Positions 1 to 64,000 of a DNA stretch of 64,000 bases are shown here, in pieces (within the stretch, counting starts at the first letter, position 1; the number at the start of each line of letters is the position of its first letter). The translations under genes were made by a program, and so were the position numbers. The DNA lies in NCBI GenBank assembly GCA_012026655.1, contig JAAILG010000054.1, forward strand, positions 1 to 64,000. The letters run 5' to 3'. Source of the stretch: Hydrolagus affinis. Its lineage: Eukaryota. The notes beneath the pieces were generated by a model that was not told the origin of the DNA, searched no databases, and saw only the letters and a list, made by a program, of their open reading frames with translations.

Positions 1-420
1 TCGTCCTCACCTTCAAGGCCTTAAATGGCCTTGCCCCGCCCTATTTAACCAACTTACTCTCCCCCTACAAGCCCACCCGGACCCTCCGTTCAGCAGGACT
101 TGGCCTGCTCCAAGCCCCCCGCCCGAACCGCCCCACCATCGGAGGCCGGGCCTTCAGTTTCTCCGCTCCCATCCTATGGAATTCCATCCCCCAATCCCTC
201 CGTCTCGTTTCTTCCCTTTCCTCTTTTAAGGCCGGTTTGAAGACTTTCCTCTTCGACCGTGCCTTTTGTTCCACCCCGAATTCTTCGACCTCCCCTACTT
301 GTTTCACCCCTTCCCGTACACTCCCCTCCCAGCTCGGGTCACACGCCTCCTGTGCAGAGCCTTGGGACGTCCTCCTGACGTGAAAGGCGCTTTATAAGTG
401 TAATTTGTTGTTGTTGTTGT
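1..420 (+). mobile_element. L2-clade LINE 3' fragment
   Basis: Encodes the L2 ORF2 C-terminus (FKALNGLAPPYL ... GGRAFSFSAPILWNSIP ... FKAGLKTFLF), followed by the tail gggacgtcctcctgacgtgaaaggcgc and (TTG)n. Confidence 0.88.
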
Positions 421-1439
421 AGCATCTGTGCAGCCCATTGAGCCTGTTCCACCAAAGCGAGATCCCAATGTCCTGCCTTTTGCCATACCCATCAATACCT
501 TTACTATCCAAAACTCTTTTTGTTATCCTGTTGATGCTCACTTGTACATTTTCTTGGAAAGATCGTTCTACGTCTTCATAATTATCTGTGTGAGTAGTAT
601 TGTCTGTGTTAAGAAAAGCTTCCTTATTTCAATTCTACCTATCTTGGCTCTGACTTTAAGGCAATGTTTCATTCTAATGGATCCCATTTCCAAGGAGAAA
701 AGTCATCCACCAACTAATCTGTCAATTCTTTCTATTTTAGATGAATTAATCAAGTCACACTGTACCTTTTTCTAGTTTTGGAACACCTGTATAACCCCAG
801 CGCAGCCAATCGTCACAGTTAACAGCGAGAGAGCCCTCTTGTGGATTTTATTTCTATTGCATAAACAAATCCTGTCTGATTCAGGTTAAGATATAGTATT
901 ACATTTGTAAAGCGCCTTTCACATAGGCATTCTCAAGGCGTTGAACAGTCCGAGATTAGGACCCAAAGCAGGTGAGGGTGGGAAGTGGAGTTGGGGGTTC
1001 ATCGACAATGATGTTGATGCCGAAAGCCTTTTTAGTAAAGGAGTGGAAAGTTTGTAGGTCGATGCGGAAAGGACAGTTAGGAGAGGAATTTGTGAGGTGG
1101 GAGGGGGTGGTGGGAGGATTGGCAGAGAGGATATTAGTGGGGAACAGACAACCATTCTAGTGTGAACAGCTACACCTTTGGATAGCCAAAGGCAAGTGCC
1201 ACGATGTTACCAACAGAGGATTCCCAGGCTAGAGCAGAGGAAGGTTGTGGGACGGTATTGGAGGCGAGGAGGACTGAGAGAAAGTAGGACAGTAGGAGAG
1301 AGTTGCAGAACAATTGGCAGACTGTTCATGTTTGCAGGATAGGGAGCATTTTGGGGGAAAAGCAGCTGGGATTGCCAAGAGAGACAAGAACCCCTGCAGT
1401 GCCTGGCAATAACCTTTCAAAAAGTATGCTTGATTGGTT

Positions 1440-1970
1440 TTACTGTAGCGGAGTAGTTAGTGCACTCACCTTGCCAGCAGGAGGACCTGTGTTAGATTCC
1501 CGGGCAACAACAACAAATTACATTTGGATAACTTCTTTCACGCCAGGAGGGCAAAATTTTAGGCACCTTTCATTATCCCATGCTGTAAGTAGGTAATTAG
1601 GAACCCGGTTGTTAGTCGATGGCGGATCGCTTTCTGGTGGGGTAATAAATCCTTAAAAAAAAACTGGTCACTTAATCCACGACTGTTTGTGGGGCACTGC
1701 TATGCGCAATTGGCTGCTGTGTTTTGCCCACAAAACATAAGAAGTAGGAGCAGGTATAGGTCAGTCGGCACCTCGAGCCTGCACCACCATTTCATAAGAT
1801 CATGACTGATCTTCTCTGCTAATTCCATTCACCTCCCGTATCCCCATATTCCTTAATCCCTTTATCTGCTTTTAAAAATATAGTTATTAAAGTTTACAGT
1901 ATACCCTGTAAAGGACTTTGCATTGCCTTGAGGATGTGATAAGATGCCAAATCAAGGATGATTATTTACA
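1440..1970 (+). mobile_element. tRNA-derived SINE with nested L2-tail (about 1507-1548) and CR1 3' (about 1735-1870) insertions
   Basis: Head, core (tccacgactgtttgtggggcactgc) and tail match the other SINE copies and are interrupted by two minus-strand fragments. Confidence 0.7.
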
Positions 1971-2399
1971 AGAGAAGAATTAATATAAATATTGATACTT
2001 GTATTGCATTGCTCAGAACTACATTGAAAATGATGGCCACAGTGTGAAGTGAGAACGTCTAGACTATTTTGCATGTTTCTTGTCAACTGATATATTGATC
2101 CTTTACTTTATATTTCTTCTAAAGGATTTTTTTTTCTCCCTTACCCTCCTTAATGCAGTAGAAACCTTATGTACCCTGTACATAACTGCTGTTGCATGTA
2201 TGTTGGCAGAACAGGACAGGTCAGAATTGGTTGGTCCCTACCTAATGTTTAAATGTGTGTACTCATCAGAACAGACTATTATTTGTCAAGAGTGGAAGCT
2301 GTTGATGCTTTCAAGATAATGTCACCCTCCTTTCAGCCTGGGTGACAAGCAATGCCTAGGGGTCCCCAACAAATGTACTAATTCAATCCTTTGTTCTTT

Positions 2400-2580
2400 T
2401 GTTAGGCATTTGAGCTTCGCCCCCTCCTTTCCTATTTACAGGTCACACCTAAAGACTTTTCTTTTCAACCGTGCTTTTGGTCTCGCTTTTCCCCTCCCCC
2501 TGGCTCGATTATTATTATGAAGCGCTCTGAGATACTGTCTGGCGTGGAGGCCCCTATATAAATCCAAATTGTTGTTCTTG
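2400..2580 (+). mobile_element. Degenerate L2 3' end
   Basis: ctaaagacttttcttttcaaccgtgctttt ... gaagcgctctgagatact ... tatataaat ... ttgttg. Confidence 0.65.
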
Positions 2581-2764
2581 TAGAGCACAAAATATTGATT
2601 CCAAAATTCACAAAAAACGTTTTGACCACTGTGATGTCATTTCCTTTGCACATCCTTCCTAAAGGGAAGTTTCTGGAGTTTGCTGCTCTCTACCATGAAT
2701 TGGGGGTTTCAACAAAGTAAAAAGATCATCTCAATAGTCAGAGGAATCCTCAATGATGCTAATT

Positions 2765-2910
2765 CAATCAATCAATCAATCAATCAATCGAAGCTTACAT
2801 TTATATAGCGCCTTTCACATTGAGAGGATGTCCCAACAACAAAACAACAACATTGCACTTATATAACGCCTTTCACGTTGGGAGGATGTCCCAAAGCGCT
2901 GAACAGTCAG
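2765..2910 (-). mobile_element. (ATCA)n plus two tandem L2 3' tails
   Basis: catttatatagcgcctttcac ... ggatgtccca occurs twice after the tetranucleotide repeat. Confidence 0.7.
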
Positions 2911-4710
2911 GGGAGAAAGTGGGGAAAGAGAGTAAGGGTAGGGGGGAAAAGAGAGCAGGAAAACTGACTGTATATTGACTGTATATTGTAATTGAAGAAG
3001 AAAAACACAAAATCCTTTTGCTCATCATAAAAACATGAACAGTCTGCCATTACGTGTTTGTAGGCTTGCTTCTATTTGGTTCCAATCTAAGTGCAGCACA
3101 TGAGAAGGAGGATGCACCACAGGAAATTTGTTTTAAAACATATATTTGTAATAAGTTGGTACAAGACTGTTTTCCAAAAAAAGCTCAAAATTAGTTTTTA
3201 TTTTTACAAGTTGAGTCACAACAGCACCCATTTCTTAAACACAAGAATAATTTTTGCTTTCTCCCCTCTGTTGTTAGGTTTTGGGTTTCAGCCCATTTAA
3301 AATTTAATCGCATTTGTCGTCTCTGCACTAAACTTTCTTTCTGTGCAGCATACATCTGTGCCATCTCCATAGAATTGTTTTGCTCATATTATTCTAAATG
3401 TGTTTTTATGATTCAAATTCATTAAGTGACAATTGATGAGACTAACACTACACTTGTGTATCTGGCATAAATAGATTTTTAAGAACTTCACTCTTGCTAG
3501 CAGGAAAAATAATTTCAAGTTTTTTTGGGTGCTTCTTCAACTGTAATATTCCTCAAAGTTTTCTTTAAAGGTAAATATTACCATGGAAGAGAATAATCGA
3601 AGTATGTATTGAAAGAGGGGTGGGGGAAATGAGAATTTCATGGCAAATTCCCTTCTCTCTCTCCGCGTGGGTTTTGAACCTGTTCTTTGGAAGGATATCA
3701 AATACTTGTTCCAGTTTTCCTATGTTCTTATATAGAACCTGGGAATAACTGTATGTGCCCAGTCAAAAAATAATTATCTTTGATTTTCAACTTTTTTTCT
3801 CACACTTGCTGGTTGAATAACATCTGTTGCATCTTGTACATGTACATTCTTTAAATATATATAGTAATGATAATGAGAATACTTGCATTTGATATAATGC
3901 CTAATCAGATTGTTGAAATATTTTAAGACATTATTTACTGCAAATATGGTAGCAAATTTGCGCACAACAGTGCCCCATAAACACCCAAGGAGTAAATCAC
4001 AAATACCAGGACATCAAGAGAAACTCCCTTTTGTCAAGTCTTGAATCTTTAATGTTCATCTCTTTAATGTCCACCTCAACAGGCGACTTCAGTTTCACCT
4101 GATAAGAATTTTCTAGAAAAGTATAGCACCAGAAACCTGAAATTCTATTTCATCAACCTGCAAAACCATTTTACTGTAAAACCATACAAAGTTATGGAAC
4201 AGTATTAAATTCATTGTTAATTTGGAAGCCATATTTTCAAAATGAATCAAAAAAAGATGGACTGGCATCCCAATTATGACTAAATTTAAATATTTTTCCC
4301 CAGTGCTTAAATTAAAACAAAATGGTCTTGCAGGCTGAACACAGTAACGTTTCATACGCTGGCTTGGTTGAATTTGACCATGTTAATTCTGGTCTTTGAC
4401 AGTACTACCAAAGATATTGCTGTTCATTGATGGTGCGTGTTCTGAGAGTTGCCCTGATATAACTGATGGAATTAAAAACACTATCATTGCTCGGGCAACA
4501 ACGTTATCATGATGAGCAATATTGTACATATGGCACAATCATGACCACGCTTACCTACTTGCTTATGCAGCCCCCAGAGAATCCGATCATTCTCATCTTT
4601 AAATCGTTAAATTGTTGTCCATCATAAAACCGCTTCAGTGATACCTTCCTTTTAGTTGGAACAGAATATATGGGCTGTGAAATGGATTTCCTTTATTATC
4701 ATAAAGGATT

Positions 4711-5490
4711 GGAGTCCTGTAGCTCAGTGCTTAGAGCGCTCGCCTCGCAAGCAAGAGACTTAGGTTTGATTCCTGGCAGGGTGAAATATTGGGCAAGTTT
4801 CCTTGCTCCACATGCCTCTGTTTACCTAGCAGTAGGGTCCGGTGATATATTGATATATCAGTTATATCCGATATAATTTTCATATCGATATGCCGATATC
4901 GGAATTTAAAATACATTGATAAATCAAAAAATTCAATATGTAAAAAAAAATGGATATATCGCAAATATCAGTATATTGTGTCCGGCGATATATCGGTATA
5001 ATGCGGACTTTTTCAACTTACCTTGTCGATATCCGAATGCGTGCGCACACCGGAATGCGTGCGCATGCGCAGAACAAAGAAAACCTGCGATATCGATATA
5101 TCGGTATATATCGATATATCAGCATATATTGATATATCGCCGATATCGATATATCGGTGTATATTGATATGGGCAAACCGATAAATCGATATCGGAAAAT
5201 TTCGATATCGACGGACCCTACCTAGAAGTAAGTACGAATCTGGTTGTTAGTCAATTGGCGGATTGCTTTTTTAAGAGCAATATAATTCCTTAAAAAAAAT
5301 AAAATTATTAATAAATTGGTCACTTTAATCTACGACTGTTTGTGGGACACCACAATTGGCTACTGCCTTTCGCCCACAATATATAGGCTGTTCACTTTAC
5401 TATTCTTGAAGTGCTTTGAGATGTCTTGAAGATAGATGTCTTGAAGATTTGATAAGGCGCTATATCAAATGCAAGAATTATTATTATTAT
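4711..5490 (+). mobile_element. tRNA-derived SINE interrupted by a hAT MITE
   Basis: A-box/B-box-like head ggagtcctgtagctcagtgcttagagc ... ggtttgattcc; tail atcaaatgcaagaattattattatt. Confidence 0.85.
4833..5220. mobile_element. Non-autonomous hAT-type DNA transposon (MITE), copy 1
   Basis: Termini TAGGGTCCG ... CGGACCCTA; 8-bp TSD CCTAGCAG/CCTAGAAG; many GATATCG subterminal repeats. Confidence 0.88.
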
Positions 5491-5931
5491 GAACCTGATT
5501 GGCCGAATGATTTATTTTCTGCTTGTGTGAATCATCAGTTGAAAATGGTTGATCTGTTAATCACTGACCAGATTTAAGGCGTGCAAAACTGGGACACGGC
5601 CATTTGAAAAGAAGATTTGTACTGAGTGTGAGCGAAGGCCAACTGTGCATTTCCCAATCAATTGGTTTATTGAGTATCTGCAAGAGGCAGGCAGGATATT
5701 GGAAGTTCTTAGCTGAATTCAGTTTCTAAAAGTTGTTCCCAGCATAAATAAAAAGTAGACTGCATTGATTTTGTAAAAAATCTAGTGGTTGGATCAGTTT
5801 TGTCTGGGCTGCAAAGTTGGCTTAACATAGCAAAGCCGTCACTGAGCTACCTGGCCAAGTCTGCTCCTGAGTATTGTGTTCTAGAAGTTAAGTTATTTTA
5901 GTCATCTCAATATTTACAATTTTCATTTCAG

Positions 5932-6152
5932 ATACTTGAAAAGGTTTAAAGTGATGAAGATAAAAGTCCTTCGAAGTTGGTGTCGTCAAATTCTGAAGGG
6001 TCTTCACTTTCTTCACACTCGTACACCACCCATCATCCATCGTGATTTGAAATGTGACAATATTTTCATAACTGGTCCAACAGGATCTGTCAAGGTTGGG
6101 GATCTTGGCCTTGCTACATTAAAAAGGGCTTCGTTTGCCAAGAGTGTAATCG
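5932..6152 (+). CDS. WNK1: WNK1 exon 3 (kinase subdomains VI-VII)
   Basis: tttcag|ATACTTG ... GTAATCG|gtgagt; 221 nt; [73 protein letters not shown]. Confidence 0.97.
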
Positions 6153-7412
6153 GTGAGTTGATCATTGGGACAGTCAAATTGTGTTTATACATGAAATGTG
6201 TGGTCTTCCTTCCTTGAATTTCTGCTGTTCATCTTCATACAATGATAATAAATTTACTAAGTTGGGCTATTGTTTTTGAATTTAAAAATAAGGAAAATTC
6301 AAATCCTTCTGCAGTTATTTCAGCTGCCCGATGTGCTCTTTCATTGGATCTCAAAAGCTACTTCAAAACTTGTGGCCTTCTTTGTTGTACTGCATCATTC
6401 ACTTCCTCACTTGTGCTGTAGAAGATGCCTCTTTTCGTTCAGTCCAACATTTTAAAGGTCACATGTTTTATCTTGCTTGGTTGCCCTGCTGAGCGTTCTT
6501 CACTCAATTTTCTGTATTCTAAGTATTTTTAACTGTAGGACATCCACTTTTCCGCAGCTGCAGTAGACCTAAAAGTACTGCAGTTGAATGGTAAGTGTGT
6601 AGATAAAGGCTATGGTAAGTTGCCGTTCTCATAAAAATTTTGAAGCTGTAAATTAATTAAGATCTTCACTATTTTTGATTCTTTGGTAGTTTTGTTTTGC
6701 AAGGTAACTTAGGTATTGACAAAAGGTGCATGAAGCATTGTAGGTCATAGATTTAACTGCGGTTCAATAATGATTATTTTATTAAAGGACAAGAGATTAT
6801 GGGTCTTCATTTAGTCTAGCAAATAATGTAATGTATACTTGCAAATGAGAAGAAAATGTCTGCTTGTTGGATTGTGTAAAATGCATTATTCCTATAATTC
6901 ACAGTATGGGCAAGATGGCTATACAGGACTTTTTAATAGTCACAATTTTTCCGAATTAATTTTTGGAGTTGTCATACAAATTTATATGCAACCTGTCATG
7001 GATGGCCCTTACTTTCTCCATCTTGACGTAGGAAAATTAAGGACTGAGTCTGATTTAACCTTTTTTGTATGGTGCATGATTTTGCTTCCAACGCAAAGCA
7101 AATATTTTTTTCTTTGCATTTACAATTGGCGTTTGATATTTTTTCAAAAGAAGGTAAACTAATTTGTGTTGCAATGGATGGAATTTTACCCATTCTGAAA
7201 CCGAAGGGATAACTAGACCCACTCATTGCTGTACACCATTATGGATGCCTTGCAAAAGAAAACTCATGAGTTGGTAAGTTGCTGAATAACTGAGAAGGGC
7301 TCTCCTTCGCCTCCGCTTTCTCTTCCCCCACAGGTCACCACCATCGGTGAGTACCGACAGCCTCCACTCACTGAGACAGTCTGTTAGAGTCTGAAACGTT
7401 CTTTTAATTTAA

Positions 7413-7676
<264 letters not shown>

Positions 7677-10006
7677 TGATGAGCTTTGAGTGTGAAATTG
7701 TCCACAGCTGTTGTGTAGACATATGAAATCATAGTGAGTCTAATGACAGGCTATAATATTTAGCAACTGCAGAACATAGAGCTAGCTATTTTGGACCTGG
7801 GGCCATTGAAGCATGATACTTGCTAATTATGTCTGCAGGATTCTCCCCACAGAATACTGAGCTACAATATACAAGCATTCACCATTAATAGTTTATCAGG
7901 TATTTAGCTTTTAATCTGACTGTTTTAGTGATAATGCAGAAACGAGATTATTCTTGCACTTGAGCATGGTGATGGCTTCAAATAAACTCTCTTGCTCAAA
8001 GAGGTAGAAAAGCAGAGAAGCAAATGGATAATTCACTCTAGGGTTCTCTTGGATACCATCTTATGGAAAAATTCACCTGGCCTGCCTCAACTGGAGAATA
8101 GCAAATTTGGGGAAGGGGCAATCAAGAAAATTGATAGGAAAGATTATTCACAGAATCCTCGAAGGAGATTTTTGTCAAATAAAATTTCAGAGATAGAGGG
8201 CATGAGGATTTGCATATGCAGAATTTCTATGTGAGGTAATTATTTGGATGTTGGTTGTGCTGATGTGGTCTGCTTCTCATTGTACAGAAACAGAATGGTA
8301 TTGCATGTCATTTTCATGGAAATCATTGATGCTTGTCTTAATTGGACAGGACATTTTTTTTTGAAGAGTTCTTTCACAGCTCTTTTTTTTTAATCGGGTT
8401 TCCTGCATTTATTTTAAAGAATCCAATTCCTTAACATATCTCTAGACTAGAGTGGATAACTTGTATGTGAGCCTCAAAAACATGCCAGTAAATTGACTTG
8501 ATTGTATCTCAAAAGACTTGACTTTAGAAGGGCTCGAAACCTGCTCATTTTAATTGCTTTCAGTCAGAGATCACATTTTAGAGACTAGTACCATCTTCAA
8601 GGTGGTTCTTTTTTGAGATGAGGGAAAATAGATGTAAAACAATCAATGAAAGATGTATGGTACTGTTAAGGAAGTAGGCATAGACTGAAGAAAATGAAGA
8701 CAAGCAGAACAGTCTTTCTTTTGCCAGAACAGAATTCATATTTTGTTCAATATTTTTAAGCAGCTGATATCATGATTTATCCAAATAATTTATCCAGACA
8801 TTTCAGTGGCATCATTAGTGCAATAAGCAATTATTCAGCATCATAGTATGTCGGTTGAAATCTTAAAATAACTGCTAGCTCAAGGGTACAGAATTCCCTG
8901 GAGCAGCTGGTACTGTAAAAATTCTGTGCCGTGAAAGCAATATTTGAGAAATGACAAATGCTACATTTAGGTTATCAACCACAAGAGAGATGGTTCTCAA
9001 GTAGCCTGAAGCTGCAGGTGCCTGGAAATTTGTCCCATTTAGATGGTGGAGCTGAAATGCAGGCATCTGGGGAAACACGTTTTTGTTTTCACTATTTTTC
9101 AAAAATTTCTGCAGCCTAAACTGGGAGCTACAGCTGTTATAGATCGCATTGTTTCAGGATTGAGGATTAGAATTGAATCTCTTAGACTTCAATTATACTT
9201 TGCTTTTCATGGCGATTTGTTGTAAAGATTGAATTGATGATAATAAACGTAGAGTGTCAATGATCTACAAATTTCGAATAGATTCTAAAGCATCCTATAG
9301 TTGTTTTTCTTATTGCCATTGAAAAACAATGCTGTCAAACATGTCTGCATTGTGTATAGCTAGCATTGCATTTTTGCTTTATCTTCTTGAAATACAAATT
9401 TGGTTTCTTTGGTGTACTGTGGGTCATTTGTCACCTGGATTTCTTCCTTCATTGCTATAAAAATATTCCCAATGCAAGTTACATATTTACAATATTTCAA
9501 TCATTAAACTATCCACAGATTTCCCAAATCTTTTAATAAGTGAAAGACAAATGGCAAACTGTTACATTTTCTGATAATTCTTTTCTCTTAAAACAAAGAA
9601 ATAATTATTTTCTCTTTTCTAATTCTCCTCCACCTTTTAAACTTCTCATTACAATCATAGTCTAAAGATAGCACATTCTTGATACAGATATCAACACTAA
9701 TGCGCTCGCCAGATGATGCTGCAACCTATGTAGACGACGATTAGGCATTTACCAGTTTATTTTTGAAGAATGAATCATTCTTGTCTCATAGACATTGAAT
9801 TGTGAGTTACTGTACAAAGTCTTTCGTTCCAAAATGCCATTCAGACACCAATGATGTTAAATATCCATGCTATTTTTATTATTTATCTCTGCCAAATTTT
9901 CCATTTGGGGTTCGGCCTTGTTCGTATTGAGTGAGGTTGGAGAACAAATAGCAATAGGATTCCACCACTTCCCAGTCACTCTTAAAACTGTAATGGAATT
10001 CACTTA

Positions 10007-10022
10007 CCACTAGAGGGCAGCA
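10007..10022 (+). promoter_or_regulatory. CTCF-like motif
   Basis: CCACTAGAGGGCAGCA closely fits the vertebrate CTCF core consensus; motif only. Confidence 0.45.
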
Positions 10023-11782
10023 AGAATGATCTCCACTTTTCTGCTAATTCTATAATTTTGTTCTTGGCAAAGAAGGCAATATAAACCAGCATATTTTGTT
10101 TCAAATCCCGATATTCCTTCTTACATTTTTGTTGGATTTCTCCAAGTAAGACAGAAAGCCAACTGCTTCCACTTGTTAACAATTAGTGTTGAGGGGCTGT
10201 GACCATGGGACAGAAAAGAGATGGCATTCTTCCCTGCTGCAACGGAATTAGTTGGATTTTAGGAGGTTATATTTGTCACATGCTAACTGCTTCATTCATT
10301 TCATTTTCATCAGATAATCATTACAAAAATTACTTCCCCTCACGCAAAGAATTTTTTTTTCTTAATCATTGACAATTTGACAAGTTCTATAAATATACTA
10401 AACTGCTCATTCCTCTGGTCTCTGTTGGATCAGTGAATGTGATGAGTGGAAGTTCAAATGCTTCCAGTAGTCCCTTTCTCCAAAATAACGTAGGAAGCAA
10501 ATGGGAAAAATTCCCTGCTACACATAAATAATTAAAAATGTTGTTTAATTTTTAAAAAAAGTGGTATCAAACAATTTTACTCATTCTGTATTTCAAAGTA
10601 ACAAGTTTTTCCACCCTCAAATGGGATTCTTGTGCCACTTTGAAACTTACCTGAATAATATGAACTTACTTTTTTGTAAAATTGTTGTTTGTAATTTTTC
10701 CTTCTCATCTTTAATTCCAGTAGTCCATTGTTGTCCTCTGTGTTTCCACCTTCATCAAAGCTGTTGTTCGTTATTTAGAATTGACTGCTTTCACTGCAGT
10801 TGAACGTGTGTCTTTTTGCCTTTTGAACTGATAGATTGCTGTTTCTGCTTTGTTGCCTCCCACTAAATCGTTTGGCTATCGGTTTGAATGCAAAGAGTTT
10901 AAAATCCTTGCTTCAGTTAAATTATTTTGAGCCTGGGGGCTGGAGTCAGGGTGGGTGAGGGGGTGGGGGAGAGGAAATGTTCAAGGGTCATTGCTGAAAT
11001 TATATCACCTAAGCATGCAAAGATTTTAATCAGGTACTTACATGTTACGAAATATTGCACAGCACAAGCTGCAAAATAACCTTTGACAAATCCTGTGAAA
11101 TTGGAATGGTGCAATGTGGACTCAAATCAAATTAACTATTTTCTCTGGGTGTTTGCAGCACCCTTAACCACTATTAAAATTGTATTAAAAGTTATGAAAA
11201 TACTCCCTGAAACATTTTCTTGCCAGTTGCTGAAAATAAACTTATTATAGAGTGTGTCTTAAGTGTCTCCTATGCCACCTGAGTGGTGACTCCCCCAGTT
11301 TCTTGCTTGCTTTGAGAATTATGGACAGGATTAACCTGATTTCTAATCTTTGAAAAAGTGGTTTATACAGTCTTGGGCTATCAATTGATGTTTGCTTCTG
11401 AGCAATGTAGTTTAAACAGGAGCTAATCGTATACTGTATCATATTAAAATTAAGGATACAAAATATTACATTGAGCAAGTTAATTACAAAAAACAACAGT
11501 TTACGATATTTTGCTCTGTTCTATCCATTTATTGTTGACATGGTCAAAACAAATGCATGGAAACCGTTAACAACTCCAAATTTAGATACGTTATGCATCA
11601 TATAGAAATATTCCATACAATTCTAGTCCTATTGTAATCCCACTAAAGATATATACTGTATATGTTAGTTTCTTTGAAGAATCCTCAGTTAGGATTTGGA
11701 TGTTTTCATGTACCTCCATTGAATAGGTGCTTTACCAGAATCAGTCACCTTCATTCTGTAGGCAAACTTCATTGTTTAGTTA

Positions 11783-11910
11783 AACAAACGCAAAATATTG
11801 CAGATGCTGGAAATCTGAAACGAAAACAGAAATCGCTGGGAAACACTCAGGTGTAGGTCAGGCAGTATCTATGGAGAAAGGAAAGTGAGTTAACGTTTTG
11901 GGTCCATGAC
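11783..11910. mobile_element. Fragment of a shark-type interspersed repeat (Penelope-related as recalled)
   Basis: aaaatattgcagatgctggaaatctgaaacgaaaacagaa ... gttaacgttttgggtcc resembles an abundant chondrichthyan repeat. Confidence 0.55.
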
Positions 11911-14074
11911 GTCAGAAGATTATGCTTGGTAAGATTCCATTTATATTGGTAGGCACTAGGAAATGTTTTATTTAGTATTTAGGCTAGCTGACATTCATCT
12001 CTAAAGATTTCATGAAAAATACTGCAAAATGTGGATATGTTTGTAAATCTGTACAATAGAAAAAGTTTTGTACTCAAGTTCATTGATGGTACGATGATAC
12101 AAATGCCTTTTGAACTATTCACATTCTTGAATATTATCATTACTTTAATTTGATTTGGGAAGAGTGATAACAGATATTTAATTATGTGTGTATTTTTCAT
12201 TTATCAATAACAGGTCTTATGTTTGAGTAATGGGAACCTTCCATCATCGAGGTCTTTCATATTTACATTTTTGAAATTGATGGGTGTATTAAATTCTCCA
12301 AGCATAGTACAAACAACATTTCTTTCACCAAAGTTGTTTTGAGAAAGTAGTAATGGTTATGTTGAGAAGATGAAGAGATTAAATTTAAATTTGTCACTGG
12401 CCTCAGTACTGTTGTTTAATATTTTGATATGACCTAACTTTTATTTCCTTTACAATTTTTTTTTTAAAAAGCTCTTCCCCTCTTATACAGAAAATTATCC
12501 TAAGTGTATTTTTGCCCCAAATGTGATGATACAATATAATCTAATTATATTTGTAAAGCGCCTTCCATGTCAGGAGGACGTCCTGAGGCGCTGAACTGTC
12601 AGGGATTAGGACCTGAGCAATGGGGTTCGAGGAGTGGGGGGGGTTGGGATCAGCAAGAAAGTAGGAGAGTGGCTGAAGATACAGTTGAGGATGATGTTCT
12701 GTTTCTGTGATTTAAGTTCTTCATATTTTAGTGGAGTGACCTTGAAGTAACGTATTCTGAGCCAGGCAGTAACCTGTTTCATTACACAACAATGGAAGTT
12801 GAATCTGTGTCACCTCAGTAATAAGCACAAATCGCTATTCAATCCACCTTCTCATCTATTTTGTTCCACTTGAAACTCATGGTAACCAAATTCCTGGCTC
12901 ATTAATTACATCTCACTCCTTAGGGCAAAAACCTTAAACTTGACCATAAACTTTTCACTCCATCTTAGTGAGCCCTGAACATGATTGTTATAATTGATGA
13001 ATGAGGTTCTTTAGTGTGGTAAAATGACTGAATTGATTACTTATGTTGCTTATAATGACAGTTTTGAAAATGTTGGTTTGGGCTACAAGTGCTAAAAAGT
13101 TGCACAACTGTTATTTCCTCAAGTTCTGGGAGACTGTTGCAATCCAAAGTTAATTACTTTGATCCCAGAAGGACAAAAACATTCATATAAAGTGTTTGGT
13201 ATTTTCCTAGAAATGGCTTCCAGTGGGTACAATTATTGCCTTGAGGAAAAGCTTTTTAACGAGAGTGAAATACTTTGGAAGTTAACAACCAGTGAGACGG
13301 AAAATGGCGCATTTAAAATCAGTATTTTTCCAAATAGCCTGCTGGAATAATTTGCTACAGTGAGGTATAACAGTAAAAAATATATATTAGATTTATGGTT
13401 GTGTAGAGGTGACCAGGGCCTGGTTAAAACTTAAGCCTCTTCTTAAATTGTGCAAGGATTTTATATACTTAGTTAAACATCAATAAACGGAGATGTTTTA
13501 ATCCTGTAGGAGTTTAGATTCTTATGTTGTATAGCTACACTTTAGCTTTTCTGTTCTGAAACCCCAAATTGACCCGTGGTTACCAGAGAATGAATGTGGA
13601 TGGAAATATTAATTGGAATATGTGTCATTGACAAATTTTGATACATTTACTTTGTGATAACTAAATCTTAAGGCTTTGCAGGCTGTGAGATGTGAGCAGT
13701 CAAAAGACTGCACTTTGAAAAAAACAAATGTATTCTTGGCACTCTGTACAAAAGGGCATCTCATTTGACAGTTTCCTTTGGTTTTCATTTGCATCCGAAT
13801 GCTAAACACGTTTTTACTGATAAAATGGTACAAAGCAGTTTCAGGTGATTTTTCTGGTTGACACTCAAAATTGTTTAAATTCAGCCTTCTGAAAGTGTTT
13901 TCATAAATGCTGTATGTAGGAGACAAAGGATCCTGCTGCTTATTGCAACATTGGCTTAAAAATGTTCCTTTTGAGCAGATAATTGTATCAGCGCACAACA
14001 GTATCAAAGAACAGTTCTCTCGAACAAACAATAATAATAATAACAAAACAGGAGTCTTATCAAATAATTTGATA

Positions 14075-14603
14075 ACAATGATTTATTCACGCCTTCATTG
14101 CATCCCGGCTCGATTATGCAAACGCTCTGCTTGTTGGCCTTCCCAAGTCCTCCCTCCACAGGCTGCAGATAATCCAGAACTCTGCGGTCCGTGTCCTCCA
14201 CAGTTCCAAACTCCTTGACCCCATCTCCCCCATCCTCGCCCGGCTCCGTTGACTCCCCATCATCCAGAGGATCCAATTCAAGATCCTGGTCATCACATTT
14301 AAAGCCCTCCACAACCTCGCCCCACCCTACATCTGTGACCCCCTATCAACCTGGTTCTGGCCTGCTCCACATCCCCTGCCCCACAATTGGCAGGCTAGCC
14401 TTTAACCACTCTGCCCTCAACCTCTGAAACTCCATCCCGCAGTCCCTCCGCCTCGCCCCCTCCCTGGCCTCTTTCAAGTCTCGCCTCAAGACTCTTTTTG
14501 ATAGACTGATCGGCAACTCCTTACACCACCCCCCCCACCACCACCCACCACAGGACATCCTCCTGACGTGAAAGGTGCTATACAAGTATAATTTTGTTCT
14601 TGT
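14075..14603 (+). mobile_element. L2 LINE 3' fragment
   Basis: HAFIASRLDYANALLVGLP ... LQIIQNSAVR remnants, then the L2 tail ggacatcctcctgacgtgaaagg. Confidence 0.88.
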
Positions 14604-15884
14604 TAGTGCCTACCAACATATTTTCATTCATCCATTCAGGTGTATTACAGCCTGTCTTGTGAACTGTTCATTATTTCAGATAGTCTTAGGTGTATTTTCT
14701 GCTGTTTTACTCTATTTGAACTGAAAAGTTCACATTGATGCAGTTTTAACATGGGCTCTTTTGGATTTCTCAGCCTTTCTCCACAATCAGCTTTGTGTTC
14801 AATTTGGTGACCACCTTTGGGTTGAATTTGAAGTTAATTCTGCTGTTATCCGCAACTGGAACTGCAGAATTAGTTCCAAGTTGTTTACAAAACTCTTCAG
14901 GTTTTCAATTGCACTGCCTTCTTCATGTCCTCACGCTAACCCACATCAGCTTTCTACTATTCTGCGCTCACTCTCTGAACTTCATCCTGGACTGCTCCAT
15001 CTAGCCCTTATTGTCCCAGTCTTCAAAACCCATCTTATTACCCATCTTTTCTGCAGCACTATTGTCTCTCTCCACCCCTGCCCCCAACAACTGGGCTTCT
15101 AGTCAGCAGTGTAAATTGCTTTCAGACGCTCTCCTTATGTGAAAGCTTCTAAATGTAAGATGTTGAGTAGTGTTCTGAGACTGTTGTGTGCTGGTGACAT
15201 TATCTGCTTTGAGGGAACATTTCCAAATCAATGTTACAATTAGGAGCAAGAACCTTTGCTGCCTATCACAACTCCAATGAAGCACAGCAACTCAGCATGT
15301 ACTAGGGACAAAACTCAAATCTTTCATTGGCTGCAATTGTGCCAAATAACTGCAGTGAAATGTAATGGGTTTGTTTTTGCCAAACCCAAATTGTTAACAG
15401 CACCAAGTGAAACGATGTCATCAAATGACCCATTGCTTGATCATTTCTGCTTATGATTAATTTTGGAGAAGGCGTAAGTGAATCAAGTTTAAGCAGATCA
15501 TCGTACATTTATGTATCCGCACTGTGGTTGATTAAAGTTAAAGCCAAGGTGGGCTCACTGAAAATTGCACTGGAATCTTTTACTTTCACTGTCCCCTTCA
15601 AACACATTGTGTCCGGGGCTTCTGTGACTTGATATTTTGCTGCAAGACAGCAAATCTGCAATGTTCTGTGAATTTGTGGAGACATTTTATATCTGTTGCA
15701 AACATAGTAAATATATCCCCAGATTTACCAAAGGTGGAATTAGTCTCAAACCTCACTTTAAGACTTTGATTTTACTTAAGATACTTTACATTTTAAAGAA
15801 ATGTTTGAGACATGTGGATTTTTAGAAGTAACATCTTTACTTTTTAGCTTTGAAATTGGAAGAAGTGTTCAAACAAAAGTGTTG

Positions 15885-16492
15885 TAGGGTCTGTCGATAT
15901 GGAAATTTTCCGATTTAGATATATTGATGGGCTCATATCGAGATATACCGAAATATCGATATTTTGGGGTTTTTTGTACTGCACATGCGCGCACGTCGTG
16001 AGGTGCGCGCGCATTCGGAGATGCGCTCGCATTCGGGGCCTATCTCCTTAGGAGGTAAATATCTCTCTTTCTCTATATCTCTCTCACTCTCTCCATCTCT
16101 GTGTTTTTCTGTCTGTGTCTCTGTGTCNNNNNNNNNNNNNNNNNNNNNNNNNNNNNNNNNNNNNNNNNNNNNNNNNNNNNNNNNNNNNNNNNNNNNNNNN
16201 NNNNNNNNNNNNNNNNNNNNNNNNNNNTGTCTCTCCCCCCCTCACCCCTTGCATATCTGTATATTGTATTCTAGGACTAAGAATACAATATGGCGGCTTT
16301 GCACCTCGGTCTGTGCATTGTGTATAGAGATGAGCATTCTGGGTCTTGTAGTTCAATGTGCGCGCATTCCGATTTTTTCCCTCGATATATCGATTTTTCG
16401 ATATATCGATATTTTTAGAATGTCTATATCGGCATATCGATGTGAAAATTATATCGGGTATAACCGATATATCGATATATCGCCGGACCCTA
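15885..16492. mobile_element. hAT-type MITE copy 2 (inverted relative to copy 1), containing a CT/GT microsatellite and a gap
   Basis: Termini TAGGGTCTG ... CGGACCCTA; the left end matches the reverse complement of the copy 1 right end; flanks share only tgttg. Confidence 0.82.
16128..16227. other. Assembly gap (100 N)
   Basis: Run of N flanked by simple CT/GT repeats. Confidence 0.99.
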
Positions 16493-17609
16493 GTATGTTG
16501 ATATTAATGTTAAATTTGAACTGAATGCAAATTTTATAGGTATAAAATGTAGTGAAAGATTTTACTGAAAAAACTGCCCTTTGATACTTTATTAAAATTT
16601 TTAATATTGCATATGCTCATAGAAGCCAAGTCACTCTTTTGAGTATTTTTGAACAGGCTGTTCTCCAAGAAGTTTGCTTCAAAGACTCCTTTTTGGAGCT
16701 TCGATAATGAATGTAAGCAGAAGTTGGGTTACATTTTTACGGCCATGATAAATCTTAAAAATACCTTTCAATGATTTCCAGAAGTGAAAATCATGTACTT
16801 AATGTGGCATAGCAGAACTTCAACACAAATGTAATTCCTAGTGCTGTCAGTGCTTATTTAAATAGGGCTATTGCTTCACTTTGGTAACTTGTTACTTAAA
16901 CCAATTAACAATTTAGGGAAAGAAAGCTCTTCCCAAACTGAATTTGTCACATGAAATGAAACGTGTTTTTTTTCTACTAAAGTCATTTATTTTTGCCAAG
17001 TTTCTTTTTAACGATTCCCTTTAATCCTTGGGATAGAAATGATCGAGATTAAACCAGTTGCCTTACAGCGAACACTAATGGGAATTTGAACTTGTTTGTT
17101 CAAACAACGTGACTTTATTGCTAATTACATTCTGCTTCTTAAGTTTCTTATGCCCTTTCTCCTTAGCAAGGCAAAATTGTTCCGTGGGTTGACTTTTTAT
17201 AAAAATTATAACCAAATCTGAGAGAATTGGTGTTAATGGAAGAAATTATTCTTGAAACATATTGCATCTTTGGGATAATCTAATTCTATGATCTTGTGCA
17301 AGGGCGCAGCCCAGAGGGAGTGAAATGCACTGGAATTGTTAATGAAATCTGATCACGTGATGTGACGATCTGAAAGGAGGTGTAGAGAATTGTAATTGGC
17401 TGGATAAATGGTAGATTTGTGCTGTTCACTGTTTTGAACAGGCAGAGCAAGTTGACTTAAGACTGTTTTAAAAATGTCTTGGTAGTGAGATTGAGATAGA
17501 CACCAGTAACACCAAATTTGGCAATCATGGGCTTTGCTGCCTTTCTGTGGTCCTTTTTGTCAAAATGCACCCAAGGGCTCTGTGACAGCTAAATATCACT
17601 TATTCTCAA

Positions 17610-17708
17610 ATGGATTCTGAGACGAGAGAAAGATGCCCGATGTTTGTTATTATCAATTCCCATTGCTGCTGCTGCTCCCATCAAAACGACCATGTTCATG
17701 TCAATGAG
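17610..17708 (+). CDS. WNK1: KS-WNK1 alternative first exon 4a (coding part)
   Basis: ATG at 17610, 33 codons MDSETRERCPMFVIINSHCCCCSHQNDHVHVNE, then GAG|gtgagt. The phase-0 donor matches the phase-0 acceptor of exon 5. FVIINSHCCCC matches the mammalian exon 4a peptide as recalled (MDIKKKDFCSVFVIINSHCCCCPQKDCINE). Confidence 0.92.
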
Positions 17709-19252
17709 GTGAGTAATGGATCTGTTACTGACATTTTTTAAGTAATTGAACTTAATTTGACAAATTTGGTTTTGCCTTTTAATTTGTGGTAAATGTTTGC
17801 CATTATTCAGTTGTCACAGATTTCTGTGTCTTGTAAATTGGTGTATTTCAAAAAGCATTTTTATACAGGTTTGGGTTGAAAATGTTATTCAAGCAGGCTG
17901 GTCCAGTGTGATATATGAATTTATTGTAAAAATCCTACTATTTAAAGAAGAAAAAATAATATACCAAATTCAGGAAAGTTAAGGCATTTGTCAGCTGAAT
18001 TTAAAATTTTGAATTCAGCATTGAGCATGGAGATTTTGTAAATGTCTATAAATATTTTTGGAAAAAGTAGCAATGGAATTAAAAATATCAAACTAAACAG
18101 ATATTCGTCAACATTGATCATAATGTACATTGGACGAGATTGGGAAGGGAGGAGGAGATTGAAAGATAAGAAAGTTGTTTGAACCTGCATCTCTGGCTTC
18201 CCTTTCTCGGACTAATGTTCCAAGTTTTTGAGAGTGGAAATGTTAATATTTGGCTCTAATTTTCGGGCAAGAGAAGAGGTGAATTGCACAAGAAATTAAG
18301 TAAATGTGCAAAAATTGTACCAGTATTTATGGAATATCTAATATGGTGAGATTTTTGAGAAAATATATTTATTTGACTCATAGTTTATTGTCTTGGTACA
18401 TTGAATCAATATTTTCTCATGACAAAGAACTTTAGATTTCTTTTCACTATAGACTTTTCCTGTACTATTGGTGTCTATGGACAGAAAACTTGAATGCTCA
18501 ACCGATACAATGAATGAAACCTGAGCAAATCAATTTATATAACCTGCAAGAATGTGGCGAAGCAATCTACTTAACAGTTGTCAAATGAGTTTTAAACAGT
18601 TGAATGCAATTTTGATTCTCTGAAATAAGTATCATATTTTCATCAACTATTGGTATAGAAGTAAAATTTATAAGCGGCAAAAATATTAGGGTTTTTTATT
18701 AGGCTTTTTAAAAAAAAAAAGAAATACTGTCATGTTTTTGAACCATTGCATTTGAATGTATTAATTTCGAGTGGTTCAGCATTTCAAATAGTAGGAAGCC
18801 TTTGGAAGGCCTCAGATGTCAGCCTGGTTGGCAGTAGTCTCGCCTCTTAAGTCGGAAAGTTGTGGATTCAAGCCTACAAAGGGACTTCACCCTTAACTCA
18901 TTGGCTAACACTCCAATTGAGTTCTGGGATTCACTGCATTATGAGTGATGTCTAGATGTCATCACAATGCTACCATTGCTACCCTTGCTTAGTGCTTTGT
19001 ATTTTAAGATGTGAGATCTCTTAACAGAGTGAATGTTGACCAAGTGGTGGTAGGGGAGTGGGGGGGTGAGGGTGAGATCCAGAGTGATTCAGCAGAGTTA
19101 GTGAGATTAAATTCCTTTCTTGAATATCTGCATACTTTGCATCACAAACCATGGGTTGGATACTTAATTTCAAATGAGTAGTATTTATGGACCTCAAAGA
19201 CGGGGGTTGCAAGATAATTGCTTAACAATCTTGTGGCCAGTGTCCACATGGA

Positions 19253-19557
19253 GACCTGAAGCACAGTAGTTAGAACACTCACCTTACAAGTGAGACACCT
19301 GGGTTCGATTCCAGGCAGGGCGAATCCTTAGGCAAGTTTCCTTATTCCACATGCCTAATAATATCCCTTGAAAAAAACAATAATAAATTGGTCATTTCAA
19401 TCCACGACTGTTGTGGGACACTGCTGTGTGCAATTGATTGCCATAAATTACCCACAAATATACAGTCAATTCACTTAACAGCATATTTCTGTGAAGTGTT
19501 TTGAGATGTCTAGAAGACGTGAAAAGCTCTATATCAAATGCAAGGATTATTATTATT
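19253..19557 (+). mobile_element. tRNA-derived SINE, near full length
   Basis: B-box ggttcgattcc, core tccacgactgttgtgggacactgctg, tail caaatgcaaggattattattatt. Confidence 0.87.
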
Positions 19558-20315
19558 TCTCAATTTGGAGCTGTCTTGTAGCTGAAAGGCTTGTCTGCAG
19601 CTCCAAATCCCTTTAGATTTGGTAGATTAGTCTACCTCATCCGAGTGACCAGGTAGACGAGTAAAATGTGGGCTACTTCATGCACCATACTACCCTGTGG
19701 TCTTTATTTCTCCTATGAGGAATGAAAATACAGTTGAATCTATTCAACTTGAAGAATGAGCTTATACTAGGGAATGAGTGCAAGGCTGCAACCTGATGAC
19801 TGCATATAGGTTTATTTTGTGTATCTTGATTTCATTATTGACCCATAACTTATGTCAAACGTATTCTGAGTATTAAAGAATATTTTTTTGCTTACAAACC
19901 ATGAATTGCAATTATAGACATCTGTTTCAAGTTGTGCTTCTGTTTCTGAGCTGTAATACAACAGAAAATTATTATATTCAATTAAATTATAAAAAAAAGT
20001 CTTGGTATGTAGTAAAAAATAGTCAGTATCGCATTATACAGCGAGTTACCAAAATAATTTGGGTGAAATTTAAATTGGGGAACTTGCAACGATATTAAGC
20101 TAAGATAAAGCTTAAAAGATCATTTAAAAAAAATAGAAAACCACAGTTCAATCCAGGCATGTTTTATCCAATGTTAAAAATAGCAGATGTGGGTGATGTA
20201 CTTTGCCAATTACACATTGTCTCATACATCTATAACAAATTTGTGATAATGTACTAATTATCTAAGAAGTAATCTTTACTTCTGAGTTGAGCCTGATGAT
20301 TCTTCTGTTTTTCAG

Positions 20316-20404
20316 GGTGTCAAGCCAGCTAGCTTTGACAAAGTCGCAATCCCTGAAGTTAAAGAAATAATCGAAGGCTGTATCCGGCAGAATAAAGATG
20401 AACG
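20316..20404 (+). CDS. WNK1: WNK1 exon 5
   Basis: ttttcag|GGTGTCAAG ... GAACG|gtaaat; 89 nt; [30 protein letters not shown]. Confidence 0.96.
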
Positions 20405-21046
20405 GTAAATGCTTAGCTTGTTGTAGGAGGAAAAACATTCCAAACTAAATTAGAAAAAAGAACGTTTGAAATGAGTAATAAGAATCTAATTGTTGGCTAA
20501 TGTCACCATATACAGAACCTGTTTTGTATTTATTCCCACATGAATTTTAGAGGCAAAATTTAGACTGTTTGTGTTCAATTTTCAGTTAAAACACTTTTTA
20601 ATTTTGTTGTCCCAAGTATGTCCCTGTTGTTTGTTGATTACTCTCATCTCTTCTCATCCCCTCCCAACCCCCTCCCACTTTCCCCATATTGTTTTTCACC
20701 AGAAGTTCATCTTTTACAGTGCTGCTAACTGAACTGATTTTTTTTCTGCAAATTGTTTGAGAAAAATCACCCTTGCACCTTTTCCTTTGCACCTCTAACA
20801 ATCAGCCATAACAAAAAACTGCTTTGCCATGCCTGCATTCTTTGAGTTGGATAAAATGGCAGAAAGTTACAGAAACTTTTGTTCCTTAACCTGAGTTAAT
20901 ATTGCTAGTGGAGAAAGTCCACTGCAAGATCAACACATTCTTTACAATTAAAGACTGAAAATCTTTTTAAAATTTGGAAAGATCCAATGAGAAATTATGT
21001 GTTTTCTTTCCATCTTACTGATGTGCTGTATTCAAATGGATTTAAG

Positions 21047-21266
21047 GTATGCCATCAAGGACCTTTTGAGCCATGCCTTCTTCCAGGAAGAGACTGGTGT
21101 ACGTGTAGAATTGGCAGAAGAAGATGATGGTGAAAAACTTGCAATTAAACTATGGTTGCGAATAGAAGACATTAAGAAGCTTAAAGGAAAATACAAGGAT
21201 AATGAAGCCATAGAATTCTTGTTTGATCTGGAAAGAGATGTTCCGGAGGATGTAGCACAGGAAATG
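21047..21266 (+). CDS. WNK1: WNK1 exon 6 (kinase end, CCT-like autoinhibitory domain)
   Basis: tttaag|GTATGCC ... GAAATG|gtaagg; 220 nt; [73 protein letters not shown]. Confidence 0.96.
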
Positions 21267-21518
21267 GTAAGGAGTATAGTTCATCAAAATGGATTTTGAA
21301 TGATAGAGCTGTAATTTACAGATTGGAAGCCCAAACTGTCTTTGTATAGAGTGCAGCAAAGTACAGCAGTTTGTCCAGACACTTGAAAGGGTGGAAAACT
21401 TCCAGGAGACCCTTGCTAAGAAACTTTTTCTTGTCATTCTTTGTTTTTAATCCCAGTATAGCCTGAATTGGAAATTCTGTAATGATCCAGATTATAACAG
21501 AACTGTGCTTTGTTAAAG

Positions 21519-21879
21519 GTGGAATCTGGATTTGTAAGTGAAGGAGATCACAAAACCATGGCCAAAGCTATCAAAGATCGGGTGTCTTTGATCAAACGGA
21601 AACGGGAGCAACGTCAGTTGGCAAGGGAAAAGCAAGAGAAGAAGAAACTGGAGGAGCAGCGAGAACAGCAGAAGAAATCGGATCAACTACAGCAGCAAAA
21701 ATCACAGCAAGGAGCCAGTATATCTCAACCTGGAGTGGGAGTTGCTCATTCGTCTCAGTTGCCTACCACAGCAGTCCCTTCTGCACTCCCTGGAACCCTT
21801 CCAACCCAAGTTGAACCAGAAGAGCCTGAAGCAGATCAGCACCGACTGCAGTACCATCCAGCTGGCAACTCGGCTGCAT
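21519..21879 (+). CDS. WNK1: WNK1 exon 7 (coiled coil and acidic KLHL3-binding motif)
   Basis: ttaaag|GTGGAATCT ... GCTGCAT|gtaggt; 361 nt; VESGFVSEGDHKTMAKAIKDRV ... EPEEPEADQHRLQY. Confidence 0.93.
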
Positions 21880-22638
21880 GTAGGTTACCTTTCAATCTTC
21901 ATGAAAAACAATTTGCATTTATTGATTTGGTTAATATCCTCCCCTTAACGTAGCCAGAATATTGTCACGGTTCTGAGCAATAATCCATCCTGTCCTGTTT
22001 TTATTTCTAGGTGACAGATTTATCAGTTGCCATTTTTTCTTGAATTGTGAGCAGAAAATGACGAAAGGCGCATTTGTGCTGGCAATTTCTCATATAAAGA
22101 GCTCCTGATCATGGTTTACGAGCCAGCATATGGGAAGATTGCCTGCATTTTTGAGAAGCTATCCCACTGCCAGATTCTGTACTACTCGGGTGTATTCTGA
22201 GTTGTACGTTGAGTGAATGGGGATCAATGTTGGATCACCAACCTTCTGGCTAGTCAAGAGTTCCAGTATTTAGTGCAGTTCTAAAACATCCAATTGAATT
22301 TGGAAATAAACAGCCAATACATATTGATGTTAATGAGGAATATGTTCCTCAAAACTGAACACCCATTCCCTTTAAAAATATCCCTTAAAGAAAATAATAG
22401 TGTACTTTAACTTTGGGCCCCAAATGTTAAGAATTCACACAAAATCTTATTGAAATGTTGTACAGGCCGGTTACAAGGTGGTCTTTAGTCTTGTGCCAGC
22501 AGAAACATTTGTGTCGGTTGATAACCTTAATAATAATCTAGCACATTTTGTGCATATTTTGTGAGCGCAACGTGATTAGTTTTACCATATTAACTTCCTG
22601 AAAAGAGAAATTTGAATAGTATTTTCCCTTTTCCCTAG

Positions 22639-22829
22639 CTGATGGCACTTTTGACAGTGGCCAGAGTTCATCTGGATTTTCAGAATCACATGGTAGTCAA
22701 ACTGTTTCCTATGGTGCTGCTCAAGAACAGCACATTCCATCGAGCCAAGTCCCTGCATACAGCCCACCACATGTCCAGGCTGCAGCAGTGCAGCAGCAGC
22801 AACCGCTTGGTTTTCAACAGCCTGTTGGG
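22639..22829 (+). CDS. WNK1: WNK1 exon 8
   Basis: ttccctag|CTGATGGC ... GTTGGG|gtaagt; 191 nt; SDGTFDSGQSSSGFSESHGSQTVSYG. Confidence 0.92.
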
Positions 22830-24332
22830 GTAAGTTGACTGGCCAGGTTGTGTCTTATTTAAATATTAATAAAGCCATGACACCCACTGGGGAGCTTTTT
22901 TTGTGAGCTACAGCTTTGTATTCATGTTACAGAGAAACACATATAACCCCAAATTTTATTTTTTCAACTTCACATCAGACAAACTATTTTGGAAAAGTTT
23001 ACTGTCCCGAAGGTAAACTTAATTTTACATGAAATGGGTTAAAGCAGATATGTTTGTTTTAGAAATGAATTTTATTTGAAATGGTCCATTAAAAAGATGA
23101 TGCTTTCAGTGCTTTCTGCAGCTTTTAAAATAACAAATGTGACATGTTTTTTGTTTTCATTCTAATGTTTATTTTTTTCAAAAACACATGGTGAGGAATA
23201 GGAAACTATTTTTTCACTTTCATACCTGAAGCTTGTTGGAGTTGCCTATTGTACTGGTGATTTTAGAAGGAGGGTTTCTTTATGATAGTGATGTTTGGGC
23301 ACAAGCACTACAGGAAAAGCTGTGGCTCGTGGTGTGACTGTGTAATGGTTGTGTGATTTTGTTTACATACATTGATATCCTTAAAAACTTGTTCCTGAAT
23401 GCATCACCTGAGTAGGTGTCTATTTCAATACGTCAAAAGTTTTGCAACAATCCTGACTTGACTTCAAATTCGTAATTGCCCGTTTTCGCAGAGTGATTGG
23501 AAGAAAAAGAGTGCAGAGTATTGCTCCAGGTACAGTCAAACACTGTGACTATAATGTACCGGAAGGTGGACAATTATCCTAACGTGATATTACTATGGAT
23601 CAGTCATTGCTTGTAGATCTGATGGTATTTGGCTTTACTCCATCACTGTGTGAAAACATGACATGCTTATGGCATGTGAAGTCATTTTAATTAATTGTAG
23701 AATGATGCACCTGACATTATTCTCGTTGTCATCAATTTCGCTGCTGCGCATAAAATAATTTTCATGCAAAGTGCAAATCACGCTTTAACCCTTGCATTAT
23801 TTTACTTTTATAATTGCACACTTTGTCAGCTATAGTTCTCGTCATTTGCAGGCTGCTTGCTGTTTTTTATTCTTCTGTCCAAGAAGCATCTATTGGATGT
23901 TTTGTTTCCTTGATCGTTCTTGGATTCTGTCTACTGGCCAATGGTAAACCGGATAACACCTGCAAGAATCTCTTTTAGTATTACTGACACTTGAATAGTT
24001 AAAGAAAAATAACCACCTCATCTCCAAGAACATTAGCAGAAAAAGCTTCCTCCATATATCCTGTGAAGCTAAACATCTTGTGGATACATGGAGTTCAAGT
24101 TGTAGAGAACTCGCACTTTCATATCTTAATTTCTTTAATTTAAAGAAATTTGCATGATTATGTGATTGTTAGAAACTTATTTCCCTTCTGTTGCCATTGA
24201 CAAGATGCCATCATTGAGCACCATCATGTGTGTCCTAGCATGTCTTATCTATGTGTACATACATGTTGCTGTCCAGTTTACTGTCGGTCAGTCATATGTG
24301 TTGGTGCTTATTCCTTTTTTTTTTTTCTTCAG

Positions 24333-24584
24333 CCTCGACGAGGTCGTAGCATGTCCGTTTCTGTTCCCCACCTTTCTGCCATTCCTGATTTACCCTGCAT
24401 TCCCAGAACACCCTCTTCTCCGCCACCAGTTTTCTCTCCACCTCTCTCCCCCCATGTTCGGACTGTTCCTGAAGAAACATTTGCAGAAAAACTTTCAAAA
24501 GCATTGGAAAGCGTCCTGCCAATGCACTCAACTCTTCCACGCAAACAGCGCCGCTCCAGCCTCCCGTGTATTAGTTTCAACCCT
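24333..24584 (+). CDS. WNK1: WNK1 alternative exon 8b
   Basis: Long U tract cttcag|CCTCGACGA ... AACCCT|gtatgt; 252 nt, phase 0-0; PRRGRSMSV ... PEETFAEKLSKALESVLPMHS ... RRSSLP, motifs typical of WNK1 8b. Confidence 0.9.
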
Positions 24585-25317
24585 GTATGTTACACGTGAC
24601 TCATGAGGATAAGTTGTCATTAAATAAAACTATCATGGGCACCAGGTTTTACTGTCATGAAATCAGAGTTGTTTTTATCAGCTTCTAATTTGGCTCAGTT
24701 AGATAATTTTTTTTAAAAAAATTTGCGAGGGAGACAGTTTATGTGATAAGAAATGTAGAATGATTTGAATTAATTTGACAATTAACATGAAACTATAAAT
24801 AGATAACTTAAAATATACTAACTCAACAAGTTTATTACATGTGACAATGTTAACTGGTACAGAGGGCTTTTGTGTTTGCATTAAAGTTTAGAGAATGAAA
24901 TGTAGAGCAAAATAGTTTTCAAGGTTGCATATTAAACCAGCTACTTATGTTTAGCTTGTTTTTGAAAGTATTAGTTGCTCTGATAATTTGTTGGAGAAGC
25001 TCTGCATTTACAAGGAATAGTGAAATTGCTTTACTGTCAAGGAGAAAGAGTGTCAGATTTGCAACCTGGCAGGAGCTATGACGCTAATATTGGCAGTTTG
25101 TATTTCATAAACATGGAAAAACCATCAGCAGGGATGTTGATGAAATTAACAAAATTAGACAAAATTATTTTAATTTGTCTCAACTAGAATTTATAATAAT
25201 CCTTGATATAATGCTTTTCATGTTTTTAGACTTCTCAAAGCTCTTCACAGAATACTATAACAACAACAAATTTACATGTTTAGAATGCCTTTCACGTCGG
25301 GAGGACATCCTAATATA

Positions 25318-25604
25318 CAATATAGAATATACTGTGAAGTGGATTGACTGTATATTTGTGGGGGAAACTCGTCAGCCAATTGCGCGCATCAGTGTCCCAC
25401 AAACAGTCGTGGATTGAGTAACCAAATTATTATATTTTCCGGAAAAGGGATCTGCCAATTGCCTAACAACTGAGTTCCTTCTTATAGCTAGATAAACAGG
25501 CGTGTGGGGTAAGGAAATTTGCCCCAAATTTCGCCCTGCCAGGAATAGGATCCAGATCTCTTGCTTGCAAGGCGAGTGCTCTAACCACTGAGCTACAGAA
25601 CTCT
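25318..25604 (-). mobile_element. tRNA-derived SINE
   Basis: Reverse complement of the same family; ends ctaaccactgagctacagaactc. Confidence 0.85.
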
Positions 25605-26084
25605 ACAGTCATTTTGGGGTCAAACAGTATTGACCATATGAAAAATATGTTGACTAAATAGGTGACAGTTAATTCTGATAATGGTATGTATCGTGGCCAT
25701 GGGAATGCATATTTTTTTTTTAAACTGGGGATTAAGGTCAATAGATTTCCAAGGATGTGCTCCAGTCAAAGGCAACAATTTGAGCTTTATTGAAGTTTTC
25801 CGGCTTTGGCAGAAGCGTTCAAATAAAATCATCTCTGCATTTATGCAATGCTTTTATGATATAAATAGCATGCGGAAATGTAAAAACCTGTGCCCAAAGT
25901 TCTATTTAATGCCTTGGTTAATTCTGTATTTTTTTTCCTTTTAAATGTTGTATGTTTGTCTGACATGGTCAGTAACTTCATTCTATTATGTCATTCATAG
26001 TGTTGTCCAAGCAACAGCTAGTTTGTGATGCATTTTTAATTTCTCTACTCTTATGAGATTTTTATCTTGTTCATGTTAATGCAG

Positions 26085-27515
26085 TCCCCATCACTGGTGC
26101 ATCCTTGTGGGGGAGCTCCATCACAACCAGACGCAGTATCTTACTCAACTATTCCTGAGAGACAATATTCTTTCTCTCCACCACCAAGTGTTCCGCTGAA
26201 AATTGTGAATACTCAACGCCGCAAAAGTACTTCTGTCCTGGAAGCCCACACTTGGCATTTTCAGCCCATGTTCAGGACCGTAGGCCAGAATGTTGTTTCC
26301 GCTGGTGATTTTTCTAATCGGACTGTTGAAGGACTGGCAGCTCAAGGTTTGAATACCCATAGGTCTACCAGCGAACCAGTGCACATACAAGCTCAGTTGC
26401 CAGAACGTGTCCACACATCCACTGAAGGCAGTTCTAGATTTGGTCAATCTGAAGAACTTCAACTCTTCGTACCTCATCCAATGATGTATCCAATCAGTGT
26501 TCATTTGCAGCAAAATCTGCAGGACTCGTATGAGGTTGCCAAGTATAGCAACCTTCCGACTTGTGGATTAGCATTGCACCAAATTCCTACAGAGTTAAAC
26601 CTTCAGCAACAAATTTATTCTCAGCCCATGAGTTGTGAGATTCCCCTGAATAGTCAGACCTTTCTTCCCTGCCAGATGCAAAATATGATGGGTCAGCTGG
26701 TGCCTCAATTAATACAGGTGGCTTCTCATACATTGCCCGCTCAAGTTTCAAGCCTACCTGCTCAGCTCCAACTGTCGCAGGATTCAGGTCAACCTATGAA
26801 GTTAGAGATGCAGACAGCTTTGATACCAACTAAAGTATACTTACCATTGCAGGAAGATAGAGATGCTCAAAGTGATCTTGCATCTGCAGGCTTTTTCACA
26901 AATAGTGGTGTGACTCTGGATACTGTTCCACAAATTTCTCGTTCTGCACCAGCTATACTTGCACAGATAAATGAAGGCAGAACTGGGTCTATATTTGATT
27001 TCCAAATCCCTGCAGCGCAAGTGGAAGGCAGTAGCATTCAGCCCCCTATTCCAACATCCCAGAGAATTTACAGGAGTCGGAGGGGTTCTATGGATTTAAA
27101 CTTGGATGATGCACAAGGGACTGGAATGTATTGTAGACTTCAGCCGGTAACTGAAGAACAGGTGGTTTACTTCAGCTCTGATCATTTGATGCCACCAGAT
27201 AGTGTGCTACTGAATAGACAATCATTCTCACAAGAGGTTTCTCACAATCTCAGTCCACAATGTTCCAGTGACTCTGGTCAGTCCACATCCTCAGAGACAA
27301 GAGGGTTGCAGTCTCCTCCCCCTGTGGGAACATCCACCTCCAGTGTATCAGTTCTTAGTGAGCAACAACAGGTTTTCCAGGAAAGTGGCACATACAGTGA
27401 AATGATGTGGGGTATGCCAGTTTCACTAGGTGCACCACCAGCCATTTTTTTTCAGACCACCACCGAACCTTTTCTGACAGCTTCACGAACAGGAACCGCT
27501 GGCTTGTATCTCCAG
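26085..27515 (+). CDS. WNK1: WNK1 HSN2 exon (nervous-system cassette); 3' end uncertain
   Basis: atgcag|TCCCCATCA; long open frame with HPCGG, SFSPPP, QRRKSTSVLEA, YRSRRGSMDL, RLQPVTEE, LQSPPP. The donor CAG|gtcatg at 27515 was chosen by similarity to the mammalian exon end. In-frame alternatives are at 27605 and 27620. Confidence 0.85.
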
Positions 27516-28175
27516 GTCATGGAAGGATCCTGGTCTCAACCGTCTTCAACCCAGCAGAACATGCTACTAGATCACAGTTCTGCAGACTTACAGAGCCTAC
27601 ATTTGGTATTTGAATTTCAGGTGTTCACACTTTATGGTGAAAACTATCTGAAAGATGTAGTGTTTATAATGGCAACCCTTTCTTCTTGAAAATTGCATTT
27701 CCAATCTGCAAAATAACAGTTTGTGTTTCATTTTGCTTCACTCCGTCACGTGCATAAATAAGTTATTTGGGTAAATGTCCTAAGCTTTATAGCTTAGAGA
27801 CCATTGAATTTATTCTTTTTTTCAGTTCAACAAAATTGTAATTTTAGTAAGACTCTTAAATTGAATCAAAAAACTACATCTGGTACATCTCAATCAAGCG
27901 GAATCTATCTGTACTATGAAATTAGTGTTTTTTTTACAAAAAGCCTTCACTTCTTAAACTATGCTTAGTTACTGCAATTCTGCATGTATTGCGGTAATTT
28001 GAGTCAGTTATTGATGGCTGATTTGTGAACATACACAGTGATTGGCTCAAATATTAACATCAGTTTGAATTGAAGTCTTGTATAATTCAATATTGTGCTC
28101 CACATCAATGGATATGTGATGTCTGTCCTATTAATTTGATTATTAATGTATTTTTAACTTTTAACTTCCCAACAG

Positions 28176-28274
28176 GCCCAAAGTCAGCCACCTCCAACCA
28201 GTCTTCCTCTGGGTGTGACATCTCAACAAGTACCCTCACAGCCTCCAGGAATTTCTACTCAACAGATGAATCAG
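28176..28274 (+). CDS. WNK1: WNK1 exon 9
   Basis: caacag|GCCCAAAGT ... AATCAG|gtaatg; 99 nt; AQSQPPPTSLPLGVTSQQVPSQPPGISTQQMNQ. Confidence 0.85.
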
Positions 28275-28544
28275 GTAATGTTGTTCTGCTTCTGTCAGTG
28301 GCATGAGCCTGAAATTAATCCCAGTGCAACCGCTGTTCTGGGCTACACATCTCCAGGTATTGCAGCTGAGTCACCAATGAAGGATTCCAGGCGAGATAAA
28401 TTGAGGGAAATAAGAATTGGTTGTGCGGCTGTTGAATTTTGTATTCTTCTTGATACATAATTCCCCCTTAGGTTGTAAATGGATTGATGGGATTGTCTGT
28501 TAGATGGTGCTGTATCTCACACTTGTTATGTTTGTTTCTTGTAG

Positions 28545-28583
28545 TTTGGCAGTTGTTACTACGCCCCAGCGTATCTTCCACAG
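28545..28583 (+). CDS. WNK1: Candidate 39-nt in-frame micro-exon (FGSCYYAPAYLPQ)
   Basis: tgtttgtttcttgtag|TTTGGC ... CCACAG|gtagaa; phase 0-0, no stop. Confidence 0.45.
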
Positions 28584-29479
28584 GTAGAAAATTTCATTCT
28601 TATTTGAATAGTGTTTTTTTTCCTTTTTTGTTGTGTCTACACAGCCTTCGCTGCTTCATTTTGGTCTAAGCAGCACAGAATCCATGCTTAAAATTCAGGG
28701 TTTTTGTCTTTGATTGGAGGAAGTGACAATGATGCTTGGTAAACATGAATGTTTACTGAGTTCTGAAAGTGATTAGGGCTCAGATTGCAGTGTGGTATTA
28801 GTTTCAGGAATGTCTAATTTAGATCAAGTGATCTCAACAGATTCACGTTTTTCTTGGTAAGTACTGTACCATGTTGTAGCCAGAACATGTGGATAGTGTG
28901 TCTAGATTTCCAATCGATTGTTTGATGTTTTAAAATGTTCCCAAAAAAGGAAACTTATTGAGTCATAAACTGAAACATTAACTTTCCCTAAATTGGCTCT
29001 TGTTTTCACAAGCAAACCTCAGCAAATTTTGATGGTGGAAGGGATTGTCTGTATTGATGCAGCACATTTAGTACATGCTTGGAGGGAAACAAGGATATGT
29101 TCAATTGACTTGATGTCTCATTCATTTTGGCAACTTCATGTTAAGCAGCACTGGCAAAGACCTGGGAGCAGGGTGTTTATTTGGCCTCTCACCCAGTGTT
29201 TTTAGTAAATGCTGTAAGCAGTTGCAATAAGTTGTCTGTCACTTAATTTCTTTTTAACAAGGTATAAAGTAAAATTAGTTGTGCAAACACTGTGAAAGTG
29301 CGGACGGATGGAGATATTTTAGATTTTTTAAAAAAAATTAAGATAACATTGATGTTTAAGACTTCTCATTCCAGTAAAAGCGTTGGATCTGAACCAGTGA
29401 ACACAGCTGAATGCTGGTCTGTTTTTTTTTTGCATATGTAATGAGTAATGCATTGTGTTTTTATCCCCCCCCATCCCAG

Positions 29480-29614
29480 GTAGTACAGCAAACGCATCAA
29501 CCCGGGCAGTACCCTCCTCAAATGACTATATCCAGTGGGTCCATCCCAGGTCAACCAATTCCTCAATCCCAGGTCCAAATGCATGCTCCTCAGCAGGGTC
29601 CTCCTTTAACACAG
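29480..29614 (+). CDS. WNK1: WNK1 exon 10 equivalent (Pro/Gln-rich)
   Basis: catcccag|GTAGTACAG ... ACACAG|gtatga; 135 nt, phase 0-0; VVQQTHQPGQYPPQ... Confidence 0.83.
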
Positions 29615-30009
29615 GTATGACAGGACATTGTTGAGACAAGGTTCCTCTGCAATTTGAGTGAGGAATAAGCTGTTTCGTAGCTAACAATGTGGAGCATATT
29701 CATCAGATGCTTACCATGGAATCATTTGGTTTATCCAACTGCTGTGTTCTGACATTCAACTTTCTATTTCACAATCTCCCTCATCTGGGGAGGTGTGGGG
29801 GAACATTGTCTGCATTATGTTCTGCTCTTGTCCAGTAACTCTCAACAATATCCAAGTAAAAATCTTCCATTTAAAAAAAAATCCTCAACTTCAAACTGCC
29901 TGCTTTGCTTGTCTTGGTGAAACACACTTACGTGACTTATTTCAGTTGTCAAAAAAACATCTTCCTGCGTCCACATTGCAACTATCCCTCCTACTTTATT
30001 CTACTGTAG

Positions 30010-30335
30010 CTCCTGTAGCTCAGTAGTTAGAGCACTTGCCTTACAAGCGTGAGACCTGTGTTCAAATCAAGGCAGATCCAGGCGAAACCTCAGGCAAGTG
30101 TCCTTACTCCACATGCCTAATAATAATCTATCCCCAAAAATACCACAATAATAAAAATTGGTCATTTCAATCCACGACTGTTTGTGGGACTCTGCTGTGC
30201 GCAATTGGCTGCCGCATTTTGCCCACAAATATACAGACAATTCACTTTACAGTATATTCTGTGAAGCGCTTTGAGGCATTGATAAGATGTGAAAAGCGCT
30301 ATATCAAATGCAAGGATTATTATTATTAGTATTAT
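30010..30335 (+). mobile_element. tRNA-derived SINE, full length
   Basis: ctcctgtagctcagtagttagagcac ... caaatgcaaggattattattatt. Confidence 0.88.
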
Positions 30336-31185
30336 TGCTTTTCAGTTGTGAGAAACATCATAAATATAAGTTGGGAGAAATTTGAAAATGAAGTCTTTAC
30401 ATGGAACTTGCTTTTCGTGAACAAATAAACAAAATTCAAGAGCGACGTTGAGCTGTACAATTTGCGTATTGAAAAGAGCGTTCCTATGTACCTAACATAA
30501 GTTATAGATAATTTTAGAGGGCGAGATTTCCAAAATAGATGCCAGAAACTGTTAATAAAAAATGCTCTGACAGATCAGTTCCAGGATTTAAATTCCACAC
30601 CTAAATAAGGACGTAATTTACAACAAACAATATTCACGTGTTTGCATTATTTGTTCTACTAAGGCAACAACAAAATTACATTTGTGTAATGCCTTTCACT
30701 TTGAGAGGGTGTCCCACGGCACTGGACAGTCAAACATTCTTTAGGTCTTGAAATGCGTTTTTGAATGAGGCAAGGTGGGGGTGGAGGTGGCAGAAGGCAA
30801 AATGTGTCATGGCATGGATGTGGGGTAGAAAGCATAGTTGTGGGTCAAACAAAACACCAAGGTTCTGGTCTGACTCGGTCAGATGGAGTGTGCATCATTG
30901 GATGGTGATGCTGTCAGCGCCTGAGGTGTGGAGGTGCTGAGGGGAGCCAATCAGGACAGGAGCCAGGGCAGATAACTTTACAACAGTTTACCATTGAAAT
31001 ACGCACAATATAGGTTTGCAAATCATTTCGAACTTTTTGTTGCTTATGGTTAAGGTTGTTTCTCCTGATAGTTAATCACTACATTATCCCATAAATAGTA
31101 AATGCTGCTTTTTAATATAAAATGCTGTGCCCTTTAAATTAACCTTCTTTCTACTTTTTTGTATGCTGCCTGCTTGCATGTTCAG

Positions 31186-31287
31186 CAGTCGTGCACTAGT
31201 AGTCTAAATACTCCATCTCCTCTTACCTCACCAAGTTCTGAGCATCTGCAGTTTGTCTTGCAGGCTGCACACATTTCTCTCCTTCAG
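31186..31287 (+). CDS. WNK1: Candidate 102-nt in-frame cassette exon at the exon 11 position
   Basis: NAGNAG acceptor ttcag|cag; QSCTSSLNTPSPLTSPSSEHLQFVLQAAHISLLQ; CAG|gtactt; phase 0-0, no stop. Confidence 0.5.
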
Positions 31288-31785
31288 GTACTTGGAAAGC
31301 AACTTTCTGCATAGTAGTGCTTACATTTGCCATTTAAAAAAAAATGGGAAATGAATTTTCTCCTGTGCTTCAAATATTATCTGTTTGTATTGATGTTTCA
31401 GCACCTTGGGACGTCCTCCTGACGTGAAAGGTGCTCTATAAATGTAATTTTGTTATTGTTGTTTTGTTGTTGCTGTTGTAAGTATTCTTGACAGCCTTGT
31501 GAAGATCTGCACATCTATTTGAATATGTTGATTCGTCACTTAGACTGAGCTGCCTGAATGATGACTATTGAATTACCTCTTTGAATTGTATGGTGTTGCT
31601 CAATCACTCAGTAATGAATCATTTTGGCTCACAGAAATTCAATACAAACTTAAGTGGATCGGAATGTATTTTAGAAAGCTTGTATACTTTTTTAAAACAT
31701 AGAAACGACAAGAAAGGATGTTGGTTAAGAAATTTATGCAACGTTCATCACAATGCTCATCTTTTATCTCCATTTCTCCCAACAG

Positions 31786-32052
31786 AATTATCCCATGCAG
31801 TTGGCAGGGAGTATTCCCAGTCCTGCAAAGTCTTCTGTGGGTCCTGCAAAGTTTGCTGTGGTTTCTCCATCGCTTCCAGCTTCTACAGACATATCTCAGC
31901 CAATTTCACAACCAATACCCGCAGGAGTAACACAGTCGTATGGAGAACCAACAACAATGAGCCATACAACTGGACAGGCAATAATGTCCCAGCAAAGTAT
32001 CAGTACTGCTCAGCAGAGCCAGACAGGGTTACAGACACAAGTGGTCCAAGAG
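31786..32052 (+). CDS. WNK1: WNK1 exon 12 equivalent
   Basis: cccaacag|AATTATCCC ... CAAGAG|gtacga; 267 nt, phase 0-0; ends QVVQE. Confidence 0.83.
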
Positions 32053-32750
32053 GTACGAATTGGGATGCTCTTTTGGATTTGGGGTTTAAGACAATTTGTG
32101 ATACTACAAAAGGGAGTTTTAATCTGCATTTAAACCAGGCACTGTTTAATATTGAAAAACATTGATATTGTTCATCTTTGTGGAAATAAAATCTGAACTA
32201 GAAATATTAGTATGATAAAGTCAGAGACACTGAGGAAAGTTATATTACAAGTCAACGAGCCTCAGTATGCTAAACTGAAATACTGTTGTAGTAATGCCTT
32301 CATTACAGTTTCAATAATAATGGGTTTGTGAGGTCAAAACTCCAATGGGAAAAAAATCATTTTGCTGAATCATTAGATTTTTTTGTGGCAGTGAATGCCA
32401 TAAGATTGAATGTACTGTACTGATAGAATGCAACTAAAATAGTTTTTGTGGGAGGCTTGGACAATGGGACACTAGTCAAGCAACTGGAATTTTAAGAATA
32501 CTCTTGTATTTCAACATAAGTGGGAGGAAAGTGTCACCGAGCAAAATGGTCACGTGTCCATTTTATTTCCCCCCCTCCCCATTAAATTTGTTCATGTAGG
32601 GTAAAAAAAACTAACGATGAGTCCTCTGAATTCACTTGCCGAAAAATGCATTGCAAATTTAGGTTAGAAGTGTGACCATAACGTTTTATGAATGGCAATT
32701 TGGACTTCTCATTGAGATGCATTCTTTACCAAATACTGTTTTATTTCCAG

Positions 32751-32824
32751 ATGACTCAGGTCCCGTCACAGATCATGGCTGCAGAACATTTGTCACTAAA
32801 CCAGTTGTGTTCATCTGTGGACAG
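32751..32824 (+). CDS. WNK1: WNK1 exon 13
   Basis: tttccag|ATGACTCAG ... GGACAG|gtaatt; 74 nt; ends SSVD(S). Confidence 0.88.
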
Positions 32825-32977
32825 GTAATTGATTTATGTTTGCTCCATTTCAGTTTGCTTACTTAGATATGTCAGGAAATTACTGTAGGGAATCATCTTA
32901 GCTACATCAGCATTTCAGAGCCATTGCCATTCTCTAATCAATGCTTAAGAGTTCAAATGTTGTTTGGTGATCCACAG

Positions 32978-33137
32978 TGCTCACTCTGATGTTGCATCTG
33001 GGATGAGTGATGGAAATGAAGGCTTTCCAACAAGTGGAAGACATGAAGGAAGATCTACAAAACGGCATTGTCGAAAATCTGTGAGGAGTCGTTCACGGCA
33101 TGAAAAAATGGCCAGACCCAAATTGAGAATTCTTAAT
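32978..33137 (+). CDS. WNK1: WNK1 exon 14
   Basis: ccacag|TGCTCAC ... CTTAAT|gtaagt; 160 nt; AHSDVASGMSDGNE ... RSRSRHEKMARPKLRILN. Confidence 0.95.
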
Positions 33138-33159
33138 GTAAGTATGCACCTTTTAGTTA

Positions 33160-33469
33160 ATAATAATAAGCCTTGCATTTGATATAGCACTTTTCACGTC
33201 TTCTAGATGTCTCAAAGCATGTCACAGAATATATTGTAAAAGTGAATTGACTGTATATTTGTGGGCAAAACGCGGCAGCCAATTGCGCACAGCAGTGTTC
33301 CACTAAACAGTCGTGGATTGAAATGACCAACTTATTGTAGGTTTTTTTGAGGGATTATTATTAGACATATGGAATAAGTAAACTTACCCAAGGTTTCGCC
33401 CTGCCTGGATTCAAACACAGATCTCATGCTGTAAGGCGAGTGCTATAACCTCTGAGCTACAGGATTCCA
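33160..33469 (-). mobile_element. tRNA-derived SINE, full length
   Basis: ataataataagccttgcatttgatatag ... tgagctacaggattcc. Confidence 0.88.
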
Positions 33470-33760
33470 CAATGTTTAGTTCCATCATGATTAAAAAGTA
33501 AAGTTTATAATTTGATTGTTGTGTTTACGTCTGACATAATAATAATAATTCCTTGCATTTGACATAGTGCCATATCACATGTTCGAGACATCCCAAAGTG
33601 TTTCACAGAATGTACTAAAAAGTGAATTGATTATATTTGGTGGGCGATTATGATGGGCAGTGTTGTTTGATTGTGTGAATATGCAATAGCTTTTCAACTA
33701 GTGTTTTTCAGTTAACATTCCTATGTGCTAGAAAGATTTTAAATATGTTTTTTTTTAAAG

Positions 33761-33877
33761 GTCTCAAATAAAGGAGATCGGGTCGTGGAATGTCAGTTGG
33801 AAACGCACAATCGAAAAATGGTTACTTTTAAATTTGACTTGGATGGTGACAACCCAGTAGAGATAGCAATTATTATG
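33761..33877 (+). CDS. WNK1: WNK1 exon 15 (second CCT-like domain)
   Basis: tttaaag|GTCTCAAAT ... ATTATG|gtgagt; 117 nt; [39 protein letters not shown]. Confidence 0.96.
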
Positions 33878-34955
33878 GTGAGTGAAAATACCTGAAATGG
33901 ATTGAGGAATAAAAGTGGCGTTTTAAATGGAGCACAAATACTGTAATTCAGCTCATCTTCAATTGCAAATTCTGTGTATTCTTTTCTTGGGAAAGGTGAG
34001 AAATCATAGAAGAATCGCCACCCCACCTCTCCCCCTGAATTTTTAATGACAGTCCAGATCTAGTTTCCTATTTGCCAACCAATAGGACTAATCTTCCACT
34101 AAAAAATTCTCTCAAAACGTTGGAAATTTGAAGATCTTATTCTTGAGTTCAAGTTAAAAACAGTCCCAATTTTTCAAACCCATCTCATTACAGTACTTAA
34201 CCCTACATCCTTATCAACCGATCCTTTTTGTGGTTTGGATGATCTTTCTGTGTTGGGGGAAAGATCTATTTTACAGTACTTTAACTGGAAACTTTCTCAC
34301 TACATTTGTGATGTATGATTAAGGAATAATAATAATACTTTTCTATTATTCCAGTTAATTATGGAATCTCCTATTATTATTGTAGAGCTTTCTAACTGTC
34401 TGTGAATCTTGTAGTGTGTTAGTCTATAGACCTCTAGATGGCCTGTAATGTACTGGTGATGAAACAGATTGCTTACTTTTTATTAATTAAGTCCAGACAA
34501 ATTCCAGCTTCATTCTCGTTTCCAAAATATTAGTTTCTATTGCTATGATCAAATCTTTAATAATTAAATCACATTTGGTTATTTTCGTATCTGCCTGGTA
34601 GACCTAAATGATCACAGTCCGGCATTGGCTGATGCCAAATTTCTGTAAAAGCAATGCATTATTTTGAATAGTGCCTTCAGTTCTCCACATTATTCACATT
34701 AATTTGAGCATTTGAATATCAATGTTTAAATTGTGATGAAGGACTTGTTTATTTTTGGCGTTAATATTTTATCAAAACTTGCCATTTCCTTGTGCATGTT
34801 TGTAGAATATTTATCTTTAAATCAATCTAGTTTAGATTTCCTGAATTGTAACTATAGGCATACTAACTATAGAAAGTTTAATAACAGAAACTTTTGCACT
34901 GTGTGATATGAATGAGGCCCAAATGAATGAGTATCACCAATCTTTTGTACTATAG

Positions 34956-35126
34956 GTTCAGAACGTATTTATCCTGGAAACTGAACGAGAATCGTTCATT
35001 GACCAGGTGCGTGAAATTATTGAGAAGGCGGATGAAATGTTGAGTGAAGATCCAAGTGGGGAGCCAGAGGGAGATCAGGGATTTGAGATCCAAGCCCAAG
35101 TTGCTGCTTGCTTCAATCAAGCACAG
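34956..35126 (+). CDS. WNK1: WNK1 exon 16
   Basis: ctatag|GTTCAGAAC ... GCACAG|gtacgt; 171 nt; VQNVFILETERESFIDQVREIIEKADEMLSED. Confidence 0.94.
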
Positions 35127-36348
35127 GTACGTGCAGCTTGTTTTACTACATGTTGTTTGGGAAAGTGTATTCAAAATATTGAACTGACCATTATGCAGAT
35201 GACAAAAACATCAAATTACATTTGCATATCATCTTTCGCGTTGAGAGGACATCCCAAGGTGGTGGACAGTCAAGTATTTGGACAGGAGCTGGGAGTTGGG
35301 AACAGGTGGGGTAGAAGGCAGGGAGGATAGGGGTAGGAGGTTGACCGAAGGTGCATCCTAGAACTTGTTATATAATGTTGTGAATATCATGTTATATAAT
35401 CACCTTATGTAATGTTATGGATTCAGTATATAATGTGAGTGGGAAATACAACAAAGCATCCCCAAAATGTACCCACACTAGGTATTTTCCAACAGTTTAC
35501 TCTGTGGCAGAGTGCACTGACAAGATTTCTTTTGTAGTTGTTCAATTATGCTGTTGCCTACTGCTAAGTCTGCAAAAACAATGTGTGTTGAATGTTCTTC
35601 CATGTAGGAAAGGATCTATTTTCTACATCTGGATAGTCTAGATGAGGGTAGGACTTTTGTAGGCTAGGTGAAATAACATATTACAATATTTTTTATTTCT
35701 TAGCATTTTTAATACACATTTTATGTAATGCTTATAGAATGTTGTTATGTAAATTGAATTATTATGGTTTAAAAATGTTTTTATTCAAATTCTGCAGTGT
35801 TGTCCATGGTAAGACAAATCTTTTTTTAAAAATTTTTTGGGGGGGGTAGAAATTCCACCCGGATGCTGAAATACTTTTTTTGTGTTGTGCTTTACAACAT
35901 CCAGAATTTTGCAAACAATTGAATTCAGTATTAACCTTGAAGTTTTTACTGTAGTTCATAGGAGATAAATCTATTACTATGCAGATATTCATAAATAAGT
36001 GGTGTGGAAAGTATTCTGTAGTAATTTCTCCTGGCAAGGAATTGCCAGTGAACTGCTATTTTACCCCTGCTGCATTTGTCTCACTTGTGTAGAGTGTTTC
36101 TTTTCATATTATCTGCAAAACAGCAACAAATTCTAACAATTCCACAAACCATTCTTCGGTGAGAATCCACCCCCAGTTTTTTTTACACTTGCTAAGAATT
36201 CATTTCACATGGAGGACGAATGAGAAAAAATTTAAGATTTGTAGGTGAATGAAAGAAAGAAAAAGACAATGCTTCCATTCTTTGGAGATGTCGGACATAA
36301 ATTATGAAACAAATGTAGTTCTGACGCACTACATTTTTTTTTATCTAG

Positions 36349-36406
36349 AAAGCAGAGAACCAGTACATACAGCCAGAACCGATAATATATGCGCCAACGC
36401 AGTTAG
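36349..36406 (+). CDS. WNK1: WNK1 exon 17
   Basis: ttatctag|AAAGCAGAG ... CAGTTAG|gtaagt; 58 nt; phase 0-1 bridges exons 16 and 18. Confidence 0.85.
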
Positions 36407-36554
36407 GTAAGTGCCTGCTCTTCCTGATTTCTTTGGAGACACTGGTGAATTTTTTGATAAATGTTATATAATTTATATTTATTCAATCAAGTTTAGATGC
36501 TCGATCGATTAACACCAATTATGGACATGCCAATTGTTAAAAATGTTAATTATA

Positions 36555-36738
36555 ATAATAATCATCCTTGCATATGACATAGCACCTTATCACATTTTCG
36601 AGACGTCTCAAGGTGCTTCACAGAATATATTGTAAAGTGTGAATTGGCTGAATATTTTGTGGGCGAAACACGGCAGCTAGCCGTGCACAGCGGTGTCCCA
36701 CAAACAGTTGTGGATTGAGTGACCAATTTATTATTACT
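36555..36738 (-). mobile_element. SINE 3' half
   Basis: Same family tail and core. Confidence 0.8.
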
Positions 36739-36823
36739 AATGTGACCAGTGTCACTCAGCAGCTTCAATAAATCTCCACCATCTCCACCACTAGGGTCAT
36801 AAGTGACTGTTATCTGCTAAGTA

Positions 36824-37035
36824 CAGTAAAAGCCTGTTTATCTGGCACCCTCGGGACCTGGCCAATGCCGGTTAAAGCATGTGCAGGATATTTGGCCGAA
36901 AACGAGAAATTTTTTAAAAAAATTTAATGCATTTTTCCGGATAAATTTCGGTTAATCGAATGCGGACCTTTTTTTGCGATGCCGGTTAAACGGAAGTTAT
37001 GGTTGATCGGGTGCCGGATAAACAGGCTTTTACTG
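36824..37035. mobile_element. Tc1/pogo(Tigger)-type MITE, 212 bp
   Basis: 27-bp TIRs CAGTAAAAGCCTGTTTATC(T/C)GGCACCC with one mismatch; TA on both sides. Confidence 0.9.
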
Positions 37036-37372
37036 TACTTTGTTGCCAGCATGTACAGAAACCTTCCAGGCCACTACAAAAATGCCAGCGTGATTTCACA
37101 TCCAGTCTCGGGGTACAAAAGATGTTTGCAAACTGCTAGAGTTGTGCACTTTCAAACTTTGTGGTAATTTTACCGTATTGATGACATTGTTGTTTTGAAA
37201 TAACTCAGCAGCCTTGGCTCCATTGTGTGCTTTTCAAATCCTCAGCTGATAATTGATGTTTGCCCGGCAAGCAAGAAATAATTCAATATGGTCGGACGAG
37301 AGAAAAGAAAGAATGGGAACATGAAGTGCTGTTTCCGTTCTAAAATTTGGACTTTTTGTATTGGTGTTTCAG

Positions 37373-37513
37373 GTGCACAGGCAGGTTCAGCAATGCAGGT
37401 GGTACATTCTGCTGGAAGACGGTTTATTGTTAGTCCCGTGCCTGAGAGTCGATTACAAGAACCATCGTTTGTCAGTCCCAGTGCATTGACACAAAAGGAA
37501 GTTTCAACAACAG
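37373..37513 (+). CDS. WNK1: WNK1 exon 18 (RFIV SPAK/OSR1-binding motif)
   Basis: tttcag|GTGCACAG ... ACAACAG|gtaaga; 141 nt; QVVHSAGRRFIVSPVPESRL. Confidence 0.94.
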
Positions 37514-37872
37514 GTAAGAATTTTTGAGATGTAGACTCAAGCTGTTTCTCTAATATTCTGAGAAAATAACACTTCAAATAACAATGGTATATGCATAATA
37601 ACTACTGGATTGTTTGCACCACGATAACTGCAGCAATATTCAAGTCAAAATATTTAGGTTGTTCATCCTTATTGGATAACGTTTTATGGTTTTCATAATT
37701 TTAGATATATTTGGCAATTGTGAGCATCCCCCACTTGCTGATATTGCTGACTTTTGTGAGTTAATAGTCCATTTCAAATTGGGAAATTAGATCAAAATCA
37801 CCATTTCTGTTGAAAGATGACATGTATGCAAATGCTTTTTATTCCCATCAATGTCTCTTTCTTATTTCACAG

Positions 37873-39287
37873 CTGTTTCTCACAGCCACAACCTACAACT
37901 CTCACATTCAGCTACTTCTGTGAGTTTGCAACAGGCCTTTGCAGAATTAAGACATAAACAGGTCAAAGATGGTCCAAACACAGCTCCTCCGGTTTTCAAT
38001 CAAACCATGACACCTTTTCCTGCGGTACATCCCGAAAATAACAGTATTGGAGGAGGAATAACCCCTGCACAAACTATGGTGGCATCCTCAGCACCAGCTT
38101 GTGGAGCAGTTGCTAGCTCTGCACCTCAAGGTGTGACACAAATTGTTCAAACACAACCACCTCAGCAAGTGACTGGTGAGGCTATTGCTAGCGGAAGTGC
38201 CCCAAGTTCGATATCACCACCTTTGCTCTCGCAGCCAGCTCAGCAGTTGATTGGAGGTCCTGTTGCCAGTGTTAGTGTTCCATATTGTTTATCCTCACCT
38301 TTGACCTCCCAAGTAAATCAGCAGCTGATTGCTGGACCTGTGGCCAGTGTTACCACTTCAAGTTCAGCATCTCCACCACTAGGGTCACAAGTGGCTCAGC
38401 AGGCGACTGGAGGAGCTGCACTTAGTGCAGGAAATTCAGTAACTGCCTCCCCACCTTCGACTCAAACTGTGATATCACAAGCAACTCAGCAAACAACTGG
38501 TGGAAATGTGGTGAATCAACTAGAATCTTCACCTCCACTGACTATATTACAAGGCCAGACTGAGACGTTGTATACCACCGCCCAAACAGAAGTGCAACAT
38601 ATGGGAGGTAATGGCATGGTCTTGGCGGTTTCCACATCTCTACCATCTGGCATCCAGACTCCTGCCAGTCAACCTTTTGTGGTACAAACTGTTGCCACGC
38701 AAAACTCTACCCTACCTCAGACCATGGGCCTAGCAACCCAAATTTCTGTACCTGGCACAGGACCTGTGCAACCTGTTCCCAGTCTCCCTTCTGTTCAGCA
38801 GACTCTGATTCATGGTCAACCACAACCAGCTTTTCTCCCAAACCAACCCAATGTTCTTTACTCTGAAGCAGATCTTGAATTGAATGCCAAAGGAACTGGC
38901 ATAGATGATATCAAAACCTTGGATGAAAAGCTTCGGTCATTATTCAGTGAACACGGTACTGCGGGTTGTGCTCATGTTTCTGCCCCCCAAGAGACTGGAA
39001 TGAATCCGGACACTGCCACAATTGATCAAAACCTACCCATTGCAGGAAAAATGTCAGGTGTCCCAGGGACTTCAGGAACCATTCCGGCTCCATCTTACCC
39101 TACATCCACCCCAGCGCCTGCTGTACCTCCTGCCAGCCTGCCTCTCGGCCCCACAGGACTTCCGCTGACTGTCCAACAGCCTTTGACTCCTGCCAGTTAT
39201 GCAGCAGTTGTTTCCCTACCCAGCGCAGGCCCCACTGCAGGGCGACCAGGCACACCACCATCCAAACCATCACTTAGCAGATTACCT
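37873..39287 (+). CDS. WNK1: WNK1 exon 19 (large S/T/P/Q low-complexity exon)
   Basis: ttcacag|CTGTTTCT ... TTACCT|gtaagt; 1415 nt; SLQQAFAELR, GPNTAPP, GIDDIKTLDEKLRSLFSEH, PGTPPSKP. Confidence 0.93.
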
Positions 39288-39554
39288 GTAAGTTATTAGC
39301 CAACAGAACACATTCAGTTTCAAACAATTGTATTTAATATATTCTGCAAAGTAAACAAAATTGATAATCTAAAAATATTCACAGTGGAATTGTGAAAATG
39401 CTCTTTCAGGTTTGTGCTTCAGATCCCACTATCAATCAAATCAATCAATCAAAACTTACATTTATATAGCGCCTTTCACGTCAAGAGGACGTCCCAAGGC
39501 TCTGTAAACTATGTTCTTTACCAGTACTTCATTATAACTTAAACTCTTAAGTGG

Positions 39555-39840
39555 TACCAGGGATGAGAGATTTTGGTTATGTGGAGAGATTAGAGGGGAG
39601 ATGAGAATTTTTTTTACACAGAGATTTGTTACAATCCTGAATGCACTGCCTGAAGGAGTGATGGAAACAGATTCAATACAACTTTCAAAAGAGAATTTGA
39701 TAGATACTTCAAAAGGAAATTTTGCAGGTGTATGAGGAAAGAGTGGGGGAGTGTGACTTATTGGGTAGCTCTTCCAATGCGCCAGCACAGGCACAATCGG
39801 CTGAATGACCTCTCTCTCTGCAATAATATTCTATGATTCA
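39555..39840 (+). mobile_element. CR1-type LINE 3' end
   Basis: FFTQRFVTI.NALP-like remnant followed by a CR1-like 3' UTR ending ttctatgattc. Confidence 0.7.
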
Positions 39841-40695
39841 GTGGTTAAACTGTAAAGTGCACTGCAATATTGTAGTCATTCAAATTGTGGGCAGTGGATA
39901 TTTTTACATGTGTTACTTGCCCCTGTATTCTCCTTTTTTTAAATTAGTCAGCATCCAGGCAACCAAAGTTTGTTAGTTTGCAAAAATGTTTCACTGTCGA
40001 ATGATACGGGGTGGGTGCAGTCCTCAATTTACCACATGGCAAGCTTATAAAACATTTTCATATTTAGAAATGCAGCTGGATTTTTGCTTCAGTGGCATAC
40101 ACTTTGTAGTTTTATAGTGCAACAAGTTTTCACATTAATAATGTTTTGTGCTTTTAATTCCTCCATTGTTTCATTTTGATTTCTAACATCTACATAATGA
40201 TTTCAGTTGAACTGCATTCTAAATTAAACTTGTGATGCTGGAGAGGAATTGAAGAATGAATGCTGCATGAACATAATTTTGTATATATTAACATAACTGA
40301 ACTGAATGATGAAAAAAATACCCTAAGTGTGTGTCACTGCTAACTTTGGCTATGAAGGAGGTTCAGTTATGGGTTTTCACATGTACCATCTGATTCATAA
40401 GATCTTAATGACACTTCTCCAGATGCACCCAGCAATGAACACTGATGGAACAAAATTGTGGTTTTTGAGTGAATATTTATTCTTGGAAGTGGACGATTAA
40501 TAAGTTCCAGTTTGGGATGTAGATAAAAGAGACAGTTTAACCAGAGTCAAAAGAGAGCAAGCAGCAATTCATCTGAATAGATGATAGAAAATAGAATGAA
40601 TAGAAAATAAATCATTTTGAGATCAGCCAGCAATGTATTTTTAAATTACAATTTATGTATATTCTTTACAAATTACAATTAATAACCTGGGTTAA

Positions 40696-42022
40696 AACAA
40701 CAACAACAAAAAATTACACTTCTATAGCGCCTTTCACGTCAGGAGGACGTCCCAAGGCTCTGACAGTCATTATTTCAGACCCAATCTGGGGACAGAGAGG
40801 GTGGAGGGAAAGGAGGGGGATTCGTTGGGACCAAAAAAAGAGGAGTGTCTTAAGGCGGAACTTGAAGGAGGCTAGGGAGGGGGCAAGGCAGAGATACTGT
40901 GGGAAATAGTTCCAGAGGTTGGGGGAGAGTGGCTGAAGGCTCGCCAGCCAATGGTGGGGCAAGTGCGTTGGGGGATGTGGAGCAGGACCAGGATCTTGAA
41001 TTGAATCCTCTGGGTGATGGGGATCCAATGGAGTTGACAAGGATGGGGGAGATGGGGTCACAAAGCTTGGAGCGGTAGTGGACATGGCCCTAGAGTTCTG
41101 GATTATCTGCATTTTATGGAGGGAGGAATTGGTAAGGCCGACAAGCTGGGTGATGGCATAGTCGAGCTGGATGTGACCTAGGTTCCTGACTGGCTTGGTG
41201 AGGTGGAGTTTGCAATCATGGAGGTCGATGCTGCCAATCCCTGATGCGTAAAGGCGCTAGTGCGAGCCAATCAGGAGAGCCTCGTTGTTGTTGACTTTCA
41301 ACTGTAGAAAGTTAGCTTTCATCCAGGACTGGATGTCTGACAGGCCGTCTGTCAGGACAGCAGTGGTCCTGGAGTTGAAGGTAGAGGCAGAAAGATAGAG
41401 TTGGGTGTCATCCGCATAAATGTCACCAAGGGGGAGCATGTAGATGTTAAAAATTAGGGGGCCAGGGACAGAGCCCTGGGGACGTCACAGGTGACAGTGA
41501 GGGGGCTGGAAGAGAAACCATTTGTGGTGACAAAGTGGATACGGTGAGAAAGATAGGAGACGAGGGAGAATGAAGATTGAGCTGGGAGGAGAGGCGGTGT
41601 AGGAGGATGGAGTGGTCAACAGTGTCAAAGGCAGCAGAGAGGTCAAGGAGACAGAGAGAGCTCTGATCACAGATGTTTAAAATGTCATTGGAGACTTTGA
41701 CCAGGGCTATCTCCGTGCTATGGGTAGCATGGAAGCTGGATTGCAGGGGTTCAAAGAGGGAATGGGGAAAGAGAAAAGAGTGAAGCTGGGAAGCAACGAC
41801 TCGTTTCAGGGCCTTAGAGAGGAATTGGCGGTTGGAGATGGGGCGGTAGCTGGAGAGTAGGGATGGGTGCAGCGAAGGTTTTATTTCAGGATGGGGTTGA
41901 TGTCAGCTGTTTTTAGAGGAGTGGGAACTGTGCCGGTGGATAGGGAGAGGTTGGGAGGGGGGCTAGGAGGTGGAGCTGGGAGATAAGGAGAGAGATGGAA
42001 ATGGGGTCAAGGGAGCAGGTGG
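40696..42022 (-). mobile_element. Degenerate L2 LINE (reverse-transcriptase region plus 3' tail)
   Basis: Minus-strand remnants [30 protein letters not shown]; L2 tail at 40696-40760. Confidence 0.9.
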
Positions 42023-42290
42023 GTTTACACAATTTTAAGGAGTTATCCATGAATGTTTATTAAGACACTTGAAATTAATCGAAAGATTAAACTATTTTAA
42101 GCAAAGTTACTTACCCCCGCCCCCCCGTGTCTTTTTTTATGAAATAATTTAGTTTCCAAATTATATGGAGGAAGCTAGTGATAATTTGTGTTGTACATTG
42201 AGACAACCTTTCAACACCTCTTTAGATCTTTATTGGGCTATTCACTCTGTTTTGGTTGATGCATCTCCTCTTCCCATTCATTACCTGTAG

Positions 42291-42389
42291 GTACAACTAA
42301 GCGCGGAAGCTCTTGACCACCAACTAAAACAGGCTCTCACTCCACCCACTGAGCAGTTGCCACCTTTTCCAGGACCTTCACTAACCCAG
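42291..42389 (+). CDS. WNK1: WNK1 exon 20
   Basis: cctgtag|GTACAACTA ... ACCCAG|gtgcta; 99 nt; ends EQLPPFPGPSLTQ. Confidence 0.87.
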
Positions 42390-43176
42390 GTGCTATAATG
42401 TGACCCAGTATTCTCTTTGTGAATGAATTACCCTGTTTTATGTGCCATGTTCTCTGCATGTAGTTCATCTCTCATTTGCAAATCACCAGGTGCATGTTCT
42501 CTGTCTCACTTATTAACCCCTTAACTGTAAATTGGTTCCAGGATTTTAAAAAAGTTACTTTTTTTGCGAGAAATACCCATGTAGTGAAGACTTCTTTACA
42601 TTCATTTGGTTCACTAGACACTGATGAATGTTGGAGTGAATGAGACCACACATTAGCAAATATTCAGTTATAATCATTTATTTTTCACAAAAGACCCACA
42701 AATGTGCATGTAGCCATCAGTTCCATTATTACTGACGGGAATCAATTACATGCAGGGTTGCTACGTTGGCGATTATTTAAACTGTTGTTGGTTTAATCCA
42801 ACAGTTAGTATCAGAAAAAACCTAAAACTGTCCTTTGTGTATCATTATCATTCAATTTTACAAACTTAAAACGTTGAAGGTAGCCCCAGTATCAGAATCT
42901 TGCTTTGGTTTTTCATGCGTAAAACACAACCATAGTTCCAAGTTTCTTGTTTTGAGCTTGTATTGGTGCACTTAAGTATTGTGATTTTTTTTAAAATGCT
43001 TATCCCTCCGATATTGTTGAGAATTTATTCTCAAAACTTTTTTTGCTGCTTTGTATCTTCATGATCAGAATGTCAACATTATGAAATCTGCATTGTTTTA
43101 TGTACAGAGAAGCTTTTGTGACATACATTTATTTGTAATGTGAATATGGAGATGCCTAACTTAACTTGTGCTTTAG

Positions 43177-43272
43177 TCGCAGCAGCCTTTGGACACTCTG
43201 GATGCCCAACTGAGACGAGCTTTGAGTCCGGAGACTGTAACAAATGTGCCAATTAGTATCGGTTCAGTACAG
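43177..43272 (+). CDS. WNK1: WNK1 exon 21
   Basis: ctttag|TCGCAGCAG ... GTACAG|gtgagt; 96 nt; SQQPLDTLDAQLRRALSPE. Confidence 0.92.
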
Positions 43273-44511
43273 GTGAGTTTCCATGTGTTGAAAAATTAGC
43301 AGCGTTTCAAGTGTTCTGAAGATCTTGCATTGACTTCATAACTTTCTAGAAGGAGTTGAGAGTAAACGGGAGGCTACCTTAAGTACAGGTGAATTGCATT
43401 AGGAAACATCTAGAGATATTCTCACGGGGTTTTTAAGTTATTAGAAAATATTAAATGAACTTTATCTGTGTTCACATTGACCAAGCTGGAAGATCCATAG
43501 ATGTGTTGTGGAGCAGAATAAACATCTCATGATTTAAAAATCATTTTAACTTCTCATTTTATATAAATATAGGCATAACATGGAGTCACTGCACTGAAAA
43601 GTATGTTATGTGAAGCATTTTGGAACATCCTCCTGATGTGAATGTGGCTATACCAAATGAAATATGGGGATTATTATTATTGGATATTATAATTCTTTGG
43701 ATACAACGGTCCCTGACAAGTTTAGCCTGAGGAACATTTTTGTGTAAGTTGAAATGTTAATTTTCCTGCAGGTCTCATTTATTTCGGTGCCTTCACTTTG
43801 TTGCCTCAGTCTATCAGTTGCTATCCTATTGTTGCTTCAGGATATCAATGGCTCCCTGCAGAAACTCTTAACTTGCCACAAATATAAAACCAATAGCTTG
43901 GCAGGATGGGAGTATTTCTTTAGAAGGAAGGAATGTTACACTGCCACGAACTGTCTATCATAGAATGAATATCTCAGTTGGAATATTGCAGCATTTGGAA
44001 AGACAAATGAAGAGCTGCATTTATAAAATGCTGCAGAAATTGTGCATAACAGCTGACAACATTTCAAATTGACCACCAAAGGAAAGACGTTTCAAAACAA
44101 CAATTGTCCTGGAAATAAAAAGAGAAAGCTATTAATGGTGCAAATGTGAAATACGTGGAGGGTGAAACAGCATCTGATAGAAAACATTTTTCTTACAATC
44201 CTTCATTATACCTAAAACGCTGGATACAGGAAAACACTATATAGATAATTAACATAATAAATAATATGGCACAAATAACAAACCAACTGGGAAAGTTAAT
44301 TTTAAGGGATTTTTTTCCCTTCATTTTCCTTGTATAACCTGCCCTAGAATTTTCCAGCTCACAACTGATCTATAAGGGCTCACACTGAAAATGTTGCACT
44401 TTTTCAGGTTCTCAGTGTCATTTTATTGGTTTGAACTTTCAGCATTTCAGTTTTTTCAATTGCCCTGGACTTGCTCTATTTGCCAGATACGGACAATTGA
44501 TGGACTTGTTT

Positions 44512-44880
44512 ATAATAATAATAATCCTTGCATTTGAAATATCGCTTTTCACATCTTATGTCTCAAAGCGCTTCACAGAATATACTGTAAAGTGAATTGA
44601 CTATATATTTGTGGGCGAAACGCGGCAGCCAGTTGCGCATAGCAGGGTCCCACATTGTTTTTATTGTTTATTATTAATAGCACAATGTTTAATGTTCTCT
44701 CAATCAATAATAAATTGGTCACTTCAATCCACAACTGTTTGTGGGACACTGCTGTCCGCAATTGGCTGCTGTGTTTTTCCCACAAAAAAATCAATTAATT
44801 TTACAGTATATTCCGCGAAGTGCTTTGAGATATCTAGAAGATAATGAAAAGCTCTATATCAAATGCAAGGATGGTTATTA
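44512..44880. repeat. Two SINE 3' halves in inverted orientation (fold-back)
   Basis: 44512-44654 on the minus strand and 44706-44880 on the plus strand, same family. Confidence 0.82.
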
Positions 44881-45163
44881 TTGTTACAATGGGGTAACTG
44901 AAAAACCATGATATCATTGCCATGGTATCTAATGAGTCTTAAAGAAATTCTGTGCTTTTTTTAGATAATAGGATAGTTATCACATCTTTTTTGGTCATCC
45001 TGTATATATGTCCATGACTTCAGTTTACCTCAGGCTAAGCTTATCAGGCTTAGTTGTATCCAAACAAATGCAAGTGAATGAATGTATTGACGTAGCTAAT
45101 CTCAATCTATTCAGAATGTTTATACAATAAAAATTGTACATTAATTTAAATATTTTTCTCTAG

Positions 45164-45233
45164 TCGTCTCAGGGTTTTGTTTCAGTGAGTGGGTCTGGAC
45201 AGAGTTCAACAACAACAGGCTTCCCAGGTGAAG
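45164..45233 (+). CDS. WNK1: WNK1 exon 22 equivalent
   Basis: tttctctag|TCGTCTCAG ... GTGAAG|gtaagc; 70 nt; phase 0-1 is needed to join exons 21 and 23. Confidence 0.8.
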
Positions 45234-45579
45234 GTAAGCTGTTGATCCGTGTGTACGCTGCAGATCATTTTGTAAAAGTTGCTCTTGGGGAATATGTCCC
45301 ATGGTCAGTGAAATTAACAATTTTATCACTAAATTCTAATTGAAATGCATGATCAGGATTTTTTGGACAGGGTGTATCATTTGTTATCACTGATTCTTTA
45401 GCAGTGATATGTGAATATAGTATTAAAAGGTGCCATTTTGCCTAATACACTGAGTCCAAAGCATATCACCTAGTTTGAGGATACTATTATAAATGTACTA
45501 CAATATGTAGCATTGTAATCTTAATTTGGTTTAGAAATACTGTTCTTTTTGTCTATTTGGTTCTTTATGTTTTATCTAG

Positions 45580-45722
45580 GTCAAATTCAGATGACAGGGG
45601 AGGGACTGACTCCCTCGGAAGACAAACCAATCTGTCCTGTGGCGCAATCGAGATCCCGGGAGGAAGGAGCCACAGCATCAAATGCCAGTGCAGGAGTTAG
45701 TGTTAAAATGGGTCGATTTCAG
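45580..45722 (+). CDS. WNK1: WNK1 exon 23
   Basis: tatctag|GTCAAATT ... TTTCAG|gtaaaa; 143 nt; ends VKMGRFQ (RFQV completed by the next exon). Confidence 0.88.
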
Positions 45723-46136
45723 GTAAAAATCAAAGTCAGAGAGAGTAGCAAAAAGCATTCCTTGTGAGGAAATTTTCAAATGAGCACTTGAATGTCGCAA
45801 TGGTTTGTGTACACCAGAATATGAGCTTTAATATGATGTTGCACTCCAATCTGATTTTGTCTTTGTATCCACGCATTACCTAGTTGTTGAGTTTTTTCTG
45901 ACCTTTTTTTTGATACTTGGATAACATTAGGGCATCTTCAGATAATTGAATATATCATAAATGTTCTATTTGTTTTTTGTATTTTCATTCAGATTTATTT
46001 GTGTAATTTATAACCTACTTGAAAATGTTGTATAAATCCAACTTCTCGTTTATAATTGTCACCTGTAACCATGAAACTATGGTGAATCAAAATTGGCATG
46101 AACATGATTAACATGTTTACGATTTGTCCCTTGCAG

Positions 46137-46819
46137 GTGTATGTTGCAACAGATGATGTCTTACCTCAAAGAGCAGATAAGCAGGGAGAGATTAGCAAAA
46201 AGCCCATCTCTGATGAATCTTCCTTTTCTGGAAGCAGCCCTGAAAGTACAGTAACAAAACAGTCTGATTATATCATTCCCGAAGACATGGTAGATAGTGC
46301 CCCAGTACCTCGAAATGAACAGAGCAAAACCCAACAGCAGGAGGCAACCCAGCAGGCAACAATAGGTCGATTTCAGGTCACCACAAGACGAGACACAGTT
46401 GGCCGTTTTTCTGTAGCGAGGATGCAAGATGAGGTAACCTACGAAGCTGGAAAGGCAGAGATTCCTGGCCCTCCTTTGAATATTTTAGACGGGGCACTTT
46501 CATCAGTGCAATTTGATCAGACTGGTACTTCAGATCAGTTTTTACCACCGAAAGAATCATTTGGGTCAGAGCAGTATCTACATACCAATGGACCTGTTCT
46601 ATCAGAAGCTGGACAGTTGTCTTACTCAAAGGAGGTGGATGAAAAACAGGCTGATGACAGTACAGGGAGTCCTATTTCTCCTCAGTCACCAGATTCCAAG
46701 GGTACTATTCCCATACAGAACCTTGGCAATTCCTTTAATTCCTCTTACATGAGTAGTGACAATGACTCTGAAATCGAAGATGAAGATATGAGGAAGGAGC
46801 TGCACAGACTGAGGGACAA
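46137..46819 (+). CDS. WNK1: WNK1 exon 24 (RFQV and RFSV motifs, SYMSSDNDSE)
   Basis: ttgcag|GTGTATGTT ... GGACAA|gtaagt; 683 nt. Confidence 0.94.
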
Positions 46820-47174
46820 GTAAGTAGCAAGCTTGGTACCTAAAAGATTTTTAAGATCTTAAAAGACCTTATGAGTGCATGATAATGAAAATATTTTAAA
46901 TTATACATGGTAACTCACTTTAACAAGCAGTCAATTGAGAACAAAAATGAACATATTTAGTATTTTAAACATAATTACATGTTCATAAAATATATGCGTA
47001 TAGTTTTAATCCATATTGTTTCACAAAATACGTCTCAATAGCACCAATCAACCCTCTGCAATTTTGCGCAAAGTACACTAAATTTTCCTCCACAATTTTG
47101 GGCAGATGCCCATAGTATTTAAAAAATATATTTCTGTACTTTTCTATTGGCTCAGGTAATAAGTAACTTGAATA

Positions 47175-47625
47175 ACCATTTTTATTTATATAGTGCTTTC
47201 ACCTAGGAACAAGTGTTACAAAGTGTTTTTTTACAGAGGAGCCAGAGATTCATCATCAAAGGGAAAGATGTTTAGACTAGTATTGAAAGTGGAAAGGGAG
47301 GAAATGAGATGGAGAGATATCTGGAGAGCATGCCACAGAGTTGGGGCTAAGTAGTTGAAAGCTTGATCACTGGCCCATGTTTAGGCAGTGGACATATAGC
47401 AGGCGAGAGTTGAAGGAATGGTTGAAGGAATTGGACCACAGGAAATGGTGGAGATAGGGAGGGGATTGGAGATGATCTGGAGTTTGGGAGCTGATGAGTA
47501 GGGCATTGGAGAAGTCAGACCTGGAGGTGATGAAGACATGGGTATGAATTTCAGGCATGTTGGGGATGACAATATGTGGTGGGCGATCTGTGCACAGATT
47601 GAAAGCAAACTTGGTTAAGGCTCAG
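47175..47625 (-). mobile_element. Old L2 fragment
   Basis: Minus-strand IHTHVFITSRSDFSNALL remnant and L2-like tail. Confidence 0.65.
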
Positions 47626-47763
47626 ATGAATGCCTTAAAAGGAGAGATGAAGGTCGAATAAATTGCTATGAGTTAATTCAGAATGTTGGCTTCACTGCTT
47701 GGCTTTGTTTAATATTCTCAAATTTTCTAGACTTTGAAGTGCTCCTATTGTTACTTGTTTCAG

Positions 47764-47966
47764 ACATTTAAAGGAAATTCAGGAGTTACAATCACGTCAG
47801 AAACAAGAGATTGAGGACCTCTATATAAAATTAGGCAAGGCACCCCCTGCAGTGATTATTCCACCTGCAGCTCCCCTTTCTGGACGTCGCAGACGACCCA
47901 CCAAAGGAAAAGGCAGCAAATCGAGTCGGAGCAGTTCCCAGGGTCCAAAGAGCCCCCTACTTCCAG
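47764..47966 (+). CDS. WNK1: WNK1 exon 25 (C-terminal coiled coil, HQ motif)
   Basis: tttcag|ACATTTAAAG ... CTTCCAG|gtatgt; 203 nt; HLKEIQELQSRQKQEIEDLYIKLGKAPPAVIIPPAAPLSGRRRRPTKGK. Confidence 0.96.
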
Positions 47967-48442
47967 GTATGTGTAAATTAGTATTCTATTGCTGATTTTT
48001 CTCATACCAATTTTATATTGCAATATAGACTGCAACCACAAAGTCAACGCGCTCATTACCTGCACTTCTCTTTCTATAGTTGCAGACTTTGCCTTCGATT
48101 TGAGTTTTAGAAAACTGTTCTTGTTTTCCCTAGTTCCAAAACCATTATTTTGGTAAAATATCCAACATTGTCTTAAGACAACTCATTTGCAATGCATAAG
48201 ATGGCTTATGTGGTTTACGTAGACCTAGAACGGCCCCGCATTATTGGTGCAGTGCCAGCCTTTTTTCATTAAGAAGACACAGGCAGCTTTGTATCGACAA
48301 AGCAGCATATCCAGTGTCATAAAGGGTCTGCGGTAATATGGCACCAGTAAATTTGGCCATTTTTCAGAGGTAGGCTTGCAGCTACAAGTGAACTAGTTTT
48401 GTGATTTTGTTCATCATTGATCTTGCATAACTTTCTTTGTAG

Positions 48443-48637
48443 GCTCCTTTGCTGCTCAGAGTACTGTATCAATGTTAACACCACAGCAGACTCTGTTGCT
48501 TTCTCCAAATCCTCATGAGATGGCATTTTCAGAACAAGGTCAGTTGTTGAAACCTTCGCCATCCAGTGAAAATTTGTACTCTGCCTACACCAGTGAAGGG
48601 GTGATTTCTGCCCAAAATATTACTGCTACTGGACAGG
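48443..48637 (+). CDS. WNK1: WNK1 exon 26
   Basis: ctttgtag|GCTCCTTT ... GACAGG|gtaaga; 195 nt; LKPSPSSENLYSAYTSEG. Confidence 0.93.
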
Positions 48638-49084
48638 GTAAGAAACTTTCAAACAAATGTAATTTCTATGAGCTACAGTTATGGTTTGTTAGTAAATGCC
48701 CAAATCCCTAATTTGTGGATTTAACAGACAGAACGGATGTGAAAAATTCACTGACAATTGCATTCAGACTGATATGCTGGCAGATGAAATGGTTAACATT
48801 CATAGGTTAAGATTTCCCAGGTAGGTTAAGAGGTGCCATGAAAACAATGTAAAGTTCTTTGTTGTTTTGGTGACTTCTCTGGATCTTTAATACTGCAATG
48901 CAGTGAAGTGAAAACCTGGTCTGTAAAAATGTAAACTTCCACCCCTATGCTATGCACAACAATTCCCAGTTACAATTTTATGCACTCGTTGTACGATAGG
49001 TAAATGTCCTATGCCTACTTTATTCATGTTTGATCAATAAAGTTGTACTGAATTCCATATTTAAAACCTGATGACAAGAGATTA

Positions 49085-49295
49085 TGTTGGAAACATGGTG
49101 TATGAAAGTGTAGTGGAAGCCTATTTAATAACAACTTTTAAGAGAGAAGTAGATGGGAATTTGGGGAGGACAAAATTGCAGGGCTTTGGAGAGAAAGCGG
49201 ACCAGTGGGATTGAGTTGGACACCTCTTTTCTGAGCTGGTACACACAAGGTGGGCCAAATGGCCTCCTGTGCTGTTTGATTCTACAATTCTATGA
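49085..49295 (+). mobile_element. CR1-type 3' end
   Basis: Similar to 39640-39840; ends ggccaaatggcctcctgtgctgtttgattctacaattctatg. Confidence 0.65.
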
Positions 49296-52200
49296 CATGG
49301 TGTGTAAAGGAGATTTCTGTTCAATAAAGATGACCTCTTTGGTATTTCTCCACATGTGGGTGACGTTGTGCCCTTGTAGGATGTGGAAATAATGCTTTCG
49401 TAAGCCGATGAGTATGATACTAACCCTATGAATCTCACCGTTGAGTTTTGTGGGCAGATAGAACGTAGATAGGGCAGCATTGCAGACCTCTGTCTGTCAT
49501 GCTAAGTAAATATGTAATCTATATATTATCAATATCCAAATACATAAATAACGATTTTTAATTGTTGGTGGATTTGGAGTGGACAGAAGGACAAAGAAAA
49601 ATCCCTACAACTGAGGTTAAAAATGTTTTAAGTTCTCAGGTTGTGAGGTGGGTAAAGATGGATCATGAATCCATAGCTATGACTTGACTGTGGAGTTGCA
49701 AGGACATAGAATTTTGTGAAAATACTGTGGCTTGGCTGGCGAGTCTCTCTTTGTTGCTTTTGAGTTCCTTGCAGCTGGATATAGAAAGGCATGGACCAAA
49801 GTTATGGCTTGCCCTCAAAATGAGAAAGGTGGGAGGAGGGTATTGTGGAATTTTTTTAACGGAAAGGAAAAAATGCAGAAAATGTAAGAAAATCTTGAGG
49901 TGTAAAAAGCAGTGGTATCGATATTGGTAACTGCTATACGAAACACTTCATTTTTGATTATGATTTGAAAAAATTGAATGGGTGTGATGTACATACCTTT
50001 AGAAATGAACATTAAGCTTGTTAACATGCGCAACTCAATAAAGCTGTGTTGTCTTTGATTTCCTTTACTTCCCAGAGGTCCTTCATAAATTTAATGCAAG
50101 CACTGGGTACCAGCAGACGACCCCAGGCTTCAATACAGGTCCACATGCAGTAGAAGGACGTTTTGAACATCCACCCTCTGTTACGGGCTGATAAAAGTCG
50201 ATACTGCTGGATTCACTAAACATTTTTGTGTTGCTGATTATGCACCAAGCATCTTTGGGACCTGCACATCAGTTTCTGCTGTTGGCATGATAATGCATCA
50301 TCACTGCAGATTCAACAAGGGGAGAACTTTCCTTTACATAAACCACCGACTCTTGTGCAGAAGAGAATCCAGTGGCTGAAGTTGAATAACTTTGATCAAA
50401 CATCAGTCTAGTTTACTTATGTGAATCAAACAGATAATTGGCTTTTTTTTAAAAGAAAATAATTACACTCCCACATTTATTTACTTTTTTCCTCTTTCCT
50501 TTTATTTCTCTCCCCATCCTCCCAACAGCTGTGTACTATTCTCTGGCTGTGAGATAGCGAGAGTGGCCAACCTGCTTTCCAATCTGTGTCACTACTACTG
50601 ACCCTTTTCCCTCTTTGCCCTGTTCTTGGGATGCGGTGGGGAGACTTGTGCCTGGCTTTTGCTCACAGTTCTATCTAATCTGGTAAAGAAATGTTATGGA
50701 ATTGTGGTTGTGGGCCTTCTTCCTAACCAGACTGATAAGTGTGGTGTATCAGATCAGCCTTTGTAGTCCCATTAGATTACCCAGCTCTGGAATTTATTGC
50801 AATATGAAGCAAAGTGCTTGTTGTGCATCTCATATGTTGGCATTGAGATCAGAAATATTTACTTTCCCTACATGCCAACAATAATTCAGCTGAAACAAAT
50901 TTGCAATTTACTTTGCATTTCAGACTAAATTTAATTTCTAACAAACCACATATTATTCAGTAAAAATACCTTTTTATACTTATTCTTATTGTTCATTTTT
51001 TTTACTGAGCATTATGAAAATAGAAAATGTTGCTGTTTTTAAAATATGATTTATTTTATGCACACCTACACATAGGGTACTAACATTGAAATGCACATTT
51101 AAAGGAACCTTAAATTAAATTGTAGAATTTATGCAGTTCTAACTCCACTTTGACCGATTGTGTCTGAAATGTATAATTTGAAAATTGCTAGAATGAAAAC
51201 AAATTATGGGCAGGAAAGCATTGCTTCATCCACCAGGGCTGTGATTCAATATGTGGTGAACACAAATGCGTACTCTCACTCAGCAACCATGTTCTCTTGT
51301 ATCACATGGAATAGTAATTAGTGTTCTTGATTTAATTGGTTTACTATTAATTCATATCACTTTTAAGGTGCCACAATGGTTCAATTATTAAAGCCACTGT
51401 CTGGCATGAAACTGAGATGTAAGACAAGCAAATTCCAAGATTCACTCTCTTTACAACAACAACAAAATTACATTTATAGAGCACCTTTCACGTCAGGAGG
51501 ATGTCCCAAGGTGCTTTAATTAGCTGATCTCAACTAGAGTAACTTAAAATAGCCCCACTTCCAGTATTATGGCCAAGCAAAAGTTGGCCAGGAATCCCAC
51601 TAAACAATATCCAGCCATGGTTGTTGTAATGTGGCTGCATGGGGATGAGTGAGAGTACAATTGGGCTTGGTTGTGATGTTCTTGTGATGTTGTGCAGCTT
51701 GAAAAGTTTCACTAAATAGCTACATATATGGCTGCGTCACAAAGATACCAGGGAGGCATTTGGTGGCTTTGGAATCAAAACGAGCCTTACACCTGTAATA
51801 TTTCCATGCTTGAGCAGGGAAAAGAGGGTTGGGTGCATTAAGTTAATACATCTGCCTTTATTTTAAAAAAAGCCTTTCAAATACATTTTTGTTGACCCAT
51901 TCTTGCTGTGCTTAACATGAAACACCGAGGAAGAATGACCATGCATGGTATTGAGAAGCTTGTTTCTCGTGATCCCAATGCACAATTGAATTTTGAAAGC
52001 AACAGTTGGCACAGACATTAATGGTTGCTTGCCTCTGCCCTGCCTGGTAAGTTGTGGAAATCTTGCACCATAGGTAATGCATTCAATTCTGAACTTTGTG
52101 CTGTTGAATACTTTTTGTGTTGGGAAAGGAGAACTGCAAAATAAATATGGAATACAGCTGCTTTGCTTATAAGGTGGGTAGGTGGTGGTCCCAGGATTTT

Positions 52201-54250
52201 ATGATATCAAATCTTGATAAACATGTTATCCAGGTAAAGCATTGATAGGCTGGATATATTAAGGTTATGTTATGCGCATCGAGACAGTGCACAACCTGAC
52301 TTCCTCATGCTTGTGTTAAATTGGTTACACATTGTGACAATATGGTGACTGGTGCTGGTAGATTTGTACCAGCATTGCAGTAATTTACTTTTTGGTCATT
52401 TGGGTGTTTGACATATGATAGGAAACTTATCATCATACTTAGGAGTATCCAAATCAAACTGAGAATTCCATGCATCCTATCTACACTTGGAAATCCCAGA
52501 GATAGATTGTTGGAATGGAATGCGCACTCTCCTTGGAGGGACACATCCTGCTTATCTGTTTCCGGAAAGTATTAGGCACAGGTTGGCAAGAGTCAAGGCT
52601 TTGAGGACCCCAGAATTTGGCTTGGCTACTGCTGGAGTCTAATCAGTTATAATCCCACAGCTTGCGTGCAGAGCAACCTAGCATTGCAAAGTAGATTAGT
52701 CTGTGCATTTTGAGAATCGTGAGAGTAATACAGGATATGGCGCGAGAGCTGCTGGGTGACGTTCTGTACACATGCACAGAACACCCTTGTAACGTTGCAA
52801 ACTCGCATGTGGTGACCAGCAGCGGTTGTCTAATATTCTTGCTTATAATGAATGCAGGTTGGAATTTCCTGGATACTAACAATAGTGTCATTGGGGTTCC
52901 TCTGTATGTTGTGTTATGCATGCTCTTATTTGAGGGAATAGTACACTATAGGTTGTGTACGTTGAGAGAAAAGGTGGAAGCCTTCTTTTGTTGGAAAGCT
53001 TTCATTATTAAGTTACTTTTGATTTCTCTGTGGATTGTTTTGGGTTCAAGTTCAGACTGTTAAGAGTTTATTTAAGTTGTGCTTATCTGTTGTGTCCTTT
53101 AGTGAATGATGGATGGTGTGATAAAGTCTTAGCCAGTACTATTTTGTATAGATCTGTGCGTGTGTTCTCATGTGTGTTTGGTATTTTTCTATACACACCA
53201 GTGTGTGTGATTGTGTTTTGGTGGGTTTGTTTTGCATACTTTTGAAGTATGGAACCCATAACCCTCTCTGGAATATTGAAATTTTGCTTTTGGGAGTTGC
53301 TTGACGGGATCTCCTTAAACTCTGTATGGCATTTTTTTTATCAATATCACACATTGGAACAAACATTCTGCTGGTCAAGGCAATAATCAGAATACGTGAA
53401 ACTCTGCTTGGCCACTGCCTCAAAGCTGGTAATTGCAGTGATGCACAAAGTTGCTGGAATTTTCAAAAACTTCTTTGTGTATGGATCAATTATTTCGATA
53501 TATATCACTGTTCATTGCAGCATTTTCACATAGTAGAGACCACAATATTCTAAAACATCTGCCAGCAGTAAATTCAGATCTGTATGAAGGGTTGCAGGCC
53601 GAAGCCATGGGATTTCCCTACAAGGAGACTTGTCAGATGGCTGGTCTACACACACCTCCTCAAACTCAGTTACAAGCCACATTGGCAAAATCCTTGGAGC
53701 AGCTTTTATACTTGATTGGAGAAGAAATATTAATAATCCTTGTATTTAACATAGCTCTGCATGACAATTGGAGATTCAAAGAAAGAGAAATAAGATTGAT
53801 GTGACAGTGGAACTTTTTGCTTTCAGTTCAAGCAAACACAGAAGCTTGCAAATGGTGAATTATATTTCATTTCAAAGTTTGCAACACAGTTTTAACACTG
53901 TTATCTAGGAATTAGTGGAGATGAATAATTTTAACAATCTGACTGATCATTAAATCTTTTTTGATCAGAGAAACCTGCATGATGCTTATTGTTGGGATCA
54001 ATTGGTGTATCACACCCATTTTCTACAGTTCCAAAATGTACTTTAAGATGATTACTAACTTTTTAAGCAGGATAAGAAGAATTCCACTGAAGTCTTAATA
54101 TTCCTATGAAAATGGATACTGTCTCATTAAACTGTTACAAGACAAGGTGTTTGTAGTTGGTGTGAAGTTCTTCATTGCTCAGATCTATACGAACTAATAT
54201 TTTGACTCTAGATGTGTCTGTTTTCCTCCTTTTCTATTACTCTGTCACAG

Positions 54251-54322
54251 GCTCGGCAGCGTTTCACTGTGCATCAGAGCAAGTGACTTTTAAACTTGGC
54301 GGCAGAAGGACAAGGTTTCTGA
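54251..54322 (+). CDS. WNK1: WNK1 alternative exon 26a
   Basis: ctgtcacag|GCTCGGCA ... TTTCTGA|gtacgc; 72 nt, phase 1-1; SAAFHCASEQVTFKLGGRRTRFL resembles mammalian 26a (CASEQVTFKPGGRRTRFL as recalled). Confidence 0.88.
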
Positions 54323-57300
54323 GTACGCCCTGTCTGGCTCTTTGTGTGTAACACTTTTATTCTTTTCTCATGTTTTTCCTCTTTACCCCTGCATATAGCT
54401 TCGCTGCTTTCTGTGCATAATCTTTTCACTATGTCTCTGGAATTTCTGTCACCTATTCAAAGTTTTGATGAAGGGCAGTGCGACAAATTCAAAAGAACAA
54501 ATTCAAAAATCTACACAGTGATTTGAATAAATTTCCAATGAATCCCACAAAGAGAGATGGAGTGCAATAACAGACCAACATCTATAGACCAATACATTTT
54601 TTAATAAATTGTGAACATATTATTTAGGCTCCTTCAGACAAGTGTTTGGCCCAGGTGTTGCTTTCTTGTATCTATTTGAATGATATTTGTGAAATGAAGT
54701 ACCCGTTTCTTTTTATTTCAAGAATGAGTACATTTTAGGCATTTGTTTTTCCTCTTTTGTTCTCCCAGGTAATAGAGCAGTTTTGCCTCTTTTAAAAATT
54801 TGTTATATATGTGTAGTGTAGTTGTGTAAATGCCTGTTGTATTTCCCTTAAAATCAATACATTTTCACAGAAAATTGTACAAAGGGTCTACAATTGTTGT
54901 GTAAATGGAACAGAGGAAAACTACCAAAAAGGAAAAAGGTTTTCACTTCTTTCTGTATTTGGTGCACTTGTAAATTCCTAGATGGCAGCACATTAATAGC
55001 ACATTAACAGTCTGCTACCTGAACACAAGTAAGATGGACGTTAATTTATATTCTGTGGCTGGTTTTGTTGAGGGCTTGTTGTGCAGTTTTTCCACCTGAG
55101 CTGTGAATAATATATGGAATATGGAACTGAGCTGCAGGTTAAACTATTTCAATTAGATCAGTGGTGTAGTATTTCATGCATGCAATGGTAGACTGTCATA
55201 ATAGGTTTTAGTTTGTCTCCAGTGTGGTTATTCTGGATTATTGTTTCAATTCTTCTGGGCTGATCTATATGACCAGAATTATGGCCATTGAAAGAAATCA
55301 TTTCCCACTTTTGTTACTGAAATCTTCCATTAAAAAAAACAAATTTATAGGGCTGCAAAGTGTAGTTGTCACAAGGGGTGGACCTTTGACATGAAGTCTG
55401 GAACTTAAAGAAAACAAAAACAAAACACCTGAAGCAATGTGTTGCAAACCCTCTTCAAAACTTCCAGCATTCATCAGTTATTTTATTCCCCAAATGCTTT
55501 TATCCACCCTGAATACTGCTTCATGGTAATTGGTAATCTTTGTATTACGTAGGTCACTTTCTCTAATCCTGTCCTGAAACTTTTAATAGGAAGTTAACCC
55601 AACGTTTATTTTGTGCATTGCATGGAATTTATTATATTCCAATAATTTTCTGACCATCTTTTTTCTTTGTTGCTCTCATAAGTTTGAAGTATGGATGCAT
55701 TAGTGCAGAAAAAGCCCCCTTGTCCTTTATTCATGCCAGATTTTCTATTTTTACTGTAACTGGAATCTGATATTTTCCAAATTACGGTATTTTAATTTTT
55801 TGCTCCAGTTCTAAAATCTGGGAATTAATGTCAATTGCTTTGAATATTTTACAATTAGAATACATCCGTGTTTGGGCATTCCATCTACCAATAGTCAACC
55901 TGATGAAGTGAAAAATAACACAATCTTTTAAGAACTAACTAAGTTTCTGTACAATAATTCAAGTCTCTGGAGCTTTGGTAGAAGATGAAGTATTTTTTTC
56001 TTGCGTTTCCCTCCTCCCACAGTAGCATTTTTACTCTGGATATAGCAGGTTCTATTAAAACTACCTGAGATCCTCCATTATGTACCTAACACATACACCA
56101 AATATTTACCAGAGTAGAGCTTGCATATGGTTTCTGTTTAACTTTGCTGAATTACTTTATCAGTTTTTATGTAAGCGTACAAATCGTTTTTCTCTATCCA
56201 CTTTGTTGTTTCCCTTCCCTCAGCCTATGTTAACACTCCACAATTGCTACAATATCCTTAACCCAAAACTGAAGAGAAGTTTGGTCCTGCTGCTGAATAA
56301 AATGAGCAAAGGGAATGCAGAGGGGGTGGGGAAGGTAATCATAGCTCTAAATTTCAACAGAAAGGAAATGTTAGCAGTTCTTCTAGAAGCAGGAAACAAA
56401 TGTTCTCCCCTCTAATGGACTGCAATTGTTTCATAGCAAGCGTGAAATTCACCCTTCTTCAAGGCCAACTATTTTGGTAATCATATGCCCCGTTTTACAT
56501 CATGGTGGTTTTCCGCATTATAGATAATTCCTGGCCTGAAGGTCAGAATTGCTTTCAGTCCTAAGTACTGATCTTACTTATTGGTCAGCAACTGATAAAT
56601 GTTACAAAAGTTTCCCAGATTCCTTCCATATAGTAAGTGCCTGGTGCACTGTTGCTATTCTGTCCACTTGTGTATACATAAGAAGAATTGGCCTTTTTCA
56701 AGAGTTGCGGGCATGAATGTTTGGCATGCCACTCTGGTGCCTCACAAAGCCAACATCTTTATGGTCCAGGGCTATTTCAAGTCTAGCTTCTTCAGGTATT
56801 CTAATTATTCAGCATTTTTTTTTAATGAGTTGAATGGGACAAATATCCAGTGCAGTTAACATTGTCTCCAGGGAATTTCACGCTGAACATAACACTTGTT
56901 TATTGAACAAATCCCTTTCACAGAGAAATATTAGTTTTTTTTTTACAGCAGATGTGGTTATCTCCAGGTTACATCTTTTCAACCCAATGAGATTTTAAAT
57001 GATGGAGTCTGAGAATGTAGAAAATGTAATGAAGATAGCTTAATATATCGTAATATATTGTGCAGCTTGCTTCTTCTTTTTCTTATACCTAATCATATAA
57101 CTGCTTGTGTTTGAGGGAGTGGGGTGATATGGGACTGCACAATCCTTCCTTTGTTGTGCACTTTGGAGTTACGGTTGTGCAATTTCATTTGCTTGCTTTT
57201 GCTGCCGAGCCCAGTAAAATGCAGTGCACAAGTTGCACCTTAACACAGATTTTATAACCTGTGAATTGGTGGTGTAATGTGTACAGTGTCACACTAGGGT

Positions 57301-59737
57301 ATCAATGGAGGCTGGTTTGGTGTTCGGGAAGAATGGAAAAATAGTACAATCAGTATTTGTTTGATAAGTCAGAATCCCTTTTTTAAAAAAAAGTTGATGA
57401 AAACATCAAAATCATTGAATAAATAACCAATTTTTCAAAATAATTGTTGGGATCGTAAAAAAATATTTTAAGACGATGCTTGGTACTGATGAAATTATAT
57501 TGTGGGACACATTTGTTAAAACTCCTAAGATATTGTACAGTTCAGAGGGTCTTCTAATCTTTTGAGAACTAACTTTAATGCTTGACTTGGTTTGTGGTGG
57601 AATGTGCCAGTTGTGATTTGCCAAAACACATCAAAGCTCACAGGCTGGTATGGATGCAGGTCCAGTGGACTTATCTTTGCTAATTTTTGTGCATGTCAGT
57701 ATTACTGTTTCACAAAAGCCGCAGCATGGCTGAAGTTGTTTGATTACAGCTTTCTTGACAATCGCGGTCTCAGTTTCTGACTTTTCCACTCTCTAGCTGC
57801 TCTATTATGTAAGTAAGTTTATATTATAAACTGTTCTGTTATATGAAGCTTAAACAGGTTGACCTTGGAGTTGAACTTTATTTTTATTCACTTGGTCTCT
57901 ACCTCTTTATGTCTATAAATTTATTATGACAATCCAACTACCTTTATAACCAACCAAATTTATGAAATACATCTTGCATTATGGTTACTGTTGGCTGTTC
58001 ATATTAAAACAACATTTCAAGTGTAATGTTTAACTGTTGTAAATATCACACAGATTTTTCATCACATTGCAGCTCATTAAGTCTTAATTGTACAAATAAT
58101 TATACAGTACTTGGGTTCTTTCACTTCAAAAACGTTGTTGTTAAACTATTGCCATTGAGGTGAGATTGCTATTTTCTAAAACAAGCAACATCAGGTTAAA
58201 ATTAATTTGTAAATTTAAAACTGGCATCTCAAACGTACTCAGCAGCTGAAACTTTTAGCTGATTGTCTGATATGCCCAATTGCCAGCCCACTTGTCAGTT
58301 GTCACTCTGGCTATACCTGTCTTGGTTCCCTCCCGAGAACTCCACTAATTTAACACTTGGGATTGTTGAAAGACAACTGCATTTCTCCCCTCTACGGGGG
58401 TGGTGATATCCTTATGGGTTCAAGGGATCATAGTGTACAGAATAAACTTTCTTCTGCAGCTACGTTATGGTAAAAATTAAATCAGTCTGGTTTACGAGGA
58501 GATCCAAGTCGATATGGAATAGGTTTGGTACTATCCAGTCCAAAAATGCAACATTGCTGTGTCTTAAACTCCCATTTACCTCCTTTTTAAAATAAATGAC
58601 CCGGTTAATAGTTGTAACCTTCTTTAATACAATAAATCAATTTAAGAGACATCTGTATAAAGATTACCAGGATTTTGCTGGGGAAAGGTGGAATATTATA
58701 CACCAACAGCTGTGCACCAAATAAATATTAAAATTCAAATATTTCTTTTGCCCTCACCATCACTTGGAGATCTTGCTTTGATTGCACGTGCTGCTTGGGC
58801 ATTAGAGAGTTAAAACTAGGGAATAAATAGTTTTGGCAAGATTAGTTTTAAATTGAAATTGAAATACAAGGTGACAAAAAGTTGTGATACCAATACAATG
58901 TCTAATAAGTCTTAAAGAAATGATTATTTTTCTTAGATAATAGAATAGTTATCATGACGTTTTGGTCACCCTGTATAACTGGAAGTATAATTACATGTAT
59001 GCTGTGTACAGTTAAAGATAACATGGCAAAATATTTAATGTTCATGACGCTAATCTCTAACCGGCACACAGATAGAGACATCTTAACTTTTCTATAAATT
59101 GTTCGCAAGTTGGTGTTCCTTGTCAGCAGAAATGAGGAATGGAATAACATATGGAATGTTATACTGACCGTCAATCAGTGCATCTTCATCTTGTGTTAAA
59201 ACCTCAATTGAAGTTTCCATATTTTTTTTTTAAAAATGCGATTGGGTAAAAGTGACCTACGGTGTAGTTGCTTTTGTGGTCTGTTCGCATCCTGAAAAAT
59301 GTGGAAAGATGAAAACAATTCCTTTTCGCCACACTTGGTGGCGCTACAATTTTTCTCCCAAAGAATAATCCTGGGAAACTTCAGGGAGAAAGAAATTGAT
59401 GTCAAGGATTTTATTTCATTCAAGAAAGATAAATTCAAATTCCCATATTCTTCCCTAATTCAACGGTATAAATTTCAAATCAGATGTATTTAGAGTTACC
59501 AAATCTAATTTCAAATGGCTTCAGAGAGAACAAAGAATATTTAGATGTTACAAATAGCAGTCTGGCTGAAGCAGAGTCACCACCTTATGTACGCTGTTGC
59601 AACACCATGCTACAATAGGTTCTTTCTGTCTGGTTTTATTGCAGGACAATCCTGTACACGGTAACTCTTAACTACTGTCAATTGATATTAATGTGCTGTC
59701 TTTCTGTGTTTCTCTTCAAACACTCTTTATTCTTTAG

Positions 59738-59779
59738 GGAAGATGGTGAAAAAAGTCTGCCCCTGCAACCAACTGTGTA
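59738..59779 (+). CDS. WNK1: WNK1 alternative micro-exon 26b
   Basis: ttctttag|GGAAGATG ... CTGTGTA|gtaatt; 42 nt, phase 1-1; KMVKKVCPCNQLC. Confidence 0.88.
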
Positions 59780-60689
59780 GTAATTATCCTTCTTTAACAT
59801 TCTGCTTGTGTAACATGCCATGGTACTTCTTGTCAGACTCTTGGCACCTGACTTTAGCATCCAATGCTTTGCACTGTCTGGAAGTGGGAAATTGATGTTT
59901 GGATGAGAAGAGAGGAGGAAAGAGTTAAATTCTTTCAAAAACTGCTGTTTTCTTCCAAGCATAGTACGGTCCGAAACCATGTTAATAACTTTGCATTTTG
60001 ACCTCACAAGGCTTGTGTTACTTCAGAATACAGAATTAGCAGTAAACACTTTTAACTAAATGGTTATTGAATCTGAATGCAAAATCTGTATTTTTTTTAA
60101 CAAAGGAACTGGGGATAAACCTTAAATTTTATTTGTGATGAGATTTCAGTAAGTTTTTTCATTGATTGACAACTGGCAGCTGAAGGGTAGAGGAGAGAAA
60201 CCTGCTCACCATGACATGGTTTCATTGTGGAGAAAACAGGGTTTTTATCACATTTTTGGTTTTCCATCTTTGCTACAAATGGACTTTGGCCCGGAGCAGT
60301 TCACTGTCAAGAGGAAGTATTGCTGACCCGTATTCGCTTAATGGGGTTTGGTAGCAATTAGCTAGCTTTATTTAAGCTCTCATTTTAATTTTGTGCATAC
60401 CCACTGTCTTTTATATCATGCAGTGAGTGTGTGATCAACCAGTCATGCTGTTGTGAAGGGTGATGCAGCTGATGATGGAAGTTATGCCAGTGAGCAGATT
60501 TAAAAATAAACTCACTGCGCATTCCAGACTCTTAATACCAGCTTTGCCTGGAACTGAATTCTGTTGGCTGTTTCTTGTATCCAGCCTCCAACTCCACTTT
60601 CTAGCCCTTATCTTATGATTGTTATCTTTCGTTAGGAGACCAAAATTGTTTGTACCCCCCTTCCCACACTCCTGTAATATTAGTAGAAC

Positions 60690-60850
60690 CCCTGCATTTA
60701 ATATAGTGCTTTATTACATTGTTGATACATCTCAAAGAGCTTTGCAGGATATATTGTAAAGTGAATTGCGTGTGTATTTTGTGAACAGATTGGGACAGCC
60801 ATTTGTGCACAGCAGTGTTCTACAAACACTTGTGGATTCAGCAACCAATT
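60690..60850 (-). mobile_element. Degenerate SINE 3' half
   Basis: Same family tail and core. Confidence 0.7.
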
Positions 60851-61984
60851 TTTTAAAACTCTGACAAAACTTGTCCATTAACCATATCTTTGGTTAGTAT
60901 TTTTGAGATTCTCTGCTCTGGTATAGCAACAATCAATTCAGTCCAAATCCTTATTCAGAAAGGTGTATTATTTTCATTCTACTGCTGATCTGAACAATTA
61001 GGTTTCAGAGAACCACAGGCATTTTGTAAACATTAATTTTATCTTTGGTGAATTTCACTTTAATAGCAACCAGCTGTTCCTGAACTCAGTTTAATTATGC
61101 AGGCAGTAAAATGTAGCACTGTATTGCAGGTAGTAAATTGGAAAACCAAAAATGTTGGAATTCATGTGTTTATCAGGCTATGAATTCCACAACGTGAAAA
61201 ATTTAATGCACAGAAACATCAAAAACTGAAGGTTGAAATTGTTCTGGCATTGCTCTAAATTTGTTATTGTATGGGTATTCAGTACTTTGATGCTAAAATC
61301 AGGTGTAATAATGGCTTGTTTTTGCATGTACTAAGAGCTTTAAAAAAAACTATATCTTGGCATACTTGACGTGTAAATGTTTTTTCTTTTACATAGATTT
61401 AATGCATGGAACAATTGCAGATAGATGTCTTTGTAGCAGAGCGTGAAATGAGCTGAGAAAGATTTCTGTTTTGTGAATGGCACCTTTGCTGCTAACTGCA
61501 ATAATTCTCTGGAGTGCTGAAATTATTATTTTTAAATTTGCAGTATATCCTTTCTTATAACTGTCTCATGGAAAAGCATGTTATTGAGAGGTGCATGTGG
61601 TAAAGGTATTTTGGGGTTACATTTATGAAGGACTTAGTTTGGCACATTTTGGAGTGTTCTTTTGGGAGCTGCAAGTATTTCTAAACGTTTTGGTGAAGCA
61701 ACTTTTAAGATGTGAAGCTTGGGCTTGGTTCCTGGGCATCGGTTTATCATTCATTTCTGTAGGCCAGGAATAATGAGCTGAGCAAGGATTTCTTTACTCT
61801 TAGATCCAGTAAATTTTAGTTACAAGCATTTGTTCTGTATCATAACAGAAGTCTTGTAACAAAATGCTATGCTCTCCTCATATGTTATTTAGATATGACC
61901 AAAAACATGCTTTGATTCTATTGAGAACTAACTATATGTAGCTGAATGTATAAATGGTACTCAAGTGTTTTTTGATTTTTCTAG

Positions 61985-62184
61985 GAACAACCAGCACAAA
62001 TGCTGTAAGTGGTGTTGGAGGACAGGCACCTCAGCAACAGGCAGCCATAACAACAAGTAAGAAAGGAACCTTTACCGATGACTTGCACCAGTTGGTGGAC
62101 AACTGGGCTCGCGATGCTATAAACCTCTCACAGAACAAACGTGGCCCAAAGCAGCAAGGTCCGCAAGGCCAGCATTACTCTGAA
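61985..62184 (+). CDS. WNK1: WNK1 exon 27
   Basis: tttctag|GAACAACC ... TCTGAA|gtaagt; 200 nt; KKGTFTDDLHQLVDNWARDA. Confidence 0.96.
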
Positions 62185-62394
62185 GTAAGTGGGGCAGTAG
62201 TTGCACAGCTCACAGATTTGTCAAGCACTTAACTGCAGGTCAAAGGGCCTTGAGCTGACCTTTACTTAATTGCTTGAGTTCAGCAGCTTGGAATATCAGA
62301 ATGTGCTTTAATGATCTGGTCATTATAGCATTGACAGTTTTGAAGAAATAACTCAATTTGACTATTTTCCCTTCCATCTTATACTAATTTGGCC

Positions 62395-63309
62395 TCCACC
62401 GAGTCACCAGTGGGGTACCCCAAGGATCCATCCTTGGCCCTATTCTTTACCTCATTTACATGCTCCTCGGTGATGTCATCCGCAGACACAGGGTTAACTT
62501 CCACATGTATGCGGATGATATTCTACTTTTCCACCTCCAGTTGCGACCCCTAGTCCCTTGATGTCCTGTCAGCTTGTCTGTCGGACATCAGCTGGATTTC
62601 CTGCAGTTAAACATCATCAAGCTGGAAGCATACTCTTTGGCTCCCATCAACATTTTCTGTCCTACGGTTCTAATCTCTTCAACCTACCTGACCTGTCCTT
62701 AAAACTCTCCAAACCCGTGCGCAACTTGGGCATCAGGTTATCCTTCCTCTCCCACAACTGGTCACTCACCAGCACTGCTTTCTTCCATGTCTGCCACATT
62801 GCCTATCTCTATCAATACCTCAACCCAAAAACTGCCAAAACCCTGGTCCATGCCTTTGTCACCTCTCGGCTCGACTACTACACCAAACTTAGCTTCCCCC
62901 ATTACCCCAGTCCTTGCCAGGCGTCTTGTGCTAGAGAGGATCAATTTCAAGATCCTCATCCTTGTTTTCAAATCCTCCACTCCTCTGCACCCCACTACTT
63001 CTCCGATCTCTTCCCTCCTCACAGCAGTACCCGCTGCCTTCGCTCTACTGGGTTCGGCCTCCTCCTTGTCCCCCGAATCCTCCGCTCCACCATCGGCAGC
63101 TGGGCTTTCAGCCACTATGCTCCAAAACTTTGGAGCTCCCTCCCCCAATCTCTTCGCCTCACCCCCCTCCTTTCCCATCAACACCTTTCTGTTTGACTAT
63201 GCATACAGTCAACTTCCCCCTCTCCCTAGCTCGATCTCAGGCTCCGCCATTGTGAAGTGCTCTGAGACGCTGCCCGGGGTGAAGGGCGCTATATAAATGC
63301 AAGTTGTTG
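62395..63309 (+). mobile_element. L2 LINE fragment (RT C-terminal half plus tail)
   Basis: [41 protein letters not shown]; tail gtgaagggcgctatataaatgcaagttgttg. Confidence 0.9.
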
Positions 63310-63686
63310 ACGCTGTTCTGTATGCTTTTATATTTTTGTCTTTCTGATACTGAATTGATTGGTTTCATTCATCAACTTTCATTTTAGAGAGGCCATCAGT
63401 GATGCTTCGGTTGAGAAGCATTTTGCTTGAATAAAGGGAATGGAGGGTTAAGGAGAATTCTCCAATCATGTGATAGGGACACTGATAACAACAAAATTAC
63501 ATTTGCATAGCTCCTTTCACAACATTAAGCATTAACTGAAACACTGATTCCTTGACTGAGGTAGGCAAAATGGAGGCACAACTCACCTAAATGTGGAGAG
63601 TTTAATGTACTGTTTATTGAATGTTTGCAGTAATTAAAATATGAAATATTGTGACTCAATTAAAACTTTGTTGATACATTTCACAG

Positions 63687-64000
63687 ACAATGCCAAGGAA
63701 GTATTCAGCACCAGGCCACCTCTGCGTCTCCATGACTAACTCTGTGGGAGGTCCTTCCATATCGGCTGCCTCAGTCAGTTCTTTGGGACCTTACGGCAAG
63801 ACTCCCATCTGTCACCCATATGGTTATCCTGGAGGACCTTACAGTGCCCAGTGGACTGGAGCACCACCCCAGCCACAACCAGGCATCATACAACCTTCAC
63901 CAGGCCTCGGTCAGTTTCCGGCAGTTGGAGCCACTTCACTACAGAGCTTTCCTTTGGGCACTTTGCAAAAATCTGTCAGCAACCCCTCTGGATCCAATCT
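63687..64000 (+). CDS. WNK1: WNK1 last coding exon (28), truncated by the window end
   Basis: ttcacag|ACAATGCCAAGGAAG; MPRKYSAPGHLC ... LQKSVSNPSGSN. Confidence 0.94.

Follow-up and report, generated by a model that had tools for sequence, protein, structure and literature searches.

A chimaera WNK1 gene with KS-WNK1 exon 4a and the likely origin of this exon before the split of cartilaginous and bony fishes

KS-WNK1, the kinase-less isoform of WNK1 that carries exon 4a, has a range cited as coelacanth to human (PMC8174809). PMC6014176 (Boyd-Shiwarski 2018) dates the emergence of exon 4a to coelacanths and suggests that it had a part in the water-to-land transition, and the accessible text of a 2025 article in JCI (PMC12321387) again places its emergence in that transition; the accessible text of PMC11381001 and PMC13686953 adds nothing on the age of the exon. 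In mammals, the cysteine-rich, hydrophobic N-terminus is described as driving WNK-body condensates, loss of an outer cysteine (the one lacking here) as leaving localisation unchanged, and the tetrapod isoform as restricted to the distal tubule (PMC6014176). As far as the accessible sections go, the response of NCC to potassium is amplified by WNK bodies (PMC12321387), activation of NCC and turnover through KLHL3 depend on residues 11 and 13, with V11A abolishing NCC activation in the mammalian protein (PMC8174809), and PMC13686953 is the source for the role of RFx[VI] motifs. KS-WNK1 exon 4a is thus known from coelacanth to human, and what is new here is its presence in cartilaginous fishes. 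The initial annotation of this DNA had given the coelacanth and move-to-land dating, in agreement with PMC6014176 and PMC12321387 as far as accessible, and had allowed that a chondrichthyan exon 4a might already be documented; we found no such report in searches of the open-access literature.

The window, i.e., the whole 64-kb stretch of Hydrolagus affinis DNA analyzed here, contains most of the WNK1 gene on the + strand, with the following features.

7414..7571, + strand: WNK1 exon 4, kinase domain, missing from the short form (100% to P0122; donor GTAAGT)
17144..17166, + strand: acceptor-like pyrimidine tract and AG (18 of 20 pyrimidines; top of the six intron 4 sites with at least 16)
17194..17609, + strand: transcribed leader of exon 4a, at least 416 nt (unbroken cover by the spliced X1 contig)
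17610..17708, + strand: coding part of exon 4a, 33 codons (tetrapod profile 42.6 bits; 26/33 with skate P0159; 19/24 with turtle P0171)
17634..17675, + strand: cysteine-rich hydrophobic motif, with C9, MFVII at 11 to 15, NSH, and C19 to C22 (motif as defined in the accessible text of PMC6014176 and PMC8174809)
17709..17714, + strand: splice donor GTGAGT, phase 0 (used in run X1, GT..AG joint to 20316)
20316..20404, + strand: WNK1 exon 5, joined to 4a (X1 joint, phase check)
21047..21266, + strand: WNK1 exon 6, PF12202 domain (X1 joint, reading frame, domain match)
21519..21879, + strand: WNK1 exon 7, with the acidic KLHL3-binding motif at 21813-21842 (motif as given in the accessible text of PMC8174809)
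37420..47815, + strand: downstream WNK1 scaffold elements, with RFx[VI] at 37420, 45714, 46368, and 46404 (motif scan) and a C-terminal segment at 47774

The segment at 47774 is one that we take to be the C-terminal coiled coil. Intron 4 is 12,744 nt long (from the end of exon 4 at 7571 to the start of exon 5 at 20316), in line with the 12.7 kb first estimated, and the boundary sites of exons 4, 4a, and 5 are all in phase 0. The layout described in the initial annotation was reproduced throughout 17610-17714: the ATG at 17610 opens 33 codons that run to 17708 and are followed by the GTGAGT donor in the phase of exon 5, and no stop interrupts the joined reading frame of 4a and exons 5 to 7. Such geometry is common in intron 4, where 6 of the 27 GTRAG sites have an in-frame ATG and one other frame is also 33 codons long, and the case therefore rests on homology.

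A profile built from tetrapod exon 4a peptides only, searched against the 2,865 six-frame segments of the window, recovered the peptide at 42.6 bits (E 6.1e-12), the next segment reaching 9.8 bits; among 30 shuffled windows, the top score was 16.1 bits. The genome contains exon 4a once (E 3.4e-18, with the runner-up at 0.34; 6/6 candidates scored), and its host gene groups with WNK1 proteins and not with the paralogues. The tetrapod isoforms used for comparison were the RefSeq entries P0195 (human, identical to the peptide that the initial annotation had given), P0171 (turtle), P0090 (grouse), and P0197 (frog). The first 24 residues are identical to turtle P0171 at 19 positions and to human at 14. 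As in the tetrapod isoforms, the exon lies in WNK1 intron 4 in phase 0 and is joined to exon 5 (the joint being that of relatives), and it shares with them the MD start, C9, five hydrophobic residues at 11 to 15, NSH, and the four cysteines 19 to 22, with the acidic and RFx[VI] motifs retained downstream. It differs from them by a length of 33 residues (27 to 33 in tetrapods, mostly 29 to 30), by Met at position 11, and by a His-rich tail which, as first noted, is three residues longer than in the human peptide and which proved common to skate. Five of the six human cysteines are kept, C9 and the four inner ones among them, and C27 is missing as in turtles. The acidic rather than basic N-terminus pointed out earlier holds as a difference of sign over the first eight residues (-1 in the window, -2 in skate, 0 in turtle, +1 in human), but its size is small.

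A close counterpart is the skate protein P0159, which carries neither name nor annotation in the collection and whose 4a, of 33 residues with the same tail and joined to exon 5, is identical to that of the window at 26/33 positions, with 131 of the first 140 residues of 4a plus exons 5 to 7 being equal. Unlike the window peptide, it has Ser at 9 (no C9), Val at 11, and Phe at 13. Further protein searches returned KS-type RefSeq isoforms of birds, turtles, a snake, an alligator, mammals, and frogs, and exon 4a was present in 112 of the best 120 of 7,803 passing rows (111 tetrapods and one mammal-type). No coelacanth, lungfish, or ray-finned row appeared among these best 120, a blank that says little about ray-finned fishes, since the exon has been reported in coelacanth and individual cluster members do not show in these rows. 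The 33-residue query against 1.84 billion representatives (0 matches) and region 1-40 of P0159 as the query (no candidate) missed the known tetrapod isoforms too and are hence uninformative, and the ESM Atlas search gave no useful lead (best score 0.88). In the one paralogue whose intron 4 was readable whole (WNK2-like; G000:C1687:40500-40533, L035, sense strand), an 11-residue cysteine-rich match of 12.8 bits is probably due to chance, as it lacks an ATG, follows closely on a stop, and was equaled by 1/60 shuffles. A bacterial promoter scan was disregarded as meaningless for vertebrate DNA.

That the match is due to chance or convergence, or that tetrapod DNA has contaminated the assembly, has in our opinion a negligible probability, although one could invoke the shortness and cysteine richness of the exon and the lack of matches of the 33-residue query (a search that missed the known tetrapod isoforms too): the intron, strand, and phase are those of tetrapods, the score of 42.6 bits compares with at most 16.1 in shuffles, the peptide is unlike every tetrapod version compared and matches skate, and the exon is contiguous with holocephalan flanks in run X4. 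This explanation is already largely refuted by the X1/X4, skate, and profile data. Altogether, score, intron, and phase confirm the homology first proposed, and by these sequence criteria the exon is the orthologue of KS-WNK1 exon 4a in WNK1 of a chimaera.

The clade of the host gene was established from WNK1 itself. The long variable exon is 87% identical to the cluster containing Callorhinchus milii WNK1, 57 to 66% to 20-odd sharks and rays, and far less to birds, and identity to the C. milii cluster amounts to 92% over 1,760 columns. In a midpoint-rooted tree of 27 rows, from which one frog row was left out and which had no ray-finned fish, coelacanth, or lamprey among its taxa, the closest branch to the window is formed by two Callorhinchus-cluster rows, placed as its sister with an SH-aLRT support of 100, and all three are nested in a 17-row chondrichthyan clade. 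The genome is therefore that of a holocephalan other than C. milii, which bears out the earlier guess of a cartilaginous fish and speaks against the sarcopterygian that had been considered. The gene is the same as that of L-WNK1 of cartilaginous fishes (P0122/P0127 and elasmobranch RefSeq models; 92% to the Callorhinchus cluster), in which exon 4 runs into exon 5 in 84 of 85 proteins, 4a being found only in P0159.

Four sequence runs (X1 to X4) were compared with the WNK1 stretch. X1 was classed as RNA by guess, and three exact splice joints support an RNA origin; its source, organism A, is ~90% alike to the window in the leader and introns and, from this likeness, is probably another holocephalan. 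Its record 1 (1,443 nt) covers 17194-17706 and continues through GT..AG joints into exons 5, 6, and 7, the 4a-to-5 joint falling exactly at 17708/20316. X4 is unbroken through the introns at ~98% identity and lacks this joint, so that the joined form is not a genomic copy in X4. X2 and X3, from the organism and study of X1, contain spliced exons 5 to 7 with shallow unspliced cover, and the 4a joint occurs 0 times among the joints listed for them, where contigs cannot prove absence. The joint is thus present in one of the three probable RNA runs of organism A, and its lack in X2 and X3 is a weak hint of tissue restriction. A 39-word index query for RNA runs covering 17330-17730 listed none, which is not evidence either way. 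All 13 gap letters of the X1 piece are in the leader and none in the coding part of 4a. The window and organism A differ by at most 10 substitutions in 97 coding letters, a rate similar to that of the flanks, so that these substitutions cannot show constraint.

In P0159 (1,882 aa, from a Logan contig of 8,516 nt), the 33-residue 4a is fused to exon 5; this protein shares 97.8% identity with Leucoraja WNK1, next to which it falls in the tree, and is therefore that of a skate. Compared with the window, it is 79% identical in 4a versus 57 to 60% in the two longest disordered exons. It is the only one of 85 chondrichthyan-type proteins to reach exon 5 with 4a, the other 84 using exon 4, in a count where members of clusters of longer isoforms were not enumerated and where an annotated shark isoform may exist. 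Exon 4a is spliced into mRNA in two other cartilaginous fishes, organism A and the skate, and in these relatives the transcript replaces the sequence of exons 1 to 4 by 4a at the exon 5 junction. The initial annotation had made function depend on a 17708-to-20316 junction in at least one tissue; this joint is carried by the X1 contig of a close relative and by skate P0159, and not by sequence from Hydrolagus affinis itself. An orthologous exon that functions in relatives and is silent or decaying in H. affinis would fit with this origin of the splicing evidence from relatives' RNA and with the V11M change, but the open frame, the consensus donor, and the intact C9 and four inner cysteines make it very improbable.

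Two further exons of the gene are open in the window, the neural HSN2 exon at 26085-27560 (56% to Mustelus model P0280, ~32% to tetrapods) and a small exon before it at ~24333-24585 (72% to bird models); chimaera WNK1 thus has both tissue-specific modules. Elsewhere in the assembly, an amino-acid-permease match lies in an intronless 740-residue frame on a small contig (G000:C73079:1276-2124), either an intronless gene or foreign DNA.

The 5' end of the 4a transcript calls for closer consideration. The leader contains nine short upstream ATG frames, all closed before 17610, versus 9.3 expected from composition; seven of the nine are apparently kept in organism A (by eye), as expected at ~11% divergence, and they could limit translation of the 4a form. 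Moreover, 68 letters of the X1 contig are unplaced beyond 17194, and together with the strong acceptor-like site at 17166 this means that 4a may not be the first exon. Exon 4a could then be internal (~17167-17708), spliced from exon 4 or another upstream exon, and would serve mainly, as an exon bearing a stop, to lower full-length WNK1, yielding little KS protein. The best acceptor-like tract of intron 4, the unplaced contig end, the nine upstream ATGs, and the internal position of 4a in some mammalian gene models point that way; in some cat and dog models (P0230, P0214, and similar), 4a is internal, read in frame and flanked by exons 4 and 5. Nevertheless, peptide conservation (26/33 with skate, 19/24 with turtle) and the lack of coding indels suggest that the product is translated, the contig end may fail to align because organism A has ~18 inserted letters upstream of 17194, and an upstream non-coding exon would leave the protein unchanged, which leaves this alternative quite improbable. 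Some of the promoter region may be concealed by a 100-N assembly gap (16128-16227) 1.4 kb upstream of the start codon of 4a; the gap is embedded in a repeat that has short palindromic units of CGATAT type and occurs again near 4830-5200. In the interval from 4a to exon 5, a very abundant SINE-like repeat (19250-19557) is present in many copies across the window and is heavily covered by the four runs.

We consider it likely that the chimaera exon is that of a KS-WNK1 which, as spliced from 4a to exon 5 in relatives, would give a kinase-less scaffold probably acting in the distal tubule, and that the exon predates the cartilaginous/bony split. The observed basis of this reading is sequence homology together with position, phase, and clade, as well as the 4a-5-6-7 splice form in X1 and skate; for function, the guide is the mammalian isoform. 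On the mammalian model, a promoter in intron 4 would drive the 4a transcript, and translation would start at 17610 because an in-frame stop lies nine codons upstream. The cysteine-rich, hydrophobic N-terminus would nucleate WNK-body-like condensates, and the RFx[VI] motifs, the coiled coil, and the acidic motif would recruit SPAK/OSR1 and active WNKs and allow KLHL3 turnover, thereby tuning the phosphorylation of NCC (or NKCC2). The window retains the acidic motif for KLHL3 (21813) as well as RFx[VI] in four places.

An NCC gene is present in the genome on G000:C12133 (L027, L028; 81 bits to SLC12A3, 49 to SLC12A2), and PMC9396271 describes ncc mRNA in bull shark, houndshark, and red stingray, where it is located in the late distal tubule; a distal-tubule scaffold is therefore favored. 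The same ancient exon and product could instead operate in the gill, rectal gland, or another epithelium, or be tuned to NKCC1/NKCC2, with the kidney/NCC specificity being a later, lobe-finned acquisition. The accessible data of PMC9396271 give ncc in seawater stingray kidney at 14 to 32 TPM versus 298 to 497 for nkcc2, i.e., ~10- to 25-fold lower; NKCC-type genes are present in the genome, and the His-rich tail is chondrichthyan-specific, all of which are compatible with such a role. We regard it as unlikely nonetheless, since direct evidence for another tissue is lacking, the conserved part is the motif needed for renal function in mammals, and the tetrapod isoform is restricted to the distal tubule (PMC6014176, accessible text). 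Three Na-coupled SLC12 genes were seen: NCC on C12133, an NKCC1-like one on C4616, and, split over C9666, C29917, and C37863, a further NKCC-like gene, which is NKCC2 by elimination. WNK4, the partner in mammals, was not identified among at least three WNK exon 4 matches in the fragmented assembly; this counts against the distal-tubule scaffold, as do Met at 11, the position where V11A abolishes NCC activation in the mammalian protein, and the missing C27 (with C9 missing too in skate). A third WNK exon 4, of WNK3 or WNK4, lies on a tiny contig (G000:C166298:325-483).

The simplest reading of finding the exon at the same place in chimaera, skate, and tetrapods is that it arose once, no later than in the last common ancestor of living jawed vertebrates, to which the initial annotation had dated KS-WNK1 if the genome was chondrichthyan. 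On this reading, exon 4a likely arose before the cartilaginous/bony fish split and likely precedes the move to land to which papers have tied it. Set against the published coelacanth-to-human range, the exon described here comes from a marine cartilaginous fish. Spliced 4a in both cartilaginous-fish branches removes the water-to-land argument and is at odds with the dating repeated in 2025; the impact is on a narrow field, and a side claim is affected rather than the core mechanism. The 4a isoform is missing from the chondrichthyan annotations examined. Natural variants (M11, S9, F13, missing C27, and the His tail) provide a test of which residues are indispensable, and the first role of the kinase-less scaffold in a marine kidney becomes a testable question. 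On balance, we lean toward a KS-WNK1/WNK-body module that would be ancestral to the jawed-vertebrate distal nephron, having arisen in fishes and being dominant in one tissue of living chimaeras. If so, this module would not be an adaptation to land, and its task in cartilaginous fishes would be the tuning of NCC in a kidney that retains urea in seawater.
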